62,308 bases of DNA, taken from an uncultured bacterium. GTDB taxonomy: Bacteria > Patescibacteriota > Minisyncoccia > Moranbacterales > UBA2206. Numbering within the stretch: the stretch's first letter is position 1; every line of letters starts with the position of its first letter. Both the position numbers and the translations under genes were made by a program. The stretch covers positions 1-62,308 of the forward strand of contig CAIZXS010000016.1 of NCBI GenBank assembly GCA_903937035.1, in the 5' to 3' direction. Below, piece by piece: positions 1 to 62,308 of this stretch. The notes below the pieces were generated by a model. That model was not told where the DNA came from. It saw only the letters and a list, made by a program, of their open reading frames with translations, and made no database searches.

Positions 1-117
1 ATCACATCTGCCATGCGGTGGCGCCCAATGGTCCAACATTAACTCTCGCGAATCTTTCAAAAGAAGAAATTTTTTGTCGTGCCTTATTAGCACAACTACC
101 CCATGATTTTTTATCAT
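1..117 (-). CDS. Partial CDS (first 39 aa, continues beyond the window start), NUDIX-hydrolase-like N-terminus; third cassette ORF
   Basis: ATG at 117 on the minus strand, open to position 1: MIKNHGVVVLIRHDKKFLLLKDSRELMLDHWAPPHGRCD. The pattern resembles the beta-strand/W-x-PGG lead-in of Nudix folds. It starts 18 nt after the GTTATCG box. It is absent from the ORF track because it is truncated. Confidence 0.4.
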   Translation of the reverse strand, partial: MIKNHGVVVLIRHDKKFLLLKDSRELMLDHWAPPHGRCD

Positions 118-135
118 ATTGTAAAATTTTATTTC

Positions 136-220
136 CGATAACGTTCGCGGATATGAGAAGTTGCGTAGCAATTTGGGTTGAGGCTCTGCAAGAGCCGAAC
201 CTCATATCCGCTGTTAGGCG
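136..220 (-). repeat. attC-like structured repeat, copy 2
   Basis: Minus strand: CGCCTAAC-A-GCGGATATGAG...ACCCAAATTGCTACGCAACTT-CTCATATCCGC-GAAC-GTTATCG. It has an 11-bp perfect stem (147-157/201-211), an internal GGCTCT-GCAA-GAGCC hairpin, and a core shared with copy 1. Confidence 0.65.
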
Positions 221-281
221 AGGGTGAGCGACCAAAGGGAGCGAAAGTGCAACGTCCCCTTGAGTCAAAAAAGACCGCCAG

Positions 282-707
282 TTATTTCGTAACTGTATCA
301 ATCTTTTCAACTGGAAGCCAATCATCCATATTTCCATAATTGCTTTTGTCTATTGCAAAAGATTTTACTTCTTCAGTTTTCTTCAATTCAATTAAAACTA
401 TATACCTTTTTCCAGCCCATTTTTTAAACTGGTTTTCAGATAAATTAAGTTTATCTTGATGCTTTTTTACCAAAGCAACTGATTCTTCTGTAGACATTTT
501 ATCTGAATTAAAAACACTATCGACAATAGATTTAGCTTTAACAGTACCTTCCGCATTATTATTGATAAAGAATAAAATATCGCCTTTATTAACTCTTCCA
601 TAAGGTAATTTTCTTCCAGTTGCACCACGAATAATCATGGTTTTACTTCCATCTAATAGTTTTTCTAGTTCATTTGCTTTTGCATCAAGATAAACTACAT
701 GATCCAT
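282..707 (-). CDS. ASCH/PUA-like domain protein (cassette ORF 2)
   Basis: ORF track 282..761. I prefer the internal ATG at 707 (MDHVVYLD...), which is preceded by AAAGGAGAAAACAAA. The size (141 aa) and the G-x-K-T-x-I-I-R pattern are typical of ASCH domains. Confidence 0.6.
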   Translation of the reverse strand: MDHVVYLDAKANELEKLLDGSKTMIIRGATGRKLPYGRVNKGDILFFINNNAEGTVKAKSIVDSVFNSDKMSTEESVALVKKHQDKLNLSENQFKKWAGKRYIVLIELKKTEEVKSFAIDKSNYGNMDDWLPVEKIDTVTK

Positions 708-780
708 TTTGTTTTCTCCTTTCATAGTTTTAATTGTTAATAATAAAAAAATCTTTTGCAATTAAGGTCTTTTTTGATTT

Positions 781-860
781 CGCCTAACGTATCGGCATTA
801 TCTGAAGTTGCATAGCAATTTGGGTGTAGCGTAGCGAAACCAGATATGCCGTGTTGTGCG
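781..860 (-). repeat. attC-like structured repeat, copy 1
   Basis: Minus strand: CGCACAAC-A-CGGCATATCTG...ACCCAAATTGCTATGCAACTT-CAGATAATGCCG-ATAC-GTTAGGCG. The stem 793-804/841-851 has one unpaired T. It starts 20 nt after the stop of ORF 881..1255. Confidence 0.65.
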
Positions 861-880
861 ATGTTACAAATTCAAAAAAA

Positions 881-1255
881 TTACTTACAATCTTCTTTGC
901 AACTACACTTATCTTCAAATTTTGAATTACACACGCCATCGCCACACGCCAAGCATGTCATACCAGGTTCTACTCCAAAACTATCCTTTGGAATTATAGC
1001 ATTACAATTTTCATCATGTGGTTGTGGTGACATTTTCTTAACTAATCCTGGGCAACATTGAAAAGAATCCTTGTCTATCGTGTCAACATACTTTCCTTCG
1101 CTAATACAGTCGATGGTTGGTTGCAAAGAAGATTGCTTATTGACTAAAAAATCATTATTTTGAACTGGCTTATTTTTACTAGCAAAGAACACAAAGACTA
1201 CTATTGATAAAATAATAACCGAAAGAAAGGCAATAATGATTTTTTTATTCATCAT
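881..1255 (-). CDS. Small membrane-anchored/secreted cysteine-rich protein (cassette ORF 1)
   Basis: ORF track 881..1357. The likely start is MMNKKIIIAFLSVIILSIVVFVFF (signal/anchor) at 1255. The C-terminal half carries 10 Cys (CCPG, CLACGDGVC, CSCKEDC). Confidence 0.6.
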   Translation of the reverse strand: MMNKKIIIAFLSVIILSIVVFVFFASKNKPVQNNDFLVNKQSSLQPTIDCISEGKYVDTIDKDSFQCCPGLVKKMSPQPHDENCNAIIPKDSFGVEPGMTCLACGDGVCNSKFEDKCSCKEDCK

Positions 1256-1281
1256 AAATAATTTTTTTGAATTTGTAATTT

Positions 1282-1345
1282 CGCACAACTCGTTCATATC
1301 CGAAGTGTTTTCGGATATTGTACATAATATTGCTAAATTTGTGAA
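1282..1345 (-). promoter_or_regulatory. attI-like site plus outward (cassette-directed) sigma70-like promoter
   Basis: Minus strand: TTCACA (1345-1340), 17 nt, TACAAT (1322-1317). This is followed by a perfect 9-bp hairpin ATATCCGAA/TTCGGATAT (1296-1318), then GAACGA-GTTGTGCG (1289-1282). The CGGATAT/ATATCCG arms resemble the stem of repeat copy 2. Confidence 0.4.
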
Positions 1346-1387
1346 TATTATGTACACTTTATTTATGCTTAAATTATAGCAAAAAAG

Positions 1388-2206
1388 GTGATGGACGTCT
1401 ATTTGAAAAAATTAGAAGACGAACTTAGATTGAGGAGATATAGCCCAAAAACTATTGATTCTTATCGTACATGTGTCGCTAGCTATCTAAAGACTAAGCA
1501 AAAGGATTTTGAAATTGTTGATGTTGATTCTATAAAACAATACATATTGTCGAAAATAGATGATGGTAAGTCATCTCAGACGACCAATCAGCACTTGCAA
1601 GCAATTAACTTTTTCTGCTGGAATGTTTTGAAGTTTCGGGGAAAAATCGATATTCGCTTTGCCAAGACCCCCAGTAAATTACCGATTGTATTGTCGCGAG
1701 ATGAAATTGGAGAAATATTATCAGTAATTGCCAACGAAAAACATAATTTGATGATAGCGTTGGCGTATTCTGGGGGATTGCGGGTTAGTGAAGTCATCAA
1801 CCTGAAAGTTAAGGACATCTGTTTGTCCGAGTTAGTCGTACATATCAAGGACGCAAAGGGAGGCAAGGATCGGATAACGCTTTTACCGGAAAAGCTAATT
1901 ATTAATATTGAAAAAATAATTGTAGGCAAAAATCTTAACGAGTATGTTTTTGCCAGTGAGCGTGGGGGGCGATTAACCGAAAGAACCGCCCAAAAAGTTT
2001 TTGAAAACGCTCTAGAAAAGGCGGGGATTAAAAAAGAAGCTACGTTTCATTCTTTGCGGCATAGTTTTGCTACACATCTCTTGGAAAATGGTGTCGATGT
2101 GCGATACGTGCAAGAACTGCTAGGGCATGCTAATATTAGAACGACTCAGATTTACACTAAAGTGACAAATCCCGCATTAAGAAAGATTAAAAGCCCATTA
2201 GAATAG
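1388..2206 (+). CDS. Tyrosine site-specific recombinase (Xer/IntI-like, short form)
   Basis: SAM-like N-terminal domain (YSPKTIDSYR). Catalytic motifs LRVSE (Arg), HSLRHSFATHLL (H-x-x-R), LGHANIRTTQIYTKV (His, Tyr). GTG at 1388 or ATG at 1391. Confidence 0.9.
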   Translation: MMDVYLKKLEDELRLRRYSPKTIDSYRTCVASYLKTKQKDFEIVDVDSIKQYILSKIDDGKSSQTTNQHLQAINFFCWNVLKFRGKIDIRFAKTPSKLPIVLSRDEIGEILSVIANEKHNLMIALAYSGGLRVSEVINLKVKDICLSELVVHIKDAKGGKDRITLLPEKLIINIEKIIVGKNLNEYVFASERGGRLTERTAQKVFENALEKAGIKKEATFHSLRHSFATHLLENGVDVRYVQELLGHANIRTTQIYTKVTNPALRKIKSPLE

Positions 2207-2215
2207 CCTAATTTT

Positions 2216-4000
2216 ATGAAAAACATTAGAAATTTCTGCATAATCGCCCATATTGACCATGGAAAGTCCACTTTGGCGGACCGAATGTTAGAAATAACAA
2301 AAACTGTTGAAGCGCGCAAGATGAAAGAGCAGTTGCTCGATCAGATGGATTTGGAGCGCGAACGGGGGATTACGATCAAGATGCAACCGGTGCGAATGGA
2401 ATATGCTGGGCATATTTTGAATTTGATTGACACTCCAGGGCATGTTGACTTTGGTTATGAGGTTTCGCGTTCACTTGCGGCTGTTGAGGGGGCGGTGGTT
2501 TTGGTTGATGCTACGAAGGGCGTGCAAGCGCAAACACTGGCTAATCTCTATCAGGCGATTGAGCATAACTTGGAAATCATTCCCGTGGCCAATAAGATTG
2601 ACTTGCCAAACGCTGATGTGGAAAAAACTAAGGCTGAGATTATGCATATTATTGGTTGCAAGAAAGAAGATATTTTGGAGGTATCGGGTAAGACTGGCGA
2701 GGGCGTGGACAAATTGCTGCAGCGAATCGTGGAAGTTGTGCCTGCGCCGAGTGGCGATGAAAATAAGCCATTGCGCGCACTTGTTTTTGATTCTAAATAT
2801 GATATTTATAAGGGAGTTTTGGCTTATGTTCGCGTAATTGATGGCGGAATTTCAGCCGAAGAAGAAATTTTAATGCTGGCAACTGGCGCCAAAAGTGATG
2901 TGATTGAAGTCGGTTATTTCAAGCCAGATTTTCAAAAAACTCCAAAAATAAAGGTGGGCGAAATTGGCTATATCGCAACTGGTTTCAAAAGTGTGGAATA
3001 CTGCAAAGTGGGGGATACAGTCACCATTTCCAAATTTGAAAAACAAATTGAAAAATTGCCTGGTTATCGTGAAGTTAGTCCGATGGTCTATGCTTCTTTC
3101 TATCCGACATCTGGTGATGATTATAATTTAATGCGCGATGCCCTTTCTAAATTGAAGTTGAACGACGCTGCTTTTGTTTTTGAGCCAGAGAGTAATTTGG
3201 CCCTTGGTCGTGGTTTTCGTTGCGGGTTTTTGGGACTGCTTCATCTGGAAATTATCCAGGCTCGCTTGGAAGCAGAATTTGAACTGAGCCCAACCATCAC
3301 CACACCTGGCGTTGTCTATGAAATTCAGCTGACTGGCAAAAATGAAGAAGATCGCTTGAAAGTCTATTCACCGTCAGAATTACCTGACCCATCCGCAATT
3401 GAGGCAATCTTTGAGCCCTACGTTAACTTGGAGATTATTTCTCCATCAAATTATTTGGGAGCAATTATGGAAATGATGCAAAATACACGAGCTGAATATC
3501 TTGATACAGAATATCTCAATAGTGAACGGATGATTTTGAAGTTTAACTGTCCCTTAACGGATGTAATCACTAATCTGCACGATGATCTCAAGAGCGCTTC
3601 CTCTGGTTATGCTTCAATGAACTATGAACTTTCTAACTACCGGGCCAATGATTTGGTTAAATTGGATATCATAATCGCCGAAGAACGAGTAGAAGCGTTT
3701 TCACGGATTGTTCCTAAAATTTGGGCTCATAGTGAAGGCAAGCGGATTGTCGAAAAACTGAAGGATTCTATTCCGAGACAAAATTTTCAAATTGCTATCC
3801 AAGCTGCGATTGGTGGAAAGGTGCTGGCACGCGAAACTGTGAAAGCTTTTCGCAAAGATGTGATCAGTGGGCTTTATGGGGGAGATATTACGCGCAAAAG
3901 AAAGCTTTTGGAAAAGCAGAAAAAAGGCAAAAAGAAGATGAAAAACATCGGCAAAGTAACCATCCCTTCTGAAGCTTTTCTGGCTGTATTGAAGAAATAA
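2216..4000 (+). CDS. lepA: Translation elongation factor 4 (LepA)
   Basis: NFCIIAHIDHGKSTLADR, DTPGHVDF, NKIDL, and the characteristic LepA C-terminal domain; 594 aa. Confidence 0.95.
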   Translation: MKNIRNFCIIAHIDHGKSTLADRMLEITKTVEARKMKEQLLDQMDLERERGITIKMQPVRMEYAGHILNLIDTPGHVDFGYEVSRSLAAVEGAVVLVDATKGVQAQTLANLYQAIEHNLEIIPVANKIDLPNADVEKTKAEIMHIIGCKKEDILEVSGKTGEGVDKLLQRIVEVVPAPSGDENKPLRALVFDSKYDIYKGVLAYVRVIDGGISAEEEILMLATGAKSDVIEVGYFKPDFQKTPKIKVGEIGYIATGFKSVEYCKVGDTVTISKFEKQIEKLPGYREVSPMVYASFYPTSGDDYNLMRDALSKLKLNDAAFVFEPESNLALGRGFRCGFLGLLHLEIIQARLEAEFELSPTITTPGVVYEIQLTGKNEEDRLKVYSPSELPDPSAIEAIFEPYVNLEIISPSNYLGAIMEMMQNTRAEYLDTEYLNSERMILKFNCPLTDVITNLHDDLKSASSGYASMNYELSNYRANDLVKLDIIIAEERVEAFSRIVPKIWAHSEGKRIVEKLKDSIPRQNFQIAIQAAIGGKVLARETVKAFRKDVISGLYGGDITRKRKLLEKQKKGKKKMKNIGKVTIPSEAFLAVLKK

Positions 4001-4033
4001 ATTAATTTCAGGACTTACGCGTTTGCCAAGAAC

Positions 4034-4070
4034 AAGCTTTTCTATAGCCAGGGTTGATCCGGAAAAGCTT
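4034..4070 (+). terminator. Hairpin downstream of lepA (possible terminator)
   Basis: AAGCTTTTC (4034-4042) pairs with GAAAAGCTT (4062-4070) around a 19-nt loop. A T-rich stretch follows a few nt later. The long loop weakens the call. Confidence 0.3.
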
Positions 4071-4197
4071 TGGTGGTTTTAGGGGTTAAAATAAACAAAA
4101 AACAAACCTTAAATAACCATGCGCTCTAAAGATTGTTTTTGGTGAATGTGTAAGTTGTAGATTTGTATTCTATTTAATAATTTGGTATCATATCAAT

Positions 4198-4317
4198 ATG
4201 AGTTTCAAAAAACGAAATAAGAAAATATACAAAATTTGGGTGGTCATCTCCATTTTAGCTGTTCTTTCGATGGTTGCCTTTACAATTGCGCCTGCGATTT
4301 CAATGTTGGGTAATTAA
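4198..4317 (+). CDS. Possible 39-aa single-pass membrane peptide
   Basis: ATG at 4198 gives MSFKKRNKKIYKIWVVISILAVLSMVAFTIAPAISMLGN: a basic N-terminus followed by one hydrophobic helix. It is below the ORF-track size cutoff. TGGTATCAT (extended -10-like) ends about 7 nt before the ATG. Confidence 0.3.
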   Translation: MSFKKRNKKIYKIWVVISILAVLSMVAFTIAPAISMLGN

Positions 4318-4327
4318 TTTCCCTTAT

Positions 4328-4729
4328 ATGCGAAACGATAGCGACAAAGGAAATTCGTGGCTGATTCGGATTATAGTTTTACTCGGCTGCGTGGCTGTGG
4401 TATTTATTTTTTTGGCAATTTCTAAGGAAACTTATCGAAAAAAACAAGTTCAGGATGAAATTACAAAACTAGAAGTTGAAGCCCGGAGGATTCAGGGAGA
4501 TAATATGCATCTAGCAGATAAGATTAGTTATCTTGAAGGGCGAGATTATCAAGAAAAAGAAATAAGGGATAAGTTAAATTTGCAAGATCCTAAGGAGAAT
4601 GTTGTGATTATTGATTCAGGCTTAACTCCAAAAATAGCTGACGCGGAAGCAGTCACTGTTCCAACTCAGGAAGTGTTGGTCAAGGCGTCAAACCCGCAAA
4701 AGTGGTGGAACTATTTTTTTAAGTACTAA
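4328..4729 (+). CDS. Septum formation initiator family protein (FtsB/DivIC-like)
   Basis: One TM helix followed by a coiled coil (EITKLEVEARRIQGDNMHLADKISYLE...YQEKEIRDKLNL). ATG at 4328 is preferred over the track start at 4274. Confidence 0.7.
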   Translation: MRNDSDKGNSWLIRIIVLLGCVAVVFIFLAISKETYRKKQVQDEITKLEVEARRIQGDNMHLADKISYLEGRDYQEKEIRDKLNLQDPKENVVIIDSGLTPKIADAEAVTVPTQEVLVKASNPQKWWNYFFKY

Positions 4730-4750
4730 GTCACTTTATTAAAATAATTT

Positions 4751-5800
4751 ATGTCAAAAGCAGCAATCGAAAAGAAAATTAAACCACTAACAATCGCTAT
4801 CGGGTTGGTGATTTTTTTCGTTGCCTATTTGCTATTCATCGCAATTTTGATTTATGGCTTTAATGTCTCCAATAAATTGACACGAAAAACTGCCCGTATC
4901 ATTCCCTATCCAGCAGCTAGCTGGGGAACTACCTACATAACCGAGGATAAATTGAAAAGCCAGCTTGATTCAGCTAGAATGTTTTATGAAAATCAGGATT
5001 TTTCTGATCTCGGTATGCGCGTGGATTTTGCGACAGAAGATGGGAAAAAGAGATTGAAAATTAAAGAAAAAAATGTACTCAATAAATTAATCGAAAATCA
5101 ACTAATCGAAAATGAGGCGAAAAAACGCGGTATCGTTATAAACCCTGAAGATATCTCTCAAGCCGTTTCTCGAAAGATGCAAGAATATGGAAGTGAAGAA
5201 TATCTTAGAAATAATTTAACGCGCCTATATGGTTGGACAATTGCGGATTTTGAGGAGAATATTGTTAAGCCGGATATGTATAAGGAAAAGTTATTTGCCG
5301 ATATTCAGGAAAATGATAAAACGCGGACTGAAGCTAAAAAGAAAATCAATCTAGCCTTGGAAGAATTGAACGCTAAAAAAGACTTCTCTGCTGTTGCTGA
5401 AAAATACTCTGAAGGTGAAAGCGCAAAAAGCAAGGGAGAATTAGGTTGGTTTGGCAAATCGGAAATGTTACCAGAAATTGCTGTGACCATATTTAATTTG
5501 AAAAAAGGTGAGAGAAGCAAGGTAATTGAAAGTTCACTCGGATTTCATATTATTTTAGTAGAGGATAAGAAGACTGAGGATGGTGCGGATAAGGCTCAGC
5601 TGAAGCAAGTATTTGTCAGAGCAAACAATTTCGCAGATTGGTTGGACATGCATGTTAAAAGTTTCGATATTAATATTTTTTCAAAAGATATGTATTGGAA
5701 TAAGACTGACGGACAGGTTGATTTTGAAAATACAGATTTGAAAAATTTTGAAAACAATCTCGAAACAAATTCTCCTGGTGATATTTCTGTTTTATTTTAG
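4751..5800 (+). CDS. Membrane-anchored parvulin-type peptidyl-prolyl isomerase (PrsA/SurA-like)
   Basis: N-terminal TM helix. PpiC rotamase signature: GELGWFGKSEMLPEIA...GFHIILVEDKK. Confidence 0.8.
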   Translation: MSKAAIEKKIKPLTIAIGLVIFFVAYLLFIAILIYGFNVSNKLTRKTARIIPYPAASWGTTYITEDKLKSQLDSARMFYENQDFSDLGMRVDFATEDGKKRLKIKEKNVLNKLIENQLIENEAKKRGIVINPEDISQAVSRKMQEYGSEEYLRNNLTRLYGWTIADFEENIVKPDMYKEKLFADIQENDKTRTEAKKKINLALEELNAKKDFSAVAEKYSEGESAKSKGELGWFGKSEMLPEIAVTIFNLKKGERSKVIESSLGFHIILVEDKKTEDGADKAQLKQVFVRANNFADWLDMHVKSFDINIFSKDMYWNKTDGQVDFENTDLKNFENNLETNSPGDISVLF

Positions 5801-5870
5801 TTAATTAATTTTAAAATAATTCCAGGGTAAGCTTAAAAATAGTTAAAAGCAACTCTTGGAAAATAATAGT

Positions 5871-6050
5871 ATGGCGAAAGCAATAGTTAATGAAGATCTT
5901 TGCATCGGTTGTGGAACATGCGAATCTCTTTGTCAAGGCGTCTTTAAGATTGAAGACGGAAAATCAAAGGTTATTTCTGATGATTGTGGAGATTGTGATT
6001 GTCAGAGCGTAGTTGATAGCTGTCCAGTAAGTGCGATTTCAATCGAGTAG
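5871..6050 (+). CDS. Small 4Fe-4S ferredoxin
   Basis: CIGCGTCESLC plus the distal CP motif (DSCPVSAI). ATG at 5871; the track start at 5856 is TTG. Confidence 0.8.
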   Translation: MAKAIVNEDLCIGCGTCESLCQGVFKIEDGKSKVISDDCGDCDCQSVVDSCPVSAISIE

Positions 6051-6073
6051 TTATTTCTGATGGAAACTTTTTT

Positions 6074-6106
6074 CTGTTCTTTTTTAACTGCTTTAAAAAA
6101 GAACAG
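6074..6106 (+). terminator. Stem-loop after the ferredoxin gene
   Basis: Perfect 13-bp stem CTGTTCTTTTTTA/TAAAAAAGAACAG with a 7-nt loop. The U-run lies within the stem rather than after it. Confidence 0.45.
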
Positions 6107-6184
6107 GCGGAATAAATTCAAAAAAATGATCTAATACATTTTGATTTAGTGCAAAATATAGCACTTAATTGAAATAAAAAATAT

Positions 6185-7519
6185 ATGGATAATTTAGATA
6201 TTACCCCTGGTGTGCCACAAGGGGAGAATGAAGTGGCGATAAAAAAAAGAAATCACAAGCATTCTATTTTATTTTTTGTCTCAATGATGGTCATGGCTAT
6301 TCTTGCTTCTTCTCTTTTTGGAGCGTTTTTTGGATTTGTAGCGGGCGGATTCGGTCAAAAAATATTTACACAGATCTCCGGGCGATTTCCGGAGATCTTT
6401 AAGTTGGACAATGGTCAATCGCCAACAATTAAGCTTGATCCGATTGTCTCTCGAGAAAAGATTGTCGAAGAGGATTCTGCGGTTATCGATGTGGTGGAAA
6501 AAAGCACGCCCGCCGTGGTTAGTATTATTATTAGTAAAGACATGCCAAGAATACAAAGCTTCAGTCCCTTCGATTTTTTCAATAATCCGGACTTTTTCAG
6601 CAATTCCCCCGATCAGAATAACCAGCAGGATAACTCTGGAGGTGATAGCAAGAAAGAGAAGATTGGCGCGGGAACTGGTTTTATTATAACAGCCGATGGG
6701 ATGATTGTGACAAATAAGCACGTTGTCTCTGACGCCGCAGCTGAGTATACAGTGCTAACGAATGATGGCAAGGAGCACGTTGCTAAGGTTTTGGCGCGTG
6801 ATCCAATAAATGACATCGCTGTCATAAAAATAGATGGAGCGGATTATCCAACGCTAAATTTTGGTGATTCTGACGGATTAAAAATTGGTCAAACAGCCAT
6901 TGCCATCGGCAATTCACTTGGTGAATTTTCCAATACCGTTAGCAAGGGAATTATATCGGGATTAGGGAGAAACTTGACCGCAGGAGGACGGATGGGCGAC
7001 AGCGAAAAATTGACAAATATCATCCAAACTGACGCGGCAATTAATCCTGGAAACTCTGGTGGTCCGCTCTTGGATATTCATGGGAAGGTGATTGGAATAA
7101 ACGTAGCAATCGCTCAAGGGGCGCAAAATGTTGGTTTTGCAATTCCCGCTACTCAAGTAAGAAGAATTACAGAGCAAGTCAAGACGACTGGCAAGATTTC
7201 TATGCCTTACCTAGGTGTCCGCTATATCCCGGTTGATAAGGATTTGCAAAAGCAAATTAACTTACAGTTTAACTATGGAGTGATGATTCTGCGTGGACAG
7301 TCAGTTCGAGATTTCGCAGTTATTCCCGGCTCGCCGGCGGATAAGGCAGGGCTTGTGGAAAATGATGTGATTTTGGAATTGAACGGAACGAAGATTGATG
7401 AGAAAAATACTCTTGTAGATCTTTTGACTAAATTTAACGTTGGCGATGAGATAATCTTGAAAGTTTGGCACAAAGGCGAGACAAAAGAAGTTAAGCTTAA
7501 ATTGGAGGAAAGGAGTTAA
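6185..7519 (+). CDS. htrA: HtrA/DegP-family serine protease with C-terminal PDZ domain
   Basis: The catalytic triad contexts are intact: [29 protein letters not shown]: [10 protein letters not shown]-terminal TM anchor. Confidence 0.9.
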
Positions 7520-7524
7520 TACCT

Positions 7525-10140
7525 ATGGATCTCAATAGATTTACAACAAAAGCACAAGTCGTACTTCAGAATGCGCAAGAGCTAGCGATTATCAGTAATC
7601 AGCAACAAGTTGATGTTTTTCATTTGCTTTTTGCGCTCCTGGATCAGGAGGATTCTATCATTCCCGTGATCATGAAAAAAATGGAACTGGATGAGGAGAA
7701 AATAAAGTATGACATAACAAAGGAAATTGAAAAGTATCCGCATAATCCACCCCAGGGAATAAAGCAGATATTCATCGCTCCAGAGGTTGTCTTGGTTTTG
7801 AATAATGCGGAAATTGAAGCACGAAAAAATGATGACGAATACGTTTCAACAGAGCATCTCTTACTTTCGTTCTTGGCAACGAAAGGCATAATCCGAGATT
7901 TTCTCACGGCGCACGGGATTAGCTATGAAAACATCCTGAAAATCACAAAAGAATTGCGTGGTTCTCAAAAAATAGATTCGCCTGATCCTGAAAATAGATT
8001 GCAAGCGCTAAAGAAATTTACGATAGATCTGACACAACTGGCGAAGGATAATCTGCTCGATCCTGTGATTGGTCGAGATGATGAAATCAGAAGAGTGATG
8101 CAAGTGCTCAGCAGGCGGACAAAAAACAATCCGGTCCTGATTGGAGAAGCGGGGACGGGAAAAACAGCCATTGCGGAAGGGTTAGCGCAAAGAATTGCAG
8201 ATGGCGATGTTCCGGAAACCTTGAAAAATAAATCACTCATGTCTCTAGACCTTGGGTCATTAATTGCTGGCACAAAATTTCGTGGTGAATTTGAGGAAAG
8301 GCTGAAAGCAATAATCAATGAAATTGATCGTGAGTCCGGGAAATACATCCTCTTTATCGATGAACTCCACACTCTGGTTGGTGCTGGCGCAATTGAGGGG
8401 GCGATGGATGCTTCTAATATGCTCAAACCAGCTTTGGCGAGAGGCAAGCTGCGCATGATTGGAGCAACGACCACGAAAGAATATCAAAAATATATCGAAA
8501 AAGATGCGGCCTTCGAAAGGAGATTTCAACCAATTGTTGTGGGCGAGCCATCAATTGAAGATTCGATAGCAATTCTGCGAGGGCTCAAGGAAAAATATGA
8601 GGTTCACCATGGCGTGAAAATTACTGACGCTGCCATTCAAGAGGCAGTAAAACTATCCGATCGTTATATTACCGATCGCTATCTTCCTGATAAAGCAGTG
8701 GATTTGATTGATGAGGCGACAAGCGCACTGCGCATGGAAATTGATTCAATGCCCGCAGAAATTGATTCAACTGAGCGGCTTTTGCGAAGAATGGAGATTG
8801 AAAAGAAGGCGTTAGAAAGAGAGAAAAACCCAGATGCCAAGAAAAAAATTCGAGAGTTGAATCGTAAGTTGGCGGAAATACGAGAACAAGAAGGAAAAGT
8901 TTTATTGCAATGGAAAGCAGAAAAAGAATTAATTACCAATATTCGAAAACATTCCATTGAGATTGACAGACTAAAATCTGCAGCAGAAATTGCGGAACGA
9001 AAAATGGAGCTAGATAGGGTGGCGGAGATTCGTTATGGGAAAATACCTGAATTAGAAAAGAAGGTGCTCTTGGAAAAAAAGAAATTAGATATACTACAAG
9101 ATAAAGGTGCGATTCTTAATGAGGAGGTAACCGAGGAAGACATTGCTAAGGTAGTTTCTCGCTGGACAGGAATCCCTGTTTCAAAAATTATTGAGAATGA
9201 AGCTCAGAAGTTAATTAAGATGGAAGAGGTTATTGGCAAACGAGTTGTGGGGCAATCTGATGCAATTTCTGCTATTGCCAACGCGATTAGGCGTTCACGT
9301 TCCGGCATTGTGGAAGGAAAAAGGCCAATTGGATCATTTATTTTTCTTGGACCAACTGGAGTTGGGAAAACAGAATTAGCTAAGGCTCTGGCAGAGTTTC
9401 TTTTTAATGATGAAAAAGCGATTGTTCGGGTGGATATGGGAGAATATATGGAGTCACATAGTACTTCGAAGTTAATCGGTTCGCCACCTGGCTATGTTGG
9501 CTATGAAGAAGGAGGGCAACTAACTGAAATTGTTCGCCGAAAACCATATTCTGTCATTTTGTTTGATGAGATAGAAAAAGCCAATCAGCAAGTGTTTAAC
9601 ATCCTACTTCAGGTTCTTGACGAAGGACATCTTACTGATGCAAAGGGCAGACGAGTGAATTTCAAAAATACGGTAATTATCATGACTTCCAATCTCGGGT
9701 CAGAGATTATTCATAAGAAAAATCTCGGTTTTCGTGAAGAAAGAGATGATGATGTATTGGCTGAATCTGATATGCGACAACGTGTTTTAGTTGCACTCAA
9801 GGAGAGTTTTAAGCCGGAATTTCTAAATCGGATGGATGAAGTTATTATTTTTCATCCGATTGATTGTAAGATGCTGCGGCAAATTGTTGATTTGCAACTG
9901 GCTCAAATTGAAAAAAGACTAGAGGAGAAAAAGATTAAAATAAGATTGACGCCTTCCGCAAAAGAGTATTTAAGCAAAAAAGGTTATGACACTACTTACG
10001 GCGCGCGACCTCTGAAACGTCTCATTCAGACAGAAATAATGAATGAGTTAGCGCGTATGATTATAGAAAATAAGATCAAGGAGGGGAATAAGATTAAGAT
10101 CGACTCAAAAAACGATAAACTTATCTTTGAAATTGCGTAA
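7525..10140 (+). CDS. clpB: ATP-dependent chaperone ClpB
   Basis: Clp N-domain, two AAA+ modules ([16 protein letters not shown]) and a long middle coiled coil; 871 aa. Confidence 0.95.
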
Positions 10141-10145
10141 AATAT

Positions 10146-10895
10146 ATGTTTCTAAAGCTGCGTCCATTTTTCTATAGTCTCGTCTTTTTTCTTGGCTTGG
10201 AATTCATTATTTACATTCGCAACAGCCCAAATCTTGTTTTATTGGCAATTCTCGTGCTTCTGATTTTGTCTTTATGGGAAGGGAGACTAATCGGTGAAAA
10301 ATGGAGATTTTCCATTTTGCCAATATTTTTCACACTCTCTTCTGCCTCTTTGCTGTATCTAATAACCCTTGCCTATGAACAGCAGATTTTCATTGTACTT
10401 GCGTCCGCAATGAACTACTTGGCGCTATTTGGCGCCTATCGCCTCAGGAAATATGAAAAGGATCAAACGGCGAAAGGCATGAACATGGCAGCTTCATCTG
10501 CTACGATTTTCTTCACCTACACCAGTACCTACGGACTATATCTGAATTTTCTTGTCCCACTATATGTCCTAATGTTAGTATATTTTTTTAGCACTCTTTT
10601 GGTAAGCTATCAATATTTTTCTATTATCAAAAACGATGGGAAAAAACTCGTGATGGTTTACAGCTTTCTCCTTGGCCTGGCAATGACGGAGATAGTTTGG
10701 GCGATGAATTTTTGGCCTTTTGGGTATTTGACCACTGGGGTAATTGCGCTTATACTTTACTATATGCTGTGGAGTATCGTTCAGGGCTATTTTTTAAACA
10801 TGTTAAGCCAAAAAAGGGCTATAATGAACGTGCTATTTTTTTCCATTTTGATTTTAATGGTTCTCTTGACTTCAAAGTGGATCCCGGTTATTTAA
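10146..10895 (+). CDS. Polytopic membrane protein, unknown function
   Basis: About 7 hydrophobic helices. I recognise no motif. Confidence 0.6.
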   Translation: MFLKLRPFFYSLVFFLGLEFIIYIRNSPNLVLLAILVLLILSLWEGRLIGEKWRFSILPIFFTLSSASLLYLITLAYEQQIFIVLASAMNYLALFGAYRLRKYEKDQTAKGMNMAASSATIFFTYTSTYGLYLNFLVPLYVLMLVYFFSTLLVSYQYFSIIKNDGKKLVMVYSFLLGLAMTEIVWAMNFWPFGYLTTGVIALILYYMLWSIVQGYFLNMLSQKRAIMNVLFFSILILMVLLTSKWIPVI

Positions 10896-10920
10896 TTGAT
10901 AAAATATATAACTTATATTT

Positions 10921-12084
10921 ATGAGTAAAACTAAGGAAATTTTGATTATTCTTGTGATTATTATAGTAAGTGGATTAAGTGGCATAATCGCTAATCGCTA
11001 TATTTTTCCACGCCTAGCCATGACAAAGTTTTTTGGCAAATATGATTTCATCAAAAAATCGACTGAAAATATTACGGTAATCAATAAGACTGAGCAAGTA
11101 TTCATCAAAGAAGACTCTTCGATAAACAAGATTGTCAGTCAAGTAACCTCGTCAGTGGTAAATATCACATCCTATGCTGCGCCTGAAAAAAACGCTCTAT
11201 CCGGAAAAAATACTAATACCACAACACAACTAGTGATAAAAAGCGGCACCGGATTGATCGTGGCAAGTGACGGCTTGATCGTTACCTACGCCAGCGCAAT
11301 TATTCCGGAAAATGCTAAATATAAAGTAATAGTGAGTGATAAAAATATTTATGATGCAACGCTCATTGAAATTGATTCATATAGTAATTTAGCTTTTCTA
11401 AAGATCAATGCCAGCAATCTTTCCGTTGCTTCTTTTGCAAACTCAGACGAAGCAAAACCTGGAGAAAAAATTATTGCGATTGGAAACGACTTACCAGCAA
11501 GTGCTCCGTTTTTCGCAGCTGGAATATTAAGTAGCTTTAATCCGTCGTATAATTTGTCAGAAAAAACAATTGCTTCATCGGAAAAATTAGAGGGAGTTTT
11601 TGAGATTGATAATTCTCGACAGAATCGTTACCTTGGTGGCCCAGTAGTGGATTACTCGGGTCAAATTATCGGTATTACGGGTTCGGTGCGCAGAGATAAT
11701 GCGGATAGCTTTTTCCAAATTCCTTCTAATAAAGTAAAACTCGTAATAGAGAAGGAGCTGCGGAAGGAATTGAGTATGAATTTATTGCTGGGCATATATT
11801 ATATTTCTATCGATAAGGCATATGCTTTGATTAATAATTTGCCGAGTGAGACGGGAGCGCAAATCTATTCTCCTTCTGGTCAACAGGGACTCTCAGTCAT
11901 TGCCAACTCCCCGGCGGATATTGCCGGACTAAAGATCAATGATATTATTACAGAAGTTTCCGGAGAAAAAATTACAATCGAAAAATCACTGCCAGATCTC
12001 CTCTACAAGCATAAAAAAGGTGAAGAGATTGAGCTTACTATCTTGAGAAATTCACAAGAATTGAAAATAAAGATTCAAATGTAG
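10921..12084 (+). CDS. HtrA-like pseudoprotease (trypsin fold plus PDZ, catalytic triad lost)
   Basis: Collinear with the 6185..7519 HtrA, but VTNKHV becomes [14 protein letters not shown] becomes SNLAFLKI and PGNSGGP becomes NRYLGGP. The PDZ domain is retained (NSPADIAGLKINDII). Confidence 0.75.
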   Translation: MSKTKEILIILVIIIVSGLSGIIANRYIFPRLAMTKFFGKYDFIKKSTENITVINKTEQVFIKEDSSINKIVSQVTSSVVNITSYAAPEKNALSGKNTNTTTQLVIKSGTGLIVASDGLIVTYASAIIPENAKYKVIVSDKNIYDATLIEIDSYSNLAFLKINASNLSVASFANSDEAKPGEKIIAIGNDLPASAPFFAAGILSSFNPSYNLSEKTIASSEKLEGVFEIDNSRQNRYLGGPVVDYSGQIIGITGSVRRDNADSFFQIPSNKVKLVIEKELRKELSMNLLLGIYYISIDKAYALINNLPSETGAQIYSPSGQQGLSVIANSPADIAGLKINDIITEVSGEKITIEKSLPDLLYKHKKGEEIELTILRNSQELKIKIQM

Positions 12085-12096
12085 ACTCCCAAAAGT

Positions 12097-14157
12097 ATGC
12101 AAATTAAAAAACAATACCATGCAATATTATTACTCGTCGCTGTTCTGATCATATATTTCTCCTTTGGACTCACGCATCTGACTAAGTTTGTCTCATTTGA
12201 TGAACATTATTGGCTATATAATTCTGATGATGATCGAATTCACCAATATTGGAATGCGATTTTGAGCGGGGACTGGGAGGATACGCGGATCAATGATAAG
12301 CCAGGCATTACTTTGGCCTACACATCAGGAATTGCGCTGCTTTTTAATAATGAGTCTTCCCGAGGGCATGTTCTCTATACGGACAAAACAGTAAAAATTT
12401 TTGATCCGGAGGTCACTGAAAAGATAAATTTACTTTTTCGTCTACCAATACTGCTAATAACTGGTTTTTTTGCTTTTTTCTTTTTCTGGATCTTGAAAAA
12501 AATTACTGGAAATGAGTGGTTAGCACTTTTGGCAGTCGCCTTGACATACTTATCTCCCGTGATTATTGGAATCTCGCAAATAGTTAATCCAGATTCAATG
12601 TTTTGGCTTTTTTCTTTTGCTTCAATGCTTTCTTATGTTGCATGGCTGAAAATATTTGAAAAAAAATATTTCTGGATGACGCTAGTGTTTTTTGGTCTTT
12701 CGATGGCAAGCAAATATGTTAGCATCATTTTGATTCCATTTTTTCTTTTCATGTCTTCCGCGTTCTACCTCTTTGAGTTCTCTGCTTGGAAAGATGGGCG
12801 GGGGGTCTTGAAGAAAATCGTTTTTCGAAATAGTCTTGCTTATATAGGAATCATTGCCGGCGGTTTTTTGATTTTTGCGCTAATGATGCCGGCCGTCTTT
12901 GTTGAACCTAAATATTTCTATGAAGGAACGATTGGATTTCCGGGAATGGCGCCAATTTTTTGGCTATGCATGCTCGTAAATGCCATTATCGCTGCTGATG
13001 CCTACTTTAACAAAAATCGCATATTGCATTTTGCATTGGAAAAGTTGCAAATTGTTAAAAGAGTCGCGCCCAAGCTGATAGCATTCGCCCTCCTTTCAAG
13101 CATTGCCTTTGTGCTTATCAATTGGATGCTTCGTCATCGATTAATTGATCTTTCGGATGTTTCGTTTGACATGAAGAGGAGACCTGAATTTGGAAATCTA
13201 CCCTACGCCTATCGATTTGTCATGGAAGCTGTGCCACTCGCTTTTGCCTCATTGCCGCTAGTTCTTTTTTCTATGTTGTATTTGTGGTCAAAATCTATTT
13301 TTCAAAAAGTAAGACATGATTATTTAGCATTTATATTTTCAGCTTTTATCGCAATTTTCTATCTCGCTGTGATTAAGGAAGGATTGGTCTTAACAATTCG
13401 CTACAGCATCATCCTATATCCTATTTCCGCCTTGCTTGCAGCAATCGCTCTTGATAATTTTTTCAAAGCGTGGCAGGAAGGAGAAGGGGATGGGCGGAAA
13501 TTTTTGCTTTTTATTGCATTCCTTTTTTCCATCATTTTACTGCTATTTGGAGCGTCTTCATTTGAACAAGCCAAGATAATCAGTGAAGCTAACTTGCGTA
13601 TTTTTTATAATTTCCACAGAATAATTTTCGCCTTGATTGTTATTGTGGTTGTAGCCATATCAACCAGAACTGTTTATGCGCTTATCTCTTGGAAGAAATT
13701 GCGCCAATTGTCATATTTGGGAATTTTCCTTCTTGTGATCAGCTCAAGTTTTGTTAGCATTTGGCTTATAAAACCGTATTATTTTAGCTATAGCAATGAG
13801 CTGCTGCCAAAAAAATATATAATCACGAGTGGCTGGGGCTATGGTGGCTATGAGATAGCAAAGACCATGAACGCCTTACCCAATGCTAAAAATACCACTG
13901 TCTGGGCCGATTCTTATGGATTTTGTGAGTTTTATGTGGGAAAATGCATTCATAAAACAAAGATAAGAACAGATATCTATCCGATTGATTACTTCTATTC
14001 GACATTGCAAAGTCAGTTACGCCCAGAATATATTGGCACTCCTTATCGAGAAGACGGAAAAGCGATAGCTAATATTGAAATTGATGGTCGCTACAAAAAT
14101 TATGTCAGAATATTTAAGGCCAAAAAGGTGATACAAGAAAATAGCGTCAACGAATAA
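12097..14157 (+). CDS. GT-C fold glycosyltransferase, family 39-like (PMT/ArnT-type), paralogue A
   Basis: About 13 TM helices. First-loop acidic motif FDEHYW and RINDKPG. Paralogous to 14907..16736 over the full length. Confidence 0.75.
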   Translation: MQIKKQYHAILLLVAVLIIYFSFGLTHLTKFVSFDEHYWLYNSDDDRIHQYWNAILSGDWEDTRINDKPGITLAYTSGIALLFNNESSRGHVLYTDKTVKIFDPEVTEKINLLFRLPILLITGFFAFFFFWILKKITGNEWLALLAVALTYLSPVIIGISQIVNPDSMFWLFSFASMLSYVAWLKIFEKKYFWMTLVFFGLSMASKYVSIILIPFFLFMSSAFYLFEFSAWKDGRGVLKKIVFRNSLAYIGIIAGGFLIFALMMPAVFVEPKYFYEGTIGFPGMAPIFWLCMLVNAIIAADAYFNKNRILHFALEKLQIVKRVAPKLIAFALLSSIAFVLINWMLRHRLIDLSDVSFDMKRRPEFGNLPYAYRFVMEAVPLAFASLPLVLFSMLYLWSKSIFQKVRHDYLAFIFSAFIAIFYLAVIKEGLVLTIRYSIILYPISALLAAIALDNFFKAWQEGEGDGRKFLLFIAFLFSIILLLFGASSFEQAKIISEANLRIFYNFHRIIFALIVIVVVAISTRTVYALISWKKLRQLSYLGIFLLVISSSFVSIWLIKPYYFSYSNELLPKKYIITSGWGYGGYEIAKTMNALPNAKNTTVWADSYGFCEFYVGKCIHKTKIRTDIYPIDYFYSTLQSQLRPEYIGTPYREDGKAIANIEIDGRYKNYVRIFKAKKVIQENSVNE

Positions 14158-14160
14158 TAT

Positions 14161-14889
14161 ATGAATAGAGAAAGTGATAAAATTATAATTTCCGCAGATG
14201 ACTTCGGCATCAGTCGCTTAGCCAGTGAGAATATCATGAAGCTTGTTAATCAAGGGAAAGTGGATCGAGTAGAAGTCATGATGAGTAAAAACATCACACC
14301 TTCTCAAGTTGAAGCGCTTTTAGCGTCCAATGTCAAAATTGATATTCATTTGCACTTAGTTAAGGATGAATTGGATTATTGGCAAGAACACGCAAGAAAA
14401 ATTGAAGATGGAGCAGTAGTGCGAGGTATTAAGTTTATACTGAAATATACAGTTGGGATTACGAGTGCAAAAAATATTGAGAAAGAATGGCAACGACAAA
14501 TTGAAGAATTTGTGAAAATTTTTGGAAAAGCGCCAGATGGTGCCAGCTCTCATGAACACATTCATTTTTTTCCACCTTATCTAGGGTGCTTACTTGAACT
14601 CTGCAGAAAATTTGAGATAAATTACGTCCGCTTTGGAACAGCGAGCGCAAAGGATTATTCCTCAATTTCAAAAATATTAAATTGGCTGAGAAAAAAGAGT
14701 TTGAAAAAGTTCACCCAGACGGGACTGTGCTCAACAGATTATCTGATTAGCTATGACTGGGTTAATGATTTAAATCTAATTTCAAGACAATACAGTAAGG
14801 ATCTTTCAAAAGAAATTGTTTTTCACCTAGAAAAAGACCATGAATTTAATGTTTTAGCTGATTTTGAAAAACATAGTTTCATTAAATAA
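14161..14889 (+). CDS. ChbG/YdjC-family carbohydrate deacetylase
   Basis: IISADDFGIS N-terminal motif, later HxH/HEHIH metal-site context; 242 aa. Confidence 0.75.
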   Translation: MNRESDKIIISADDFGISRLASENIMKLVNQGKVDRVEVMMSKNITPSQVEALLASNVKIDIHLHLVKDELDYWQEHARKIEDGAVVRGIKFILKYTVGITSAKNIEKEWQRQIEEFVKIFGKAPDGASSHEHIHFFPPYLGCLLELCRKFEINYVRFGTASAKDYSSISKILNWLRKKSLKKFTQTGLCSTDYLISYDWVNDLNLISRQYSKDLSKEIVFHLEKDHEFNVLADFEKHSFIK

Positions 14890-14906
14890 TATCTCATATC
14901 TAGTAT

Positions 14907-16736
14907 ATGCTAAAAAAATTTACTTCAGAAAAGATAAGGAAAGCCAGAGGAGTTATTGCACTATTGTGCATCTCGCTCGGGCTTTATTTTTCTTTCGGTT
15001 TTTATCATATATCAAAATTTGAAACGGCAGATGAGCATTTCTGGATCTATGACGCGACAGCTGGCAGAATCCACGATTATTGGAGCGCCGTAGCCAGAAA
15101 AGATTGGCCCAGTACACGAATCAATGATAAACCTGGCGTAATGCTGGCATACGTCAGTGGAATCGGAATACTTTTTGAGAATAATTTGCAAAATCGTATT
15201 GTCGAGCCGGGCAAATATCTAAGTGCATTTACATCTGCGGAAACTGAAAAAATCAACCTCGCCTTTCGGCTGCCACTCTTGATTTTTAATGGGCTATTTT
15301 CCCTGTTTGTCTTTTGGGCGATAAAGCGTCTCACCGAGAATAGCTGGCTTGCACTAACGACTGTGACTCTGATTTTACTAAACCCGATTATCATTGGGGT
15401 ATCGCAAATCATCAATCCCGATTCGCTTTTGTGGATTTTTTCTTTTTCTTCCCTAATTTCACTCCTAAATTATCTCAAATTTGGGAATAAAAGGGATGCG
15501 GTTTTGTGTTCAATATTATTTGGCTTTGCGCTTTTGAGCAAGTATTCGGCCGTTATCTTCATCCCTTTTTTCTTTATAGTCACCCTGATTCATCTTTCTC
15601 AGAAAGTTAATCAGAGTGAGTTTGCAAGAAATGCCAAAGAAAAAATGCTTGCTTATCCACTGATTCTCTTGGGGGCTTTTTTCTATTTTGCAGTGCTTAT
15701 GCCAGCTGTAATCGTCAACCCCACGTTTTTTTATTACGGAACTATTGGTTTTAAGGGTATGGCGCCAATTTTTTGGTCTGTAATGGCTGCTGATTTGTTA
15801 ATCTATCTTGACGCGTATTTTTTGAGATCAAAATGCTTTTTCTTTTTATCGCAATGGTTCAATAAGCTTTTACCATTCTTAATGAAGCTGGTTTATTTTA
15901 TGCTCTCGGTATTATTTTGTTTAGTTATCGTAAACTGGTCATTAGGGGAAAACTTTTTAGAGATTAAAGGAGTTAACTTTGACGCAGGACGTGACAATCA
16001 ATTCCAACGTCAAGATTTCATTGATAGGCTATTTCTCGAGATCTATCCCTTAGTTTTTTCCCTCACCCCCTTTGTCCTACTATCAGTTGTAGCTCTATGG
16101 ATCAGGGGAATATTTAAAAAATTAAAATACCCTTTGATCATTTTTTCCACGTCTTCTTTTTTGATTGTTTTTTATGCAGCGGTACTAAAGCAGGGCTTAT
16201 TAGCAAATATCCGCTATAGTGTTATGCTCTATCCACTAATTATGTTAATCGCTGCTTTTTCTATTGATGAGTTTCTGCTAGATCGAATGAAGCGCTCGCA
16301 TAAATTTATCACCATTCTAATTGCTATTGGCATAAGTAGTGTAAGTCTTTGGCTCATTAAGCCGTATTATTTTAATTATACTAACGATTTGTTACCAAAA
16401 AATAGAATTATTACGGGCGCATGGGGGTATGGCGGTTATGAAGCAGCTCAAGTTCTAAATGCTCTGCCCAATTCCAAAGAACTGAAAATTTGGACGGACT
16501 ATTGGGGGGTTTGCTATTTTTTTGATGGAACCTGTATCCAAGCGTCTGGCTATAATAGTTACATGGGAAAATCAGAGGAGAATACTATTGACTACTATGT
16601 CATGACCAGAAGAGGTGAGATGGCAAATAATAAAATATGGAGAATACTTCGAAAGGACTTGAAGGGAGATCCTATCTGGAATTTAAATATTGACGATAGG
16701 CCCAAAAATTTTATCCGCATCTATGAGGCAAAATAA
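14907..16736 (+). CDS. GT-C fold glycosyltransferase, family 39-like, paralogue B
   Basis: ADEHFW, RINDKPGVMLAY, and C-terminal WGYGGYE...LNALPN, all shared with paralogue A. Confidence 0.75.
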   Translation: MLKKFTSEKIRKARGVIALLCISLGLYFSFGFYHISKFETADEHFWIYDATAGRIHDYWSAVARKDWPSTRINDKPGVMLAYVSGIGILFENNLQNRIVEPGKYLSAFTSAETEKINLAFRLPLLIFNGLFSLFVFWAIKRLTENSWLALTTVTLILLNPIIIGVSQIINPDSLLWIFSFSSLISLLNYLKFGNKRDAVLCSILFGFALLSKYSAVIFIPFFFIVTLIHLSQKVNQSEFARNAKEKMLAYPLILLGAFFYFAVLMPAVIVNPTFFYYGTIGFKGMAPIFWSVMAADLLIYLDAYFLRSKCFFFLSQWFNKLLPFLMKLVYFMLSVLFCLVIVNWSLGENFLEIKGVNFDAGRDNQFQRQDFIDRLFLEIYPLVFSLTPFVLLSVVALWIRGIFKKLKYPLIIFSTSSFLIVFYAAVLKQGLLANIRYSVMLYPLIMLIAAFSIDEFLLDRMKRSHKFITILIAIGISSVSLWLIKPYYFNYTNDLLPKNRIITGAWGYGGYEAAQVLNALPNSKELKIWTDYWGVCYFFDGTCIQASGYNSYMGKSEENTIDYYVMTRRGEMANNKIWRILRKDLKGDPIWNLNIDDRPKNFIRIYEAK

Positions 16737-16789
16737 AAAAACAACCAGCATGATGCTGATTGCTGACGGAACACCACTATCAGTTTTTC

Positions 16790-17164
16790 TTATTCAAACG
16801 ATTTATAAATCTCTTTTTTGTTATTACTCTCATCCGAAATTTCCAAAATAATTTGCTCTCCCACTCTTGAATCATTACCTGATAGGGGAATAGTGCTCTT
16901 TTGTCCTGCAGGGACAGTAATGTCTGCCTCTCTAAGTGGTAAGTCATTGCCCTTCACTTTCTCTTTCCAGTGAAATTTTCTTGCCTTCCCTGTGTTTTTT
17001 ATCGTGAAGGTCATGTCTTGCGCTTGAGGATTTTCAAAATATACCGTCCACCAACTATTTCTACCAGTCGGATTTATTTGTCTTCGTTCTTCATATCCAA
17101 GAAAAATGAAGCTTACCAATAGGAAGGTCGTAACAGAAAGAATGATGATTTTTTCGTTTCTCAT
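16790..17164 (-). CDS. Small membrane-anchored protein, unknown function
   Basis: ATG at 17164 (MRNEKIIILSV...) lies 1 nt after the stop of the upstream gene, which suggests coupling. One TM helix plus a beta-rich ectodomain. Confidence 0.6.
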   Translation of the reverse strand: MRNEKIIILSVTTFLLVSFIFLGYEERRQINPTGRNSWWTVYFENPQAQDMTFTIKNTGKARKFHWKEKVKGNDLPLREADITVPAGQKSTIPLSGNDSRVGEQIILEISDESNNKKEIYKSFE

Positions 17165-17165
17165 A

Positions 17166-19106
17166 TTAGTTCTTGCGATAATAAACATTTATTTTATCAT
17201 TAGAATACACTTGCCAGAAATTATTCAACTTTTGAAATTGCATACTATCGTTAAGTCTATCTACCATCACAAAGTTAGTGCCAAGGTCTTCAAAGCATTT
17301 TTTCCCAAGTTCGCCGCCAGGACTAGAAATCATATCGCGCGTACAAAATTCATGCTTATCGACACCATTCTCATATCGCTCAAAATTGGCCCGATAACTT
17401 GGGAAGTAATAGTCTCGCATGAAAAACAGCTTTATCCATGAGTCAGCGAAGAGATAGACGTGATCTGACGCCAGAAGGTCGCTAGGCTCCATTTTTGAAG
17501 CCAAGAAACGACCAGTTTCGAGTGTCAGTTGAACGTTTTGATCATTACTATTCTTCTTTAGGAAATCTGAGTTACCCTCAAATCCATTGGCAAAAATGAA
17601 GATGAGCATTACGGAAAAAGCGCTGAAAATTAATATCTGGCCAGAAAGAGTGAGGTGCTTCTTTGAAAATTTTTCCCGATCAAAAAGAGAGATGAATGAA
17701 AATGCGCCAAGAAGGGCAAAGGGATAAACACCATAATTCGCCACTCGTCCAGAGGGGATGGAAATTCCCACTAGATTGGGCGCGAGAGAAATAAGAGTGA
17801 TTACTGCTACCCAACTAATTAGAAGGAGTGATGAGAATCGGAAAGGATTTTTTTTGTAATAAAATAAAAATAAAATAAAACCAAAAATTCCAATGGCAAA
17901 TCTCGTTTCTCCAAGGATATTCCTAAATTGAAGCAATGATAATCCGGTGTGTTCAACTTTTTTAATTGAGCCCACCACGGTATTCACAGCGCTATTTTTG
18001 AGATAAGTCGGCGTGTAAACAAGAAAGACAAAAGAGATTGCAAAGATAAAAAAAGAAATCAGTAGTGGCGAAAGGAGGTTCTTTTTTTGGCTGAATATAA
18101 AATTCTTAGTTTCTCGAAAGTTTAAAACTAAGGATAATACGATAAATCCCGCAAAGACCAGAAGAAATATTAAAGCTGATAGATGATGAGTATAAAATAG
18201 ACCCATTGAAAATACCAGGGCGAAAAATACAAATAACAGCTCCTTTTCTCGAATAAACCTGATATAAAAAAAGAAAGCAAGTGGAATTAGTAAGTTCCCA
18301 AAAATATTTCCAACCACACCACCACCAACAAATTTGGCTTGTGGCGGATCAATTGCAAAAAGAGCACCCAAAATAAGTAGGCCAAATATAGCCATATTTT
18401 TATTTTGAGGGCTATCTTTAAATAACTGTAGAGACAAAATGAATGTTGCTAGTAAGCTGAAAATATTAATGAAAAGAAGAATGAGAACAGGAAAGGAAGA
18501 TATGAAGCTGGCACCAGAAATCAGACCGATGGCAGAAAAAATCAAATGTTCACCAATCACAAAATCACTGATTGGGCGAGGCGAATCAGATTGATAGGCT
18601 CCAGCTACATTCACAATATCACGCTGAGTATAGTTTTGTATTTTTCCAGACTCAGCAAAGAGCTTAGACCAATACATGTGATGTCCAAGATCTGTACTAG
18701 AAGGTGGCAAGGAATTTTGCAGATAAACAGAACGGATGAATATTGAGAGAAATAAGATCAGAATAATGAGAAAAAGTTGTTTTGAGGAAAAATCAAAAGC
18801 AAGCTTATTCTCAATGTTCAAAGGCGCTTTTCCAAATCGTTTTTTATAGATAAAAAAGCAACCCAACGAGAATGTGAGAATTGCTATAATCAGGGAGGTT
18901 TTAGTAAAGCCGATGTTAAATTGCGACATTAGGAGCATTATGAAGTCCGTAATGAGCACGCTTAAGCCCATAGCAATGATAAATCTTTCCAAGATATTGA
19001 GAGTTTTTTTACCAAAAAAAGCTAAAAGAAGTAAATATCCCGGCAGGAATAGGACGAGAGATATTGCAAAAAAAAACATAAATTGTGCCTGAATGAATTC
19101 GATCAT
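17166..19106 (-). CDS. Large polytopic membrane protein, probable GT-C-type glycosyltransferase or glycan polymerase
   Basis: 646 aa: about 14 TM helices followed by a soluble C-terminal domain. Overlaps the GT4 gene by 4 nt. No diagnostic motif was recognised, so function is inferred from architecture and context. Confidence 0.5.
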   Translation of the reverse strand: MIEFIQAQFMFFFAISLVLFLPGYLLLLAFFGKKTLNILERFIIAMGLSVLITDFIMLLMSQFNIGFTKTSLIIAILTFSLGCFFIYKKRFGKAPLNIENKLAFDFSSKQLFLIILILFLSIFIRSVYLQNSLPPSSTDLGHHMYWSKLFAESGKIQNYTQRDIVNVAGAYQSDSPRPISDFVIGEHLIFSAIGLISGASFISSFPVLILLFINIFSLLATFILSLQLFKDSPQNKNMAIFGLLILGALFAIDPPQAKFVGGGVVGNIFGNLLIPLAFFFYIRFIREKELLFVFFALVFSMGLFYTHHLSALIFLLVFAGFIVLSLVLNFRETKNFIFSQKKNLLSPLLISFFIFAISFVFLVYTPTYLKNSAVNTVVGSIKKVEHTGLSLLQFRNILGETRFAIGIFGFILFLFYYKKNPFRFSSLLLISWVAVITLISLAPNLVGISIPSGRVANYGVYPFALLGAFSFISLFDREKFSKKHLTLSGQILIFSAFSVMLIFIFANGFEGNSDFLKKNSNDQNVQLTLETGRFLASKMEPSDLLASDHVYLFADSWIKLFFMRDYYFPSYRANFERYENGVDKHEFCTRDMISSPGGELGKKCFEDLGTNFVMVDRLNDSMQFQKLNNFWQVYSNDKINVYYRKN

Positions 19107-20224
19107 AAGATTATTCTATTAATTTCTTCCAGATATCTCTTTGAAATTTTTTCCCAAGCAAAATTTTCCCTAACAAACTCACGAGCTTTCTCACCAAAGT
19201 TTTGACGGAAAATATCATCCTCCAAGACCTCCTTGACCTTATTTGCCCACATCTGTGCATTACCAGAATCAAGTAGGATGCCATTCTTACCATCCTTGAT
19301 CGCATCCTTAAGACCTTCAATATTGGAAGCAAGGACAACCCTCTTGCAGGCTGCACCTTCGATCGCTGTTATCCCAAATCCTTCCATTGAACCTGGAACT
19401 TTAATATTAGGTTGAATGAAGATATCGCAAGCATTAAAAAGAATTTTAATATCTTTTCGCGGAAGATTAATGAAAAATTTAACTCTATTTTCCAGTCCCA
19501 ATTCTTTAACAGCTTTTGTGCAATTTGGATAGTTATTCCCATCACCAGCGGTTTTTGCAGCGACTGCTCCGCCAGCAGCAATCAATATATAATTTTCAGG
19601 TAGTTTTGGCATTACGTTTTTAATGAACCACTCTACGCCCTTATGCTTAACAATCCTGCCCCCGCGAAACATGATTTTTTTGCCATCAAGTTTCATGTTG
19701 GTTAATTTCTCCAAATCAGCTCGCGTATGTGTGGCACAAATTTCATCAACGTCTAACCCATTGGGAATGAAAACACATTTCTCCCTCAAGATACCAATTT
19801 TTGTCGCTTGATTAATTGTTTCATTTCCGACCATTATCAGTCTATCTAATCTCTTGAGTGCGGGGATGTTGATTGTGCGATATATTTTTCCCAATATGGA
19901 CTTTTTATGAGCAAAGGTGATATCGAGTCCATGAATGATTGAAATGAATTTCTTTTTCGGATAAAAGAATTTCAAAAATACTCCAACAGGGGATAATACG
20001 CCGTCTCCAAAAAGAACAGCGTCATAGCTAGGAAGCAGAAAAAGGCTCTTTAATGTAACCCAAGGCACAAAAAGCGGCAACATTTTTTTGCCATACTTGT
20101 TGGCAATAATTTTTGTCTCAGTTATTTCGGAAAGAGCTTTGGCAATCCCATAGTTTTGCATCTCGATCCCACCTAGAATTGGCGGATAGGCACGAGAAAT
20201 AAAGAGGATGCGTGATTGTTTCAT
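19103..20224 (-). CDS. GT4-family glycosyltransferase
   Basis: C-terminal EGFGITAIEGAACKRVVLASNIEGLKDAIKDGKNGILL (E-x7-E region). Confidence 0.85.
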   Translation of the reverse strand: MKQSRILFISRAYPPILGGIEMQNYGIAKALSEITETKIIANKYGKKMLPLFVPWVTLKSLFLLPSYDAVLFGDGVLSPVGVFLKFFYPKKKFISIIHGLDITFAHKKSILGKIYRTINIPALKRLDRLIMVGNETINQATKIGILREKCVFIPNGLDVDEICATHTRADLEKLTNMKLDGKKIMFRGGRIVKHKGVEWFIKNVMPKLPENYILIAAGGAVAAKTAGDGNNYPNCTKAVKELGLENRVKFFINLPRKDIKILFNACDIFIQPNIKVPGSMEGFGITAIEGAACKRVVLASNIEGLKDAIKDGKNGILLDSGNAQMWANKVKEVLEDDIFRQNFGEKAREFVRENFAWEKISKRYLEEINRIIL

Positions 20225-20236
20225 ATTGAAGAAAGG

Positions 20237-21220
20237 CTATTTCTTAAGGCGATCTTTTTTCAAAAGATACATTTGCTCCTCAGTCAGATTGCGATTGGTT
20301 TTAATCATATCAGCAATAAGAGCGAAAATGAGCAATTGCGAACCAACAAACATCAAAATCACCGAAAGAAAGAGATAGTTGCGATAGGTGGTGATTTCGA
20401 AGGTTTGGAAATAATGATAAAGAAATAGCAGAAAGACGAGGAGGGATGCTATAACCACGATGAGACCTGGAACACCAAAAAACTTCATCGGACGAACATC
20501 GCGCACAGCCTTAAGGATAATCTTTGCTGAGTTAGAAACAAACTTCCAAACTGATTTTACAATTCGACTTTCGCGGTCAGCGAAATATTTAATCTCGACG
20601 GAGACCCATTTTAATTTCAAGTTTTTGCCAATAGCATCAATGATTGTTTCTTGCGTATAGGTAAAACTAACATTAGTAATGTTTAAGCGCAAAAGCGTTT
20701 CGCGGTTGTGAGCTCGGAACCCACACGTTAAATCGTCAATTGGATATGCCAGAAAAAAACCAACTATCTTAGCGGCAAGACGATTGAGATAATATTTAAT
20801 TTTAGGCATATTTTTTGCCTCATGTTTGCCAAAACGATTGGCAATTACCATATCGGATTGACCGACCAAGATTGGTAAAAGCAGCTTAGGAATATCATCA
20901 GGATCAAATTGCCCATCCGCATCAATGTTTACCATAATATCCGCACCATTTTCCAGGGCATTTTCAACTGACCGCTTAAAGGCATAGGCTAGGCGACGGT
21001 TAGGCTTATAGGAAACAATCAAGTCTACGCCGGCTTTCTTTGCAACCTCAACAGTATTGTCCGTAGATCCATCATCGACTATTTGAATTAGTTTCTGAGA
21101 AATTTTAGCTCCTTCGCCATTCACATAGAAATCGGAGGCGAAGTTCTTTCTGATACGAGTAATTGTTTCCCCGACTTTTTCTTCTTCATTGAAGACAGGC
21201 ATGTTGACAATCAATTTCAT
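20237..21220 (-). CDS. GT2 polyprenyl-phosphate glycosyltransferase (Dpm1/GtrB/ArnC-like) with C-terminal TM hairpin
   Basis: VDDGSTDNT and DADGQFDP (DxD), plus two C-terminal TM helices. Confidence 0.8.
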   Translation of the reverse strand: MKLIVNMPVFNEEEKVGETITRIRKNFASDFYVNGEGAKISQKLIQIVDDGSTDNTVEVAKKAGVDLIVSYKPNRRLAYAFKRSVENALENGADIMVNIDADGQFDPDDIPKLLLPILVGQSDMVIANRFGKHEAKNMPKIKYYLNRLAAKIVGFFLAYPIDDLTCGFRAHNRETLLRLNITNVSFTYTQETIIDAIGKNLKLKWVSVEIKYFADRESRIVKSVWKFVSNSAKIILKAVRDVRPMKFFGVPGLIVVIASLLVFLLFLYHYFQTFEITTYRNYLFLSVILMFVGSQLLIFALIADMIKTNRNLTEEQMYLLKKDRLKK

Positions 21221-21224
21221 GATG

Positions 21225-21458
21225 TTATTTCTTCTTATTAATAATTAATTTAGGATCAGCACAGTTAAAATCACATTTGGCGCCATCGACACCATTATGG
21301 ATGAGTTTGCCCTTGCATTCGTCTAATCTTTTTTGGCATTCAACTTTGCTAGCATTAAAATAATCCCTATTCACCTCAAATCCGAAAAAATTGAGCACAA
21401 AATAGCTAACAACCGCTACGCCACATATCCAAATGGCTAGCTTTAGGAGTGAAAACAT
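21225..21458 (-). CDS. Small membrane-anchored Cys-containing protein
   Basis: N-terminal TM helix. The ectodomain has 4 Cys (ECQKRLDEC...CDFNC). Confidence 0.5.
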   Translation of the reverse strand: MFSLLKLAIWICGVAVVSYFVLNFFGFEVNRDYFNASKVECQKRLDECKGKLIHNGVDGAKCDFNCADPKLIINKKK

Positions 21459-21713
21459 AGTATATATTTAGGCCAATTAAACTGCTTTCAGTATAGCCTG
21501 AAATTGATTTCTCGTAAAGCGATTTTATGAGATTGTAGAAGCTGAGCTTTGGAAGCTTTGGAATCTTAACTTCTGTTTTTCTGACTAACATTTTTTACTC
21601 TAATCCAAAAAAAGTATGCTATAATTATAATTGATAAGAATATAATTTGTTTTAGATTTTGTACATTCGCCTGCCTGCCGGTAGGCAGGTACAGATTCGT
21701 AATTCGTAGTGTC

Positions 21714-22889
21714 ATGAGAATTGGAATCAACGCTTCCTTTTGCCGCAAAGCTCATTCAGGCATTGGGCAGGTCACAATTAGCTTTCTCAAGAAGCTGATT
21801 GCCGAAGAAATGAGAGGCAAGAAGCAAAAAAATAAACTAGAATTTATTCTCTATTTGGAAGAAGACCTGCCGAAAGATTTTCGTCTCCCGGAAAATTTCC
21901 AAAAGAAAATTCTTCTACCGATATACAAACGAGATGATTTAATTCGAAAAATTTGGTGGGAAAAGTATCTCCTGCCACGGCGCGTCAAAAAAGATGGCTG
22001 TGATGTTTTTCTTAGTCTCTATCAATGTCCGATAATTCTTTCTGGAAGCGTGAAACATATAATGCTTGTGCATGATATTATTCCGAGTCTTTTTCCAAAA
22101 TATCTAGATAATGCTCGAAAGAAACATTATCAAACGTTAACAGAAAAAGCCATCTGTCGAGCAAATAAGCTATTAACCGTTTCAAAGAGAACAGAAAAGG
22201 ACTTAATCCAACACTTGCAAATTCCAGCTGATAAAATTTCCACGAACTACATTAGTGTCGATGAATCATATAGAAAGCAAGCATCCGCTGAATGTTGCAG
22301 AAAAGCCCTAAAAAAATACAAGTTAAATCGCGGATACATCTTTGCTGGCGGGGGAATGGAGATCAGAAAAAATATTGAAGGTGTAATTCGAGCTTACGGA
22401 ATGCTCTTGGAGAAAAACAAAAATCTACATTTTATTGAAACGATACCCAAATTGGTGATTTATGGAAAGCTATTGCCAAATTTATCGCTAGCAACTGATG
22501 CGGAAAAATTAGTGCGAGAATTGAACTTAACTAAACAGGTGAAATTCCTAGGATCAGTACCACAAGAAAATTTACCAGCACTCTTCAAAAGTGCACTATT
22601 TTTCATCTATCCATCACACTACGAAGGATTTGGAATGCCGGTTCTAGAGGCAATGAGTCAAGGAACCCCAGTTATAACGGCCAAAAACTCCTCCTTGCCA
22701 GAAGTGGGATTAGATAGTACACTCTATTGTCATGCTGATGACACAAAAGAAATTTCACAAGTAATGAAAAAAGTGTTAACCGACAAATATCTGCGCGACA
22801 CTCTCTCGAAACGAGGACGCGAAAGAGCCAAGCTTTTTTCTTGGGATAAATTTGTGAGGAAGTTTTATGGTGTAATCATGACCAAGTAA
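21714..22889 (+). CDS. GT4-family glycosyltransferase
   Basis: YPSHYEGFGMPVLEAMSQGTPVITAKNSSLPEV. Confidence 0.85.
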   Translation: MRIGINASFCRKAHSGIGQVTISFLKKLIAEEMRGKKQKNKLEFILYLEEDLPKDFRLPENFQKKILLPIYKRDDLIRKIWWEKYLLPRRVKKDGCDVFLSLYQCPIILSGSVKHIMLVHDIIPSLFPKYLDNARKKHYQTLTEKAICRANKLLTVSKRTEKDLIQHLQIPADKISTNYISVDESYRKQASAECCRKALKKYKLNRGYIFAGGGMEIRKNIEGVIRAYGMLLEKNKNLHFIETIPKLVIYGKLLPNLSLATDAEKLVRELNLTKQVKFLGSVPQENLPALFKSALFFIYPSHYEGFGMPVLEAMSQGTPVITAKNSSLPEVGLDSTLYCHADDTKEISQVMKKVLTDKYLRDTLSKRGRERAKLFSWDKFVRKFYGVIMTK

Positions 22890-22892
22890 CAT

Positions 22893-24542
22893 ATGCAAGA
22901 ATGGTTTTCCGATTTTTTTAGTCAACTAAATAAAACCAAAACGTATTTAGTTATAACTAATGTCCTTTTGGTTTTTTTCTTGATCTTGTTTAATAATCTA
23001 GGTGTTCTGCCAATGCGGACAGGGGATTTTGTTTTTTTTACGATTTTAGTTTTAGCTCTTGCGCTATATCGACCTGGCTGGGCGTTTATGTTTTTCATTG
23101 GGTCCATCGCGTTGGAAAATATTAATCTTGCTCCAGAACGGCTAGGAATTGCTATGCGACCATATCAGCTCATTGGAGGACTGCTCTTTATAGGAGTAAC
23201 GATAAGATTTTTCTCCCACAAGCTTTATTTTAAATTGGTCAAGCTACGCTACACAGACTATTCAATATTTCTCATCCCACTCGCTGGACTTTTGAATATT
23301 GCTAATTCTACAAATCCCATCGCTGAAATCAAATTCATTTTAGTTCTTTTTTCCTTTTCAATTCTCTACTTGCTTGTCAGAAATTATATACAAAATACTT
23401 CGGATTTGAAAAAAAGTTTGCCCTTCTTTTTTAGCTCAGCGTTAATCATTGCGCTTTATGGTTTTTGGCAAAATTTACGCTTTGCCAAAGGACTAAATTC
23501 ATTTTCTGTTATGCCCGGAAGACCAAATAGCACTCTCACAGAGCCAGATTGGCTAGGATTGTATCTTGTTTTAGTTGTTGCCGGAATTTATGCCTTGGTA
23601 TATTATTTCGCCCAAAAACCAGACAGAGAACGATTGGTTAGCGAGAACGTGAGCATCTCTGCTACATACATCTTCTTAACTATGATTTTCGCCCTTCTTA
23701 TCATTTCAGTTTCTCGTAGTGCCTGGATTGGCACTCTTGTGATGACGGTTCTATTTGCTTTTTGCATTTTCACTAACCTGAAATTTAACTTTCGAGATTG
23801 GCAATGGAAATTCACTATTAAGATAAAACTGGGAATAATCGGAGCGTTTCTTTTTGGTCTTGGTGCAGTCTATATCTTTCATTTAACTACGTTCCAGCTT
23901 TTTAATCGCGCAGTGAGCACAGGAGGTGCGCAAAAAATTACGATCTCTTGTGATCCTAATTGTGATGTACAGACGTGTCCGCCGGCTGGCGGACTCGTCT
24001 CTACGGGTATAATTATTCATGATCTTTCAGAACTAGAGCAATACGGTTGTCGCCACATTAACCTAGAAGAAATTGAAACAGAAAAAAATCGAGGTCAATT
24101 TGTGACAGAAGTTAATCGTGATGATCCGAATGTGAATGTTCGCGCAGAAGTCTATCGTAAAAGTTGGTCTGAAATTAAAGCGCATCCAATCATTGGTATT
24201 GGCTGGTCCAATATTCCCGAAGTTCTAGGAAAAGACCCGCGTGGCGCCAATCTCAATTCCAGCAATATTTTCCTCGAAACCTATCTTGGCAGCGGAATCA
24301 TTGGCTTTTTGAGCTTACTCATAATCTTAGTTGTTATTTTTCTGCGAGCGCTCATTGCTTTTTTCAAAGAAACTAATCTGGAGCAAAAAACATTTGCTCT
24401 ATTTATTCTTGTTTCTTGGACAGGAATAGTAATCTTTAATTTATTCAACGCTGGAATCATGTTGGGCTTCTTCTGGGTTTGGCTGGGAGTTGCAAACGCA
24501 TTGAAGCCAGCCCTGGAAATTAACGGTCTATCTAAATCATAA
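22893..24542 (+). CDS. O-antigen ligase/polymerase-like (Wzy_C) membrane protein with Cys-rich external insert
   Basis: About 12 TM helices, SRSAWIGTLV motif, external loop with CDPNCDVQTCPP...GCRH. Confidence 0.7.
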   Translation: MQEWFSDFFSQLNKTKTYLVITNVLLVFFLILFNNLGVLPMRTGDFVFFTILVLALALYRPGWAFMFFIGSIALENINLAPERLGIAMRPYQLIGGLLFIGVTIRFFSHKLYFKLVKLRYTDYSIFLIPLAGLLNIANSTNPIAEIKFILVLFSFSILYLLVRNYIQNTSDLKKSLPFFFSSALIIALYGFWQNLRFAKGLNSFSVMPGRPNSTLTEPDWLGLYLVLVVAGIYALVYYFAQKPDRERLVSENVSISATYIFLTMIFALLIISVSRSAWIGTLVMTVLFAFCIFTNLKFNFRDWQWKFTIKIKLGIIGAFLFGLGAVYIFHLTTFQLFNRAVSTGGAQKITISCDPNCDVQTCPPAGGLVSTGIIIHDLSELEQYGCRHINLEEIETEKNRGQFVTEVNRDDPNVNVRAEVYRKSWSEIKAHPIIGIGWSNIPEVLGKDPRGANLNSSNIFLETYLGSGIIGFLSLLIILVVIFLRALIAFFKETNLEQKTFALFILVSWTGIVIFNLFNAGIMLGFFWVWLGVANALKPALEINGLSKS

Positions 24543-24666
24543 AAAGCATGTTTTCAAAAAATCCGCTAATTGCCGAGGGCAGCTTCTCTGTCATGCTTGA
24601 AGATAAGAATTTTAAAGTTTTATGGGAGAGTTATCACATGGAAAGTCAAAAAAATGAATAAATAAT

Positions 24667-25188
24667 ATGACATCAAAAAGAGCAGACAAAAAACAATTGC
24701 AATTGAAAAAAGTTCGAGTTCGACCAATTAAACTTGCCGATCTTGATAAGATTGAGCAACTCATAAAAGATACTATTCTTAAAACAAATACAAAAGACTA
24801 TGTGAAGCCAGTCATAGATTTCATGCTAGGCGTTGATCCCTTTAGGCCTCGCAACACTAGACACGAAAGAGATTATTTTGTAGCAGTTGATGATGCGGGC
24901 ATATGCGGCATAATCGGTCTCAAGGATAATGAGGTAAAAACTTTTTTTGTCGATTCAGCGCATCACGGAAAAGGAATTGGCACAGCATTGCTCGCTCACG
25001 TTGAAAAGCTCATTTCCGCTAGGGGATATCCTACTAGCAAAGTATTTTCAAGCGTAAGCGCTAGGGGTTATTATGAAAAACAAGAATATGGAGTTATCAG
25101 TGAGGATTCGTCAAAAGCGGGTGAAGGAATTATGTTGCGATATTATATGGAGAAAACATTGAGAAAAAAGCAAGACAAGTATGAATAA
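24667..25188 (+). CDS. GNAT-family N-acetyltransferase
   Basis: FFVDSAHHGKGIGTALLAHVE (motif A: Q/RxxGxG/A). Confidence 0.8.
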   Translation: MTSKRADKKQLQLKKVRVRPIKLADLDKIEQLIKDTILKTNTKDYVKPVIDFMLGVDPFRPRNTRHERDYFVAVDDAGICGIIGLKDNEVKTFFVDSAHHGKGIGTALLAHVEKLISARGYPTSKVFSSVSARGYYEKQEYGVISEDSSKAGEGIMLRYYMEKTLRKKQDKYE

Positions 25189-25708
25189 AATCTATTTCAT
25201 AACCGGCGTTAATGGCGTTGGAAAATCAAGTATAATTCCATATTTAAAATCGAAACTTTCTGATGATAAATTCGTGGTGTATGATTTTGACTCGCGAGGC
25301 GTGCCGGAAGATGCTGATCAGAAATGGAGAATGTCTGAGACTAAATATTGGATTAGCGAAGGTATGAGCTTGATAGGAGAGGGGAAGCGTACAATCATTT
25401 GCGGATTCATCAAGCCGAGTGATATTCAGGCAGCGGCTCTGCCGGAAATATCACTGATACTACTAGATGCTAAACCGGAAATAGTTCGTCAACGTTTGAT
25501 TGGAAGATATACAAAGGGCGGTATTTTTGATGTATCGCAAAAAGTAATTGGAAAACCGATTGAAGAATTTATCACAGGCAATGCTTGGTATGCCGGAAAA
25601 ATGCGAGAAGAGTTTGAATTATCTGCTTATCCAGTAATTAACACCTCAACCTTGAATCCGAAAGCAGTTGCGAAAGAAGTGATTAAAATAATATTGGGTA
25701 ATAAATAG
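25181..25708 (+). CDS. P-loop NTPase/kinase-like protein
   Basis: Walker A ITGVNGVGKSS at the N-terminus; 175 aa. Overlaps the GNAT stop by 8 nt (ATGAATAA). Confidence 0.65.
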   Translation: MNKIYFITGVNGVGKSSIIPYLKSKLSDDKFVVYDFDSRGVPEDADQKWRMSETKYWISEGMSLIGEGKRTIICGFIKPSDIQAAALPEISLILLDAKPEIVRQRLIGRYTKGGIFDVSQKVIGKPIEEFITGNAWYAGKMREEFELSAYPVINTSTLNPKAVAKEVIKIILGNK

Positions 25709-25812
25709 TAGTCGAGCAGACTGTCCGCTTTTTAAAAAGTGGCATAGATTGTGCTATTATATAGCAAAAGCTTCTTTTGAGTCTAAATGGAAACGTTAAT
25801 CGTATTACAACT

Positions 25813-26958
25813 ATGCAAATCGGCATCGACATTCGAAATATTGGCAAAGAGAGGACTGGTGATGAAGTGGTGTTTTTTAATTTAGTTAAAAATCTAGCGC
25901 CGATTGATACAGAAAACAAATACCAGCTATTTACAGATATTAGGGATCTTGAAACTTTAGCAAAAATTAAAAGTGATTTGGGCCTTGAAAACAAAAATAA
26001 TTTCGAGATCGTCTCACTTGAGACCAAAAACAAATTTAGCTGGAACTTTTGGACTTTGCCAAAATATTTACGCGCCAATCCGGTTGACCTCTATCTCACG
26101 CAATATATCACGCCATTTTTCGTGTCAAAAAAAATCAAAATTCTGACCATCGTCCATGATGTGTCTTTTTGCGAATATCCGCAGATGATCGAATTCAGTG
26201 ATTTGTTTTTCCTGCGCATGCTCATTCCACTATCTCTGAAAAGAGCTGATAAGATTATTGCCGTGTCGCAATTTACGCGCGATGAAATTATCAAACACTA
26301 CAAAGTAGCTCCCGGGAAGATAAAATATATTTACAATGCGGTAGCGAATAATTTTTTGAGCAAAACATTTTCACAAAGTGAATTGGACAAAATCAGAGAA
26401 AAATATAAGCTACCAAAGAGGTTCATCCTTTATCTAGGAACGTTACAGCCGAGAAAAAACATTCCAGTCCTTATTGAAGCTTATTCTAAGATTAAACAAC
26501 AATTGCCCGGCGTGAAATTAGTTCTAGCTGGAGGCAAAGGTCATAATTATGATCATGCAATTGATATCAAAATACAAAGCTACACTTTGACGGAAGATGA
26601 CGTCATGTTCCCCGGCTTTATTGCTGAAGAGGATAAAAAAGCTGTAATGCTTCTTGCTGAATGCTTTTGCTTTCCCTCGCTCTACGAGGGATTTGGGATT
26701 CCAATTCTGGAAGCATTTTCTGCGAATCTTCCCACAATTGCCTCGCATATTCCACCCCATAAGGAAGTAGCAGGTGACGCTGCACTCTTTTTTGCACCAA
26801 GAAATAGTGATGAATTGTCTGAAAACATAGTAAAGATCATATCGAACAAGGAACTGAGAAAGGCACTGCAAGGAAAGGAAAAAGACCGACTGAAGCTATT
26901 TTCATGGGAAAAAACAGCAAAAAAGATGCTGAGTATTTTTACTAGATTAGGAGGCTAA
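25813..26958 (+). CDS. GT4-family glycosyltransferase
   Basis: FPSLYEGFGIPILEAFSANLPTIASHIPPHKEV. ATG at 25813 (MQIGIDIRN...) is preferred over the TTG at 25777. Confidence 0.85.
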   Translation: MQIGIDIRNIGKERTGDEVVFFNLVKNLAPIDTENKYQLFTDIRDLETLAKIKSDLGLENKNNFEIVSLETKNKFSWNFWTLPKYLRANPVDLYLTQYITPFFVSKKIKILTIVHDVSFCEYPQMIEFSDLFFLRMLIPLSLKRADKIIAVSQFTRDEIIKHYKVAPGKIKYIYNAVANNFLSKTFSQSELDKIREKYKLPKRFILYLGTLQPRKNIPVLIEAYSKIKQQLPGVKLVLAGGKGHNYDHAIDIKIQSYTLTEDDVMFPGFIAEEDKKAVMLLAECFCFPSLYEGFGIPILEAFSANLPTIASHIPPHKEVAGDAALFFAPRNSDELSENIVKIISNKELRKALQGKEKDRLKLFSWEKTAKKMLSIFTRLGG

Positions 26959-26978
26959 TACTAGCACCGGTTGATTGA

Positions 26979-27006
26979 TTGACAAATTATGGGAAAAATG
27001 TAAAAT
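26979..27006 (+). promoter_or_regulatory. Sigma70-like promoter upstream of the LCP gene
   Basis: TTGACA (26979-26984), 16 nt, TAAAAT (27001-27006). This would give a leader of about 130 nt. Confidence 0.4.
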
Positions 27007-27141
27007 ATAGAGGTTATGGCAATTTCGCATTATGGCTTATTTGAGCCAAATTGCTAAAATAAGCTAGCCCAATTTTTAACTATAATTAGCATAAAACTAG
27101 ATCGCATTTCGCTATATAGAGCGAATGATGGTCAAAATTAC

Positions 27142-28359
27142 ATGTTCAATTCAAGATCACGTCAAATAGATTCGTCAGCTAAGAAGCGCTTTTATCAAAA
27201 AAAGTGGTTCAAGATAACAACGGGAATCATCTTAGTCCTTGCTTTGGTAGGTAGCGTCCTATATTGGAAAGCAGATAAATTAGTAAGTCAAATATCCAAT
27301 GGGAGCCTACTCAGTTCAATTGCTCATTCCGTTCCTGGTGTGAAGGACGAATTGAAGGGAGCAGAGGATGGAAGGATTAACCTTGCAATTCTCGGTATGC
27401 GTGGTTCAGATATGCCTGGAGGCGGAACACTAGCCGACTCAATTATTGTGGTCAGTATCTTGCCAAAGGAAAATAAAGTTTCCATGATTTCTGTTCCGCG
27501 CGATCTCTATGTAACAGTTCCTGGCACAAATGATAAGCAAAAAATAAATGCTGTGCATGCCTATGGCGAAGAGAATGGAAAGGGCAAGGGAATGGCAAAT
27601 ATGAAAATTGCCCTTGGGGATGTTTTGGGCATACCAATTCATTATGCCGCCAGCATTAACTTTGCTGGTTTCAAGCAACTGGTTGACGCGATTGGCGGTG
27701 TTGATATCACCTTAGACAAACCTTTCGATGAAACGATGCAATTCAATGAGGAGCATGTCTGTGATTCTTTCTTTACTGTGCGTACAGGTAATTGGGAAAA
27801 TAAAATTGTAAAGAGCCATGCCACGAACGCTGCTGGAGTGTCAGTTGTTGTCAAAAGAAAAATTCCAAAGTATCCTCTTTGCACCGCACCCAAAGATGTT
27901 TTAGAATGTGGAGGAGAATTTGCCCTACCAGCTGGAAAGCAAACGCTCAATGGTGAAAAAGCCCTTTGCTATGTCCGTTCTCGAAAAACTTCTAGTGATT
28001 TCGAAAGAGCTAAAAGACAACAACAAGTTATTCAACTCGTAAAAGACAAAATGCTAAGTATTGGAACACTAACTGATTTTTCAAAAGTCAATGGCATACT
28101 TAATAGTCTAGGCGACAATGTCAGGACTGATATGCAACTATGGGAAATGCAAGAATTCTATAGTCTCTACAAGACAATTCCTCAAGCACAAGTCTACCAG
28201 AGAGTTTTAGAGAATTCAGATGAGGGCATGCTCTATGCACCAGAAGGTGGAGCCGCTGGCTATATCCTGCTTCCAGTTGGAGATAACTATGACAAGATTC
28301 ATGCGATGGCAAAAGATATTTTCACAATCGCTCCACAATCAGACATAAAACCCAAATAG
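27142..28359 (+). CDS. LytR-CpsA-Psr (LCP) family glycopolymer transferase
   Basis: TM anchor. LAILGMRG...DSIIVVSI...ISVPRDLYV...INFAGFKQLVDAIGGVDI. Confidence 0.85.
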   Translation: MFNSRSRQIDSSAKKRFYQKKWFKITTGIILVLALVGSVLYWKADKLVSQISNGSLLSSIAHSVPGVKDELKGAEDGRINLAILGMRGSDMPGGGTLADSIIVVSILPKENKVSMISVPRDLYVTVPGTNDKQKINAVHAYGEENGKGKGMANMKIALGDVLGIPIHYAASINFAGFKQLVDAIGGVDITLDKPFDETMQFNEEHVCDSFFTVRTGNWENKIVKSHATNAAGVSVVVKRKIPKYPLCTAPKDVLECGGEFALPAGKQTLNGEKALCYVRSRKTSSDFERAKRQQQVIQLVKDKMLSIGTLTDFSKVNGILNSLGDNVRTDMQLWEMQEFYSLYKTIPQAQVYQRVLENSDEGMLYAPEGGAAGYILLPVGDNYDKIHAMAKDIFTIAPQSDIKPK

Positions 28360-28418
28360 ACTTAAGAAAATGATGAGACGAACGTTTTTAGCTCGCCTCA
28401 TCTCTCAAATTTCATTCA

Positions 28419-29228
28419 ATGGAACTTTCAATTATCGTTGCCAGCTATAAAAACTCGGAACTTTTAAAGCTCTGCCTTACTTCTATTAAAAAGAATTATA
28501 CGGGCACCGACTATGAACTAATCGTGGCAGATGGCGAAACGGAAGAAGCGACTGAAATGATGATGCGGGAAGATTTTTCGGATATCGTTTTTGTTCCATC
28601 GAAAGAAAATATTGGATTTGGCGCTTTAGTGCGCAATGGTTATGAAAAAATTACAGGCGATTTCGTTTTAATTCTAAATAGTGATATCCTGATAAAAAAG
28701 GACTCCATTGAAATACTCCTGAACTACATTAAGAACAATCCGGATGTTGGAATTGTTGGCCCGCAACTACTGGGATTTGATGAGAAATTTCAGCCATCAA
28801 GTTTTCGTTTCTACACACCACTTACAATTGTTTATAGACGAACATTCTTGGGAAAATTTAACTTTGCCAAAAAACACCTTGCTCGTTTTTTGATGCAAGA
28901 TTTTGATCATAAGAGCATTGAGAATGTTGACTGGCTGATGGGATCGGCCCTTATGACGAAAAAGGTGGCTGTCAGCAAAGTCGGCCTCATGGATCCACAA
29001 TTCAAGATGTATTTTGAAGATACCGATTGGTGTCGCAGATTTTGGGAAAACAATTACCGTGTTGTCTATAATCCTACCGCTAAGATTTATCACTATCACG
29101 GGAAGGGCTCAGCCGGAAGAAGTATATTAAAGACCCTTATGTCTAATCGCCTAGCCTGGATTCATATTGCTAGCGCGATAAGATATTTTAAAAAATACGC
29201 AGGAAAACCACTGCCAAAAAATAATTAA
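28419..29228 (+). CDS. GT2-family glycosyltransferase
   Basis: LSIIVASYKN, ADGETEE..., LNSDIL, and a YFEDTDWC (ED) motif, as in rhamnosyltransferase-like GT2 enzymes. Confidence 0.8.
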   Translation: MELSIIVASYKNSELLKLCLTSIKKNYTGTDYELIVADGETEEATEMMMREDFSDIVFVPSKENIGFGALVRNGYEKITGDFVLILNSDILIKKDSIEILLNYIKNNPDVGIVGPQLLGFDEKFQPSSFRFYTPLTIVYRRTFLGKFNFAKKHLARFLMQDFDHKSIENVDWLMGSALMTKKVAVSKVGLMDPQFKMYFEDTDWCRRFWENNYRVVYNPTAKIYHYHGKGSAGRSILKTLMSNRLAWIHIASAIRYFKKYAGKPLPKNN

Positions 29229-29235
29229 AAAAAAT

Positions 29236-30534
29236 ATGGAAGAATTCAAGGAGGAAGAAAAAGAGCTTGATGAAATTTACACATACCCCGAAAAAGAGCT
29301 GACACATAATAGAAAGGTGTTTAAAAAAGGCTTGGCAATATTTTTCGTTATCATCCTTCTCTTTGCTAGCTACACCCTTGGCTTCAGCCGAGGCAAGGGA
29401 AATACTACCGGCTTTGCTGGTAATGCCTTGCTAGAGCAGGCCGTTTTGGAAAATAAGATCTCAAAGAATGGCGTGGATTTCGCACTGTTTTGGAAGGTAT
29501 GGGATACAGTCAAGGAAAAACACATTAGTCGTAATGATCTGGATGCTCAAAAGATGGTCTATGGTGCGATTACTGGCATGCTAAAAGCCACGGGCGATCC
29601 CTATACATCTTTTTTTGATCCCGAAGCCAATAAGGCTTTCGCGCAAGATCTTGGTGGTAGTTTTGAAGGAATCGGAGCGGAATTAGGAATTAAAGACAGC
29701 ATCCTAACTGTCGTTGCACCACTCGACGGATCACCAGCTCAAAAAGCAGGACTCAGGGCAGGAGATAAAATCCTAAGAATTGGCGATAAGATCGTGTCTG
29801 ACTTAACAATTGATGAATCAGTCGCTTTAATTAGAGGTAAAAAAGGCACTGAGGTAAGATTAACTATTCTGCCTAATAGCGAAAAAGATACTAAAGAAAT
29901 TTCCATAATTCGCGATACGATTGAGGTGAAAAGCGTTAAGGTTGATTTTAAGGACAACAACATTGCTCGCGTCGAGATTACAAAATTCGGAGAAAATACC
30001 GACAAGGAATTTAACCAAGCGGTAAAAAATCTACTAGCAAAAAATACTAAGGGAATAATCTTGGATTTGCGAAATAATCCTGGTGGGCTATTGGATAAAT
30101 CTGTGGCGATAGCGAGTCGAATGATTCCAGAAGGAAAGGTGGTTGTTACGGAAGAAGACAGCTCCGGAAAGAAAGATAATTTTTCTACCGAAGGTGGTGA
30201 TGCTCTTAGTAATATCCCGATGGTAGTTTTAATTAATGGTGGTAGTGCCAGTGCATCAGAAATTTTAGCTGGAGCTCTGCGTGACGATCAAGGAACGACA
30301 CTCATTGGAGAAAAATCCTTCGGCAAAGGTACGGTTCAGGAATTAATTAGCTTGCCACAAGGATCAAGCGTTAAAGTGACCGTGGCTAAGTGGCTCACAC
30401 CAAATGGCGATTACATTATGGAAAAAGGCATTAGTCCCGATATCGAGGTAAAAATGACCCCAGAAGACTACAAAAACGAGAAGGATCCGCAACTAGATAG
30501 GGCCATGGAAGTGATCAAGGAAAAGATGAAATAA
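29236..30534 (+). CDS. S41 carboxy-terminal processing peptidase (Ctp/Prc) with PDZ domain
   Basis: [20 protein letters not shown]41 motifs [30 protein letters not shown]. Confidence 0.9.
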
Positions 30535-30577
30535 GCCAACTATTCCCAAGATTATATATTTCCGCTATACTAAAACT

Positions 30578-31021
30578 ATGCAAATAATTCTATTACAAGA
30601 TGTCAAAAATTTAGGCAAAAAAGGCGAATTGAAAAACGTCGCTGAAGGTTATGCGCGTAATTTTTTGTTTGCCAAGAAACTAGCAGCCACAGCGACAAAG
30701 GAAGCGATTGAAAGAGTAGAAACACTACGAAAAAAAGAAAAAATAGCAGAATTGGAAAGTCTAGAAAAGACAAAAAAACTCGCATCAGAATTGAAAGATA
30801 AACTGATTGAAATTAAAGCCAAGGGAAAAGAAGGCAAGCTGTTCGGCTCAATTTCCACCAAAGATGTTGTGAAGGAACTCGGCACACTGGGATTTGATAT
30901 TTCTGAAAAATCAGTAATCATGCCTACGCACATTAAAGAAATCGGGGAATATGAAATCAAAATCAATCTAGCTCAAGGCATTGAAGCAAAGATTAAATTG
31001 AAGGTTTCCAAGGAAGCATAA
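30578..31021 (+). CDS. rplI: 50S ribosomal protein L9
   Basis: [30 protein letters not shown]; 147 aa. Confidence 0.9.
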
Positions 31022-31050
31022 TCCTGATCTGGCACATTTCCGAAAAAAAT

Positions 31051-31077
31051 AAAAAGTCGCGGGGGAAGCGACTTTTT
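31051..31077 (+). terminator. Intrinsic terminator after rplI
   Basis: AAAAAGTCGC-GGGGGAA-GCGACTTTTT: perfect 10-bp stem with a trailing T-run. Confidence 0.65.
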
Positions 31078-31126
31078 GTCTGTAAAAAATTATTTTGTTA
31101 ATTTATTTAAATTTTCTATAAAAAAT

Positions 31127-32773
31127 ATGAAACAAAACCGCAAGTTCATATTCATCGTCGGGGGAGTGATGAGTGGGGTAGGGAAGGGAATATCAACTTC
31201 ATCAATCGGAATTATTCTGAAAGCAAGAGGACTCAGTGTCACTGCAATCAAGATCGATCCCTATATCAACGTTGACGCCGGCACGATGAATCCAACTGAA
31301 CACGGAGAGGTTTTTGTTTTGAACGATGGCTATGAAACCGACCAGGACATGGGCAATTACGAAAGATTCCTCAACATCACATTGCCTAGCGATAATTACA
31401 TGACTACTGGCAGTGTCTATGAATCTGTCATTCACCGAGAACGCAATTTAGGCTATAACGGCAAATGTGTGGAAGTGGTACCACATATTCCTCTGGAAGT
31501 AATTGAACGCATCGAAAAGGCTTCCGCGAAAGCCAAGTCCGATGTCACTCTTATTGAGATTGGCGGAACAATTGGTGAATATCAAAATATTCTTTTTCTG
31601 GAAGCGGCCAGAATGATGAAAATCAAATATCCGGAAGATGTGATATTTGTAATGGTAAGTTATTTGCCAATTCCATCGAAAGTAGGCGAGATGAAAACCA
31701 AGCCAACGCAATATGCGGTGCGTACATTGAATAGTGCAGGCATCCAACCAGATGTAATCATTGCCCGCAGTGAAACTTTCCTCGATCAAAAACGCAAAGA
31801 AAAATTGGGCATGTTTTGCAACATCTCTGAACGCTATGTCATCTCTGCTCCAGACGCTGATAATATCTATGAAATTCCCGTCAATTTTGAACGGGATGAT
31901 TTGAGCCGCTTGATTTTGAAAAAATTGAACCTGCCGGAAAACAAAAAATCCAACATGAAGGAATGGTATGATTTTGTGGAAAGTATTAAAGCGTCTAAAG
32001 AAAAAATCAAGATTGGTATTGTTGGTAAATATTTCGGCACAGGCGATTTTGTTTTGTCCGACGCATACATCAGCGTGATTGAGGCCGTCAAACATGCCGC
32101 TTACAAAAATAATCTAGCCCCAGAAATTGCTTGGATCAACAGTGAGCTCTATGAAAAAGAACCCAATAAACTGGAAGATCTCAAGGATTATGATGGAATT
32201 ATTGTCCCGGGTGGTTTTGGTTCACGTGGAATTGAAGGTAAAATCAGTGTCATAAAATATCTGCGAGAAAATAAGATTCCATTTTTGGGACTTTGCTATG
32301 GCATGCAAATGATGGTGATTGAATACGCGCGCAACATATTAGGACTGAAAGATGCCAACTCCACTGAGATTAATCGCAAAACCAAAAATCCAGTGATTGA
32401 CATTATCCCAGAACAAAAGAAGAATTTGGAAGATAGAAACTATGGAGCAACGATGCGTCTTGGTGCCTATCCAGCAATGATTAAGAAAGGCACTGTTGCC
32501 TACAACGCCTACAAAAAACCCAAAATTTCAGAGAGGCACCGTCATCGTTGGGAAGTTAATATGGAATATACCCCAAAGTTAGAAAAAGCCGGTTTAGTCT
32601 TTTCTGGCAAATCCCCAGACGGAACACTGATGGAAATCACAGAATTGCCAGCTTCCGTTCATCCTTTTTTCGTCGGAGTACAATTCCACCCGGAACTAAC
32701 ATCTAAACCCATCACTTCCCATCCGTTGTTTTTTGAGTTTGTGAAAGCGAGCAAAAAAAATAAGAAGAAATAA
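31127..32773 (+). CDS. pyrG: CTP synthase
   Basis: FIFIVGGVMSGVGKG, GATase LGLCYGMQ, HRHRWEVN. ATG at 31127 is preferred over the TTG at 31076. Confidence 0.95.
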   Translation: MKQNRKFIFIVGGVMSGVGKGISTSSIGIILKARGLSVTAIKIDPYINVDAGTMNPTEHGEVFVLNDGYETDQDMGNYERFLNITLPSDNYMTTGSVYESVIHRERNLGYNGKCVEVVPHIPLEVIERIEKASAKAKSDVTLIEIGGTIGEYQNILFLEAARMMKIKYPEDVIFVMVSYLPIPSKVGEMKTKPTQYAVRTLNSAGIQPDVIIARSETFLDQKRKEKLGMFCNISERYVISAPDADNIYEIPVNFERDDLSRLILKKLNLPENKKSNMKEWYDFVESIKASKEKIKIGIVGKYFGTGDFVLSDAYISVIEAVKHAAYKNNLAPEIAWINSELYEKEPNKLEDLKDYDGIIVPGGFGSRGIEGKISVIKYLRENKIPFLGLCYGMQMMVIEYARNILGLKDANSTEINRKTKNPVIDIIPEQKKNLEDRNYGATMRLGAYPAMIKKGTVAYNAYKKPKISERHRHRWEVNMEYTPKLEKAGLVFSGKSPDGTLMEITELPASVHPFFVGVQFHPELTSKPITSHPLFFEFVKASKKNKKK

Positions 32774-32788
32774 TTATTACGAAGAAAT

Positions 32789-33177
32789 ATGAAAAAAAAT
32801 AATACTAGCAATATTGATTCTAACAGTATTTTTTGGGGTTGGATTTGGAAATAACCATGCTTACGCAAAAAAGAAAAAAGCGCTTTCATTAAAAGAACGC
32901 AATAGCGTTGCATGCACCGACCCAGATGGTGGTAAAAAATTATTATAAAAAAAGCACCGCAAAAGGGATTTATGCGAATGCCTTTAATATAAATGGGCAT
33001 GGTTCGATATTTGGAAAAACTGCTTTTCCTGGTGACTCAGGAATGAAGCGCACAATATACACAGACTATTGCTTAAACTCAACCCAACTAAATGAAGCTT
33101 ATTGTATTGGTGGAAAACTCGAAGCTATAGGTTATGCCTGTCCAGGGGGATGTAAAAAAGGAGTCTGTAAAAAATAA
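32789..33177 (+). pseudogene. Secreted Cys-containing protein (CTDPDGG-KNYY type) interrupted by two +1 frameshifts in poly-A tracts
   Basis: ATG at 32789 plus A8 (32792-32799), then signal peptide IILAILILTVFFGVGFGNNHAYA in the next frame. The A6 tract (32934-32939) moves ...ACTDPDGG into the track ORF frame KNYYKKS...CPGGCKKGVCKK. Deleting one A at each tract gives a continuous 128-aa ORF. Confidence 0.6.
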
Positions 33178-33232
33178 TTAGGCACCAATCAAGATCTGAT
33201 CGATGCCTATCGGAAATTCACATTTCAGGATG

Positions 33233-33487
33233 TTAATCCGTGACCGGGAATTCTACGCAAGTTAGGATAGCAGGATTATTGCCAGGGGGACTGACCATCA
33301 CCTTAATCGCATCTCCTTTCTTGCAAACCTTTTTCAGGTCTTTTGCTGAGCTATTTTCGCCCGGAAATTTCGACACATGAATTGTGCCTTCTTTCCCGTT
33401 AAATTTGACTCTAGCAGTAAATAAGTTTACATCAGTGACTGTCCCGATAAAAACTTCGTTTTCTGGCGCACTTTCATTTTGCGGCAT
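33233..33487 (-). CDS. Small OB-fold/S1-like domain protein
   Basis: 84 aa. FIGTVTDVNLFTARVKFNGKEGTIHVSKF resembles the S1 pattern G-x-V-x...F-x-A-x-V...G-x-EG-x-IHxS. Confidence 0.5.
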   Translation of the reverse strand: MPQNESAPENEVFIGTVTDVNLFTARVKFNGKEGTIHVSKFPGENSSAKDLKKVCKKGDAIKVMVSPPGNNPAILTCVEFPVTD

Positions 33488-33583
33488 ACCTTCCTCCTCC
33501 CTTGAATGGTTTTATTTACCTGCCTATTTAAATCTTTCGATATACCATTAAATCATACGATTTGAGATTTGTCCATAGCACAC

Positions 33584-33613
33584 AAAAAATCCCCCGATTA
33601 CTCGAGGGATTTT
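33584..33613 (-). terminator. Intrinsic terminator after rpmA
   Basis: Minus strand: AAAATCCC-(12 nt)-GGGATTTT followed by extra Ts, about 30 nt after the rpmA stop. Confidence 0.5.
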
Positions 33614-33641
33614 CTTATCTGAAAATTTTTGAAGTTCTAGC

Positions 33642-33983
33642 TTACTTAGTCTTGACGGTTTTTGTCTTAGCAATTGTCTTGGCTTTAACCTTCTTATTTG
33701 GAACAATTTTATCCGCAACGCTAACATACCTTCGTTGCACAAGTTTCCCTGTGAAAGCACGCACTTTCTTGGTGGAGAATTTCACAAAACCATCTGCAAG
33801 TGCGAAAAGGGTATCGTCCTCACCCTGCTTCACGTTCTTGCCAGGATGATATTTCGAACCACGTTGGCGAATGATAATTTGTCCAGTTTTGACTTTTTGA
33901 TCACCAAAAATTTTAACGCCGAGTCTTTTGGATATGGAATCTCTTCCAAGTTGGGTAGATCCACCTGCTTTACGATGTGCCAT
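33642..33983 (-). CDS. rpmA: 50S ribosomal protein L27 with Lys-rich C-terminal extension
   Basis: [24 protein letters not shown]...[10 protein letters not shown]. 113 aa, against the roughly 85-95 aa I expect for a bacterial L27 (from memory). Confidence 0.9.
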
Positions 33984-34097
33984 GAATGTTACGCGAAAAT
34001 AAAAGCCGGGAATATGAAAATCTGTCCCGTACTAATCCGCAATTTATTTGATATTACTAACAAGATGTATTCTAGCGAACTTATGCTATAATGTCAA

Positions 34098-34505
34098 TTG
34101 ATGAGCAAGCTCAAAAGTTTTCTAATCGAACATGAAATGAAACTGGTGCTGGTGACCGGATTTGTCTTAGTGGCGCTCATATCCTTTCAATTTGGCAAGA
34201 TTGAAGGCAAAAAAGGCCAAAGCAAGCCAATTGTGATTGAAAAGACGATAGAAGTGGCCAAAATTGACCAAGGAGGCACGCCTACCGTGGCAGGAGCAAG
34301 TACACCAGAAAGCACCAAAAACCCCACTGAAGCGAAAATTTTAGCCCCCAATTGCGCCTACGTCGGAAGCAAAAGCTCCAACAAAGTCCATCTGCCGACT
34401 TGCCGCTATGCCAAAACAATCAAACAGGAAAACCTCGTTTGTTTCAAGAGTCTGGATGATGCTGTGAAGCAGGGGAGACTGGCGGATAAGACGTGTATAA
34501 AATAA
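34098..34505 (+). CDS. Membrane-anchored protein with C-terminal Cys motif (Ada-Zn/sunset-like)
   Basis: TM helix. C-terminal CAYVGSKSSNKVHLPTCRYAKTI...CFKSLDDAVKQG...KTC. Confidence 0.5.
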   Translation: MMSKLKSFLIEHEMKLVLVTGFVLVALISFQFGKIEGKKGQSKPIVIEKTIEVAKIDQGGTPTVAGASTPESTKNPTEAKILAPNCAYVGSKSSNKVHLPTCRYAKTIKQENLVCFKSLDDAVKQGRLADKTCIK

Positions 34506-34512
34506 AAAATAT

Positions 34513-34650
34513 TGTCATCCTGAGCGAAACGCAGTGGAGTCGAAGGATCTGCCATAAATTATCCTAGGCTAAACTATGATAGCAAAACATACGATAACCA
34601 CCAGCAGATCCTTCGACTGCGTCCGAGTACGGACTCCGCTCAGGATGACA
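34513..34650. repeat. MITE-like palindromic element, copy a
   Basis: Termini TGTCATCCTGAGCG...CGCTCAGGATGACA. Inner boxes GTCGAAGGATCTGC/GCAGATCCTTCGAC. Central TACGATAA. Confidence 0.75.
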
Positions 34651-34699
34651 TTCTAAATTTAAAATCTCGTAATTAATTATTTTATTAAAATAAACATTT

Positions 34700-35398
34700 A
34701 TGCAAAAGGACAATATCATTGTCATTTCTCTTGGTGGGTCACTAATCGTGCCTGATGAAATTGATTGGCGGTTCGTGAAAAGCTTTAAGGATATTATTAA
34801 AAAACAAATTGCGAAAGGCTCACGTTTCATAATCATCACTGGCGGAGGAAAGCTGTCGAGACGCTATCAAGAAGCTGCGCTTAAAGTTACAGAAAAATTA
34901 ACCGACGATGACCGCGACTGGTTGGGAATTCACGCTACCAGAATGAACGCGCATTTCATCCGCACAATTTTTCGCGCCAATGCTCATCCGGTGATTAACA
35001 AAAATCCGAACGACCTTGAGGATTTCTATAACTTCAAAGAAAATATCCTCGTTGCTGCCGGTTGGCGCCCGGGATTTTCCACTGACTATGACGCGGTGCT
35101 TTTGGGCAAATATTTTGGCGTGACCAAAATCATCAATATGAGCAACATCGATTATGTCTGCGACAAAGACCCGAACAAATTCCCTGATGCCAAAAAAATC
35201 AAAACCATTGCTTGGCCGGATTTTCGCACGATGGTGGGCAACAAGTGGGACCCAGGCATGAACGCGCCATTTGACCCAATCGCATCCAAACTGGCCATGG
35301 AAGCCAAGATGGAAGTGGTCATCCTTAATGGAAAAAAACTGAAAAATATGGAAAATTGCTTGGAAGGAAAAAAGTTTAATGGGACGGTGATTAGTTAG
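34700..35398 (+). CDS. pyrH: UMP kinase, archaeal-type (amino-acid-kinase fold)
   Basis: IVISLGGSLIV, IIITGGGKLSRRY; 232 aa. Confidence 0.7.
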   Translation: MQKDNIIVISLGGSLIVPDEIDWRFVKSFKDIIKKQIAKGSRFIIITGGGKLSRRYQEAALKVTEKLTDDDRDWLGIHATRMNAHFIRTIFRANAHPVINKNPNDLEDFYNFKENILVAAGWRPGFSTDYDAVLLGKYFGVTKIINMSNIDYVCDKDPNKFPDAKKIKTIAWPDFRTMVGNKWDPGMNAPFDPIASKLAMEAKMEVVILNGKKLKNMENCLEGKKFNGTVIS

Positions 35399-35421
35399 TC
35401 AGTGCGCTTTTAATTTTCCGC

Positions 35422-35470
35422 TTGACAACATTTTAATAGAGTATTACTATTCTAATATAAATTAGAATAG
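35422..35470 (+). promoter_or_regulatory. Promoter with overlapping palindromic operator (likely ArsR site)
   Basis: TTGACA (35422-35427), 17 nt, TACTAT (35445-35450). A perfect 10-4-10 palindrome CTATTCTAAT-ATAA-ATTAGAATAG (35447-35470) overlaps the -10. Confidence 0.6.
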
Positions 35471-35477
35471 TTTTATT

Positions 35478-35786
35478 ATGGAGTTCAAATGTTGCGCTAA
35501 AAATTCAAAAAAGGAGCAGGATGTTCAAAAGACATATGAATTTTTGCGGGCTATTTCAGACCCGAATCGACTGAAAATCATTTGCGTTTTGCAAGAAGGC
35601 GCCAAATGTGTCTGTGAACTTGTGCCGGTGCTGGGCATTTCGGACAAGCTGGTTTCGCATCACCTGAAGTGTTTGAAAAATATCGGGCTGCTCTCAGAGA
35701 AACGCGACGGCAATTTCATCCGCCACTCTTTGGATCGAAAAATAATCAAAAAGTATAAAGCCATTTTTAATCAAATAATAAAATAA
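35478..35786 (+). CDS. ArsR/SmtB-family transcriptional regulator
   Basis: LRAISDPNRLKIICVLQEGAKCVCELVPVLGISDKLVSHHLKCLKNIGLL. Confidence 0.9.
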   Translation: MEFKCCAKNSKKEQDVQKTYEFLRAISDPNRLKIICVLQEGAKCVCELVPVLGISDKLVSHHLKCLKNIGLLSEKRDGNFIRHSLDRKIIKKYKAIFNQIIK

Positions 35787-35790
35787 GTCT

Positions 35791-36024
35791 ATGAACATCA
35801 AACTCCTGGATACTGGTTGCCCTAATTGTCAAAAACTAGAAGAAAATGTCAAAAAAGCTATAGCAGAATTAAAAATGGAAGCCAGTGTAGAAAAAATTAC
35901 CGATATTGAAGAAATTGTAAGCTATGGAGCAATGAGCATGCCAACTCTCGTCATTGGAGAAAAGATTATGACTTCAGGAAGGATTCCTGACGTGGAAGAA
36001 TTAAAAGCTATCTTTTCTAAGTAA
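35791..36024 (+). CDS. Thioredoxin-fold small redox protein (Thioredoxin_3 type, CPNC)
   Basis: 77 aa. MNIKLLDTGCPNCQKLEENV. Confidence 0.8.
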   Translation: MNIKLLDTGCPNCQKLEENVKKAIAELKMEASVEKITDIEEIVSYGAMSMPTLVIGEKIMTSGRIPDVEELKAIFSK

Positions 36025-36043
36025 CCAAAAAAACACAACGCTT

Positions 36044-36520
36044 ATGAAAAAAACAAATATCGCACTCATCATTGGAATAATAGTGGTTGTCGGAATTGCC
36101 CTTTTTGCTCTTAAAAATAACCGTTCTGAGGCGCGAAGCTCTGCTGATAAAACTACTCAGGAAAATATGAGTGTGCAAAATAAGCCAGCCGAAAAAGTGC
36201 AAGTTTTTCTCTTTCATTCGACGAAAAGATGTGCCACTTGCATTGCTATTGGAAAACTAGCAGGCGAAACAGTCAGTGAATTTTTTCAATCGGAACTGCG
36301 AGATGGAAAAATTGAGTTTCGCGAAATCAATATTGATCTGCCCGAGAATAAAGAATTAGCGCAAAAGTTCAAAGCTACAGGATCAGCGCTCTATCTCAAT
36401 GCGATTACTGCAGGAGCGAATAATATATCCCAGGACACAAAAGTTTGGCAACTGACAAGCAATGAGACTCAATTTAAGAGTTATTTGAAAGACAAGCTTA
36501 ATAATTACTTCGGAAAATAG
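36044..36520 (+). CDS. Membrane-anchored thioredoxin-like protein with CxxC (RCATC)
   Basis: TM anchor plus FLFHSTKRCATCIAIG. Architecture as in ArsF-like proteins of such operons (from memory). Confidence 0.55.
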   Translation: MKKTNIALIIGIIVVVGIALFALKNNRSEARSSADKTTQENMSVQNKPAEKVQVFLFHSTKRCATCIAIGKLAGETVSEFFQSELRDGKIEFREINIDLPENKELAQKFKATGSALYLNAITAGANNISQDTKVWQLTSNETQFKSYLKDKLNNYFGK

Positions 36521-36521
36521 C

Positions 36522-37241
36522 ATGGACCTTCTCAATGCACTGATTGATCAATACAATTTCCCAATGCTTTCTGCTTTTGTTTTGGGTGTGATGACTTCAA
36601 TCAGTCCTTGTCCTTTGGCCACCAACATCACTGCTATTGCCTATATCTCCAAAGACATTAAAACTGCGAGGCGCACGCTCCTTAGCGGTTTGAGCTATAC
36701 ATCAGGAAGGGCTATCAGCTACACGCTTTTGGCAACACTGATTTATTTCGGACTTTCCTCATTTGAAATTGCCAAAGTTTTCCAAGGTTGGGGGGATAAA
36801 TTATTAGGCATAGTTTTGATTATTATTAGCATGGCAATGTTTGGCGTGATAAAAATTAATTTTGGCGGAGAGTGGAAGCGAGGAGAAAAGATCAAAGAGT
36901 GGCTAGCCAGCAAGGGATATTTAGGTGCCATACTCCTGGGAATGTTATTCGCACTCGCTTTTTGTCCATTTAGCGGGGTATTATTTTTTGGAGTTTTAAT
37001 TCCACTAGTGCTTAACTCGACAGAAAGCTTGTTGTTGCCACCCCTATTTGCCATCGGTACTGGCTTGCCTGTAATTGCTTTCTCTTTTATCTTAGCGTTT
37101 AGTATTGGAAAAATGAGCAAGATATATGGCGTCGTAGGTAAACTTGAGAAAATATTGCGCTATACTGTGGCAACAGTTTTTTTATTGGCCGGAATTTATT
37201 ATCTGCAATTTTTAGTTAAATACTTAATCAACCTCACATAA
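36522..37241 (+). CDS. CcdA/DsbD-like thiol:disulfide transmembrane electron-transfer protein
   Basis: 6 TM helices with Cys-Pro in TM1 (SISPCPLA) and ALAFCPFSG. Confidence 0.65.
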   Translation: MDLLNALIDQYNFPMLSAFVLGVMTSISPCPLATNITAIAYISKDIKTARRTLLSGLSYTSGRAISYTLLATLIYFGLSSFEIAKVFQGWGDKLLGIVLIIISMAMFGVIKINFGGEWKRGEKIKEWLASKGYLGAILLGMLFALAFCPFSGVLFFGVLIPLVLNSTESLLLPPLFAIGTGLPVIAFSFILAFSIGKMSKIYGVVGKLEKILRYTVATVFLLAGIYYLQFLVKYLINLT

Positions 37242-37254
37242 TCAAAAAACGTCA

Positions 37255-38223
37255 ATGAACATTTTCTATCCCATCCAATTATTTTCCAATTGGTTCACGA
37301 GCACGATTTTGGAAATTGCGCCTGAAGAACACTTGGCGGAAGTGATTAACTTTTTCATCTTTGACACGATTAAAATTTTTCTTCTCCTTATTGTGATTAT
37401 CTTCACAGTTTCCATTATCAGGTCATTTCTTCCGCCAGAAAAGATTAGAACGATTCTGTCGCATGATAAAAAATATGTGGGAAATATTTTAGCGTCGCTT
37501 TTGGGGATCATTACGCCTTTTTGTTCTTGCTCGGCTGTGCCATTATTTCTGGGATTTGTGCAAGCTGGCGTTCCGCTGGGAACAACTTTTTCTTTCTTGG
37601 TCGCGTCACCCATGATCAACGAGGTAGCGCTTGTGCTTCTCTTTGGATTGTTCGGTTGGAAAATCGCCCTGCTATATATCATAAGCGGCCTTATTATTGC
37701 CATTTTTTCTGGAATTGTAATTGGCCACCTTAAAGTGGAGAATCTTGTCGAAGAATTTGCCTATAAAAATAAATTTAACGGCCAACTCCAGTTACCTAAA
37801 ATGACTTGGAAAGAAAGGAGAAAATATGCCAAAAATTATACTTGGGATATAATTAAAAAAGTTTGGCCATATATCATAATTGGCGTTGGAATCGGTGCGT
37901 GGATTCATGGCTATGTGCCAACGGATTTTCTCGCACAATATGCCGGAGCGGATAAATGGTATGCAGTGCCACTAGCGGTGCTGATCGGCATCCCTCTCTA
38001 TTCCAATGCGGCAGGTATCATTCCACTCGTTAGCGCGCTCACGGAAAAGGGCGTTGCCCTGGGAACAACACTAGCTTTTATGATGGCTGTAACGGCTCTA
38101 TCTCTGCCGGAATTTATGATTCTCAAAAAGGTAATGAAAATTAAATTGATCCTTATTTTTGCCAGTGTCGTCGGAGTAGGAATAATCTTTACTGGCTATT
38201 TATTCAATTGGATACTAAACTAG
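37255..38223 (+). CDS. Permease, DUF318/ArsP-like
   Basis: Polytopic. ITPFCSCSAVPLF vicinal-Cys motif. Confidence 0.7.
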   Translation: MNIFYPIQLFSNWFTSTILEIAPEEHLAEVINFFIFDTIKIFLLLIVIIFTVSIIRSFLPPEKIRTILSHDKKYVGNILASLLGIITPFCSCSAVPLFLGFVQAGVPLGTTFSFLVASPMINEVALVLLFGLFGWKIALLYIISGLIIAIFSGIVIGHLKVENLVEEFAYKNKFNGQLQLPKMTWKERRKYAKNYTWDIIKKVWPYIIIGVGIGAWIHGYVPTDFLAQYAGADKWYAVPLAVLIGIPLYSNAAGIIPLVSALTEKGVALGTTLAFMMAVTALSLPEFMILKKVMKIKLILIFASVVGVGIIFTGYLFNWILN

Positions 38224-38227
38224 TTTT

Positions 38228-39481
38228 ATGAATAAATTATTTAAAAAATTTGACGTCGCAGTAATCGGCGGGGGACCGGCGGGAATACTGGCGGCTGGAC
38301 AAGCAGCAGAACAAGGCGCGAAAGTGGTGCTTTTGGAAAAAAATTCTGCGCTGGGAAAGAAGCTTCTTCTTGCGGGCAATGGTCGCTGTAACATCACGCA
38401 AATCGATCATGATGCCAGAGGCTTTGTGGAAAAAATCGGAAAAAATGGCAAATTTTTATTTTCCGCTTTTTCTGTTTTTGGACCGAAGGAAGTGGTTGAG
38501 TTTTTTGAGGAAAAAAATTTGCCCACGAAAGTCGAAAAAAATGGTCGGGTTTTTCCAGTTTCGGACGATGCGATAGATGTGCTTTCGACGCTCACGAAAT
38601 ATCTCAAAGACAATGGAGTGGAAATAATCACAAATGCCCAGGTGTTTGGTTTTGAGTTTGCAGAAAACAAAATTAGTGGCGTGAAATTGAAAGATCAAAT
38701 AATCCTCGCGGATAAATTCATTCTTTGCACGGGAGGGAAAGCTTATCCGGCTACAGGCTCAACTGGTGATGGCTATGTTTGGGCAGAAGAACTGGGGCAC
38801 ACAATCGTAACTCCCATACCCGCGCTTGCGCCAGTCAAAATCAAAGAAGATTGGGTAGGTGATTTGCAGGGATTGAGCCTCGAGGCGGCAAACATCAGTC
38901 TTTGGCAAAACGAAAAAAAACAGGCTAGTTTTCAAGGTGAAATGCTTTTTACGCACTTTGGATTGAGTGGTCCTATGATTATTGATGCCAGCAAGACAAT
39001 CAATCTGCTTTTGCAAACTGGTTCTGTCACAATTGAGCTGGAACTTTTTCCTGAATTTACCGTTTCCGAATTGGACAAAAAACTGGTCTTGGCTTTCGAG
39101 GAAAATAATCGGAAAGATATTAAAAATTATTTCAGAGAACTTTTGTCGCGAAAAATGCTAGATTTAATTTTAAAGCTAACTGAGATTGATCCGGACAAGA
39201 AGTTAAACTTTCTCACCAAAAAAGAACGCTACAAAATCGTAGCACTTTTGAAATCTTTGAAATTTACCGTCTCGGAAGTGATGGGTTTTGAGCAAGCAAT
39301 GATTACCAGTGGGGGGGTGGCACTCAAGGAAATTGACCCCAAGACTATGCACTCCAAAATCATCGAAAACCTCTATTTTGCCGGAGAAATTCTGGACCTT
39401 GATGGCCCGACTGGTGGCTATAATCTGCAGATTTGTTGGAGTACGGGGTATGTTGCGGGGGAAAGCGCGGGGAGAAATTAA
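38228..39481 (+). CDS. FAD-dependent oxidoreductase, HI0933/YhiN (BaiN-like) family
   Basis: DVAVIGGGPAGILAA, GNGRCNIT, C-terminal GEILDLDGPTGGYNLQ. Confidence 0.85.
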   Translation: MNKLFKKFDVAVIGGGPAGILAAGQAAEQGAKVVLLEKNSALGKKLLLAGNGRCNITQIDHDARGFVEKIGKNGKFLFSAFSVFGPKEVVEFFEEKNLPTKVEKNGRVFPVSDDAIDVLSTLTKYLKDNGVEIITNAQVFGFEFAENKISGVKLKDQIILADKFILCTGGKAYPATGSTGDGYVWAEELGHTIVTPIPALAPVKIKEDWVGDLQGLSLEAANISLWQNEKKQASFQGEMLFTHFGLSGPMIIDASKTINLLLQTGSVTIELELFPEFTVSELDKKLVLAFEENNRKDIKNYFRELLSRKMLDLILKLTEIDPDKKLNFLTKKERYKIVALLKSLKFTVSEVMGFEQAMITSGGVALKEIDPKTMHSKIIENLYFAGEILDLDGPTGGYNLQICWSTGYVAGESAGRN

Positions 39482-39637
39482 TCCCTCTTCTCCCTCCGGG
39501 AGAGGATGTCACGAGCACGTGACAGGTGAGGGTTTTTGCCTACGCAGATAAAGCCAACAGTTAAATCAAGGCGTTGATGTTATGATTAGCACCCTCATCC
39601 GCCCTTCGGGCACCTTCTCCCGGAGGGAGAAGAGGGA
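39482..39637. repeat. Long GC-rich palindromic element between convergent genes
   Basis: TCCCTCTTCTCCCTCCGGGAG (39482-) pairs with CTCCCGGAGGGAGAAGAGGGA (-39637). Inner TGAGGGT/ACCCTCA. Sub-hairpins GTCACG-AGCA-CGTGAC and GCCC-TTC-GGGC. Confidence 0.7.
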
Positions 39638-39645
39638 CACTTACT

Positions 39646-40104
39646 TCATCTAAACCTCACTTTCTTATACTTCAAAAGAAAATAAAGCAAAAAATAAAAA
39701 ACTAAAGCAATCACAATTGAGACAATAAAAAATCCGACAAAAAATGGTGTGAGGATTTTGAGAAAAATTGTTTCGGTGAGAAAAAATTTCCAGCCTAAGC
39801 TATAAGTATTCCAAAAACTACTTGTAAGCGATTCTGGACTAACATGAAAAACTAAACCACCGAAAATAGCAGCCAAGGGCAAAACAATAAAAGTCGTCCA
39901 CATATTACTCGCCAAGACTCCAGCTGTCGCCGAAAGACGATTAAAGCGCAAAAAATAGGCAGTAAGAAGTGTCGTTCCAATGCCTTCGCCCGGCATAATG
40001 CCCCAAAACACTCCCAAAGCAAAACCCGCCGCGACTTTGTGCGGAGTGTCATCAATTAAAAAAAACTTCTTTATGTATTGTTTGGTTTTTGTAATGTAGC
40101 GCAT
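39646..40104 (-). CDS. DUF2062-family membrane protein
   Basis: DTPHKVAAGFALGVFWGIMP...LASNMWT. Confidence 0.7.
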   Translation of the reverse strand: MRYITKTKQYIKKFFLIDDTPHKVAAGFALGVFWGIMPGEGIGTTLLTAYFLRFNRLSATAGVLASNMWTTFIVLPLAAIFGGLVFHVSPESLTSSFWNTYSLGWKFFLTETIFLKILTPFFVGFFIVSIVIALVFYFLLYFLLKYKKVRFR

Positions 40105-40120
40105 AAAAATTTAAAAATAG

Positions 40121-40291
40121 TGTCATCCTGAGCGAAGTCTGTAATCAGACGCAGTCGACCGCGTGCCGCCTTAGCTTTAGCGGTGGAGCAAGGATCTACT
40201 TTCCAATATCCAAGTCGCTACTATTTTTTTTAAAGCCTACGATAATAGTAGGTAGATTCTTCGACTTCGCTCCGCTACGCTCAGAATGACA
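40121..40291. repeat. MITE-like palindromic element, copy b (right arm degenerate)
   Basis: The left arm (40121-40200) carries a 32-nt insert. The right arm is GTAGATTCTTCGACT...CTCAGAATGACA. Central TACGATAA. Confidence 0.75.
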
Positions 40292-40305
40292 ACAAGAAGA
40301 AATCA

Positions 40306-41430
40306 TTAACCCTTCTTCACCACTAAACCACTCGTCTTTTTATCTTCAATTTTGGCTTTTTCAATTTCCTTCTTGACCGGCGCTGGCAAAAGTTCAGTAA
40401 TATTTTTGAGCGCGGTTTTGTCGAGTTTTAAGACCTCCTGCCACCTTCCTAGAGGCTCTAGGATCGCTTGAATCTTTTCTTCGTCATATTTGTAGGTAAC
40501 GCGTAGACTCCTCGCTATAATGCCCTGACTGCCAAATACTCGTTCGACGCCTTCTTGTCCCATATACGCTACAATATCTCCTTGAATCTTCGCCAAGCGA
40601 TCTTTCGTGAGTGACATGGCTGATTTGAGATCAATATATTCGTCGATTAGTCCAGCAATCTCTTCTGTATCAATTTTTCTCGCTTCTTTGAATTTATGTC
40701 TCCACATTGGACAGATATTTTGATAGCCACACCAATCGCAAAGTGGTGAAATCGTTGGTTCGAATTTTCCCTCCTCAATCAGCTTAATCATCTCGAGAAA
40801 CACTGCCTCATTTTCTTTAAGTTGTTCTTCAGTGCGAGACGCTGAAAGTTTCATGCCGTGTTTCAAAAAATAGAGACTAACCTTTAATTTGCCCAAATTT
40901 TTTCGCTCCTCGGGATAATAGGAAAGAAAAGCGGCCAAATAGACTGAGAGCTGCATATCACCCTCGACACGATCTTGCGTGGGCATTTTTTTAGCTGTTT
41001 TATAATCAATAATCTCAAAACCATCTACTGTGCGATCGATGCGATCAATGATGCCAGAAATAATATGCTTATTTTCTTTCTCTCCAATCTCAATCTGAAA
41101 TCGTGATTCCAAATTCACAATATTAAAATCAGCCGGATTATTTTGCCTGAAATAATCCTGAATAATTTTCACACCCTGCACAAAAGCAGCGCGTTCTTCT
41201 TCAGGAGAATCAAAAACAGCTGGGTTCCAAGAATTGGAAAAAAACTCCATCGCTTGTTCTAGATTGGGGGAGAGGATGCCTGGGGTGTGGATGAATTTCA
41301 TTGTCGAATGCAAAATCGTCCCAAACACGGCTTCCTTGGATTTAGGTGTCTTGATTCGATCAATTTGCTGATACTTATACTTCAATGGACAGCTTTTATA
41401 GGTATCAAGGGCTGAATATGAAATACGCAT
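40306..41430 (-). CDS. PD-(D/E)XK nuclease (RecB/AddB/Cas4-like) with C-terminal Cys cluster
   Basis: ISYSALDTYKSCPLKYKY N-terminal Cys, IIDRIDR...EIIDYKT (D...E-x-K core), C-terminal CDWCGYQNIC. ATG at 41430 is preferred over the TTG at 41460. Confidence 0.8.
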   Translation of the reverse strand: MRISYSALDTYKSCPLKYKYQQIDRIKTPKSKEAVFGTILHSTMKFIHTPGILSPNLEQAMEFFSNSWNPAVFDSPEEERAAFVQGVKIIQDYFRQNNPADFNIVNLESRFQIEIGEKENKHIISGIIDRIDRTVDGFEIIDYKTAKKMPTQDRVEGDMQLSVYLAAFLSYYPEERKNLGKLKVSLYFLKHGMKLSASRTEEQLKENEAVFLEMIKLIEEGKFEPTISPLCDWCGYQNICPMWRHKFKEARKIDTEEIAGLIDEYIDLKSAMSLTKDRLAKIQGDIVAYMGQEGVERVFGSQGIIARSLRVTYKYDEEKIQAILEPLGRWQEVLKLDKTALKNITELLPAPVKKEIEKAKIEDKKTSGLVVKKG

Positions 41431-41545
41431 AAGGCTTATTCTTAGGCTATTTAGCCTCAATATTATAGCATAATTGCTAAAAATTTGACAGATTCACCAA
41501 AGAGGCTATACTTAAAGCATACTAAATTGGTATGCATTAAAGATT

Positions 41546-41929
41546 ATGCAATTCTCAACTAAGGCTGAATATGGTTTGCGGGCAATGGTTGCTTTGGCGC
41601 GTGCGTATCCGCAGCAAAAAAATATCACCGAAATATCAGAAGAAGAAAATATTTCTGCCAAATATCTGGAAACATTGATTGGAAAATTACGGAAAAATAA
41701 TTTGGTTAAAAGTCAGAAAGGCAAAAGTGGGGGATATACCCTCATCAAAAATCCTAAATTTATCTCAGCAGGAGAAATTATTGAAATTATGGAAGGCCCG
41801 ATTATTTCCAAGTGCGATGGAAGTAATTGTATGAAAGCAAAGATCTGTGCGTCCAGTCTCGTTTGGAACAAGCTCGCGTTTCAAATTAAAAAAACACTAT
41901 TTGCGATTAAATTAAATGAATTAATATAG
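41546..41929 (+). CDS. Rrf2-family transcriptional regulator (IscR-like)
   Basis: MQFSTKAEYGLRAMVALA wHTH. Three clustered Cys (CDGSNCMKAKIC). Lies upstream of iscS-iscU. Confidence 0.85.
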   Translation: MQFSTKAEYGLRAMVALARAYPQQKNITEISEEENISAKYLETLIGKLRKNNLVKSQKGKSGGYTLIKNPKFISAGEIIEIMEGPIISKCDGSNCMKAKICASSLVWNKLAFQIKKTLFAIKLNELI

Positions 41930-41962
41930 TGTAGGTACTTGCGCATTTGCCTAAAAAAACCA

Positions 41963-42140
41963 TGTCATCCTGAGCGAAGTCTGTACTCAGACGCAGTCGA
42001 AGGATCTACCAACCGTAACCCATAGCTTTCTATTCAATAGCAGGGCTTACGATAATGGAAAGTAGATCCTTGCTCCACCGCTAAAGCTAAGGCGGCACGC
42101 GGTCGACTGCGTCTGATTACAGACTTCGCTCAGGATGACA
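41963..42140. repeat. MITE-like palindromic element, copy c
   Basis: The left arm is TGTCATCCTGAGCGAAGTCTGTACTCAGACGCAGTCGAAGGATCTAC. The right arm (42061-42140) is the exact reverse complement of 40121-40200. Confidence 0.8.
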
Positions 42141-42165
42141 AATTTAATTCAAGCGTGTAAATCCT

Positions 42166-43404
42166 ATGAATAAACTTATGGCTAACAAAAAAATATATCT
42201 CGATTACGCAGCGACAACACCAGTGGACGCTGAAGTGCTACAAACGATGCTGCCATATTTTAGTGAAGAATTTGGCAATGCCTCATCTCTGCATTCTTTT
42301 GGAAGAACTGCGGCCGATGCTGTCTTTGCGGCTAGAGAAAGTGCGGCGCATTTTTTCAAATGCTCGGAAGAAGAAATCATCTTCACTAGTGGTGCGACTG
42401 AATCAAATAATCTCGCCATTAAAGGCGTGCTGCGCGCGTACAATAAAAATAAAAAAAACAAAGGAAAGATTCCGCATATCATTACAACTGTTTTTGAGCA
42501 CAGTTGCGTGCTAAAAACCTGCCAAAAACTAGAAAAAGAGGGTAGCACTGAAGTAACCTATCTTCCAGTTTATGCTGATGGGATCATTAAGGCATCTGAC
42601 GTGGAAAAATCCATCAAAGAGAATACATTACTCATATCTATTATGCATGTAAACAACGAAATCGGCACAGTACAACCAATCGCACAAATTGGAAAACTTT
42701 TGGCCCACCTTAACGAAAAGCGAGAAGAAAAAATAATTTTCCATACCGACGCAACGCAAGCTGTGGCCTATTTCGACACAAATGTCAAAAGATTAGGCGT
42801 TGATTTGCTTTCGATGTCGGCACATAAAATATATGGTCCCAAGGGTGCTGGAATGCTATATGTCAAAAAAGGCACTAAAATTACTCAAATTCAAGATGGT
42901 GGAGCGCAAGAATTTGCTCTGCGCGCCGGAACGCTCAACTCAACTGGCATCGTTGGCCTAGGTAAAGCTATTGAGGTACTAGAAAAAAGCAAGAAAAAAG
43001 AAGTCAAAAAAATCAAAGAACTGCGCGATTATTTGATTAAAAAAGTTTTGAAAGAAATTCCTGGTACTCGCTTAAACGGTTCACGCTCAAAAAGATCACC
43101 CAATAATGCCAATTTCAGCTTTTCTGATGTGGAAGGGGAGAGCCTTCTATTATATCTCGACGCTGATGGAATCGCTGCTTCTACTGGCTCAGCTTGCTCT
43201 TCGGGATCACTAAGTCCCTCTCATGTCCTACTTGCTCTTGGACTAAAGCCAGAGCAAGCTCACGGATCACTGCGAGTGAGTCTCGGAAAATATACGACAA
43301 AAAAGGAGCTGGTCATTTTTGTGACAAAACTAAAAAAAGTCCTTGAGAAGTTACGAAAAGTTTCAGGAGAAATATTGAAAGAATATTATTCGAAGAAAAA
43401 ATAA
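42166..43404 (+). CDS. iscS: Cysteine desulfurase (IscS/NifS type)
   Basis: YLDYAATTP, SAHKIYGPKG (PLP Lys), GSACSSG (active Cys). Confidence 0.9.
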   Translation: MNKLMANKKIYLDYAATTPVDAEVLQTMLPYFSEEFGNASSLHSFGRTAADAVFAARESAAHFFKCSEEEIIFTSGATESNNLAIKGVLRAYNKNKKNKGKIPHIITTVFEHSCVLKTCQKLEKEGSTEVTYLPVYADGIIKASDVEKSIKENTLLISIMHVNNEIGTVQPIAQIGKLLAHLNEKREEKIIFHTDATQAVAYFDTNVKRLGVDLLSMSAHKIYGPKGAGMLYVKKGTKITQIQDGGAQEFALRAGTLNSTGIVGLGKAIEVLEKSKKKEVKKIKELRDYLIKKVLKEIPGTRLNGSRSKRSPNNANFSFSDVEGESLLLYLDADGIAASTGSACSSGSLSPSHVLLALGLKPEQAHGSLRVSLGKYTTKKELVIFVTKLKKVLEKLRKVSGEILKEYYSKKK

Positions 43405-43446
43405 ACTTTAATTTTTTATCAACGCAAATATTTCGCGCTTAAATAT

Positions 43447-43830
43447 ATGAACTATTCTAAAGAGGTGATTAATCATTTCACATCTCCTCATAATCAGGGA
43501 GTAATTTCTGACCCGGATGGCGTTGGCATGGTTGGCAATCCGACCTGCGGAGACCTCATGAAAATCTACATCAAAGTCAAAAAAGATGCTAAAAGAGGGG
43601 AGATTATTTCTGCCATTAAATTTGAAACACTTGGTTGTGCCAGTGCGATTGCGACGTCTTCAATGATTACCGATCTTGCAAAAGGCAAAACTATTAAAGA
43701 GGCCAGCAAAATTACTCGCGATGATGTGGCAAAAGCCCTGAATGGCTTGCCACCAATTAAAATGCACTGTTCCAATCTAGCAAGTGAAGCCTTGCTCGCT
43801 GCAATCAAAAACTATAAAGAGCAAAAATAA
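43447..43830 (+). CDS. iscU: Fe-S cluster scaffold protein IscU/NifU-like
   Basis: GNPTCGD, LGCASAIA, MHCSNLA. Confidence 0.9.
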   Translation: MNYSKEVINHFTSPHNQGVISDPDGVGMVGNPTCGDLMKIYIKVKKDAKRGEIISAIKFETLGCASAIATSSMITDLAKGKTIKEASKITRDDVAKALNGLPPIKMHCSNLASEALLAAIKNYKEQK

Positions 43831-43837
43831 CAAAAAA

Positions 43838-44407
43838 ATGGAAAATAATAGTAGCTTACTCCAAAAAACTAAAGAACTCATGCTAGGAATCATTGCGCAA
43901 AATGGTTCTGACCCATGGTGTCTCACAAGTCATCTCCCTGAAGCCCAAAAGTGGGCACGCTTCCTCACTAAAAATCATCCAGAGGCAGATAGCGAAGTAG
44001 TCCTCTTTTCCGTGTGGCTACATGACAGTGGGCATTACCCAATTACTCCCGAAGACCATGCAATCAAAAGCGAAAAAATTGCCAAAGATTTCTTGGAAAA
44101 AGAAAAATTTGATCCAGCAAAATTAGCACTTGTTTTGCATTGCGTGAGAGCACATAGATGTAAAGATATTATGCCCAGAACCTTGGAAGCAAAAATTCTA
44201 GCTTGCGCTGATTCGGCGAGCCACATGACCGACCCATCGATGTATCCGAGTATGATCGCCGAAGGAAGAGCAGTAGCTGCACTTGAAAAATTAGAAAGAG
44301 ATTATCGAGACACCGAATCATTTCCAGAAGCTCAGAAAAAACTCAAAGACTTCTATGACGCCTGGAAAAAGATACTAACGGCCTATGTTGATTTAAATTT
44401 AGAATAA
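43838..44407 (+). CDS. HD-domain phosphohydrolase
   Basis: WLHDSGH (H...HD) and CVRAH. ATG at 43838 avoids overlap with iscU. Confidence 0.7.
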   Translation: MENNSSLLQKTKELMLGIIAQNGSDPWCLTSHLPEAQKWARFLTKNHPEADSEVVLFSVWLHDSGHYPITPEDHAIKSEKIAKDFLEKEKFDPAKLALVLHCVRAHRCKDIMPRTLEAKILACADSASHMTDPSMYPSMIAEGRAVAALEKLERDYRDTESFPEAQKKLKDFYDAWKKILTAYVDLNLE

Positions 44408-44424
44408 TTTATTTTTTACACATT

Positions 44425-44862
44425 ATGCCAAAGAAACAAACAACTACCGAAACTCGCTTCGTAAGAAACGAAGATGAACAAGCACTCCTAGCTTTGCTCA
44501 AGGAAATGACAGACAAGTCAATTAACTTTCAGATTGAAAATGTCATTGGAGACAAGAACTGTCATGCAATTGTTTTGGAAAACGAAAGTGGAAACGTTAT
44601 TGGTTTTGGCGCCTTAGTAGTTCACCTAGTTCCCGCTTTTGGTTATGTGGGAAGCATCGAAGATGTCGTCGTAGGGGAGACCTTTCGTGGACAAGGCCTA
44701 GGAGGAAAGCTGATGGATGAGCTCATTAGAATTGCCAAGGATCAAAAGGTCATTCACATTGATCTAACTAGTAGACCAGAAAGAGTCGCATCCCATAAAC
44801 TTTATTTGAAAAAAGGATTTTTTTTAAGAGACACCGGAGTATATCGATTGAACTTGGAATAG
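44425..44862 (+). CDS. GNAT-family N-acetyltransferase
   Basis: VVGETFRGQGLGGKLMDELI. Confidence 0.8.
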   Translation: MPKKQTTTETRFVRNEDEQALLALLKEMTDKSINFQIENVIGDKNCHAIVLENESGNVIGFGALVVHLVPAFGYVGSIEDVVVGETFRGQGLGGKLMDELIRIAKDQKVIHIDLTSRPERVASHKLYLKKGFFLRDTGVYRLNLE

Positions 44863-45015
44863 AGAATAGTTAGAAAAATAGAATAATAAAAAATTAAAAA
44901 CCACCATTCTAAAATTCGTTTTATACGAGAGGGAGGTGTGGTTTTTTGGTTGCTGGCGTCCCTTCGGGAAATATTGACCGTGTCGCACAATGTAACTTTT
45001 GCGACACTGCCTGTT

Positions 45016-45041
45016 CTAAGAAAGGCGCCTACTGTGGCGCT
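45016..45041 (-). terminator. Possible terminator for the 45202..46539 gene
   Basis: Minus strand: AGCGCC-ACAGTA-GGCGCC followed by TTTCTT. It lies 160 nt after the stop, so the call is weak. Confidence 0.3.
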
Positions 45042-45201
45042 AAACAAAAAATTGTAATTGAATCAATAGTCTGATATACGGGCACCTCTCTACTCTTTTA
45101 AATTGCTCCTAGCTCAATTTTGAAGCTCGTTTTTTTGAGGTTTTGCATATATCCACGTCCACTACCCACTCTTTCAATATTACAAAAAAATCAGAACCAA
45201 G

Positions 45202-46539
45202 TTAGTTATAAATAATCATTTGATCAATCGACACTCCACTATCAACACCTAATTTTCCCACGAGCGATTTTGATGTGTTAAGATAAAGATTCGCTCCGAA
45301 ATATGGATCATGTACAATATAATCTTTATTATCTTTTCCTGTGACAACAACATAATGACCGCCACCACGACTGCGCTTAATATAGACAATCACAGGATTT
45401 CCTTTTTTAATTTCCGCATCAACAGTTGACCATTTGATATTGCCATGGGAACTTGATGATACCAGTTTAATACCTGGGGACCAGGTAGCCGGCCACTTAA
45501 TCAGGTCGTAGTAAAATATTTTCTGAGATGCCATTGATCCTGGATTGATACTTGCTCCTTTTTCGCGAAATACCATCGAGACTGCGGTCACCGCACACCC
45601 ATAAGATTTCATAAGTGTCTTTGAATTTCCGATTTTTTTGTCTCCCCAGCGCGAATCTTTTTGGGAATAATACCAGCTAGTTGACGCAAGATTACTACTA
45701 GGTTTGGGATAGCTACTGACGCTTGAACTGACATCACCAAGATTACTTGCCGCACTAAAATCCAACAGCTCTTGCTTTTGTGCTTCAACACGTGCAAGCA
45801 ACTGCTTATATTTCGCTTCCTCACCTTGAGTTTGCACCAGCAGATTTGTTTTTTGATTTTCTGTCGCTTGCAAGTTTTCTTTCTTATCGATCAATGTCTC
45901 CTTTGCCTTGTCACTTTCTTCTTTCTTTTGTATTAAACTAGCTTGATTATCAACAAGTTTCTGTCTTGTTTGTTTAATTTCTGTTAGTAGTCGAGATACC
46001 TTATCGCCAGATTGTTCGATATAATCTAGTTGATTTATAGCTTCCGAAAATGCCTTGCCAGCGAGAACTAGGGGTAAAACGCCCTGCTGATCGTATTCAT
46101 AATAAGATTGCATGAGCCCTGCAAGAATTTTTCTTTGAAAATCAACCTTAAATTCCCCCTCCTTGATTTCACCAGACAAATCATCGATTTGCTGTGCAAG
46201 TGTCTGCACCTTTTTTTGAGTTTCTTGTAATTGCGCCAGGGTCTTCGCTTGTTCGTTATCAATATTATCAAGTTGTCCAGCTAGTGCGTCCTGCTGCTTA
46301 TTCTTCAATTTAATCAGATCTTCATACACTTTCGCCTTTTTCTCAAGACTTTCACAATCGTCCACACAGTCGTTTTTACACTTCTTCTTGCCACTGTCAT
46401 CGCTGGGATATTGAGCTACACATTTAGACTCGCAGGTATCATCGCAAGAACTTCCACTGGCAAATTCTTTTGGCAAAACCAAAAAAACAGAAATGATAAG
46501 CAAAAAAAATATTTTTTTATTTTTTTTAAATTTTTGCAT
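45202..46539 (-). CDS. Secreted coiled-coil protein with C-terminal C39-like cysteine peptidase domain (putative cell-wall hydrolase)
   Basis: Signal peptide, Cys-rich stretch (CDDTCESKC...CKNDCVDDC), about 200 aa of coiled coil, then SYGCAVTAVSMV...GGGHYVVVTG...VHDPY. Confidence 0.65.
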   Translation of the reverse strand: MQKFKKNKKIFFLLIISVFLVLPKEFASGSSCDDTCESKCVAQYPSDDSGKKKCKNDCVDDCESLEKKAKVYEDLIKLKNKQQDALAGQLDNIDNEQAKTLAQLQETQKKVQTLAQQIDDLSGEIKEGEFKVDFQRKILAGLMQSYYEYDQQGVLPLVLAGKAFSEAINQLDYIEQSGDKVSRLLTEIKQTRQKLVDNQASLIQKKEESDKAKETLIDKKENLQATENQKTNLLVQTQGEEAKYKQLLARVEAQKQELLDFSAASNLGDVSSSVSSYPKPSSNLASTSWYYSQKDSRWGDKKIGNSKTLMKSYGCAVTAVSMVFREKGASINPGSMASQKIFYYDLIKWPATWSPGIKLVSSSSHGNIKWSTVDAEIKKGNPVIVYIKRSRGGGHYVVVTGKDNKDYIVHDPYFGANLYLNTSKSLVGKLGVDSGVSIDQMIIYN

Positions 46540-46545
46540 TGTTTT

Positions 46546-48099
46546 TTATACTACTAAAGAAACTGCTTTCTCAATTCTTCTGAGACTTTCTGTTTTTCCC
46601 AAAACCCAGGCTACCTCAAAAGGGGATGGTGATTTTTGTGTTCCTGTGAGTGCTGCGCGAAGTGGCCAAAGCAGCTCTCCCCTCTTTTCCCCTGCCACTG
46701 CGAGCAATTTTGCTTCCAAATTTTCCCGTGACCATTCATCTTCGGAAATATTTCCCAAAAGCTCCTGAACTTTTTCTAGGTTTTTTTTCAAGTATTCGTC
46801 AGTCATTTCTTTCCAGCGCAAGAGTGATTTATCATAATTCAAATCAGTCGCAAAAAAGAATTGATTATTTTCTCCTACATCAGACAATTTAGGCAGACGA
46901 TCAAACTCGACAGTCAAAACACGCTTTAGAAATTCCGGTGATTTTTTTTCTGCGCCAGCTTGAATAAAAAATTCTTTTTGTTCAAAAAATGGCAACGCTT
47001 TTTCATAAAGCTCATCAATGGACAACTTTTTAATATATTCCGCATTAATCCAATCAAGTTTCTTTAAATCAAATACTGCACCAGCTTTATGCACTTTTTC
47101 CAATTCAAATCTTTGCACCAATTCATCAAGTGAAAATATCTCCTGCGTCTCCCCTGCTCCAGGGTTCCAACCCAAAAGTGCCACAAAATTAATAATTGCT
47201 TCCTTAAGATAGCCCTTTTTTATATAATCTTCAACTGCCACATCGCCTTGACGTTTGGAAAGCTTAGTCTTATCAGGATTAAGTAAAAGTGGCAAGTGGG
47301 CGAATTTAGGCAATTCCCAGTCAAAATAGCGATAAAGCAGGATATGCTTTGGCAAACTCGGAAGCCATTCTTCGCCGCGAATTACGTGGGTAATGCCCAT
47401 CTCATGATCATCGATTACATTAGCCAAATGATAGGTCGGAAATCCATCAGACTTCATAAGGATCTGATCATCGATAAGATCTGTTTTAAAACTCACTTTT
47501 CCACGCACCAAATCATCCGCCTCAATCATCTCGCCCTCGGGCATTTTCATTCGGATTGTATAGGAGCAACTATTTTTTAAATTTTTATTAATCTCTTCCT
47601 CGCTGACATTATGCAAACAGTAGCGATCATACATTGGCGCTTTTTTTTCTACTGTCTGATCGGCGCGCATCTTTTCTAGTCGCTCCGGCTCACAAAAACA
47701 ATAATAGGCGTGGCCAGATTTCACTAATTGGTCAGCGTATTTTTTATAGATTTCTAGTTTTTCCGATTGGATATAAGGCTCAAATTCTCCCGCCTCCAAT
47801 ATTCCCGGATAATTTTTTGATTCTGTGGTGGGAATTTTATCATTTTTAATTCCAGCTGATTGAAAGACGCCTTCGTCATATCTCAAACCCGCCCAATCTA
47901 AAACATTTATTAAACTTTCAAGTGCTCCGGGAACGAATCTTTTTTGGTCAGTATCTTCTATCCTCAATACAAAATCACCACCATTTTTTTTAGCAAAAAG
48001 ATAGTCATACAATGCACTGCGAAAATTTCCAACGTGCATAAACCCTGTTGGCGACGGCGCAAACCTAACTCTAACTTTCTTATCCATAATATTATTCAA
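46546..48099 (-). CDS. gltX: Glutamyl-tRNA synthetase
   Basis: RFAPSPTGFMHVGN (HIGH), KLSKRQG (KMSKS); 517 aa. Confidence 0.95.
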   Translation of the reverse strand: MNNIMDKKVRVRFAPSPTGFMHVGNFRSALYDYLFAKKNGGDFVLRIEDTDQKRFVPGALESLINVLDWAGLRYDEGVFQSAGIKNDKIPTTESKNYPGILEAGEFEPYIQSEKLEIYKKYADQLVKSGHAYYCFCEPERLEKMRADQTVEKKAPMYDRYCLHNVSEEEINKNLKNSCSYTIRMKMPEGEMIEADDLVRGKVSFKTDLIDDQILMKSDGFPTYHLANVIDDHEMGITHVIRGEEWLPSLPKHILLYRYFDWELPKFAHLPLLLNPDKTKLSKRQGDVAVEDYIKKGYLKEAIINFVALLGWNPGAGETQEIFSLDELVQRFELEKVHKAGAVFDLKKLDWINAEYIKKLSIDELYEKALPFFEQKEFFIQAGAEKKSPEFLKRVLTVEFDRLPKLSDVGENNQFFFATDLNYDKSLLRWKEMTDEYLKKNLEKVQELLGNISEDEWSRENLEAKLLAVAGEKRGELLWPLRAALTGTQKSPSPFEVAWVLGKTESLRRIEKAVSLVV

Positions 48100-48682
48100 T
48101 ACTTTTTAATTTTTCCACAAATTCTGGAAATTCTTTTAATACAAAGTGTCCCTTATCCTTGAAAATTACTTTCTCTGCTTGCGGAAGTTTTTTGGCATAT
48201 TTTTCAACTTCCCCAAATGGCACAGCTGGATCATCTTGCGAATGATAGAGAAATATTCTCTTTACCTGGCTCGAAAACTTATCCAAAGATTCTGGCAAAG
48301 CAAAATCTCCCAAATACCCATCGTCATACGGACCAGCCAAGAGAAAAACACACTTAATTTTCACCGGGAAATCATTTTCAGAAAGATACTTGGCAAGAAA
48401 GATACTTCCCAGGGAATTTCCAATTAAAATTATTTCATCCTGAAGATATGGGAAAAATCTTTCAAAAAATATCCTCCACTCAGAATATTTAGCATTATGA
48501 TAATTTTCCATTTGCGGATAGATTACCTCATAATCATCCCCTAGCGTTTCCTGCAAATTATCTTTCCATCCTCCATGCTTAACCTTATCCAAGTTGACCC
48601 GGTAATCCCTCAAATACTCCAAATATTTTTCATAGGTTTCAAAGACCTCTCCACCATGAACGATAAAAATCTGCTTTTTCAT
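48092..48682 (-). CDS. Alpha/beta-fold serine hydrolase
   Basis: GNSLGS nucleophile elbow, later D and H (DKGHF). 8-nt overlap with gltX. Confidence 0.65.
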   Translation of the reverse strand: MKKQIFIVHGGEVFETYEKYLEYLRDYRVNLDKVKHGGWKDNLQETLGDDYEVIYPQMENYHNAKYSEWRIFFERFFPYLQDEIILIGNSLGSIFLAKYLSENDFPVKIKCVFLLAGPYDDGYLGDFALPESLDKFSSQVKRIFLYHSQDDPAVPFGEVEKYAKKLPQAEKVIFKDKGHFVLKEFPEFVEKLKSIE

Positions 48683-48694
48683 AAATCCACATAA

Positions 48695-49111
48695 TTAGCT
48701 AATCCTATCTTCCTTCTCCTTTTCTCTTTTTATAATCCTCCAATGCAAAAGACAAATCGGAAGAGCAACGAGAATCATTGTAATTGCATCAACTACACTA
48801 CTTTGTCTTTCGGCGCTATAGCATTCCTCGCCAGAATTATCTTTTTTCCAATTTTCATAGTCAGCCAGCATATTGGCAATCTGTTGTTTTTGTTGTTCAG
48901 TGGTCACATTAGCATCCTTAGTTCCATCTAAGCCATACACTGGCGGTTGCTGATTACAGCGACTATAACCACCCTTTTGGGCTTTCGGAAAAACATAAGT
49001 TTTAAGCGCGGTATTGAGCAGTGTTCCAGTCCCCACGGCCACAAAAATAAGACTAACCAGAGCTGCGATATAGAGATAAACTGTACGAACAATTTTGGTT
49101 GTTTTTGACAT
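48695..49111 (-). CDS. Two-TM membrane protein, unknown function
   Basis: N- and C-terminal hydrophobic helices flank a polar loop. Confidence 0.55.
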   Translation of the reverse strand: MSKTTKIVRTVYLYIAALVSLIFVAVGTGTLLNTALKTYVFPKAQKGGYSRCNQQPPVYGLDGTKDANVTTEQQKQQIANMLADYENWKKDNSGEECYSAERQSSVVDAITMILVALPICLLHWRIIKREKEKEDRIS

Positions 49112-49142
49112 ATTTTTGTCCCGAACAATCGGGATTAAAAAA

Positions 49143-49727
49143 TTATTTTTCGAGAGTATTGACTCCCAACTTTTTCAGCGCTAGATGAAGTTTATTTAAC
49201 GGCAATCCAATTACAGAATAGAAATCTCCCTCGACTTTTTCAATCAGCACTGCACCACGATGCATCAGGCCATAAGCTCCCGCTTTGTCCATCGGTTCTC
49301 CAGTAGCAATATAATCTTCGATCTCCTCAGGCATTAATTTTCGAAAAGTTACCCTTGCCTCATCATATTCATTTATAACTATCTTATTTTTCGTATCAAT
49401 AATAGCCAGTCCCGTAACAATCTCATGCGTTTTCCCGGAAAATTCAGTCAATATTTTTCTCGCATCCACGACGTCTTTTGGCTTTCCAATAAACTTTCCG
49501 CCAGAAAAAACGAAGGTATCCGCTCCAATAATGATTGCGTCGTCATAATACTTTGCAACATCCTGCGCCTTCCCCAGCGCTAAGAACTTTGCCAATTCAT
49601 AGGGATCGCTCATTGCCGACATATCTTCTTCATATTCACTTTCCCTTATCTCAAAATCTAGCTTTATCTGACCCAAAAGCATCCTTCTTCTTTCTGATTT
49701 TGAAGCTAAAACTATTTTTCGTTGCAT
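49143..49727 (-). CDS. maf: Maf-family nucleoside-triphosphate pyrophosphatase
   Basis: IVLASKSERRRMLL, GADT, DKAGAYG. Confidence 0.9.
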   Translation of the reverse strand: MQRKIVLASKSERRRMLLGQIKLDFEIRESEYEEDMSAMSDPYELAKFLALGKAQDVAKYYDDAIIIGADTFVFSGGKFIGKPKDVVDARKILTEFSGKTHEIVTGLAIIDTKNKIVINEYDEARVTFRKLMPEEIEDYIATGEPMDKAGAYGLMHRGAVLIEKVEGDFYSVIGLPLNKLHLALKKLGVNTLEK

Positions 49728-50449
49728 AAAATTATCTTAATTGGGAATACTATTACCGCCTTCCAGATTCTTTTTAGTCGATCTTTTTTATATTTCCACT
49801 GTTGAGCTTGAAATATCCGCCAAAGCCATTCCAATCCAATTTGACGCATCCAAGCAGGGGCACGTTTGATTTTTCCGGTCAAAAAATCAAAGGAACCGCC
49901 AACGCCCATCGCTAGCTGTATTCTAGCATCTTTCTGAGAATCAAGAAAGACTTCTTGATATGGAGCGCCAAAATTACAAAGAAGCACGGGGCACGTGCTA
50001 TATAACATGCAACACACCACTTTTTTTTCAAAATTTGCACCTTTTATGACCAGTTTTGGATATATTTTTAGAATTGCACTCCGCACTTCTTCAAATCTAC
50101 TCAGCCCATCCTTATTTACCGCCAAAAAAACACCCAATCCCCTTGCATTGGCCATTTTCAAGATTTCCATCATCAAATCAGCTCCAGCAATTCTTGATTT
50201 CAAATGACTGCCATATCTCAAAAAGGCACATCCGATACCAAAACCATCCACGACATTCAATGCGCAATTATTGAGAATAATCCTAAAGCAAAGATTTTTT
50301 TGCGCTTCGAGCAAGAATTCAGGATTAATAGTCGCAATTTGGTGAAATTTCTTTTCATCCAAAAAAAATGAAATTCTTTTCAGAATGTCCGATTTGCTTA
50401 GATTGTTAATCTTTACACCTAGAATTGTATGATCTTTTTTTATTTTCAT
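49712..50449 (-). CDS. WecB/TagA/CpsF-family (GT26) glycosyltransferase
   Basis: TINPEFLLEAQKN, VDGFGI, GAPYQEVFL, PAWMRQIGLEWLWRI. Confidence 0.85.
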   Translation of the reverse strand: MKIKKDHTILGVKINNLSKSDILKRISFFLDEKKFHQIATINPEFLLEAQKNLCFRIILNNCALNVVDGFGIGCAFLRYGSHLKSRIAGADLMMEILKMANARGLGVFLAVNKDGLSRFEEVRSAILKIYPKLVIKGANFEKKVVCCMLYSTCPVLLCNFGAPYQEVFLDSQKDARIQLAMGVGGSFDFLTGKIKRAPAWMRQIGLEWLWRIFQAQQWKYKKDRLKRIWKAVIVFPIKIILCNEK

Positions 50450-50470
50450 ATTTGACTCGTCACTCCGAAA

Positions 50471-51019
50471 CTAAAGACTACTTAATGGACAGCTTTCTAT
50501 GAGGACAAAATTATTCTTTCCTTCACCAAAATGACTAGCCATGATATCAACAGATTCAACCCCAACGGCAAAAGAAGCTTTTTCATTCACCTCAGAAATA
50601 CCTTCAAGCTCTTCCCACTTTTCTTTCCTAATTTTTCCGAGCGTAATGTGCGGAGAAAAGATTTTCTTAGAAGCAACAAAAATTTCCAGTTCTCTCTCAA
50701 TTGCTTCGCAAAGATTTTTAAGCTTATCACTAACTTTACCAACTACACGAAATTCTTGCGGATTTTCCACGCTTGGGGCAAGAATAATTTTTTCAAATTC
50801 AAGATCAAATAACTCGATTTCCTCAACCGCTTCACGTACCTTTTGGCAAGCATCAGCCACTACATCGTTGTCGATATAGCCCAGAAAAAACAGACTGATG
50901 TTCAAATTTTCTTCCTTTGCCCATTTCACTGGCAAATCACGCCATTTTTCACAACTAGCCATTAGCCGACGCTTAATCCTATCAGCCAGATTGATACTGA
51001 TATATATTTTTCTTTTCAT
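50471..51019 (-). CDS. 2H phosphoesterase (LigT/ThpR-like) with degenerate first H-x-T motif
   Basis: The second motif is intact (SPHITLGK). The first position reads ENLNISLFFLG where ENLHLTLxFLG is expected. Confidence 0.7.
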   Translation of the reverse strand: MKRKIYISINLADRIKRRLMASCEKWRDLPVKWAKEENLNISLFFLGYIDNDVVADACQKVREAVEEIELFDLEFEKIILAPSVENPQEFRVVGKVSDKLKNLCEAIERELEIFVASKKIFSPHITLGKIRKEKWEELEGISEVNEKASFAVGVESVDIMASHFGEGKNNFVLIESCPLSSL

Positions 51020-51130
51020 AATAATTTCTAGCACTTAACTCTTAGTAGTTTAGTCTATTTTGAGGGATAAATCAAGACTTTCGCCCGCCCTTTATCTTCA
51101 CTCATTATCTTGCTAGAATAGAATAAACCT

Positions 51131-53158
51131 ATGAGCGGAAATAAGCCACAATTCATCCTAAGTATAACCCCTCTTGTTAGGATTCCTCTTGGTCGTGAAC
51201 AATTTTTCTACTATTTATCTGACGAAAAACTGCCCGCAGGAACACTAGTAAGCGCCCCTCTCTTCAAAAAATTTGTAGAAGGAATAGTAATTGAGAGCAA
51301 AGATGATTTTCCGCGTATTGGCGGAATGACACTAAAAAAAATTGAAAAAGTTTTGGAACTTAATTTTCTCACAAAAGAGCAACTTCGTCTCGCCAGATAT
51401 ATCTCGGATTATTATATTATTTCAATGGGGGTGGTTTTGAAAAGTTTTGTGCCGAAGAGAACAAGAGCGCGTAGCGCTCATCATGTAGCATCTAACATGA
51501 AACATGAAACAAAAAATGCAAACGACATAATCTTAACAGAAGAACAGGATGGTACAGTAAAGGCAATTGTGAAACAAAATACTAGATACCAGATACTAGA
51601 TACCAGATATCTCCTCCACGGTCCAGCCGGATCAGGCAAAACTGAGGTCTATATCCACGCTATCCTAGAACTCAAAAAACAAAACCCAAATAGTCAATTT
51701 TTGATTTTAGTGCCAGAGAAAACTCTCACGCCTCAGGCCCTGGAACGATATGGCGCCTATTTTCCTGAAGATGAAATAGTCCTTCTTAGTAGTAACTTAT
51801 CCAAAGGCGCATTATTCTCTAGCTGGCAGAAGATAAAATCCGGCGAAGCAAGAATTATTATTGGCACCCGAATGGCAGTTTTTGCCCCATTTCAAAAACT
51901 ATCGCTCATTGTGATTGATGAAGAGCAAGATATGTCTTTCAAGCAATGGGACATGAATCCGCGCTATGACGCCAGGAAAGTAGCAGAAGAATTGGCACAA
52001 CTACACAAATGCAAGCTCCTGTGTGGATCAGCCACGCCAAGTATCGAAACTTATTTTAAAGCTCAAACTAAAGAATATCAATTACTAAAACTCAGCGACT
52101 CCTATCATCCAAAAAATATAGTCACCCCAAAAGTCCGCAGTACAATTGAGTTAGTTGATATGAAAAAAGAGCGCTGGGTAAAAAATTATTCTTGCATCAG
52201 CAAAAAACTGAAAAGCGAAATTACTTATGCACTAAAAAATAATTTGCAAACAATCCTATTCATTAATCGCCAGGGCATGAGCAGTTTTTCTGTTTGCGGA
52301 AATTGTAAAACAGTACTCAAATGCCCAAAATGTGACCGCGCCTTAGTCTATGCCAGCTCACGAGAATATAGATGTCCCCATTGCACATTTATTGCCCCTG
52401 CCTTTCCCAGTTGCGCTAAATGCAAGGGAATAGAATTTAAGAATGTGGGATTGGGCACACAAAAAGTAGAAAAAGAAATCCGAGATTTTTTTTCTAGCGC
52501 AAGAATATCACGGATTGACTCAAGTGAAATTAAAGAAAAAGATTTTCAAAAACAAGTTTACGAAGAATTTTCTCAGGGCAAAATTGATATATTAATTGGC
52601 ACGCAAATGATTACCAAGGGATGGGACTTGCCTCGCATGGGGTTGGTTGGCGTCATTGATGCAGATAATATGCTTACTCTTCCAGATTTTCGAATTGGAG
52701 AAAAGGCCTGGCAAGACTTAGTTCAACTGTCTGGTCGAGTATCACGTCCAGGCGCCAAATTTCCCGGCCGAATAATTATCCAAACCTATCATCCAGAAAA
52801 TAAGATTCTTTCCTTGGCCGCTCAAAACGACTATCTCGCCTTTTACAATCAAGAGCTGCCGGACCGAGAACTTTTGCACTATCCCCCCTTTGGAAGGATT
52901 GCTAAGTTAGTATTTGAGGATTATAATCAAAAAAGAGTTAATGATGAAGCCGAAAGAGTATATAATCTTTTAAGCATTGGGGAAATCGGTCTGGGCATAA
53001 GTGCTCCGGCAGATTCATTTGTATCAAAAATACGTGGAAGATTCCGCCAGCAAATAATATTAAAATTTCAAAAACAATTACCAGAAAAGATCATGACCAT
53101 CCTAAAGGCATTGCCGACCGGCTGGATTATTGATATCGACCCAATTTCCCTAATTTAA
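51131..53158 (+). CDS. priA: Primosomal protein N' (PriA helicase)
   Basis: HGPAGSGKTEVY, VIDEEQD, Cys-rich insert CGNC..CPKC..CPHC..CAKC. Confidence 0.9.
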   Translation: MSGNKPQFILSITPLVRIPLGREQFFYYLSDEKLPAGTLVSAPLFKKFVEGIVIESKDDFPRIGGMTLKKIEKVLELNFLTKEQLRLARYISDYYIISMGVVLKSFVPKRTRARSAHHVASNMKHETKNANDIILTEEQDGTVKAIVKQNTRYQILDTRYLLHGPAGSGKTEVYIHAILELKKQNPNSQFLILVPEKTLTPQALERYGAYFPEDEIVLLSSNLSKGALFSSWQKIKSGEARIIIGTRMAVFAPFQKLSLIVIDEEQDMSFKQWDMNPRYDARKVAEELAQLHKCKLLCGSATPSIETYFKAQTKEYQLLKLSDSYHPKNIVTPKVRSTIELVDMKKERWVKNYSCISKKLKSEITYALKNNLQTILFINRQGMSSFSVCGNCKTVLKCPKCDRALVYASSREYRCPHCTFIAPAFPSCAKCKGIEFKNVGLGTQKVEKEIRDFFSSARISRIDSSEIKEKDFQKQVYEEFSQGKIDILIGTQMITKGWDLPRMGLVGVIDADNMLTLPDFRIGEKAWQDLVQLSGRVSRPGAKFPGRIIIQTYHPENKILSLAAQNDYLAFYNQELPDRELLHYPPFGRIAKLVFEDYNQKRVNDEAERVYNLLSIGEIGLGISAPADSFVSKIRGRFRQQIILKFQKQLPEKIMTILKALPTGWIIDIDPISLI

Positions 53159-53168
53159 CTAAAACCAT

Positions 53169-53609
53169 ATGGCACTCCTCCCAATCCTAACCTATCCTGA
53201 TCCACGCCTACAAATAAAAACGCGTGAAATCAAAAACCCCAAAGATCCCCTCATTCAAGAGCTGATTTTTGATATGCTAGAAACCATGAAGGAAAACAAT
53301 GGCATGGGACTAGCCGCCACACAAATCGGAAAACTGCTAAGACTTTGTGTAATTAAATTCGAAAGAAAGACTCACATCCTGATCAATCCTCAAATTATTT
53401 CCAAATCATGGGGAAAGGAAATTTCCGAAGAAGGTTGCTTGTCGTTTCCAGGCCAATTCATTCCTGTGAAACGTTCTAAAAAAGTGAAAGTTGCTGCGCT
53501 CAATAAAGCCGGGAAAGAGATATTCATTGAAGCAGAGGGTCTTCTGGCTAGAGCGTTGCAACATGAAATTGATCATCTGGATGGCATACTCTACATTGAA
53601 AGAGTATAG
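53169..53609 (+). CDS. def: Peptide deformylase
   Basis: GMGLAATQIG, EGCLSFPG, QHEIDHLDG. Confidence 0.95.
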   Translation: MALLPILTYPDPRLQIKTREIKNPKDPLIQELIFDMLETMKENNGMGLAATQIGKLLRLCVIKFERKTHILINPQIISKSWGKEISEEGCLSFPGQFIPVKRSKKVKVAALNKAGKEIFIEAEGLLARALQHEIDHLDGILYIERV

Positions 53610-53638
53610 GCCACCAATAAACACTAAATACCAAAAAT

Positions 53639-54601
53639 ATGCAAAACAAATCGATCAAACTCAGGGTCGTTTTCATGGGCACATCATCATTTGCCGACAC
53701 AATCCTCGCAGCACTTATTACAGAGAAATACAACCTGATCAGCGTCTATACTCAAGGTGATAAAAAGGTTGGACGTACTCAAAAACTGCAAAAAACTGCC
53801 GTAAAAATAACCGCCGAAAATAATAAAATTCCAGTTTATTCACCCATAAAATTTGGCGAAAAAGAAATTCAGGAACTCAAAGATCAAAAACCAGATCTAC
53901 TAATTGTTGCCGCCTATGGAAAAATTCTTCCTCAAGCAGTCCTGGACCTGCCTGGATTTGGTGCAATCAATGTGCATGCTTCGCTACTCCCCCATTATCG
54001 CGGACCATCGCCTATCCAAAATAGCATCCTGGACGGGGGGAAAGAAACAGGCGTAACAATCATGCTCATGGATAATGGTATTGATACTGGTGAAATTCTG
54101 AGTCAAGAAAAAATCGAAATTCTACCAAACGAAACTAGCGTCGAACTTTCAGATAAAATGGCCAAGCAATCCATTCCTCTACTTTTAGATACAATTTTTC
54201 TATGGGTCGAAAGAAAAATCTCACCTAAACCACAAGACAATACTTCTGCTAGTCTTTGCCAGCTAATTGAAAGAAGTGACGGAAAAATCGTTTGGCTAAA
54301 TGATGCACAAGCCATCTACGATCAGTACCGGGCTTTTTATTCTTGGCCAGGAATTTTTACCTATTGGCAGCGTAGTGATACGAACCTCAGAATTAAAATT
54401 AATAAACTTTCTCTCGGAAAAAATTTATCTTTCGGAAATTATCAGCTTGGAGAAGTTTTCCGATCAAATGAAAAAGTTGCCGTCCAAGCAGGCGTTGGAA
54501 TAATCTTTCTGGAAGAGATTCAATTGGAAGGAAAAAGTAACTTAAAAATTGATGACTTCCTCAATGGCAACCCAAGCTTTGTCGGAAGTATTTTGAAATA
54601 A
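53639..54601 (+). CDS. fmt: Methionyl-tRNA formyltransferase
   Basis: VFMGTSSFA, NVHASLLPHYRGPSPIQ. Confidence 0.95.
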   Translation: MQNKSIKLRVVFMGTSSFADTILAALITEKYNLISVYTQGDKKVGRTQKLQKTAVKITAENNKIPVYSPIKFGEKEIQELKDQKPDLLIVAAYGKILPQAVLDLPGFGAINVHASLLPHYRGPSPIQNSILDGGKETGVTIMLMDNGIDTGEILSQEKIEILPNETSVELSDKMAKQSIPLLLDTIFLWVERKISPKPQDNTSASLCQLIERSDGKIVWLNDAQAIYDQYRAFYSWPGIFTYWQRSDTNLRIKINKLSLGKNLSFGNYQLGEVFRSNEKVAVQAGVGIIFLEEIQLEGKSNLKIDDFLNGNPSFVGSILK

Positions 54602-54606
54602 ACGCC

Positions 54607-55443
54607 ATGTATAATCACACGGAGAAAAAGGAAATAGCTAATATTAAAGCGATCCTTGTTGGATTAGCCTTAATTATCCTAATCGCCGTCATCACTGTTT
54701 TTAAATCCAACTCGGCTAAGCCGGAAAAACCAAAAACTAACCAGCCACCAGCTCAAACAGAAACAATCAACCTCGAAAAAATCAATCAAATCACTTCTGA
54801 AGAATTGATTGGAAAATTACAGACTAACGAGAACATAACAATCATTGATATCCGCAGTGAAAATCAATACCAGCAAGAACACATAATTGGTTCGATAAAT
54901 ATTCCTAGCTCAAATTTCTCCTCTTTTTCAAATATGGTTCCAAAAAATAATATTTGCGTCATTGTTGATGCGCCCGGAGAAATTGCAGTTATCAATGCCA
55001 TTGCAAGCAACCTTTCTAGCAAGGGTTATGAAAATCTTGCATATTTAGTTGGTGGTTTTGATTTGTGGAAAAGCAAATTCAACCCAACAATCAGTGATGG
55101 GAATCAAAAATCATTCACAGATCAGGCAAAGGTAAACTACATCACAGCTGAAGATTTAAAAAAAAGACTTGAGACAGAAAAAAATCTGATTATCATAGAT
55201 ATCAGAAATAGCACGGACTTTCGCCTGGAACATTTAGCTGGTGCAATCAATATCTCGCTTGATGACCTCGAACAAAAAAGGAAAGAAATTCCCGCCGGAA
55301 GAAATATCATTATTTATGATAAAGCCACTCCCGGAGCATTCAAGGGAGCTGTTAGATTGTTTGACTTGGGCTTTTCAAATACTATCGTACTTGCCGGCGG
55401 ACTTGATGGTTGGAAAAAAAGTGGCTATGAAACTGTGAAATAA
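54607..55443 (+). CDS. Membrane-anchored tandem rhodanese-like domain protein
   Basis: TM anchor, then two rhodanese-like repeats (IIDIRSENQYQQEHIIGSINIP; IIDIRNSTDFRLEHLAGAINIS). I saw no clear C-x-x-G-x-R active loop. Confidence 0.7.
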   Translation: MYNHTEKKEIANIKAILVGLALIILIAVITVFKSNSAKPEKPKTNQPPAQTETINLEKINQITSEELIGKLQTNENITIIDIRSENQYQQEHIIGSINIPSSNFSSFSNMVPKNNICVIVDAPGEIAVINAIASNLSSKGYENLAYLVGGFDLWKSKFNPTISDGNQKSFTDQAKVNYITAEDLKKRLETEKNLIIIDIRNSTDFRLEHLAGAINISLDDLEQKRKEIPAGRNIIIYDKATPGAFKGAVRLFDLGFSNTIVLAGGLDGWKKSGYETVK

Positions 55444-55507
55444 AAAAAACCACCCTTCCTGGCGAGTTGCAGTGTGGGCAGTTTTTACAATTGTCGCTAT
55501 TTTTTTC

Positions 55508-55783
55508 CTATTCTACTACTGCCAGGATATCTTCTGCTTTGAGTATCAGACATTCCTCTCCAGCAATTTTAATCTCTGTGCCACTATATTTGGCAAAAAT
55601 CACAGATTGACCCTTCTTCACTTGAATCTTCTCACTATCCCCCACCGCGAGCACCTTGCCTTCTTGAGGACGATCCGCATTAACATTTTCTGGCAAAAAA
55701 ATTCCCGATTTAGTTTTTTGATTTGCCTTAACAAGTTTCACCAAGACATTTTCTCCTAATGGTTTTATACTTTCTTTTTGCAT
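55508..55783 (-). CDS. groES: Co-chaperonin GroES
   Basis: IKPLGENVLVK...SGIFLPE...GKVLAVG; 91 aa. Confidence 0.9.
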   Translation of the reverse strand: MQKESIKPLGENVLVKLVKANQKTKSGIFLPENVNADRPQEGKVLAVGDSEKIQVKKGQSVIFAKYSGTEIKIAGEECLILKAEDILAVVE

Positions 55784-55828
55784 ATTTAATAAATTTTAAA
55801 AAATTAAAGCTAAAATAATGTCATTATC

Positions 55829-56524
55829 TCAATTTTTCTCTCCTTTCAATATATAACTATAGAGAAAAATCGCTTGAGAAGCAAAAAGCTTTAGAATTTC
55901 CATATTTTTCGGTTTTCTTTCCTCGCTTTCATCATATCCGTTAATTATGAGACAGCTTTTTACATCTCTTATTTTTTGAGGAGATGAAACAATAAGAACT
56001 AATCCCTGTTTTTTAATATTAATATTCTCCCCCATTTCAATGATATCCTTATTGGTAACGTCCAAATTAACATGTTCCGCAAGACCTATTTCTTTTTCCG
56101 TTTGATTTGTCTTTAGGTTTATAAAGCGAATTGTTGAGTAGTCTGCCTTGAGCAAGAAATTTGCCGCGTTAATGATCGATTCGTAGGTTTCATTTTCTTT
56201 TTTCTTATCCAAGATAGAATGATCCGCCAAGCCAAGCGCCACATCCATGAGAATATCCATCTTTCGATTCACCTCTCCAATATAGCTATATGAATCAACC
56301 AAATCCTTTACTGCTTGATCCATTTTTTTTTGCGCGCTCTCTTTTTCTTTTTTTTGATGAGCGATCCTTCTTTCGTTTTGCACGAAAGTTAGAAAAGCAA
56401 CTGATCCTAAGATGAAAATTGCCACCTCTTCTGCGCGCTCTTCCGCCAGAAATGAGACATTGCCCCTGATGATATCTGGAATCATGATTGAAACAGAAAA
56501 GAGAATAGCAAAAATCCAGTACAT
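55829..56524 (-). CDS. Membrane-anchored protein, unknown function (possible GAF-like C-terminal domain)
   Basis: Two N-terminal TM helices, a charged linker, and a soluble domain of about 140 aa. No motif recognised. Confidence 0.5.
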   Translation of the reverse strand: MYWIFAILFSVSIMIPDIIRGNVSFLAEERAEEVAIFILGSVAFLTFVQNERRIAHQKKEKESAQKKMDQAVKDLVDSYSYIGEVNRKMDILMDVALGLADHSILDKKKENETYESIINAANFLLKADYSTIRFINLKTNQTEKEIGLAEHVNLDVTNKDIIEMGENINIKKQGLVLIVSSPQKIRDVKSCLIINGYDESEERKPKNMEILKLFASQAIFLYSYILKGEKN

Positions 56525-56544
56525 AGTGTTTTATTTCGGATAGA

Positions 56545-57504
56545 TTAATCTTTTAATGCTTCCAGCAAAAAGGTCTTTAATTGATCAAGTTTATCTTGAT
56601 CATGAATCGAAACACTCAAAACATGCTCATTGATTTTGAGCATCTGCTTGGTTTTTTGCTCAACAATCTTAGTTTCCACCATATCAGTCTTGGTAAGCAA
56701 AATGATCTCCCTTTTCTCTATCAGCTCTTTGGAATATTTTTTCAACTCCTCTCGAATAATCTTATAATCCCTTTCAACATCATCTGATTCCAAGCTAATG
56801 CAGTGCAATAATATCTTAGTTCTTTGAATGTGGCGCAGAAACTTCATTCCCAAGCCTCTACCTTCTGAAGCGCCCTCAATCAGTCCTGGAATATCAGCCA
56901 AGACAATATCCTCCATAACACCCAAATTTGGCTCTAGCGTGGTAAAATCATAGTTTCCTACCTTTGCCTTAGAAGCGGTGAGTTCATTTAGCAGAGAGGA
57001 TTTACCGGCACTTGGAAGACCAATGAGACCAGCATCGGCAATAAAACGCAGCTCGACAAAAAAATCGCGCTCCTCACCCGACTTTCCCAGCTCCCGCTCT
57101 TTCGGAGAAGTATTGGATGGTCCACGAAAGAAAAAATTTCCTCTTCCGCCAATTCCTCCACCAGCGACCAAAACCCGCTGACCAACTTTAATTATCTCTA
57201 TTTGCTTTTTCGAATTAAGATCATGAAGGACACTGCCAATCGGCACAGTTAAAACCATATCTTTCCCACGATGACCTTCGGAGTTGTCACTCTTTCCATT
57301 CTGACCATTTTCCGCATAATACTCTTTTTTGTGCTTATATTTATTCAGAGCTGACAAGTTTGAGACACCTTCAAAATAGACGCTGCCGCCATTCCCGCCT
57401 TTTCCTCCTGTCGGCCCAAGGCTCATCTTGACCTTATTAAAGGCTACGACGCCGTCTCCTCCTCGTCCTGCAAAGACCTTAATTTTTACTTCGTCAGTAA
57501 ACAA
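56545..57504 (-). CDS. obg: GTPase Obg/CgtA
   Basis: FTDEVKIKVFAGRGGDG (Gly-rich Obg fold), GLPSAGKSSL, DIPGLIEGA, TKTD. TTG start. Confidence 0.95.
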   Translation of the reverse strand: MFTDEVKIKVFAGRGGDGVVAFNKVKMSLGPTGGKGGNGGSVYFEGVSNLSALNKYKHKKEYYAENGQNGKSDNSEGHRGKDMVLTVPIGSVLHDLNSKKQIEIIKVGQRVLVAGGGIGGRGNFFFRGPSNTSPKERELGKSGEERDFFVELRFIADAGLIGLPSAGKSSLLNELTASKAKVGNYDFTTLEPNLGVMEDIVLADIPGLIEGASEGRGLGMKFLRHIQRTKILLHCISLESDDVERDYKIIREELKKYSKELIEKREIILLTKTDMVETKIVEQKTKQMLKINEHVLSVSIHDQDKLDQLKTFLLEALKD

Positions 57505-57529
57505 AATATTTTGATTCTAAAATAGTTAA

Positions 57530-57769
57530 TTATTTTTTTGGCACTGGGTCATATCCTCCGTCATTCCAAGGATGGCAACGAACAATCCTACGTAAACCCA
57601 ACGTTCCGCCGTGCAAAATCCCGAAACGCTCAATAGCTTCATATGTATATTGACTGCAAGTTGGATGAAAACGGCAAATTCGCTCAGAAATAAGATAGGA
57701 AAGCGGCCCCTGGTCGAGCGAAAGCGTTTTTTGGTACAGCTTTATAAGTAATAGGATAATGCGTTTCAT
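57530..57769 (-). CDS. yidD: Membrane protein insertion efficiency factor YidD
   Basis: [19 protein letters not shown]. Confidence 0.9.
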
Positions 57770-57850
57770 CTCCTTTAGTTAACTCTAAATAAAGCCTTTT
57801 GTCAAGCAAATTTACTCACATCCTGGTCCTGCTTTTTGGCAAAAGACACA

Positions 57851-59632
57851 CTATTCCACGTCCCCAACAGCTTGCAGCTTGATCAATTTCTGATAGAGCC
57901 CACCAGAAAGACGTGAAAGTTCGATGTGATTACCCTCTTCGACCACCCTCCCCTTCTCTAGCACAACAATCTTATCAGCTTTTTTTATAGTGCTTAAGCG
58001 ATGAGCAATCACAATCACTGTTCGATTTTTTCTAATCTTATCCATTGCATCTTGGATCAATCTTTCTGAATATGAATCCAGACTGGAAGTGGCTTCATCG
58101 AAAATTAAAATTCGTGGATTAGCCAATATCGCCCTAGCAATTCCTACGCGCTGTCGCTGCCCACCAGAAAGTTTTATTCCACGCTCTCCCACTGTCGTGT
58201 CATAGCCATCCTTAAGTTGCAAGATAAATTCCTCCGCATTAGCCGTGCGAGCGGCGGCCATAACCTCATCCATACTCGCTGTCGGTTTCGCATAAGCAAT
58301 ATTTTCCTTGATGCTCGTGTCAAAAATTTCCACTTCCTGAGGAACAATCGCCATGAATTTTCGAAAAGCAAACAAGTCATATTCCCGCAAATCTTTTCCA
58401 TCAAGAAGTACCTGACCTTCTGCAGGATCATAATGTCTATAAATCATACGCACGACCGTTGTCTTTCCTCCGCCCGATGGCCCAACCAGAGCTGTCACGC
58501 AACCAGAATTAATCGTAAAATTAACCTTACTCAATGCTCGATTATTACTGTCCTTGTAGAAAAAAGATAGATTCTTGAATTCCAACCTTCCCTCAATGCT
58601 TTTTGGTTTGATACCTTTGGCCACATTAACAATTTCCGATTCTTCCTTCGAAAGGGTGTGTAGCCTCTCCACGGCTTCACTAGACTCCATTATCCGGTCA
58701 TACAAGCGTGAAATGCGAAACAGTGAAAGCAATGCTTTTTCGGAAATCGTATAAACGAAAACTACGCTGCCAATCGTGATCTGACCACGAACAACGAGAT
58801 AAATCCCAAATATCAACACAAACGCGCGCCCAAGGTCAATCACTAAATTTCGCGCTAAATTAAACTTAAGAATCTTGTCATACTCTTTAAGTAAGCTACT
58901 TTTCACACTCTCCGTAGCACGAGAAAATTGCACATACTCGCGAAGTTCAGCAACAAAAGATTTTACCGTATTGATATTTATAATCGATTGAGTCATGATA
59001 CTCGCGGCGGCCTCTTGCTGGTCAAAACGCTTCCTGCGAAAAGGAAACACCATAGCGTTAACCTTGAGTGTCAGAAAAACAAATGCAGGAACAAAAATAA
59101 GTACGATAACACCAAAACGCCAATTCACCACAAATAGCGTTATTGTCGTAAAAATAACTTGAAAAATTGTTGGCGCCACCTCCCAGAAAAAATTTCCAAA
59201 CAAGGTGTCGATCTTGTCGATGCCCCGATTAATCTTAATAATCTTACTGCCAGTATTTTCTTTTTCATGATATCCCAAACTCAAAAATACCATCTTCTTA
59301 TGAGCATCGTTCGCCAGATAAGTAATGATACCACCCAAAATCTTGAATATCTTTTTATCTGCAACAAAATCCAAAAGGGAAAAAACTTGGTTCGCCAGAA
59401 ACATCGCACCCACCAATAGCAAGATAATCCCCAATTGTGCAGGATCAAAATTAGCGATCTTATCAATAATGATTTTCAGCATATAGGGGCCACCCAAATG
59501 CACTACCTCCATCGACATGATTAAAACAAGCAGCTGCTTTATCTGCCGATGACTAGGAGTTAGGAGTTCCCAGATACTTTTCCAGAAACGTCCCAAGTCA
59601 ATTTTTGTTTGATTTTCCGCTTGCTTTTTCAT
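57851..59632 (-). CDS. ABC exporter, fused permease/ATPase (MsbA-like)
   Basis: 6 TM helices. GPSGGGKTT, LSGGQRQRVGIARA, ILIFDEATSSLD. Confidence 0.9.
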   Translation of the reverse strand: MKKQAENQTKIDLGRFWKSIWELLTPSHRQIKQLLVLIMSMEVVHLGGPYMLKIIIDKIANFDPAQLGIILLLVGAMFLANQVFSLLDFVADKKIFKILGGIITYLANDAHKKMVFLSLGYHEKENTGSKIIKINRGIDKIDTLFGNFFWEVAPTIFQVIFTTITLFVVNWRFGVIVLIFVPAFVFLTLKVNAMVFPFRRKRFDQQEAAASIMTQSIININTVKSFVAELREYVQFSRATESVKSSLLKEYDKILKFNLARNLVIDLGRAFVLIFGIYLVVRGQITIGSVVFVYTISEKALLSLFRISRLYDRIMESSEAVERLHTLSKEESEIVNVAKGIKPKSIEGRLEFKNLSFFYKDSNNRALSKVNFTINSGCVTALVGPSGGGKTTVVRMIYRHYDPAEGQVLLDGKDLREYDLFAFRKFMAIVPQEVEIFDTSIKENIAYAKPTASMDEVMAAARTANAEEFILQLKDGYDTTVGERGIKLSGGQRQRVGIARAILANPRILIFDEATSSLDSYSERLIQDAMDKIRKNRTVIVIAHRLSTIKKADKIVVLEKGRVVEEGNHIELSRLSGGLYQKLIKLQAVGDVE

Positions 59633-59708
59633 TGATTACACAAAAAAATAAAGGGCGCAAACCCTTTATTAATTATAGCCCAAAAGGACACTTTTCGCAA
59701 GTCACTCG

Positions 59709-59945
59709 CTATTTCTTCTTGCTACTACCCGCTTTTCTAATAAGTGCTGCGATAGTTGCTCCCAAAGCTGCGCCAATTCCCGCAGAAATAACCGCTGCTT
59801 TTTCAGGATTCTTTTTGACATAAGCCTCGACCAACTTTTCCGCTTTTTTTAGTTCAAGCTTTGCTTTTGCAATTTCCTTACTTGCCATTTTCTGCATATC
59901 GGCTTTCATCTTAATTGCTTGACCCTTGATTGTTTTTGCATCCAT
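59709..59945 (-). CDS. DUF883/ElaB-YqjD-like tail-anchored protein
   Basis: Coiled N-terminus followed by NPEKAAVISAGIGAALGATIAALI, a C-terminal anchor. Confidence 0.55.
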   Translation of the reverse strand: MDAKTIKGQAIKMKADMQKMASKEIAKAKLELKKAEKLVEAYVKKNPEKAAVISAGIGAALGATIAALIRKAGSSKKK

Positions 59946-59951
59946 ATTTGT

Positions 59952-60275
59952 TTATTTTTTAATTATTAATAACCCGATTAAAATTGAGAATACTCCGACG
60001 ATTGCATACCCGACCCCATTTCCCATTAGCAACATCTCATTGATAAATACCACAAGACTAATGAGGGCAAAAATTGTTCCGACAACAACCAGGAAAGTTC
60101 CTACCAATCCTCTCTGCAATGCCACTACCATTTCCTGAATTCGGTGCTTAATTTTGTCGGCTAATGAATCTGCAAAATTTTTAAAAAAACTCACTCCCAA
60201 TCCCGAAAATGTTTCATGCCAATCAAACGTCGCGTCTTCTTCCTTTTTTACTTTTGTTTTTTTTGCCAATGCCAT
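59952..60275 (-). CDS. YqjE/holin-X-like two-TM membrane protein
   Basis: 107 aa. Two TM helices after an amphipathic N-terminus. Adjacent to the YqjD-like gene, as in the enterobacterial yqjD-yqjE pair (from memory). Confidence 0.5.
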   Translation of the reverse strand: MALAKKTKVKKEEDATFDWHETFSGLGVSFFKNFADSLADKIKHRIQEMVVALQRGLVGTFLVVVGTIFALISLVVFINEMLLMGNGVGYAIVGVFSILIGLLIIKK

Positions 60276-60283
60276 ATTTTTTT

Positions 60284-60413
60284 ATCCCTCACCACTTTTT
60301 CGCTTATTGTGGAGCGCTGCAATCTCTGTGAGCTATCATTTATTAGCAACGCCAATAATATCAATATAAACTTTTTGGACGCATAAAATGCGAGCGAAAA
60401 AGTGGTGAGGGAT
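60284..60413. repeat. Perfect 20-bp inverted repeat flanking a 90-nt spacer
   Basis: ATCCCTCACCACTTTTTCGC (60284-60303) and GCGAAAAAGTGGTGAGGGAT (60394-60413), immediately upstream of the 60275 start. Confidence 0.8.
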
Positions 60414-60474
60414 GAATTTATTTTAGTTATTTTGTACACATTTATTATAGCACCACATTTCCAATACCACAAAA

Positions 60475-61167
60475 TTAATATTCCCAGATTTTAATCTTGT
60501 TCTCGTCGATGGTTATGTAGGAGCAAGGCAGGTCAGTCCAGCAGCCACTGTTATAATAAATCACGTCATGATTTTTCTTTTCCAAGGCGCGATGAGTATG
60601 ACCACAAAAAACATAACTAGCACCTTGCTTTTTGCCATAATGCAAAGCTGAGTGAGCCACTTTTTCTGACAAACGCAACCAGCCCTTGCTTTTTCTTTTC
60701 AGAAAATGACTAAATTTTTTTTCATCAGAATCAATCCTTTGGACAAAATCATAAATGACGGTCGCCAAATAACTCAAAAAGGCATTATCCACCAAAAACC
60801 GATCAAATTGATGTCCATGGATTGCAAGATATTTTTTATGCTTATAGTGCCAAGAATATGATTCATGGATCCGCGCATCGATAAGTGAACCGAAAACATG
60901 TATTAACTCACCGTCATGATTGCCCATGACCCAGCGCACTTTTTTATCTTTAGAAATTTTCCCGATATAATTCAAAAGATCCCAACATTCTTTTGTCAGA
61001 TTGCGAAAGTCCATATTGTCAAACACATCTCCCAATAAGATTAACTTGCGAAAAGAATAGCTTTGCAATAGCTTTAGAATTTTTCCTGGCTGGCTAACCG
61101 CAGAACCCAGATGTAAATCTGAAATAATCAAAGTATGTGTTTTTTTTGTTTCTTTTTTTTCTTTCAT
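60475..61167 (-). CDS. Calcineurin-like metallophosphoesterase (LpxH-like architecture)
   Basis: IISDLHLG, LGDVFD, GNHD, HGH, GHTH. Confidence 0.8.
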   Translation of the reverse strand: MKEKKETKKTHTLIISDLHLGSAVSQPGKILKLLQSYSFRKLILLGDVFDNMDFRNLTKECWDLLNYIGKISKDKKVRWVMGNHDGELIHVFGSLIDARIHESYSWHYKHKKYLAIHGHQFDRFLVDNAFLSYLATVIYDFVQRIDSDEKKFSHFLKRKSKGWLRLSEKVAHSALHYGKKQGASYVFCGHTHRALEKKNHDVIYYNSGCWTDLPCSYITIDENKIKIWEY

Positions 61168-61261
61168 TCTAAAAAATTTAACCGGTAAATACTAAGACCA
61201 TTATACACTAAAAATCAGTTGCTCACGATTATTAATTATCAAGTACCAATCATTTCAACAA

Positions 61262-62308
61262 TCAATAGACTAGATAGGACGTGGTCTTACTTTCCGTTTT
61301 TGTCTTTAAATCGACAGCATACCAACGATACCAGCCAAATACTTTATTAATCTTGTAATTCAAGGAAAAACTGCCTTTTTCATCAGTATCCACATAAACT
61401 GGAGCGTAATATCCACCCCAAAAACCGGAGAAATATAGCGCCACCCTACTATTAGGGGAAAATCCAGCTCCTGATTGACTCATCGCATCTCCCTTGTGAC
61501 CTCTTTTGGGAAAATTAAATATGGAATATGGACTTGGATTGAAGGTAACCTTTTTTTCATAAGTCTTTGATGTTTTGTCGTTTTTATCCTTGAATTTGAA
61601 AAAGAATTTCTGCGCATCTCTTTTTTGCTGATCAATATCAAGATTTATCTCTTTTTCCATTTTTTCCCAGTCAGCCTTTTCGAAATGGGAATTATGTGAA
61701 GTCTTGAAATATTTGATACCATCTGTGTTTTTGAATTTCAAAGTAACCTCTTTCTTGGAGGTTTTTTTATTTTTAACATCCTTACTATCGAAACTAAGTT
61801 CTAAATCCTTGAAATAATCCTCATTATCTGGAATAGTCGAGATAGGTGCGGAAATAGCTGATGACATATTCACTGTCACAACATAAGCTTTCGTAGAATT
61901 ATCTTGTGCCGTAAGAGTGTACGTAACCGGAAGGGTAAAATCCTGCGCTAATCCGGAAGCAGGACTGACTGACGCGCCAGTATGCATGACAGTCGGAACC
62001 ATGGCTGTCACATCTGTCCCATATGAAACAGTTAATGCCACAGTCCCAGCATCATTGTCAATCGTACCAATCACAGGGGGAGCAAGATTGCCGAAACTAA
62101 AGGCAGTAATGGATTTGGCTGAAGAAGGTGCCACCGTCACACTCACAGCATACACCTGAGTCGAAGTATCAGCCGCCGTTACGGTGTAATTCACCGAATT
62201 TGTGAAATCTTGCGCAACGCCAGTATTAGGACTGACTGATGCTCCGGTAATTGTGATTGCAGGAACTAGGGCAGTTACATTTGTACCAGCAGGCATAGTG
62301 AGAGCAAT
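61262..62308 (-). CDS. Partial surface protein with repeated Ig-like domains (5' end outside the window)
   Basis: About 95-aa repeats (...GT[ND]VTA[LM]VP...TGASVSP..G.AQDFT..V.YT.TA.D.ST..Y.V.V). The frame stays open to the window end (IALT precedes the track Met). Confidence 0.7.
   Translation of the reverse strand: MALTMPAGTNVTALVPAITITGASVSPNTGVAQDFTNSVNYTVTAADTSTQVYAVSVTVAPSSAKSITAFSFGNLAPPVIGTIDNDAGTVALTVSYGTDVTAMVPTVMHTGASVSPASGLAQDFTLPVTYTLTAQDNSTKAYVVTVNMSSAISAPISTIPDNEDYFKDLELSFDSKDVKNKKTSKKEVTLKFKNTDGIKYFKTSHNSHFEKADWEKMEKEINLDIDQQKRDAQKFFFKFKDKNDKTSKTYEKKVTFNPSPYSIFNFPKRGHKGDAMSQSGAGFSPNSRVALYFSGFWGGYYAPVYVDTDEKGSFSLNYKINKVFGWYRWYAVDLKTKTESKTTSYLVY

Follow-up and report, generated by a model that had tools for sequence, protein, structure and literature searches.

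The window analyzed here, a stretch of 62,308 nt from an uncultured Patescibacteria (candidate phyla radiation) bacterium, carries near its first position a tyrosine recombinase gene and, divergent from it, a series of co-oriented ORFs separated by structured repeats. Each repeat starts with an opening box ending in AAC and finishes with a closing box beginning with GTT, and the boxes follow what we call the box rule, by which a repeat opens with the reverse complement of the box that closes the repeat before it. All the elements named in a preliminary description of this DNA (promoter-like sequence, hairpin, ORFs and repeats) lie on the minus strand where it had placed them, and the values it gave for the gaps between ORFs and repeats (20 and 61 nt) and for the sizes of the units (501 and 646 bp) are correct. 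The features are as follows.

1391 to 2206, plus strand: XerA/IntI-like tyrosine recombinase of 271 aa, lacking the IntI-specific insertion
1317 to 1345, minus strand: promoter-like TTCACA-17-TACAAT, 10 of 12 consensus matches, reading into the array
1278 to 1318, minus strand: attI-like site, ATATCCGAA-aacac-TTCGGATAT, spacer GAACGA, closing-type box GTTGTGCG, AAAT
788 to 1288, minus strand: cassette 1, 501 bp, TTGTGCG... to ...ATACG, with putative edges drawn from the box rule and a duplicated unit on contig L035
881 to 1252, minus strand: ORF1, 123 aa, hydrophobic segment at the N-terminus, C-terminal part rich in Cys
850 to 887, no strand assigned: distal arm of the inverted repeat around ORF1 (partner 1255-1292; 38 nt, 89% complementary)
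777 to 864, minus strand: attC-like repeat 1, covariance model score 83 bits, E = 1.6e-17
142 to 787, minus strand: cassette 2, 646 bp, with GTTAGGCG (788-781) the exact reverse complement of CGCCTAAC (220-213)
282 to 707, minus strand: ORF2, 141 aa, with AGGAGA upstream of the ATG at 707
131 to 224, minus strand: attC-like repeat 2, covariance model score 80.8 bits, E = 5.8e-17
1 to 141, minus strand: first part of cassette 3, where the window edge truncates ORF3 (117-1), the 5' portion of a NUDIX gene

The recombinase gene is intact and encodes a simple two-domain protein, in which profile searches identify PF00589 and an N-terminal SAM-like domain. The active-site motifs HSLRHSFATHLL and LGH...IYT are found, and the catalytic residues of a simple tyrosine recombinase, as in Xer proteins, are all there. 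The protein scores 216.9 bits against NCBIfam XerA_Arch and 215.5 bits against the integron integrase family TIGR02249, one of its two best family matches, which is below the cutoff of 265 for that family. While the alignment to XerA (5hxy), the best full-length sequence match and best structural relative, runs end to end, the alignment to TIGR02249 is split in two stretches and skips profile positions ~178-240. When compared with VchIntIA (2a3v), residues 182-193 of the recombinase (12 residues) stand in place of IntI residues 187-240, the missing insertion amounting to ~42 residues. By both the profile and this alignment, the additional domain specific to IntI around patch III is absent and, judged by its sequence, the recombinase is not an IntI. 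That domain defines integron integrases and has been reported to be necessary for the activity of canonical IntI. If the 271-aa recombinase catalyzes cassette exchange, as we infer, its chemistry must therefore differ, or else another enzyme may act. An AlphaFold model of the recombinase, built on a 16-sequence alignment, was poor (pLDDT 55). Homologues are named XerD in public sources, and the protein is about as conserved as LepA.

The attI-like site, which occurs only once in the window, is composed of a hairpin (arms at 1318-1310 and 1304-1296) followed by the spacer (1295-1290) and the closing-type box (1289-1282). It adjoins the recombinase gene, and the cassettes read away from it, as in integrons. 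Of 32 Patescibacteria loci, 25 show the same layout at 46-152 nt upstream of the recombinase, as compared to 9% of random 300-nt pieces; sites were also aligned by eye. Three or four MAG contigs terminate within the attI box. The site looks dif-like in sequence: its left arm is followed by a 6-nt spacer and a right arm of 11 nt, and these resemble Escherichia coli dif (TTATGTGAAAT against TTATGTTAAAT). As a consequence, action of the recombinase on an unrelated dif-like site, which the preliminary description had set against an integron-like array, does not discriminate. Over the ~20-62 kb covered, GC skew, a measure confounded here by gene orientation, is positive to either side of the array and shows no switch there. 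The promoter-like sequence is kept in three related genomes (L091, L095 and L096), and such matches are not enriched in the window over shuffles (7 found vs. 6.5 expected). It is a candidate cassette promoter (Pc), from which the cassettes may be expressed.

On the minus strand, repeat 1 reads CGCACAAC (860-853), A, arm CGGCATATCTG, arm CAGATaATGCCG, ATAC, GTTAGGCG, AAAT, and repeat 2 reads CGCCTAAC, A, GCGGATATGAG, arm CTCATATCCGC, GAAC, GTTATCGG (142-135), AAAT. A covariance model built from related sites matches the window at 777-864 and 131-224 alone (E ~1e-17), and a 21-mer shared by the repeats has two copies in the 62 kb, against none in 100 shuffles. Folding of repeat 2 gave -18.5 and -20.3 kcal/mol (z of -5.0 and -5.5). 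The repeats are imperfect palindromes with an R''/L''/L'/R' layout, the AAC and GTT boxes are invariant or nearly so in 22 sites, and compensatory changes occur in 9 of 11 L-stem pairs; since the sites used for model building were chosen by a stem criterion, the percentage of paired positions is partly circular. Two palindrome scans, a loose one (172 and 179 matches per strand vs. 187 in a one-strand shuffle) and a stricter one (73 vs. 27), are both superseded by the covariance model. The geometry is not that of canonical attC, in which both arms carry an unpaired central spacer of 5-6 nt and 2-3 bases close to L'' are extrahelical. The internal loop of the repeats is instead asymmetric, 1 nt facing 4 nt, and most sites have no extrahelical bases; the bulges that do occur sit in the top strand, on its 3' arm.

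The box rule, first proposed from two junctions, is confirmed, and the complementarity is larger than originally noted. It reaches 19-38 nt past the boxes (the upper value being that around ORF1), so that every ORF is bracketed by inverted repeats, each of them unit-specific, and the mismatch that is conserved in this extended complementarity is a G.T wobble on the bottom strand only. The junctions in the window and on L001, the 100-kb contig that contains it, agree at 5, 5, 5 and 4 of the five variable bases. In the arrays of other genomes, all five agree at 34 of 65 junctions vs. 3.2% of random pairs, and in contigs outside model building at 20 of 43 junctions. The mean over seventeen Patescibacteria arrays is 4.05 of 5, compared to 2.81 when a repeat is matched with its own closing box and to 2.38 when boxes are paired at random; independent IMG/VR contigs show a mean of 4.0 vs. 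2.65. Contig L035 defines the edges of a unit directly, because it contains a duplicated 243-nt unit, identical from GTTAGCAC to ...GGACGTTA and diverging on both sides, whose edges are exactly GTT…GTTA. The mobile unit therefore extends from one closing box to the following one, like an integron cassette.

As for the contents of the cassettes, neither ORF1 nor ORF2 matches any family in profile and database searches. ORF1, whose start was originally put at 1255 and is placed at 1252 by gene callers, has gene calls on 10 independent contigs, and for ORF2 gene callers offer an alternative of 147 aa starting at 725. When looked up elsewhere, both ORFs have the standard context throughout, except for one contig with a different 28-nt leader. 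When the two ends of cassette 1 are joined, they form one long hairpin of -35.1 kcal/mol on the top strand and -38.6 on the bottom strand (z ~ -9.4), while the repeat folded in its array context yields just -9 to -12 kcal/mol. Cassette 2 has an extra pair of arms (766-777 with 265-276). ORF3 is complete on L001, where it encodes a 132-aa NUDIX protein (PF00293), and a PADLOC analysis of ten array proteins returned nothing beyond a weak candidate match for it.

The array continues on L001, which brings it to 12 co-oriented ORFs. The genome coverage being ~100 kb, another recombinase may be encoded elsewhere. As anticipated by the preliminary description, further repeats lie upstream of the window and obey the box rule, the one after the NUDIX gene opening with CCGATAAC, the reverse complement of GTTATCGG. 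The variation between relatives that it had also predicted is found at the level of cassettes: genomes with 86-95% identical recombinases keep the core flank (lepA-DivIC-SurA-HtrA-ClpB), while the genes upstream of the recombinase are unrelated and include, in close relatives, restriction-modification and Shedu-like genes. In L006, a different cassette stands directly 3' of repeat 1. Two bases in the 3' half of repeat 1 itself also differ in this contig, and the divergence of L010 lies within cassette 2, which means that some of the variation is off unit edges or that these are assembly artefacts. Some units hold several genes (3-4) or none, and distal repeats are decayed. A comparison of flanks, made to see whether repeats with similar bodies travel with homologous ORFs, gave little information apart from the duplication in L035 and, for L026 and L053, a shared upstream match of 53 nt.

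The association is widespread. In 25-29 of 32 Patescibacteria loci, spanning many classes, the recombinase has an attI-like site and an array next to it, with all covariance-model matches in these loci upstream of the recombinase on the opposite strand. Related arrays follow longer, N-terminally extended recombinase homologues in Flavobacteriia, Paenibacillaceae and Spirochaetota. Among DPANN archaeal homologues, the same scan gave no significant array matches, with one weak match in L046 (E = 0.076).

Taken as a whole, this evidence makes it likely that the locus is the recombinase-proximal end of a chromosomal integron-like cassette platform. The 271-aa recombinase would most likely recombine the attI-like site, consisting of the left arm TTCGGATAT, the 6-nt spacer and G|TT, with the repeats at cassette ends, and the mobile unit would begin at the TT of one closing box and finish at the G of the following one, carrying its ORF(s) and the downstream repeat. 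In the excised circle, the cassette 5' end (TTnnnnnGAAAT...) is predicted to pair with the opening box and the 3' flank, which would generate a hairpin with an R stem, an L stem of 11 bp and, as its third part, an asymmetric 1x4-nt internal loop. The substrate is likely to be a folded single strand, probably the bottom one, as it is for integrons and for CTX phage integrating at dif. With the crossover presumably at G|TT, excision would give circle junctions ...GATAATGCCGATACG|TTGTGCGAAATTACAAATTC for cassette 1 and ...CATATCCGCGAACG|TTAGGCGAAATCAAAAAAG for cassette 2, and deletion of cassette 1 would leave CGGATATGAACGAG|TTAGGCGAAATC. Recombination activity is probable on evidence that is all comparative, no circular junction or empty attI having been observed.

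One alternative keeps the cassettes and the enzyme but replaces the folded strand by double-stranded dif-like sites, made of the L' arm, the spacer and the closing box with AAAT, a mode of exchange that has been proposed for the pdif modules of Acinetobacter. Xer enzymes normally act on duplex sites, the enzyme is devoid of the IntI insertion, and the 3' end of the repeats (CTTCAGATAT...GTTnnnnnAAAT) does resemble the attI-like site (CTTCGGATAT-GAACGA-GTTGTGCGAAAT). However, a duplex site offers no reason why the opening box and 3' flank should track the cassette 5' end over 19-38 nt, why the L arms should covary, or why a wobble should be conserved on one strand only, and we consider this alternative quite unlikely.

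We find it very unlikely that the recombinase is a housekeeping Xer dedicated to dimer resolution, the role assumed for the "Cand" subgroup of recombinases, sitting beside unrelated palindromes such as terminators or REP-like elements. The kinship with XerA, the XerD names of homologues, the LepA-like conservation and the dif-like attI all lean that way, as does the treatment of candidate-phyla recombinases as Xer-related by Smyshlyaev et al. Yet, this does not account for the systematic adjacency of the gene to an attI-like site and an array, and no GC-skew switch is seen at the site, by a measure that gene orientation confounds. Moreover, the box rule and an exact unit duplication are not properties of terminators, and a scan found no T-run terminators. 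A dual role for the recombinase, in both dimer resolution and cassette exchange, is possible.

That we are dealing with an ordinary integron, with a genuine IntI and canonical attC, merely in a new phylum, is most unlikely. The classic divergent layout, the attI beside the gene, boxes that obey the cassette rule and the place of TIGR02249 among the two best family matches would fit. In contrast, the IntI insertion is absent and the score (215.5) is under the cutoff of 265, the 1x4-nt loop replaces the 5-6 nt per arm and extrahelical bases are mostly missing, and an Rfam scan of positions 1-2300 at E <= 1 found no match. Hence, the original notion of an integron-like array next to a divergent tyrosine recombinase stands, refined by an enzyme without the IntI insertion and repeats that depart from attC geometry, so that the array should be called "integron-like" and not, strictly speaking, an "integron". 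Finally, we give hardly any credence to ORFs being miniature transposons inserted in a repeated target: inverted repeats of 19-38 nt do bracket every ORF, but they are unit-specific rather than common to units, the L035 duplicate ends at the next closing box and not at the opening box, thereby including the whole downstream repeat, and domain and profile searches found no transposase in the window or on L001. The L035 unit edges, the box rule and the lack of transposase and T-run terminators led us to reject both the miniature-transposon and the terminator readings.

The platform that we favor shares much with sedentary chromosomal integrons such as the Vibrio cholerae superintegron, including a recombinase divergent from co-oriented, mostly promoterless small ORFs with attI beside the gene, imperfect palindromes with ...AAC / GTT... 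boxes and a variable center that are alike within an array, an opening box matching the preceding closing box, a bottom strand that folds better, and accessory and defense-type cargo. It differs from them by the missing IntI insertion, the 1x4-nt loop, the usual lack of extrahelical bases, an end complementarity of 19-38 nt instead of ~7, a dif-like attI and the presence of 3-4 genes in some units. The simple two-domain enzyme, for which XerA is the best full-length match, and the dif-like arms with a 6-nt spacer are shared with archaeal XerA/dif and bacterial XerCD/dif, but here the recombinase is linked to a variable cassette array and no skew switch is seen at the site, in a test confounded by gene orientation. 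Elements that exploit Xer in the manner of CTX phage recombine a folded single-stranded attP with dif by one strand exchange. They are a precedent for a Xer enzyme without the IntI insertion acting on a single strand that imitates a duplex site by folding into a hairpin, but they are phages integrating at dif, not arrays of gene cassettes that possess a recombinase and an attI of their own. The pdif modules of Acinetobacter are likewise discrete gene modules bounded by inverted-orientation Xer-type sites; these are, however, conserved 28-bp XerC/XerD duplex sites of alternating orientation on plasmids, whereas here the arms flanking each ORF are unit-specific and a structured repeat stands at the unit end.

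Standard tools would most likely file these arrays as CALINs, the attC clusters without an integron integrase, if they detected the sites, but a cognate-looking recombinase and an attI adjoin most loci. As the recombinase has no integron-integrase-defining domain, the system falls outside standard integron definitions. Integron surveys using a definition based on the IntI domain and attC geometry report almost none in Bacteroidetes or Firmicutes, and in the surveys and literature that we searched we found neither integrons reported in the candidate phyla radiation nor a published account of arrays like these in the phyla concerned. Among simple tyrosine recombinases, Smyshlyaev et al. 2021 (PMC8138268) define "Cand" and "integron-like" subgroups, and they describe Xer-related recombinases of candidate phyla; the passages of that paper on the Cand subgroup present it as class-specific, Xer-related and perhaps standing in for Xer, with no mention of cassette arrays or sites.

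More tentatively, and leaning slightly toward doubt, we suggest that these arrays could belong to a class of integrons, large and so far overlooked, that rely on XerA-like recombinases devoid of the IntI insertion, with a short form in Patescibacteria and an extended form in Flavobacteriia, Paenibacillaceae and Spirochaetota, in which the dif-like attI and bulge-free repeats would be an intermediate or parallel stage between Xer/dif and IntI/attC, and which would be a main route of gene gain, defense genes included, in reduced candidate phyla radiation genomes. The system may show how integrons arose from Xer/dif recombination. The same cassette logic, here combined with a simpler enzyme of Xer type and with sites of another build, would if confirmed widen the known range of cassette platforms, provide a concrete mechanism for the turnover of accessory and defense genes in ultra-small symbiotic bacteria, and supply natural material for testing the evolution of single-strand hairpin recombination from Xer/dif. 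Since the carriers include cultured bacteria (Saccharibacillus kuerlensis DSM 22868 and several Flavobacterium species), the question is open to experiment.

The locus is, judged from its sequence, a real integron-like cassette platform with an Xer-type recombinase, a variant of known integron-type systems, whose recombination activity and mechanism are putative. Each element claimed for the array in the preliminary description was found on the minus strand of positions 1-3000, as follows.

1345-1317, minus strand: promoter-like TTCACA-17-TACAAT
1318-1310 and 1304-1296, minus strand: hairpin ATATCCGAA/TTCGGATAT
1289-1282, minus strand: attI-type box GTTGTGCG, preceded by GAACGA
1255-881, minus strand: ORF1
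860-853 to 788-781, minus strand: repeat 1, from CGCACAAC to GTTAGGCG
707-282, minus strand: ORF2
220-213 to 142-135, minus strand: repeat 2, from CGCCTAAC to GTTATCGG
117-1, minus strand: ORF3

The two claimed 8-nt matches, in which the opening box of a repeat is the reverse complement of the preceding closing box (the box rule), are exact when read in the sequence. A 21-mer common to both repeats occurs twice in the window and in none of 100 shuffles. ORF1 is surrounded by a 38-nt inverted repeat, 89% complementary and larger than the 8-nt match first noted, while ORF2 has a further 12-nt arm pair besides the boxes.

Fourteen public contigs encode the recombinase protein (ATG start at 1391). 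On the 100-kb contig containing the window (L001), identical to it across 12 kb, the array runs on for about 6 kb, giving 12 co-oriented ORFs in total, with products including NUDIX, glyoxalase, DUF5680, and MazG-type proteins; past it lie MurJ and a DUF4012 gene on the opposite strand. More repeats are indeed present there: the one after repeat 2 opens with CCGATAAC, the complement of GTTATCGG, the following one with CACATAAC, a 7/8 match to GTTGTGTG, and the more distal ones are decayed. L001 also has a long inverted repeat, TTGTCATTCTGAGCG ... CGCTCAGGATGACAA, where the array ends ahead of MurJ (3648-3832); it is not related to the repeats of the cassettes.

Variation at the cassette level was found as anticipated, with the flank kept and the cassettes unrelated. 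In genomes with an 86-95% identical recombinase, the downstream lepA, DivIC, SurA-like, ferredoxin, and HtrA genes are conserved (ClpB in two of three), whereas the upstream genes are unrelated. One relative has a HaeIII-type restriction-modification pair there, along with an HD protein and an SduA_C (Shedu-like) protein; another has SET, RhuM, and a BpuJI-type nuclease accompanied by two methylases. In one sample, a different cassette follows repeat 1, the switch falling directly 3' of GTTAGnCGAAAT. Several MAG contigs end inside the attI box, and several independent assemblies of the window organism break no more than about 140 nt beyond repeat 2. The cassettes of close relatives (L091 6350-9739; L096 4358-7792) carry defence-type genes, namely the HaeIII-like pair, the SduA_C protein, and the BpuJI-type nuclease with its two methylases, this nuclease and the methylases lying in one 3.7-kb unit. 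In L096 (10824-13124), lepA encodes 766 aa vs. 594, with a PDDEXK_3 nuclease-like domain between two GTP_EFTU matches, which suggests an insertion within an essential gene. A short contig (L010 1-31, window about 708-738) has a 100% identical ORF2 with another 28-nt leader right before the ATG, either intra-cassette variation or a chimeric contig end.

Repeats of related loci share the layout ACAT-[nnnnnAAC]-A-[~11-nt arm]-GGTTC-hairpin-CCCAAATT-hairpin-AACTTC-[~11-nt arm]-nAAC-[GTTnnnnn]-AAAT, with compensatory changes in nine of 11 arm pairs across 22 aligned sites; since these sites were picked by a stem criterion, their share of paired positions is in part circular. The covariance model derived from such repeats matches the window at the two repeats only, and all its matches in Patescibacteria loci lie upstream of the recombinase and on the other strand; in DPANN archaeal loci it gave no significant match, the one weak hit (L046) having E = 0.076.

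The box rule, scored on the five variable bases of the opening box against alternative boxes, extends to further units. In 17 Patescibacteria arrays, the preceding closing box matched at 5/5 bases in 18 of 42 junctions and at 4/5 in 13 (mean 4.05), vs. means of 2.81 for the repeat's own closing box and 2.38 for random pairs, only 3.2% of which reached 5/5; other phyla gave 5/5 in 16 of 23 junctions. In IMG/VR contigs fetched by a loose pattern, a separate set outside model building, 20 of 43 junctions matched at 5/5 bases and another 11 at 4/5 (mean 4.0 vs. 2.65 for the own box). Complementarity continues beyond the boxes, usually with nine matched bases, a conserved mismatch (AAAT vs. ACAT) where the bottom strand has a G.T wobble, and 4-15 further matches. 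The Cytophagales repeats of L067 (13693-17647) depart from the box rule, one box being constant (GTTGTTCA; TGAACAAC on the other strand) and the other variable.

The box rule by itself is silent on whether a repeat moves with the preceding or the following ORF. In a Gracilibacteria genome array (L035), a 243-nt unit is present in two 100% identical copies, the identity beginning exactly at GTTAGCAC and ending at ...GGACGTTA; outside these limits the sequences are unrelated. From these edges, the putative mobile unit extends from one closing box to the next, like an integron cassette, and a miniature-transposon reading is ruled out by them. With its ends joined, cassette 1 (788-1288) forms a single long hairpin whose folding energy is -35.1 kcal/mol on the top strand and -38.6 kcal/mol on the bottom strand (z near -9.4); in its array context the site reaches only -9.3 and -11.9 kcal/mol.

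The description of an integron-like array beside a divergent tyrosine recombinase stood for the cassettes and box rule, but the enzyme is of Xer type and lacks the IntI insertion. It has integrase catalytic and N-terminal SAM-like domains and scores highest with XerA_Arch (216.9 bits) and integron integrase TIGR02249 (215.5, below the cutoff of 265), followed by XerD (183) and XerC (178). XerA aligns with it end to end; VchIntIA aligns in two pieces, 12 residues replacing IntI residues 187-240. This insertion defines integron integrases and is reported as needed for their activity. The structure model was too poor for use, and no second tyrosine recombinase was found in the 62-kb window. Homologues, named XerD or integrase in the sources, number thousands, with 73-95% identity among proteins labelled Moranbacteria, Wolfebacteria, and Pacebacteria; a scan of one genome per species gave 46-66% in Patescibacteria, about 40% in DPANN archaea, and about 35-44% in Bacteroidota, Spirochaetota, and Paenibacillaceae. 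In a Moraniibacteriota array (L040 9666-10540), the adjoining recombinase is split into overlapping ORFs of 114 and 177 aa, by either a frameshift or a sequencing error.

In 25 of 32 Patescibacteria loci, vs. 9% of random pieces, an (A/G)TA-n5-9-GTTnnnnn-nAAT site lies 46-152 nt upstream of the recombinase start codon. Its consensus, aligned by eye, is TTCGnATAT-AAACGA-GTTnnnnnAAAT, and its left arm is resembled by the repeats' 3' arm (CTTCAGATAT). It resembles E. coli dif (GGTGCGCATAA-TGTATA-TTATGTTAAAT); on that reading, G|TT would fall at the spacer/right-arm boundary. Because the GC skew flanking the array, though confounded by gene orientation, is positive on either side, attI may not mark a terminus. 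In six loci (L016, L013, L018, L020, L021, and L041), a second near-palindromic box, approximately TTCGTATAATATACAA, lies between attI and the recombinase start, about 40 nt past the attI left arm on the recombinase side, and might serve as an additional binding site or as an operator.

The covariance model also detects arrays, downstream and co-oriented, beside recombinase homologues of 345-381 aa, which are longer at the N terminus by about 100 residues and likewise lack the IntI insertion. They occur in Flavobacteriia, Cytophagales, Spirochaetota, and Paenibacillaceae, Saccharibacillus kuerlensis DSM 22868 being one of the Paenibacillaceae (L042 11308-12682; L057 11400-17336; L062 12142-15153; L072 5731-10089; L075 11440-12998; further arrays in L047, L052, L061, L067, L070, L071, L078, and L088). 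At five of these loci, an attI-like box after the recombinase gene is the exact complement of the first repeat's opening box.

In canonical attC sites, 5-6 unpaired bases on each arm separate the R box from the L box, and the integrase reads 2-3 extrahelical bases for strand choice, whereas the repeats here have an internal loop of 1 vs. 4 nt and mostly no bulges, a geometry that fits an enzyme without the helix contacting extrahelical bases. By inference, the asymmetric loop and the one-strand wobble would set recombination polarity. With IntegronFinder 2.0, a single complete integron was reported for each of Bacteroidetes and Firmicutes, and candidate-phyla recombinases are classed as Xer-related by Smyshlyaev et al. 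2021 (PMC8138268); our literature search found no description of these arrays.

Some IMG/VR contigs filed as viral carry dense repeat runs (L123 1624-3747; L130, L148, and L122, which are one 39-kb contig; L150; L166; L168), for example 11 repeats in 2.1 kb, and many repeats are just 63 nt and have hardly any coding sequence, or none, between them. No recombinase was found in the fetched stretches of these contigs, which may represent wrongly filed cellular islands or reservoirs of cassettes. In the window itself (about 40000-48000), GC skew passes from positive to negative near 42-44 kb, which may mark a change of gene orientation or a replication landmark.

Follow-up and report, generated by a model that had tools for sequence, protein, structure and literature searches.

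In canonical integrons, the bottom strands of attC sites fold better than the top strands and contain more G:T pairs, and the extrahelical bases of the folded site lie on the arm opposite the AAC triplet, where they are read by the I2 helix of the integron integrase, IntI (PMC5027507). Deletion of I2 from IntI1 abolishes its activity, and in the prevailing view of the field both I2 and the recombination of single-stranded DNA (ssDNA) are exclusive to integron integrases, the gain of I2 having been the enabling innovation (PMC7790495). Because IntI1 needs I2, an I2-less enzyme acting on hairpins has no experimental precedent, save XerCD on the CTX phage hairpin. At CTX attP(+), a single strand folds so as to mimic a duplex core site and is recombined at dif by an I2-less Xer-type enzyme; only one strand pair is exchanged, owing to the asymmetric central region of the hairpin (PMC7790495, in part). 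The locus described here would resemble that system in both respects, but CTX concerns a phage genome rather than a promoterless one-gene cassette, forms no arrays of dozens of sites, requires two recombinases and uses a site without a three-way junction.

Archaeal integrons offer a second comparison (Ghaly et al., 2022; PMC9668308). Like the arrays described here, they are cassette arrays of uncultured lineages with small genomes, DPANN among them, and mostly have no integrase close by; there is also evidence that sites are shared across domains, which parallels the occurrence of our repeat core in archaea-labelled metagenome-assembled genomes (MAGs). They differ in that their integrases carry the IntI-specific additional domain and their sites are found by the standard attC model (PMC9668308); our 21-mer core was not found in supplements of that paper. 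Among Xer-related recombinases, a 'Cand' subgroup has been defined from candidate-phyla genomes (Smyshlyaev et al., 2021; PMC8138268). For Patescibacteria/CPR themselves, a literature search for integrons or cassette arrays, with subscription journals outside its coverage, returned resistome surveys only. CPR bacteria, whose genomes are tiny, are thought to rely on hosts and on taking up DNA.

The window, which is the whole 62,308-nt stretch of DNA analysed here, contains two attC-like repeats near its left end. They are probably attC analogues, the recombination sites of mobile gene cassettes that form an integron-like array in the chromosome of a Patescibacteria/CPR bacterium. The first-pass annotation had also read them as attC-like; covariation and the one-strand arrays beside a tyrosine recombinase bear this out, but the partner recombinase is not a canonical IntI, as the I2 region is absent. 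An integron-like system without I2 is apparently undescribed.

Layout of the repeat pair

The features of the cassette region are as follows (window coordinates; R1 is a covariance model of the site):

1–117, minus strand: 5′ part of the cassette 3 ORF (NUDIX hydrolase; Pfam NUDIX, E 6e-15), running off the left end of the window
131–224, plus strand: attC-like site copy 2, belonging to cassette 2 (R1, 84.7 bits, E 2e-17); R′ box ATTTCCGATAAC 131–142, spacer GTTC 143–146, L arm 147–157, hairpin 1 158–174 followed by GGGT 175–178, hairpin 2 182–196, GAAC 197–200, L arm′ 201–211, T 212, R″ box GTTAGGCGAGGG 213–224
222–266, plus strand: add-on hairpin module following the R″ box of copy 2, GAGGGTGAGCG...CCCCTTGAGTC, in place of the usual GATGT end
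282–725, minus strand: cassette 2 ORF, 147 aa, no family match
777–864, plus strand: attC-like site copy 1, belonging to cassette 1 (R1, 89.8 bits, E 1e-18); R′ box ATTTCGCCTAAC 777–788, spacer GTAT 789–792, L arm 793–804 with bulged T, hairpin 1 805–821 followed by GGGT 822–825, mini-hairpin GC-GTA-GC 829–835, L arm′ 841–851, T 852, R″ box GTTGTGCGATGT 853–864
881–1255, minus strand: cassette 1 ORF, 123–124 aa, Cys-rich, with an N-terminal hydrophobic segment

Both copies follow a common plan, in which a 12-nt box ending in AAC is followed by a 4-nt spacer, an 11-bp stem around two hairpins, a 1-nt spacer and a box beginning with GTT. All the features that the first-pass annotation had described are seen in the sequence. 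The stem of copy 2 is a perfect 11 bp (GCGGATATGAG, 147–157, with CTCATATCCGC, 201–211), and that of copy 1 (CGGCATTATCTG, 793–804, with CAGATATGCCG, 841–851) contains one extra T at 798/799. The conserved hairpin and its GGGT read AAGTTGC-GTA-GCAATTT at 158–178 and AAGTTGC-ATA-GCAATTT at 805–825, and the spacers are GTTC (143–146) and GTAT (789–792) on one side of the stem and just one T (212, 852) on the opposite side. Two details had to be redrawn: the variable hairpin of copy 2 is present but with the boundaries GGCTCT-GCA-AGAGCC (182–196; 6 bp, 3-nt loop), and the boundary boxes, likewise present, are conserved over 12 nt (ATTTCNNNTAAC and GTTANNNGATGT) rather than 7 nt, so that the elements span 131–224 and 777–864.

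The boxes in the window (GATAAC/GTTAGGC and GCCTAAC/GTTGTGC) fit R′ 5′-RYYYAAC-3′ and R″ 5′-GTTRRRY-3′. One of the two enclosed hairpins is an exact 21-mer, which has two matches in the window against none in 100 shuffles; searches with the 21-mer and with model R1 found no copy in the rest of the window. The add-on module together with its attC-like site is 95–99% identical to segments that stand beside different ORFs in loci L002, L025, L028 and L032, and variants of the module with a CTTGAGT end occur in L012, L014, L023 and L033.

The recombinase and its adjoining site

To the right of cassette 1 lie the elements expected of an integron platform:

1278–1320, plus strand: attI-like site, with R′ box ATTTCGCACAAC at 1278–1289 (the end of cassette 1 falls within YAAC), followed by TCGT and the L-arm-like TCATATCCGAAGT
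1345–1317 and 1401–1373, minus strand: two promoter-like sites facing the cassettes, candidate Pc, each with 10 of 12 consensus positions
1391–2206, plus strand: tyrosine recombinase, 271 aa (272 aa from GTG 1388), divergent from the cassette ORFs

The recombinase has a PF00589 domain (E 7e-44) and an N-terminal SAM-like domain (PF13495, E 3e-9), and its motifs LRVSE, HSLRHSFATH, LLGH and IYT align to XerA, IntI4 and IntI1. The XerA and IntI models fit it about equally (NCBIfam XerA_Arch, 216.9 bits, cut-off 220; TIGR02249 integron integrase, 215.5 bits in two stretches, cut-off 265), XerD (183, cut-off 330) and XerC (178, cut-off 335) less well, and the best PDB match is XerA. The I2 region is missing: residues 182–195 face VchIntIA 186–241, and the protein is about 43 residues short of IntI1. 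Standard tools presumably miss such arrays because they require the IntI-specific domain. More than 6000 homologues are 270–273 aa long, and identity among the best 120 clusters is 73–95%; being highly conserved and annotated at source as XerD, the recombinase may have a housekeeping role.

Homologues adjoin the array, in an unvarying geometry, in 8 loci that were reached via the site and in 3/3 independent loci picked through the protein alone. The motif ATTTCNNNYAAC-TNGTT-TATANCGAA immediately precedes the recombinase gene in 11/11 independent loci examined, and all 11 have the layout of an integron platform, i.e., a one-strand array, an attI-like site and a recombinase gene. Wherever the cassette ORFs were read, they point away from the recombinase, L047 excepted. 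Promoter-like sites are no more numerous in this region than chance predicts, and the two sites listed are put forward purely as candidate Pc promoters.

Much of this would also suit a recombinase that is the sole dimer resolvase of its host (XerA/XerS/XerH-like), with the adjoining site as the chromosomal dif and the cassettes as IMEX-like exploiters of Xer that enter as folded ssDNA, like CTX phage, and accumulate at dif. A dif site is a duplex of about 28 bp with two inverted arms, situated at the replication terminus. In single-recombinase Xer systems, dif adjoins the recombinase gene. The enzymes of those systems (XerA/dif, XerS/difSL, XerH/difH) share protein size, domains and structural relatives with ours, as the PDB match to XerA and a NCBIfam XerA cut-off missed by just 3 bits also indicate; the XerD annotation, the uniform lengths, the very high conservation and the lack of a recombinase paralogue in the 62-kb window point the same way. 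Inside the attI-like site, a 9-5-9 palindrome (1296–1304/1310–1318) covaries in L036, L045, L047 and L049, and an IntI ancestor of this kind has been proposed by Escudero et al. (PMC7790495). Yet the palindrome is not preserved in the more distant L010, L012, L014, L026 and L033, and the crossover inferred from cassette borders falls outside it, in the AAC box. The flanking genes are not convergent and show no GC-skew switch, which is a weak test at the scale of the ~70 kb seen, and the downstream neighbours depend on lineage (lepA, MFS, fmt or a lactamase_B gene). The protein scores below the curated cut-offs for XerA (marginally), XerC and XerD, scores as high on the IntI model as on the XerA model, and is encoded beside cassette arrays and hairpin sites, neither of which has been described for single-recombinase Xer systems. 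We therefore regard a dimer resolvase and its dif as an unlikely account of the locus; it overlaps with the integron-like explanation, the main difference being the primary role of the enzyme.

Cassettes

By comparison between loci, the cassette unit extends from the C of ...TAA|C in one site through the TAA of the next, and the site that belongs to a cassette sits at the 3′-end of the ORF. The population is contained in metagenomes such as ERZ27313463 and ERR4225396. The contig of the window is available in extended form as locus L041 (window coordinates equal L041 coordinates minus 8610), in which the cassette 3 NUDIX gene occupies 8329–8727 and the array contains 13 small minus-strand genes and further sites. 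The longest ORF lies opposite the better-folding strand in 51/56 inter-site segments. The array genes called in L041 (13/13) and L049 (6/6) are all on one strand, whereas the sole cassette gene called in L047 lies on the strand of the recombinase, unlike those of the other loci read. The boxes at the two ends of a cassette are mutually complementary, perfectly so in 8/10 cassettes read by eye and in 47% of adjacent R1 matches, compared with 7% of shuffled pairings.

One cassette is common to L028 (Uhrbacteria) and L032 (Peribacteria), with 91% identity and different neighbours, and the similarity ends exactly at ...TAAC. Recombination is inferred from such comparisons rather than from a gain or loss event seen directly; the four contigs with an identical recombinase (L041–L044) showed no cassette polymorphism, all being identical. 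A 1.1-kb segment common to L032 and L038 was considered as a mobile cassette and rejected, as it is an IS110-family element inserted at a site; insertions of this family into a site are also known from canonical integrons. The cargo seen includes NUDIX, MazG, glyoxalase, methyltransferase, EamA and GmrSD-like genes and many unknown genes. The product of cassette 1 is probably secreted, judging from its N-terminal hydrophobic segment and its Cys-richness.

Every cassette has terminal inverted repeats of 25–40 nt with a cassette-specific core, and such repeats could belong to invertible segments, which the recombinase would flip singly on double-stranded DNA as on/off switches. A core of this kind would keep recombination between the ends of a single cassette, and there are a few reversed ORFs (5/56 segments; L047). 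However, flipping segments are hard to reconcile with a single orientation in 51/56 segments and with the same-strand array genes of L041 and L049, and would explain neither the AAC borders, the presence of one cassette in different arrays, nor the covarying intra-site stems, three-way junction and strand bias described below. We consider invertible segments very improbable.

Folding, covariation and strand

Folding of the plus strand as ssDNA recovered the stem with two sub-hairpins that the first-pass annotation had described (copy 2, −21 kcal/mol, z −4.8; copy 1, −13.6 kcal/mol, z −2.2). It had also proposed a search for compensatory changes: in further copies, each of the 11 outer-stem pairs shows them, as does the base of hairpin 1. 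Paired cells make up 92–94%, compared with 27–47% in slid controls, and in the comparison across 91 sites 90%, compared with 32–38%; none of 500 shuffles reached the observed value, and the 11-bp outer stem is 93.5% paired. The three-way junction is formed in 68/89 sites, and GNA triloops are abundant among the folded sites. The junction bases A-GTT / AAT-T-GGG / AAC are conserved over the 91 sites, a G.T wobble at the base of hairpin 1 is kept in 77/79, and the 12-nt boxes contain a constant TT/TG mismatch. Hybrid sites with mismatched stem arms were observed in L034 and in L007 (2245–2331).

The asymmetry of 4 nt versus 1 nt noticed in the two copies holds family-wide, with a 5′ spacer of 4 nt in 71/91 sites and a 3′ spacer of 1 nt in 88/91. 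A bulged C or T occupies the same place in the 5′ (AAC) arm in 17/91 sites, window copy 1 included. Spacer asymmetry and bulge are features of the site family and not chance. A bulge on the arm opposite AAC, as in canonical sites, occurs in 1/91 sites, and the unpaired T of copy 1, once likened to a canonical extrahelical base, is not its equivalent and is present in only 17/91 sites. The AAC triplet is kept in 79–85 of 87 sites and sits on the strand antisense to the ORFs. This strand, which is the plus (display) strand, is the more stable in 80/89 sites (mean difference, 2.4 kcal/mol; p 2e-15). It is from covariation together with this strand bias that folding of the sites as ssDNA is deduced.

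Covarying stems and a conserved G.U-type wobble are also typical of structured RNAs, and the elements sit just past stop codons, where terminators, mRNA 3′ stabilisers or small RNAs might be expected, with the recombinase as a bystander. A transcribed element of this kind had been named at the outset as what could overturn the attC-like reading, but the repeats are neither terminators nor members of any Rfam family: no T-tract or terminator-like site was found on either strand (scan of 1–1500), and no Rfam match at the repeats (scan of 1–3000, E up to 10). Moreover, the better-folding, wobble-bearing strand is antisense to the ORFs, the GNA triloops and GCGNAGC mini-hairpins that form the loops are typical of DNA, and the cassette-end rule and the constant geometry with the recombinase would go unexplained. 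An RNA function of the repeats is accordingly given hardly any credence.

As attC analogues, the sites share with canonical attC/IntI systems (class 1, Vibrio VCRs) the RYYYAAC/GTTRRRY boxes with AAC on the strand opposite the cassette ORFs, an unpaired spacer that parts the R and L stems and has its longer side next to AAC, a terminal structure that varies and has a GNA loop, and a stabler bottom strand with G:T pairs. At the level of the array, they share one site per cassette, complementary cassette ends and a single orientation beside attI and a divergent tyrosine recombinase. They differ in the missing I2 region of the CPR recombinase, in an arm opposite AAC that is free of extrahelical bases, in spacers of 4/1 nt rather than the 6/5 nt of attC aadA1, in 12-nt boxes with their constant TT/TG mismatch, and in a three-way junction whose junction bases are conserved and whose G.T wobble is invariant. 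Model R1 did not detect the attC sites of aadA1 and blaVIM-4.

Distribution

The exact 21-mer was found in 40 public genome loci, mostly of Patescibacteria/CPR and in many phyla, and also in MAGs labelled Woesearchaeota, Altiarchaeales and Thermoplasmata, although MAG taxon labels and assemblies may hold errors. A search of 2.9 million viral contigs gave no match to it, and there is thus no sign of a phage vehicle. Model R1 gave 104 matches in the 40 loci, on one strand per locus and with a spacing of 0.4–2 kb; as the model overlooks many long-hairpin sites, these array statistics are incomplete and it is too narrow for a census. Even with filters off, R1 found just the two window sites on the extended contig, the long-hairpin members being read by eye.

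The high-identity core had been likened to that of sedentary arrays such as VCR-like repeats, but VCR-like homogenisation within one array does not hold: other sites in the same array are without the core, yet it is identical in many phyla. Such strong cross-phylum conservation also sets the sites apart from canonical attC, whose sequence is unconserved outside the boxes. Near-identical sequence in many phyla, an intergenic location and a Y1 transposase gene near a site in L047 could suggest REP/MITE-like hairpin elements that spread themselves into intergenic spaces, but this is scarcely plausible given the uniform orientation per array with one site per cassette, the exchange of boxes between neighbouring sites as site-specific recombination predicts, the absence of window copies outside the array and the lack of any Y1 transposase gene call in the loci scanned (L041, L045 and L049).

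Proposed mechanism and implications

In the integron-like mechanism that we propose, the strand antisense to the ORFs (the plus strand of the window) would fold. Its 12-nt boxes would pair to form the R arm and the 11-bp stem the L arm, with the 4-nt/1-nt asymmetric internal loop between them and the three-way junction with its conserved bases capping the folded site. Recombinase protomers would occupy both arms, much as they would a dif-like core, and cleave the AAC-bearing strand only; after exchange with attI or another site, replication would resolve the product. The near lack of a spacer opposite, the TT/TG mismatch and the invariant G.T wobble may together mark the strand and block second-strand exchange, a task performed in canonical integrons by extrahelical bases and the IntI I2 helix, neither of which is present here. 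An excised cassette would probably fold end to end as a rod, and the junction of the circular cassette is predicted to be ...ATTTCNNNTAA joined to the C-GTTT-stem of the same cassette.

With confidence somewhat better than even, we propose that this is a living I2-less integron-like system, in which the Xer/IntI-like recombinase of thousands of Patescibacteria (CPR) genomes captures and stockpiles cassettes via folded ssDNA sites. Site asymmetry (4/1 spacer, TT/TG mismatch, G.T wobble and three-way junction) would replace recognition by extrahelical bases and I2, and the cassettes would be selected as rods. Such a system would represent either the pre-I2 stage that has long been postulated for integron evolution or an independent solution, and it would be a channel through which CPR phyla, and possibly DPANN archaea, exchange genes. 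If this is true, the origin of integrons becomes directly testable with living representatives, a second way of limiting a tyrosine recombinase to one strand exchange exists, and CPR bacteria have a defined mechanism of gene capture. For builders of recombination tools, the shortness and high conservation of the site and the small size of the enzyme could be of interest as well.

Quasi-palindromic cassettes

The quasi-palindromic nature of coding cassettes poses a separate puzzle, that of DNA structure constraining coding sequence. Pairing continues 10–25 nt past the boxes and whole cassettes are quasi-palindromic, which is not seen in the blaVIM-4 or aadA1 cassettes. The G.T versus A.C mismatches beside the long-range cassette repeats, used as a test of strand, showed no bias (195 versus 189). 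The repeats in the window are:

265–777: nested perfect inverted repeats of cassette 2 (265–276/766–777, 352–366/748–762, 389–401/724–736 and 448–462/682–696)
850–1292: terminal inverted repeat of cassette 1 (850–887/1255–1292), 38 nt, 89% complementary
888–903/1120–1135 and 1146–1159/1232–1245: inner rungs of cassette 1

Eight perfect inverted repeats of at least 12 nt occur in 225–1290, compared with 0.13 expected. Those of cassette 2 give a rod-like fold of the whole cassette (ssDNA fold of 213–788, z −4.9), and the ssDNA fold of cassette 1 (853–1289) reaches z −7.5.

Structure and distribution of the putative recombination sites

The left end of the window falls within an array that includes two attC-like elements, copy 2 (131–224) and copy 1 (777–864). 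The genes beside them are:

Start at 117, running out of the window, minus strand: NUDIX gene (cassette 3)
282–725, minus strand: ORF without family match (cassette 2)
881–1255, minus strand: Cys-rich ORF whose product is probably secreted (cassette 1)
1391–2206, plus strand: tyrosine recombinase gene

Both elements follow a common plan.

Plan of the sites, read 5′ to 3′ on the plus strand
5′ box: 12 nt, ATTTC-NNN-TAAC
5′ spacer: 4 nt
Stem 5′ arm: 11 nt
Hairpin 1: AAGTTGC-RTA-GCAATTT, then GGGT
Hairpin 2: variable, then (G/A)AAC
Stem 3′ arm: complement of the 5′ arm
3′ spacer: single T
3′ box: 12 nt, GTTA-NNN-GATGT

The long stem, conserved and variable hairpins and spacers described in the first-pass annotation are present in both copies, and the extra T at 798/799 is confirmed in copy 1. 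Folding of the plus strand as single-stranded DNA gives the described fold, at −21 kcal/mol (z −4.8) for copy 2 and −13.6 kcal/mol (z −2.2) for copy 1. The exact shared core of hairpin 1 plus GGGT (the 21-mer) has two matches in the window and none in 100 shuffles. The 3′ box of copy 2 ends in GAGGG and is followed by an additional hairpin. Here, a 45-nt hairpin module (222–266), ending with CTTGAGTC, takes the place of GATGT. Copy 2-type sites with this module are 95–99% identical in four loci labelled as four CPR phyla, where the adjoining ORFs differ, and shorter variants (GA-hairpin-CTTGAGTT) are found in loci L012, L014, L023, and L033.

A search for the exact 21-mer in a species-representative genome collection returned 40 loci (G+C 31–47%), mostly labelled Patescibacteria/CPR (Uhr-, Magasanik-, Falkow-, Moran-, Portnoy-, Peregrini-, Peri-, Gracili-, and Saccharibacteria, and Parcubacteria). 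It was also found in a few MAGs labelled Woesearchaeota, Altiarchaeales, Thermoplasmata, Gammaproteobacteria, and Flavobacterium (L004, L006, L011, L017, L027, L029, L030, L035), with contigs of up to 288 kb in those labelled Gammaproteobacteria. Occurrence in MAGs with archaeal or other non-CPR labels could reflect either cross-domain spread or mis-binning. In L011, a GmrSD-like ORF (DUF262-type, recognised by eye) and an ABC-transporter ORF set lie between two sites.

A covariance model (R1) was built on a full-length alignment of 38 copies. Compensatory changes, which the first-pass annotation had proposed to seek with such a model, were found in all 11 outer-stem pairs, with 92% of cells paired; sliding the partner by 1–3 columns reduced pairing to 27–47%, and none of 500 shuffles reached the observed values. 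Model R1 yields 104 matches in the 40 loci and the window, spaced 0.4–2 kb apart and always on one strand per locus (for example, six in L032, five or six in L021, and five in L005). Most of the additional sites lack the 21-mer and retain the plan, with hairpins 1 and 2 differing in length and sequence and a few junction bases kept. In 91 sites, pairing amounts to 93.5% in the stem and 99.4% at the base of hairpin 1, where four pairs covary and a G.T wobble is kept in 77 of 79 sites. Unconstrained folding gives a three-way junction in 68 of 89 sites, and GNA triloops, often as GCGNAGC mini-hairpins, account for 72 of 187 predicted loops. These comparisons show that the site structure is under selection.

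The attC-like reading of the two copies was borne out across the family for asymmetric spacing (5′ spacer of 4 nt in 71 and 3′ spacer of 1 nt in 88 of 91 sites). It did not hold for extrahelical bases of the canonical kind: a C or T is bulged in the 5′ arm in 17 of the 91 sites, and the opposite arm has a bulge in one. Two hybrid sites (L034 303–399 and L007 2245–2331) combine the 5′ arm of one subfamily (GCGGATATGAG or CGGCACATGCG) with the 3′ arm of another (CAGATATGCCG), so that the outer stem cannot form. They could result either from recombination within the shared 21-mer core or from assembly chimeras, many of the sequences being MAG contigs.

In 80 of 89 sites, the displayed plus strand folds more stably than the complementary strand (mean 2.4 kcal/mol, Wilcoxon p = 2e-15, the sites being related and not independent). 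In 51 of 56 segments between adjacent sites, the longest ORF is carried by the other strand; the folding strand is thus antisense to the cassette genes, and is what would be called the “bottom strand” in integrons. Canonical attC sites have AAC in R′ of the bottom strand, which is also the more stable strand and the richer in G:T pairs (PMC5027507). The first-pass annotation had considered a transcribed RNA element, such as a terminator, as an alternative. Neither a terminator-like site nor an Rfam family match was found at the repeats, which makes an RNA role unlikely, and the antisense orientation of the folding strand also speaks against it.

Cassette borders and mobility

The box to the right of copy 2 (GTTAGGCGA) is exactly complementary to the box to the left of copy 1 (TCGCCTAAC), and the box to the right of copy 1 (GTTGTGCGA) to a lone box at 1278–1289 (TCGCACAAC). 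The three variable box positions go with the cassette between the boxes. This is the rule in integrons, in which exchange at the AAC/GTT triplet keeps the remainder of R′ with the cassette start. When read by eye, 8 of 10 recombinase-adjacent cassettes follow this rule, as do loci L047 and L049. Adjacent model matches agree perfectly at four variable positions in 47% of cases vs. 7% for random pairings, and many non-matching pairs are separated by a gap wide enough for an undetected site.

L028 (labelled Uhrbacteria) and L032 (labelled Peribacteria) share one cassette, at 91% identity over 945 nt; its neighbours differ on both sides, and the similarity stops exactly after ...ATTTCG(T/C)CTAAC. 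At the sequence level, this constitutes direct comparative evidence of mobility and places the cassette borders in YAAC. DNA-level conservation between loci is confined to the sites, the same site sequence being found beside different ORFs. The evidence is comparative throughout, and no excision or insertion event was caught among four contigs with the identical recombinase.

The arrays of L032 (3805–4913) and L038 (2405–3696) share, at 80–84% identity, an IS110-family element (Transposase_20, E 5e-26) that has inserted at a site's GTT box and has its ORF on the folding strand. It resembles the IS1111-attC elements of canonical integrons. In L049, neighbouring duplicate cassettes (8115–8925 and 9078–9989; LCM-like methyltransferase, 251 aa) have the same boxes and internal repeats, a tandem duplication as seen in large sedentary integrons.

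The array platform and its recombinase

The entire array is found in L041, a longer contig with an identical recombinase that extends the window leftward (window = L041 − 8610). It comprises 13 small genes, all on the minus strand, and is bounded on its far side by murJ; recognisable genes encode MazG/PRA-PH, DUF5680, glyoxalase, and NUDIX proteins. L041 also has long-hairpin sites, one half-site, and one degenerate site, all missed by model R1. At the far boundary, an inverted repeat (TTGTCATCCTGAGCGAAG ... CGCTCAGAATGACAA) brackets the interval that separates murJ from the last small gene (L041 3648–3832, outside the window); it encloses a G+C-rich segment and is unlike the cassette sites.

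Of the 40 loci, 7 contain recombinase homologues (37–82% identity), encoded in every case by the folding strand and downstream of the array. Three independent loci picked via the protein alone (L045/L046, L047 on a 672-kb contig, and L049) all have upstream sites of the same geometry. L049 has seven sites, and the six cassette genes called between them encode HD, NUDIX, methyltransferase, EamA, and two LCM-like proteins. A ComEC competence gene directly past the far end of the L049 array (2479–3912) and, in L047, a Y1 transposase gene of the IS200/IS605 type (6547–7218) close to the only site could be coincidental.

The gene-proximal cassette ends read ATTTC-NNN-YAAC in 11 of 11 independent loci, each followed by the conserved non-cassette sequence T-NGTT-TATA-N-CGAA(GT), which is similar to the part of a cassette site that runs from the spacer through the L arm to the first junction bases. 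This region is read as a putative attI analogue, and the association of the sites with the recombinase and this attI-like site is constant in the loci compared. Within it, a 9-5-9 palindrome (1296–1318, ATATCCGAA-GTGTT-TTCGGATAT) is kept with compensating changes in L036, L045, L047, and L049, and is not conserved in loci that are more distant; a dif-like core, an operator, and a minimal hairpin site are candidate roles. Promoter-like hexamers point toward the cassettes (1345–1317 and 1401–1373), in a number not above chance.

The window recombinase has catalytic and SAM-like domains, and scores below the cut-off of each NCBIfam model considered: XerA_Arch (216.9 bits, cut-off 220), integron integrase TIGR02249 (215.5, cut-off 265), XerD (183, cut-off 330), and XerC (178, cut-off 335). 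Its family, with >6000 clusters at E <1e-30 and a uniform length of 270–273 aa, is annotated as XerD or “tyrosine recombinase”; the best 120 clusters share 73–95% identity with the window protein. A housekeeping Xer role is a possible alternative to the cassette recombinase role suggested by the arrays. Candidate-phyla Xer-related enzymes were placed in a “Cand” subgroup with no assigned element by Smyshlyaev et al. (PMC8138268).

The TIGR02249 match is in two stretches, with the middle of the model skipped. In comparison with VchIntIA (2A3V), query residues 182–195 lie opposite chain residues 186–241, and about 43 residues are absent at the same position relative to IntI1. By alignment, this gap corresponds to the additional domain specific to IntI, which includes the I2 helix. 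[quoted passage not shown] (PMC8138268).

Relationship to integrons and proposed mechanism

With an attI-like site, an array in a single orientation, a folded site for each cassette, and bottom-strand logic, the system would be functionally an integron, as judged from its sequence organisation. It does not belong to the canonical integron family: tests for the two defining molecular features of that family, the additional domain of IntI and the extrahelical bases, found neither. Model R1 and canonical attC sites showed no cross-detection. Archaeal integrons, unlike the present system, have a canonical IntI (Ghaly et al., PMC9668308). Full-text literature searches, which did not extend to subscription journals, turned up no account of integrons or cassette arrays for Patescibacteria/CPR.

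In the proposed mechanism, the folded strand would offer recombinase protomers two duplex arms in a dif-core-like arrangement, with the boxes forming the R arm and the 11-bp stem the L arm. A usable central region would exist only on the strand with AAC followed by the 4-nt spacer, the opposite side having one nucleotide; with this asymmetry, only a single strand pair could be exchanged, and the product would be resolved by replication. The CTX phage uses the same one-strand-pair exchange via XerC on its hairpin; canonical integrons achieve it via I2 and extrahelical bases. The absence of both I2 and canonical extrahelical bases would be consistent with this picture. Three more features mark the strand: the R arm has a constant TT/TG mismatch, the G.T wobble is invariant, and the GGGT junction is conserved. 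All three could be recognised by the enzyme or a cofactor.

Quasi-palindromic organisation of the cassettes

In most cassettes, the ends are complementary for another 10–25 nt past the boxes, in a cassette-specific sequence, and nested perfect inverted repeats of 12–33 nt join the cassette halves throughout, coding sequence included (window 225–1290, L049 4084–9989). Window positions 225–1290 contain 8 perfect repeats of at least 12 nt (0.13 expected), four of them at least 15 nt (0.003 expected). Fifty cassettes from about 25 loci have 135 long-range repeats vs. 10.7 expected; the rest of the window, as a control, has 1 vs. 1.2 expected. Repeat pairs within cassettes are mostly nested (139, with 19 crossing and 65 side by side), and their flanks are random-looking, with no strand bias. 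In canonical class 1 cassettes, represented by two blaVIM-4 and one aadA1, no comparable repeats were found. Several explanations are conceivable: selection may favour folding of the excised single-stranded circle into a rod that carries the site at one end, the array's bottom strand may fold one cassette at a time, or template switching at hairpins may keep generating perfect repeats. Single-strand folds of whole cassettes gave z −4.9 for cassette 2 and z −7.5 for cassette 1, vs. z +0.6 for a lepA control. In L049, eight nested rungs are found in one LCM-like gene of 251 codons.

Follow-up and report, generated by a model that had tools for sequence, protein, structure and literature searches.

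The beginning of the window analyzed here (the entire stretch of 62,308 nucleotides) most probably represents the platform end of an integron-like element, sedentary in the chromosome of a Moranbacteria-type Patescibacterium, with an integrase that would work without the I2 helix. This interpretation is based primarily on gene order and sequence conservation in the window and in a comparison set of 80 related Patescibacteria loci. The anatomy of the element is directly apparent from these genomes, in which a recombinase gene, an attachment site and an array of gene cassettes ending in structured repeats recur in a fixed arrangement.

Organization of the locus and its cassettes

The overall layout of the locus is that of an integron: an integrase gene, an attI site, an array of co-oriented cassettes and a predicted outward promoter. 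The features, in the order of their positions in the window, are as follows.

1..141, minus strand: start of cassette 3, interrupted by the window edge (a NUDIX cassette in locus L083)
131..221, minus strand: attC-like repeat 2, with R'' CCTAAC and R' G^TTATCGGAAAT (nhmmer E 7.4e-17; fold z-score -3.6 to -3.9)
142..787, minus strand: cassette 2, which starts with TTAGGCGAAAT and ends in attC-like repeat 2
777..864, minus strand: attC-like repeat 1, ACATC-GCAC-AAC / A-CGGCATATCTG-GTT / hairpin / CCCAAAT / hairpin / CTTC-AGATAATGCCG-ATAC / G^TTAGGCGAAAT (nhmmer E 4.9e-17)
788..1288, minus strand: cassette 1, which starts with TTGTGCGAAAT and ends in attC-like repeat 1
1278..1318, minus strand: attI, with the dif-like core ACTTCGGATAT (1306-1296) - GAACGAG (1295-1289) - TTGTGCGAAAT (1288-1278)
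1317..1356, no strand assigned: perfect 13-nt inverted repeat, TGTACATAATATT, 12-nt spacer, AATATTATGTACA
1373..1401, minus strand: Pc-like promoter, with -35 TAGACG, a 17-nt spacer and an extended -10 TG-TATAAT, predicted from the consensus match and conservation
1388..2206, plus strand: gene for a tyrosine recombinase, an IntI-like integrase without the additional domain (AD) and its I2 helix
2216..4000, plus strand: lepA, the conserved chromosomal flank outside the element, a marker of where the element is fixed in the chromosome of the Moranbacteria-like lineage

The attI core consists of an 11-nt arm, a 7-nt centre and another 11-nt arm, with the predicted crossover, G|TT, between positions 1289 and 1288, and is conserved in about 60 loci. 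The left arm belongs to a 9-bp hairpin (1296-1304 / 1310-1318) with a fold z-score of about -5. The region of the adjacent inverted repeat contains a second promoter-like site on the minus strand (TTCACA/TACAAT), and related loci have R-box-like AATATT(C)GCA half-sites here. The region may serve attI in an accessory way, for binding or regulation. The Pc-like promoter faces the cassette array and overlaps the start of the recombinase gene; its TGCTATAAT motif is kept in related loci, and this promoter is presumably active in the outward direction.

The boundaries of the cassette units are well defined by comparison of the loci: a cassette begins with TTNNNNGAAAT and terminates in an imperfect palindrome of 75-200 nt that, as in integrons, carries an R'' RYYYAAC box and an R' G|TTRRRY box. 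Within the repeat, R'' (...NNNNAAC) and R' with its G|TT lie at the two ends; between them are the L''/L' stem, which covaries, and two variable internal hairpins on either side of CCCAAAT, a conserved motif; large sequence blocks (ACATC, CCCAAAT, ACTTC and GAAAT) are conserved as well. Cassette 1 encodes a Cys-rich protein of 123 aa (ORF from 1252 to 881) with an N-terminal hydrophobic stretch that is likely to be a signal peptide, and cassette 2 encodes a protein of 147 aa (ORF from 725 to 282); neither protein has a Pfam match. The R'' box of repeat 2, GCCTAAC, is complementary to the start of cassette 2, an example of the pairing between the first bases of a cassette and the repeat that belongs to it. 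Across the loci, the longest ORF lies on the array strand in 101 of the 110 intervals, the median spacing is 932 nt, and the contents, which include glyoxalase, MazG, NUDIX, methyltransferase and restriction-modification (R-M) genes, are typical of integron cassettes.

Covariation in the repeat stems is pronounced, with compensatory changes in 10 of the 11 L-stem pairs and a covariation value of 0.319, compared with 0.155 in shuffled alignments, none of which (0/500) reaches 0.319. The R' tetranucleotide of a site is fully complementary to the R'' tetranucleotide of the next site in 15 of the 33 adjacent pairs, against a background of 6.5% for random pairs and 7% within the same site; pairing of R'' with R' of its own site was rejected accordingly, the variable tetranucleotides pairing with the neighbouring site. 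As read by eye from the alignments, the extra unpaired bases are located on the L'-R' arm (ATAC versus A beside the R box; some copies also have a G/A bulge), and not on the R''-L'' arm that carries the extrahelical bases in integrons, where I2 reads them. A conserved 1x4 asymmetric loop adjoins the crossover.

Gain and loss of cassettes at the strain level are evident from a comparison of close relatives. The window is 90.6% identical to locus L001 from position 1278 onward and unrelated to it before that position, the similarity ending in the variable R' arm just on the cassette side of the G|TT at 1289/1288. In L083, which comes from the same genome as the window (100% identity), the array runs on for 12 ORFs up to a MurJ gene; L083 and L001 have the distal cassettes in common and differ in the proximal ones as well as in one internal dCTP-deaminase cassette, and a glyoxalase cassette common to both is 95% identical, versus 87-90% in the flanks. 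In L002 and L064, a HaeIII R-M block beside attI is 95% identical, whereas the integrases are 57% identical. Counting against an integron variant, this R-M block has no distal bounding repeat, and within the L083 array of 12 ORFs, no repeat is recognisable at several junctions and the distal repeats are truncated.

The recombinase and the additional domain

The initial annotation, made from the sequence alone, described an ORF of 272 aa with the full catalytic set of a tyrosine recombinase. This assignment is confirmed by the match to the Pfam Phage_integrase family (PF00589, 6.7e-44) along with a SAM-like N-terminal domain, and by the residues R132, K157/K160, H221-x-x-R224, H247 and Y256; the protein combines the tyrosine-recombinase fold with the R-K-H-x-x-R-H-Y set. 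The product has 272 aa if translated from the GTG at 1388 and 271 aa from the ATG at 1391; the latter is likely to be the true start because the homologues have 270-271 aa and gene callers pick 1391. The gene is evidently real and conserved: there are 7551 homologues at E<=1e-20, and the best 120 of these are 73-95% identical. In viral contigs, no close relative was found (best identity, 44%). The C-terminal resemblance to IntI1 described in the annotation is reproduced by the BLASTP alignment, in which IRTTQIYTKV...IKSPLE is aligned with VSTTMIYTHV...VRSPLD, including the SPL(E/D) motif; in a small alignment with IntI1 among its sequences, S269 and P270 do not vary.

The central claim of the annotation, that the additional domain is missing, likewise holds, both in the sequence and in the AlphaFold model. 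The interval between GKDR and HSLRH, which had been estimated to be about 40 residues longer in IntI1, comprises 58 residues compared with 100 in IntI1 of pAX22, so that some 42 residues, the IntI additional domain with the I2 helix, have no counterpart in the recombinase. The BLASTP alignment with IntI1 (31% identity) contains a gap of ~43-47 aa where the additional domain belongs, and the phmmer match to VchIntIA (2a3v) is split, with residues 5-182 of the query matching Vch 5-186, residues 195-271 matching Vch 241-317, and VchIntIA 187-240 left without a counterpart. In the AlphaFold model (pLDDT 92), the domain is absent, with merely a short beta turn at 179-197. No AD-bearing relatives were seen among the close homologues; the insertion at the AD position of a single 324-aa outlier, P0136, was rejected as an IntI additional domain given that it has no IntI AD motif and looks unrelated.

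The recombinase scores below the curated cutoffs of the IntI models (TIGR02249, 215.5 < 265, in two stretches; NF011946, 130.9 < 435) and of the Xer models (XerA_Arch, 216.9 < 220, a near miss; XerD, 183.4 < 329.6; XerC, 177.7 < 335). The best structural match is VchIntIA (2a3v; E 2.5e-17, TM 0.78). In a small, sparsely sampled neighbor-joining (NJ) tree (29 sequences, 266 columns, bootstrap on bipartitions), the recombinase belongs to an AD-less clade (89% bootstrap) that is the sister of IntI1 and VchIntIA; it is not inside the IntI clade itself, and the joint clade of IntI and the AD-less enzymes has 100% bootstrap, with XerA and the canonical Xer proteins outside. Because the tree is an NJ tree with sparse sampling, the placement beside IntI is provisional. 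The description of the enzyme as a minimal Xer-type recombinase is only partly apt: the NJ tree puts it in the AD-less sister clade of IntI, not with canonical XerC/D.

Association with the repeats and competing explanations

The co-occurrence of recombinase and repeats is strict. In the 235 kb of upstream sequence from the 80 loci, all 115 repeat copies lie on the 5' side of the recombinase gene, 114 of them in the same orientation, and none was detected in the 461 kb downstream; the nhmmer search behind these counts is specific and overlooks divergent or decayed copies. Wherever 2 kb or more of upstream sequence is available (42 loci), the repeat is present; 27 of the 80 contigs break less than 500 nt upstream of the gene. 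The repeat HMM has no match in the remainder of the window, none in 451 kb of dif loci, and one marginal match, in L216, in the 747 kb around distant relatives, which by eye is a true distant member. To judge from these sequences, the AD-less enzyme is widespread, strongly conserved and tied to structured, covarying cassette sites.

The recombinase, the single tyrosine recombinase of the 62-kb window, could instead be the chromosome-dimer resolvase of the lineage, a member of the 'Cand' subgroup of Xer-like recombinases, with the cassettes as IMEX-like hitchhikers that accumulate there by mimicking a dif half-site. Such a housekeeping or dual-role Xer would act either at its own dif-like site beside the gene, as XerS does at difSL, or at the terminus dif. 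The near miss on the NCBIfam XerA model fits this explanation, as do the published grouping of the candidate-phyla recombinases as presumed Xer substitutes (PMC8138268) and the dif-like attI core, the R' arm of which, TTGTGCGAAAT, has 8 of 11 bases in common with the arm TTGTGCGACAC of a 28-bp dif-like site (11-6-11) at 44980-45007. Because the R' box and this arm have TTGTGCGA in common, the recombinase could also act at dif. Across lepA-linked loci, moreover, conservation of the recombinase is roughly equal to that of LepA, which is more in keeping with a core function than with a dispensable integrase. Nevertheless, we consider this housekeeping or dual-role explanation to be rather unlikely. 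The GC skew does not change sign across the array, and attI is not at a skew switch, whereas the dif-like site, 43.7 kb away, coincides with a gene-orientation switch; attI was rejected as the chromosomal dif on these grounds. A regular-expression search for dif-like palindromes made of R-box arms found none. In other Patescibacteria contigs, it is a canonical XerC/D-like enzyme (313-321 aa, 248-258 bits on the XerD model, 33-38% identical to the recombinase) that is found 0.6-1 kb from the family of dif-like sites, and Shapirobacteria carry both the AD-less recombinase (L048) and the canonical Xer. The initial annotation expected a housekeeping dif recombinase to be a single-copy gene, always beside lepA and free of repeats. 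The comparison set has a different pattern: lepA adjoins the recombinase gene in just 18 of the 80 loci, the repeats are present in all informative ones, and in two MAGs the integrase locus occurs as a paralogous pair, both members having repeats where sequence exists. Promoterless single-ORF units, covarying hairpins and an outward promoter are, furthermore, features of integrons and not of IMEX.

That the repeats are intergenic structural elements (terminators, REP-like sequences or RNA motifs) of a hypervariable island that lies near a recombinase gene by chance seems very improbable. Their location between ORFs, stable folding on both strands, and promoter-like and SD-like motifs in the long variants would be accommodated by this explanation, but it leaves aside the strict position and orientation relative to the gene in about 50 species and the break of synteny in the G|TT crossover region of attI. 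The complementarity between R' of one site and R'' of the next makes sense only for units joined at the R box, the RYYYAAC / GTTRRRY boxes match the core sites of tyrosine recombinases, and no Rfam family was matched by the array or the repeats. We assign the lowest probability of all to mobilization of the cassettes by an enzyme from another part of the genome, for example a classical IntI with its additional domain, in which case the AD-less gene would be a relic or regulator. The requirement of classical attC recombination for I2 (PMC7790495) speaks for such an enzyme, and the window and the loci span only part of each genome; however, the AD-less gene, intact and highly conserved, adjoins the repeats in 42 of 42 informative loci, the close homologues include no AD-bearing relatives (the insertion in the outlier looks unrelated), and the type of attI and of the repeat boxes changes along with the integrase subfamily.

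Putative mechanism, implications and relation to known systems

The recombinase gene (1391-2206) diverges from promoterless, co-oriented, mostly single-ORF cassettes on the opposite strand. Given the strict genomic association, the recombinase is the probable catalyst of cassette exchange. It would bind the R and L boxes of the folded, presumably single-stranded, cassette site and the duplex attI; strand exchange would occur at G|TT, such that new cassettes go in beside the promoter, and cassettes would be excised between repeats in the integron fashion. The cassette-capture system envisaged in the initial annotation is supported by the behaviour of the cassettes in comparative genomics, with the catalytic role of this particular enzyme a plausible addition. 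In the absence of I2 and with the extra bases on the R'-L' arm, strand choice and the block of the second strand exchange would therefore differ from the classical ones. Both might depend on the conserved 1x4 asymmetric loop by the crossover or on a half reaction resembling that of XerC with the CTX phage. Because the extra bases sit on the other arm, a crossover in R'', with a top-strand hairpin mirroring the classical geometry, was considered as well; it was rejected since all loci conserve the attI hairpin as far as G|TT and since cassettes would be inserted opposite to the observed orientation.

Speaking against this interpretation, I2 has been described as essential, and all characterised attC recombination depends on it (PMC7790495, PMC8138268). 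We tentatively suggest, as a possibility somewhat short of an even chance, that hairpin cassettes can be recombined without any need for I2, and that the Patescibacteria system is a living relative of a pre-I2 stage of integron evolution, with a Xer/IntI-like enzyme, a dif-like attI and cassettes that fold as single strands. If so, it would supply the 'missing intermediate' that is said to be lacking (PMC7790495), make the proposed transition from Xer to IntI testable with extant proteins, and widen the range of integrons to a very large radiation that has so far been integron-free. The additional domain, an insertion of about 35-45 aa with the I2 alpha-helix on which the intI_Cterm profile is based, defines integron integrases in software and textbooks and is held to permit the safe use of folded single-stranded attC; the present system would offer a natural setting for asking whether I2 is necessary or is one solution to strand choice. 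Tools of the IntegronFinder type would overlook such elements or call integrase-less attC clusters, so that the integrons of Patescibacteria would be under-counted. In these host-dependent organisms with tiny genomes, the element would be a platform for gene exchange with a cargo of R-M systems, nucleotide-sanitising enzymes and secreted small proteins.

Several known systems share part of this organization. The pdif modules of Acinetobacter plasmids are discrete gene modules bounded by Xer-type sites, but these sites are inverted duplex XerC/D sites used by the host XerCD, and the modules are not known to have an adjacent dedicated integrase, hairpin repeats or a single insertion point. In the XerS/difSL system of streptococci and in XerH/difH, the gene for the single recombinase lies next to the site on which it acts, but there is just one such site, of 28-31 bp, located at the terminus, and there are no cassettes; in the candidate-phyla contigs analyzed here, this arrangement is shown by the canonical Xer (313-321 aa) and not by the recombinase studied here. 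The archaeal XerA/dif system (5hxy, 4a8e), along with the NCBIfam family NF040815 ('site-specific tyrosine recombinase/integron integrase'), has the same size and domain layout, aligns in one stretch, and yields scores similar to those of IntI. XerA, in contrast, acts alone on one duplex dif site in dimer resolution, with no cassette array or hairpin repeats described, and falls outside the clade of IntI and the AD-less enzymes in the NJ tree.

A mechanistic parallel is provided by IMEX such as the CTX phage, in which a folded single-strand hairpin that mimics dif is recombined with the chromosomal dif-like site, dif1, by an I2-less Xer-type enzyme, XerC, through one strand exchange resolved by replication, with tandem accumulation at the site being possible. 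According to one proposal, integron integrases originated in the context of this type of Xer exploitation (PMC7790495). IMEX, however, are autonomous multi-gene elements that resemble phages or plasmids and rely on the housekeeping XerCD acting at the terminus dif, whereas the Patescibacteria units are single-ORF cassettes with a family-specific repeat, inserted away from the terminus at a site by a dedicated recombinase gene with an outward predicted promoter.

No description of an integron, attC or CALIN in candidate phyla, including Patescibacteria, was found in the searchable literature (subscription journals being outside this scope). The Patescibacteria element differs from classical integrons in its dif-like attI, which is itself partly a hairpin, and the recombinase differs from IntI in lacking the I2 helix (~42 aa) and scoring under the curated IntI HMM cutoffs. 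Compared with the classical attC, the repeat has long conserved blocks and a three-way-junction layout, with the extra unpaired bases on the R'-L' instead of the R''-L'' arm. In other respects, the similarity to sedentary chromosomal integrons, such as the Vibrio cholerae superintegron with VchIntIA/IntI4 (2a3v), and to the class 1 system of IntI1 is extensive: a divergent integrase gene next to co-oriented, small, promoterless cassettes; an outward promoter and attI beside that gene; imperfect palindromes with RYYYAAC / G|TTRRRY at the cassette ends; proximal cassettes that vary by strain and distal ones in common; and glyoxalase, MazG, NUDIX and R-M cassettes. The enzyme itself is linked to IntI by the SPL(D/E) tail, by the best structural match and by its position in the sister clade.

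A tyrosine recombinase without the additional domain

The open reading frame at 1388-2206 (plus strand) was confirmed as a real gene; its GTG start at 1388 probably adds one spurious residue, because the homologues are 270-271 aa long and gene callers use the ATG at 1391. The protein has a SAM-like domain at the N-terminus and matches Phage_integrase (6.7e-44) in its catalytic domain, and all elements of the initial annotation concerning it were borne out, including the absence of the IntI insertion. The catalytic motifs are in place (RVSE at 132, GKDR at 159, HSLRH at 221, LGH at 245 and IYT at 255), the interval between GKDR and HSLRH is exactly 58 residues as against 100 in IntI1 of plasmid pAX22, and the C-terminal IKSPLE aligns with VRSPLD of IntI1 and VLSPL of VchIntIA. 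In the BLASTP alignment with IntI1 (31% identity), the gaps are concentrated at the additional domain of IntI1; phmmer matches VchIntIA (structure 2a3v) in two stretches that leave its residues 187-240 unmatched; and the integron-integrase profile TIGR02249 matches in two pieces (215.5 bits, cutoff 265). The AlphaFold model (73 homologues, pLDDT 92) predicts a short beta turn alone, at residues 179-197, where IntI has the I2 helix. The alternative that the domain is actually present thus fails by both alignment and model. In one 324-aa relative of 49% identity, P0136, ~45 residues are inserted exactly where IntI has the additional domain; they lack the IntI motif (KYP...W.W) and may have been acquired independently at a shared structural hot spot.

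The phmmer scores of the recombinase are 143 bits with IntI4, 146 and 133 with XerA, and 90 with XerD; the respective profile scores are 246, 247 and 226, and 169 bits. By these scores, IntI and archaeal XerA are equally near to the enzyme, and XerD is far from it; IntI1 and XerA are more distant from each other (113-115 bits). Foldseek ranks VchIntIA first for the recombinase model. In a neighbor-joining tree of 29 sequences (266 shared columns, 500 bootstraps), IntI1 and VchIntIA are joined with a clade of enzymes lacking the additional domain (100% bootstrap), which includes candidate-phyla integrases, a Chryseobacterium plasmid enzyme and some contig-borne relatives; IntI lies outside this clade (89%), XerA joins next (95%), and the canonical candidate-phyla Xer falls on the XerD side. 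Provisionally, given the thin sampling and simple method, the clade would be the sister group of IntI. The Xer-type label of the initial annotation fits in part, the enzyme grouping in this tree with IntI and apart from canonical XerC/D. The wider family, clustered at 50%, comprises 2178 clusters below 1e-30, nearly all matching in a single stretch.

Repeats and cassettes upstream of the gene

Seen from the minus strand, the 1387 bases that precede the recombinase gene contain the following features:

1378-1373, with a -35 at 1401-1396, minus strand: extended -10 promoter-like site TG-TATAAT, pointing away from the recombinase gene
1319-1331 / 1344-1356: perfect inverted repeat of 13 nt
1296-1304 / 1310-1318: hairpin of 9 bp
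777-864: imperfect palindrome (~90 nt) after a minus-strand ORF
131-221: imperfect palindrome (~90 nt) after a second minus-strand ORF

The TG-TATAAT site is the best promoter match of the region, and an outward TGCTATAAT is conserved among Moranbacteria-type loci. Both palindromes begin with ...NNNNAAC and finish with GTTNNNNGAAAT, the consensus of the R''/R' boxes of integron attC. The ends of cassette 1 (850-887 and 1255-1292) are complementary over 38 nt (89%), far more than the 7-12 nt of R-box pairing in other cassettes.

The co-occurrence of gene and repeat was surveyed in the 80 loci that a scan of a genome collection returned from MAGs of Patescibacteria (Moran-, Wolfe-, Lipton-, Kuenen-, Kerfeld- and Shapirobacteria and Paceibacterota, some records having obviously wrong automatic labels). 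An nhmmer profile seeded with the two window repeats settled at 115 copies, every one of them upstream of the gene (235 kb searched) and 114 on the opposite strand; downstream, nhmmer found none in 461 kb, twice the upstream length. Every locus with at least 2 kb of upstream sequence (42/42) has at least one copy, and in 27 loci the contig ends within 500 nt upstream of the gene, which is what assembly breaks in a variable array full of repeats would produce. As controls, nhmmer gave no match in the remainder of the window or in 451 kb of unrelated loci, and 747 kb around distant relatives yielded one marginal match, a genuine distant member. This repeat (L216, a 246-kb IMG/VR contig, 4921-5240; TGCTAAC-AGCGTATATGTG...CACATATACGC-AAAAC-GTTAGGCG) precedes a gene for a recombinase of 267 aa that is only 35% identical to the studied protein. 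Either the system extends to enzymes outside the close clade, or perhaps the contig is cellular and has been misfiled as 'viral'. Two MAGs each contain two paralogous integrase loci of different subfamilies (L009 and L053 in CAYTIK01; L029 and L074 in JBAQNP01), with repeats upstream wherever sequence exists, bin contamination being possible.

The repeat, which measures 75-200 nt (median 127) between R'' and R', reads ACATC-NNNN-AAC / A / L'' (~11 nt) GGTT / hairpin 1 / TC(C/A)CCCAAAT / hairpin 2 / ACTTC L' / (A/T/G)(A/T)AC / G^TT-NNNN-GAAAT. The L''/L' stem varies in sequence with pairing kept: compensatory changes occur at 10 of 11 pairs, and the stem has a covariation score of 0.319, compared with 0.155 on average after shuffling (0/500 shuffles as high) and 0.06-0.13 in slid controls. 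The 69% of paired positions is an underestimate, since the register is shifted in a subset by a one-base bulge. The asymmetric 1x4 internal loop (A versus NNAC) adjoining the R boxes is nearly invariant. An Rfam search with the repeat returned no matching family. In long variants such as L043 1498-1697, L057 2656-2847 and L010 4898-5090, the enlarged internal hairpins harbour AAGGAG and extended -10 motifs resembling TGATATAAT, and some cassettes may thus carry a promoter for the next.

Successive repeats are spaced by a median of 932 nt, and the longest ORF is on the array strand in 101 of 110 intervals. If the crossover is in the R box, a cassette retains its first bases, and these should pair with R'' at its own end; the variable tetranucleotide after GTT of one site is fully complementary to that before AAC of the next in 15 of 33 adjacent pairs (background 6.5% in random pairs, 7% within the same site), some failures being attributable to missed intermediate sites or a variable part of 5 nt. 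The region from crossover to gene is conserved across loci, with an attI core, on the array strand, of ACTTCGGATAT-GAACGAG-TTGTGCGAAAT or, in a second subfamily, AGTTCGCATAT-AAACGAG-TTATGTGAAAT. The 11-nt arms are imperfect inverted copies of each other on either side of a 7-nt centre, and the crossover falls where the right arm begins. Xer-type core sites are built in this way.

Comparison of strains is consistent with turnover at this site. The related locus L001 is 90.6% identical to the window from 1278 onward, with no similarity before; the R' arm of attI ends at 1278 on the cassette side, and the few bases that match from there to the predicted G|TT (1289/1288) are due to the conserved GAAAT and to the likeness of the R' boxes. 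The sequence at the crossover is AACGAG|TTGTGCG in one strain and AACGAG|TTATGGC in the other. L083, a 100-kb contig of the same genome that is 100% identical to window 1-2300, has an array of 12 co-oriented ORFs ending at the MurJ gene; it shares with L001 the far flank (87% identity), the distal cassettes (106/110 aa, MazG-like and DUF5680; 86%) and a glyoxalase cassette (95%), and differs by one internal dCTP-deaminase cassette and by entirely different proximal cassettes. Distal repeats are decayed or truncated. The L083 array (3600-10000) has a GC content of 0.31-0.36 against 0.38-0.44 in the flanks, and its genes are oriented against the presumed replication direction. A 2.1-kb HaeIII-type restriction-modification block (restriction endonuclease and C5 methyltransferase; L002 3782-5878, L064 3767-5861) is 95% identical directly beside attI in two arrays, although their integrases share only 57.5% identity; it begins ~25 nt past the crossover and extends to the stop codon of the methylase gene, where neither locus shows a recognisable repeat.

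A possible housekeeping role at dif

The observations speak against the recombinase being the housekeeping Xer of this lineage with a pure dif role, a possibility that the initial annotation had tied to a gene always beside lepA and lacking repeats: lepA follows in only 18 of the 80 loci, and repeats accompany the gene in all those with enough upstream sequence. Both flanks of the array show a GC skew of +0.15, with negative values confined to the array itself, which places the locus away from the terminus. Gene orientation in the window flips from plus to minus at 44.4-45.2 kb, the peak of cumulative GC skew. The intergenic gap there holds an 11-6-11 inverted repeat, GTGTCGCACAA-TGTAAC-TTTTGCGACAC (44980-45007), a canonical-looking candidate dif site that occurs once in the 806 kb searched and whose family (RYGTCGCACAA-TRTAYM-TTTTGCGACRY) is widespread and common in metagenome contigs. 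In three low-GC contigs, a recombinase of 313-321 aa is encoded 0.6-1 kb from such a site:

L104, 1303-2864: XerC/D-like gene beside dif-like site
L114, 8336-10078: XerC/D-like gene beside dif-like site
L134: XerC/D-like gene beside dif-like site

Two of these are near gyrA. The protein, found in Shapirobacteria and other Patescibacteria, scores best on XerD/XerC models (248-258 bits), is only 33-38% identical to the studied enzyme and has the arrangement of XerS/difSL, in which the gene lies beside its own site. Shapirobacteria also have the array-linked enzyme (L048). Thus a canonical Xer/dif pair exists in this radiation and is distinct from the array system. The attI R' box has TTGTGCGA in common with an arm of dif, and the studied recombinase is about as conserved as LepA, so a second role at dif is possible.

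Two further arrangements were observed. In L157 (9072-10287), two inverted dif-like sites flank a short tyrosine recombinase gene (~35% identical), a layout suggestive of an invertible or mobile module. In the window, a repeat family unrelated to the cassette repeats, TGTCATCCTGAGCGAAGTC...GACGCAGTCGAAGGATC, occurs at 34496-34662, 40104-40269 and 41946-42152; two inverted 149-nt copies flank ORF 40306-41460 (PD-(D/E)XK nuclease with a DUF7376 tail), possibly a mobile or invertible unit near the terminus.

Predicted mechanism and relation to known integrons

The covarying stem argues for a folded substrate, single-stranded or cruciform. Two features place the crossover in the R' box: the direction in which the ORFs run with respect to attI, and the fact that attI is conserved as far as G|TT. 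Should a single strand be used, it would by the same reasoning be the bottom strand (window plus strand), which folds slightly better (-16.9 and -22.0 versus -14.3 and -19.4 kcal/mol). The two simple sites of the repeat have central regions of 6 and 8-10 nt, against 7 nt in attI, and this inequality would argue against plain duplex-by-duplex recombination of L'-R' with attI. Without I2, strand choice and the block on second-strand exchange would come from elsewhere; the mismatch of ACATC with GAAAT could serve for this, as could the conserved 1x4 loop of the cleaved arm. A precedent is the CTX phage, where XerC alone integrates a folded single strand and replication resolves the product (PMC7790495).

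The protein family itself is already known: Xer-related recombinases of candidate phyla have been listed as a subgroup, 'Cand', of presumed Xer substitutes, and the IntI insertion has been termed essential for integron function (PMC8138268). Acquisition of I2 is considered an innovation of integron integrases for which intermediates are wanting, with IntI proposed to derive from a Xer-like ancestor exploited by single-stranded elements (PMC7790495). In PMC and bioRxiv, we found neither integrons, attC arrays or CALINs assigned to Patescibacteria nor integron integrases lacking the additional domain; as far as searched, the tie to a cassette platform is new.

Comparative genomics thus upholds the proposed cassette-capture system with an integrase lacking the IntI insertion; it is integron-like by every comparative criterion applied, with catalysis predicted. 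The system is best classed as an integron variant, and its recombinase not as a member of the IntI family, because the defining domain was tested for and is absent. Compared with classical attC, the extra bases of the present repeat sit on the L'-R' arm, and long blocks of sequence are conserved as well. Insertion at attI, old cassettes in distal positions and horizontal cassette exchange follow the pattern of sedentary chromosomal integrons.
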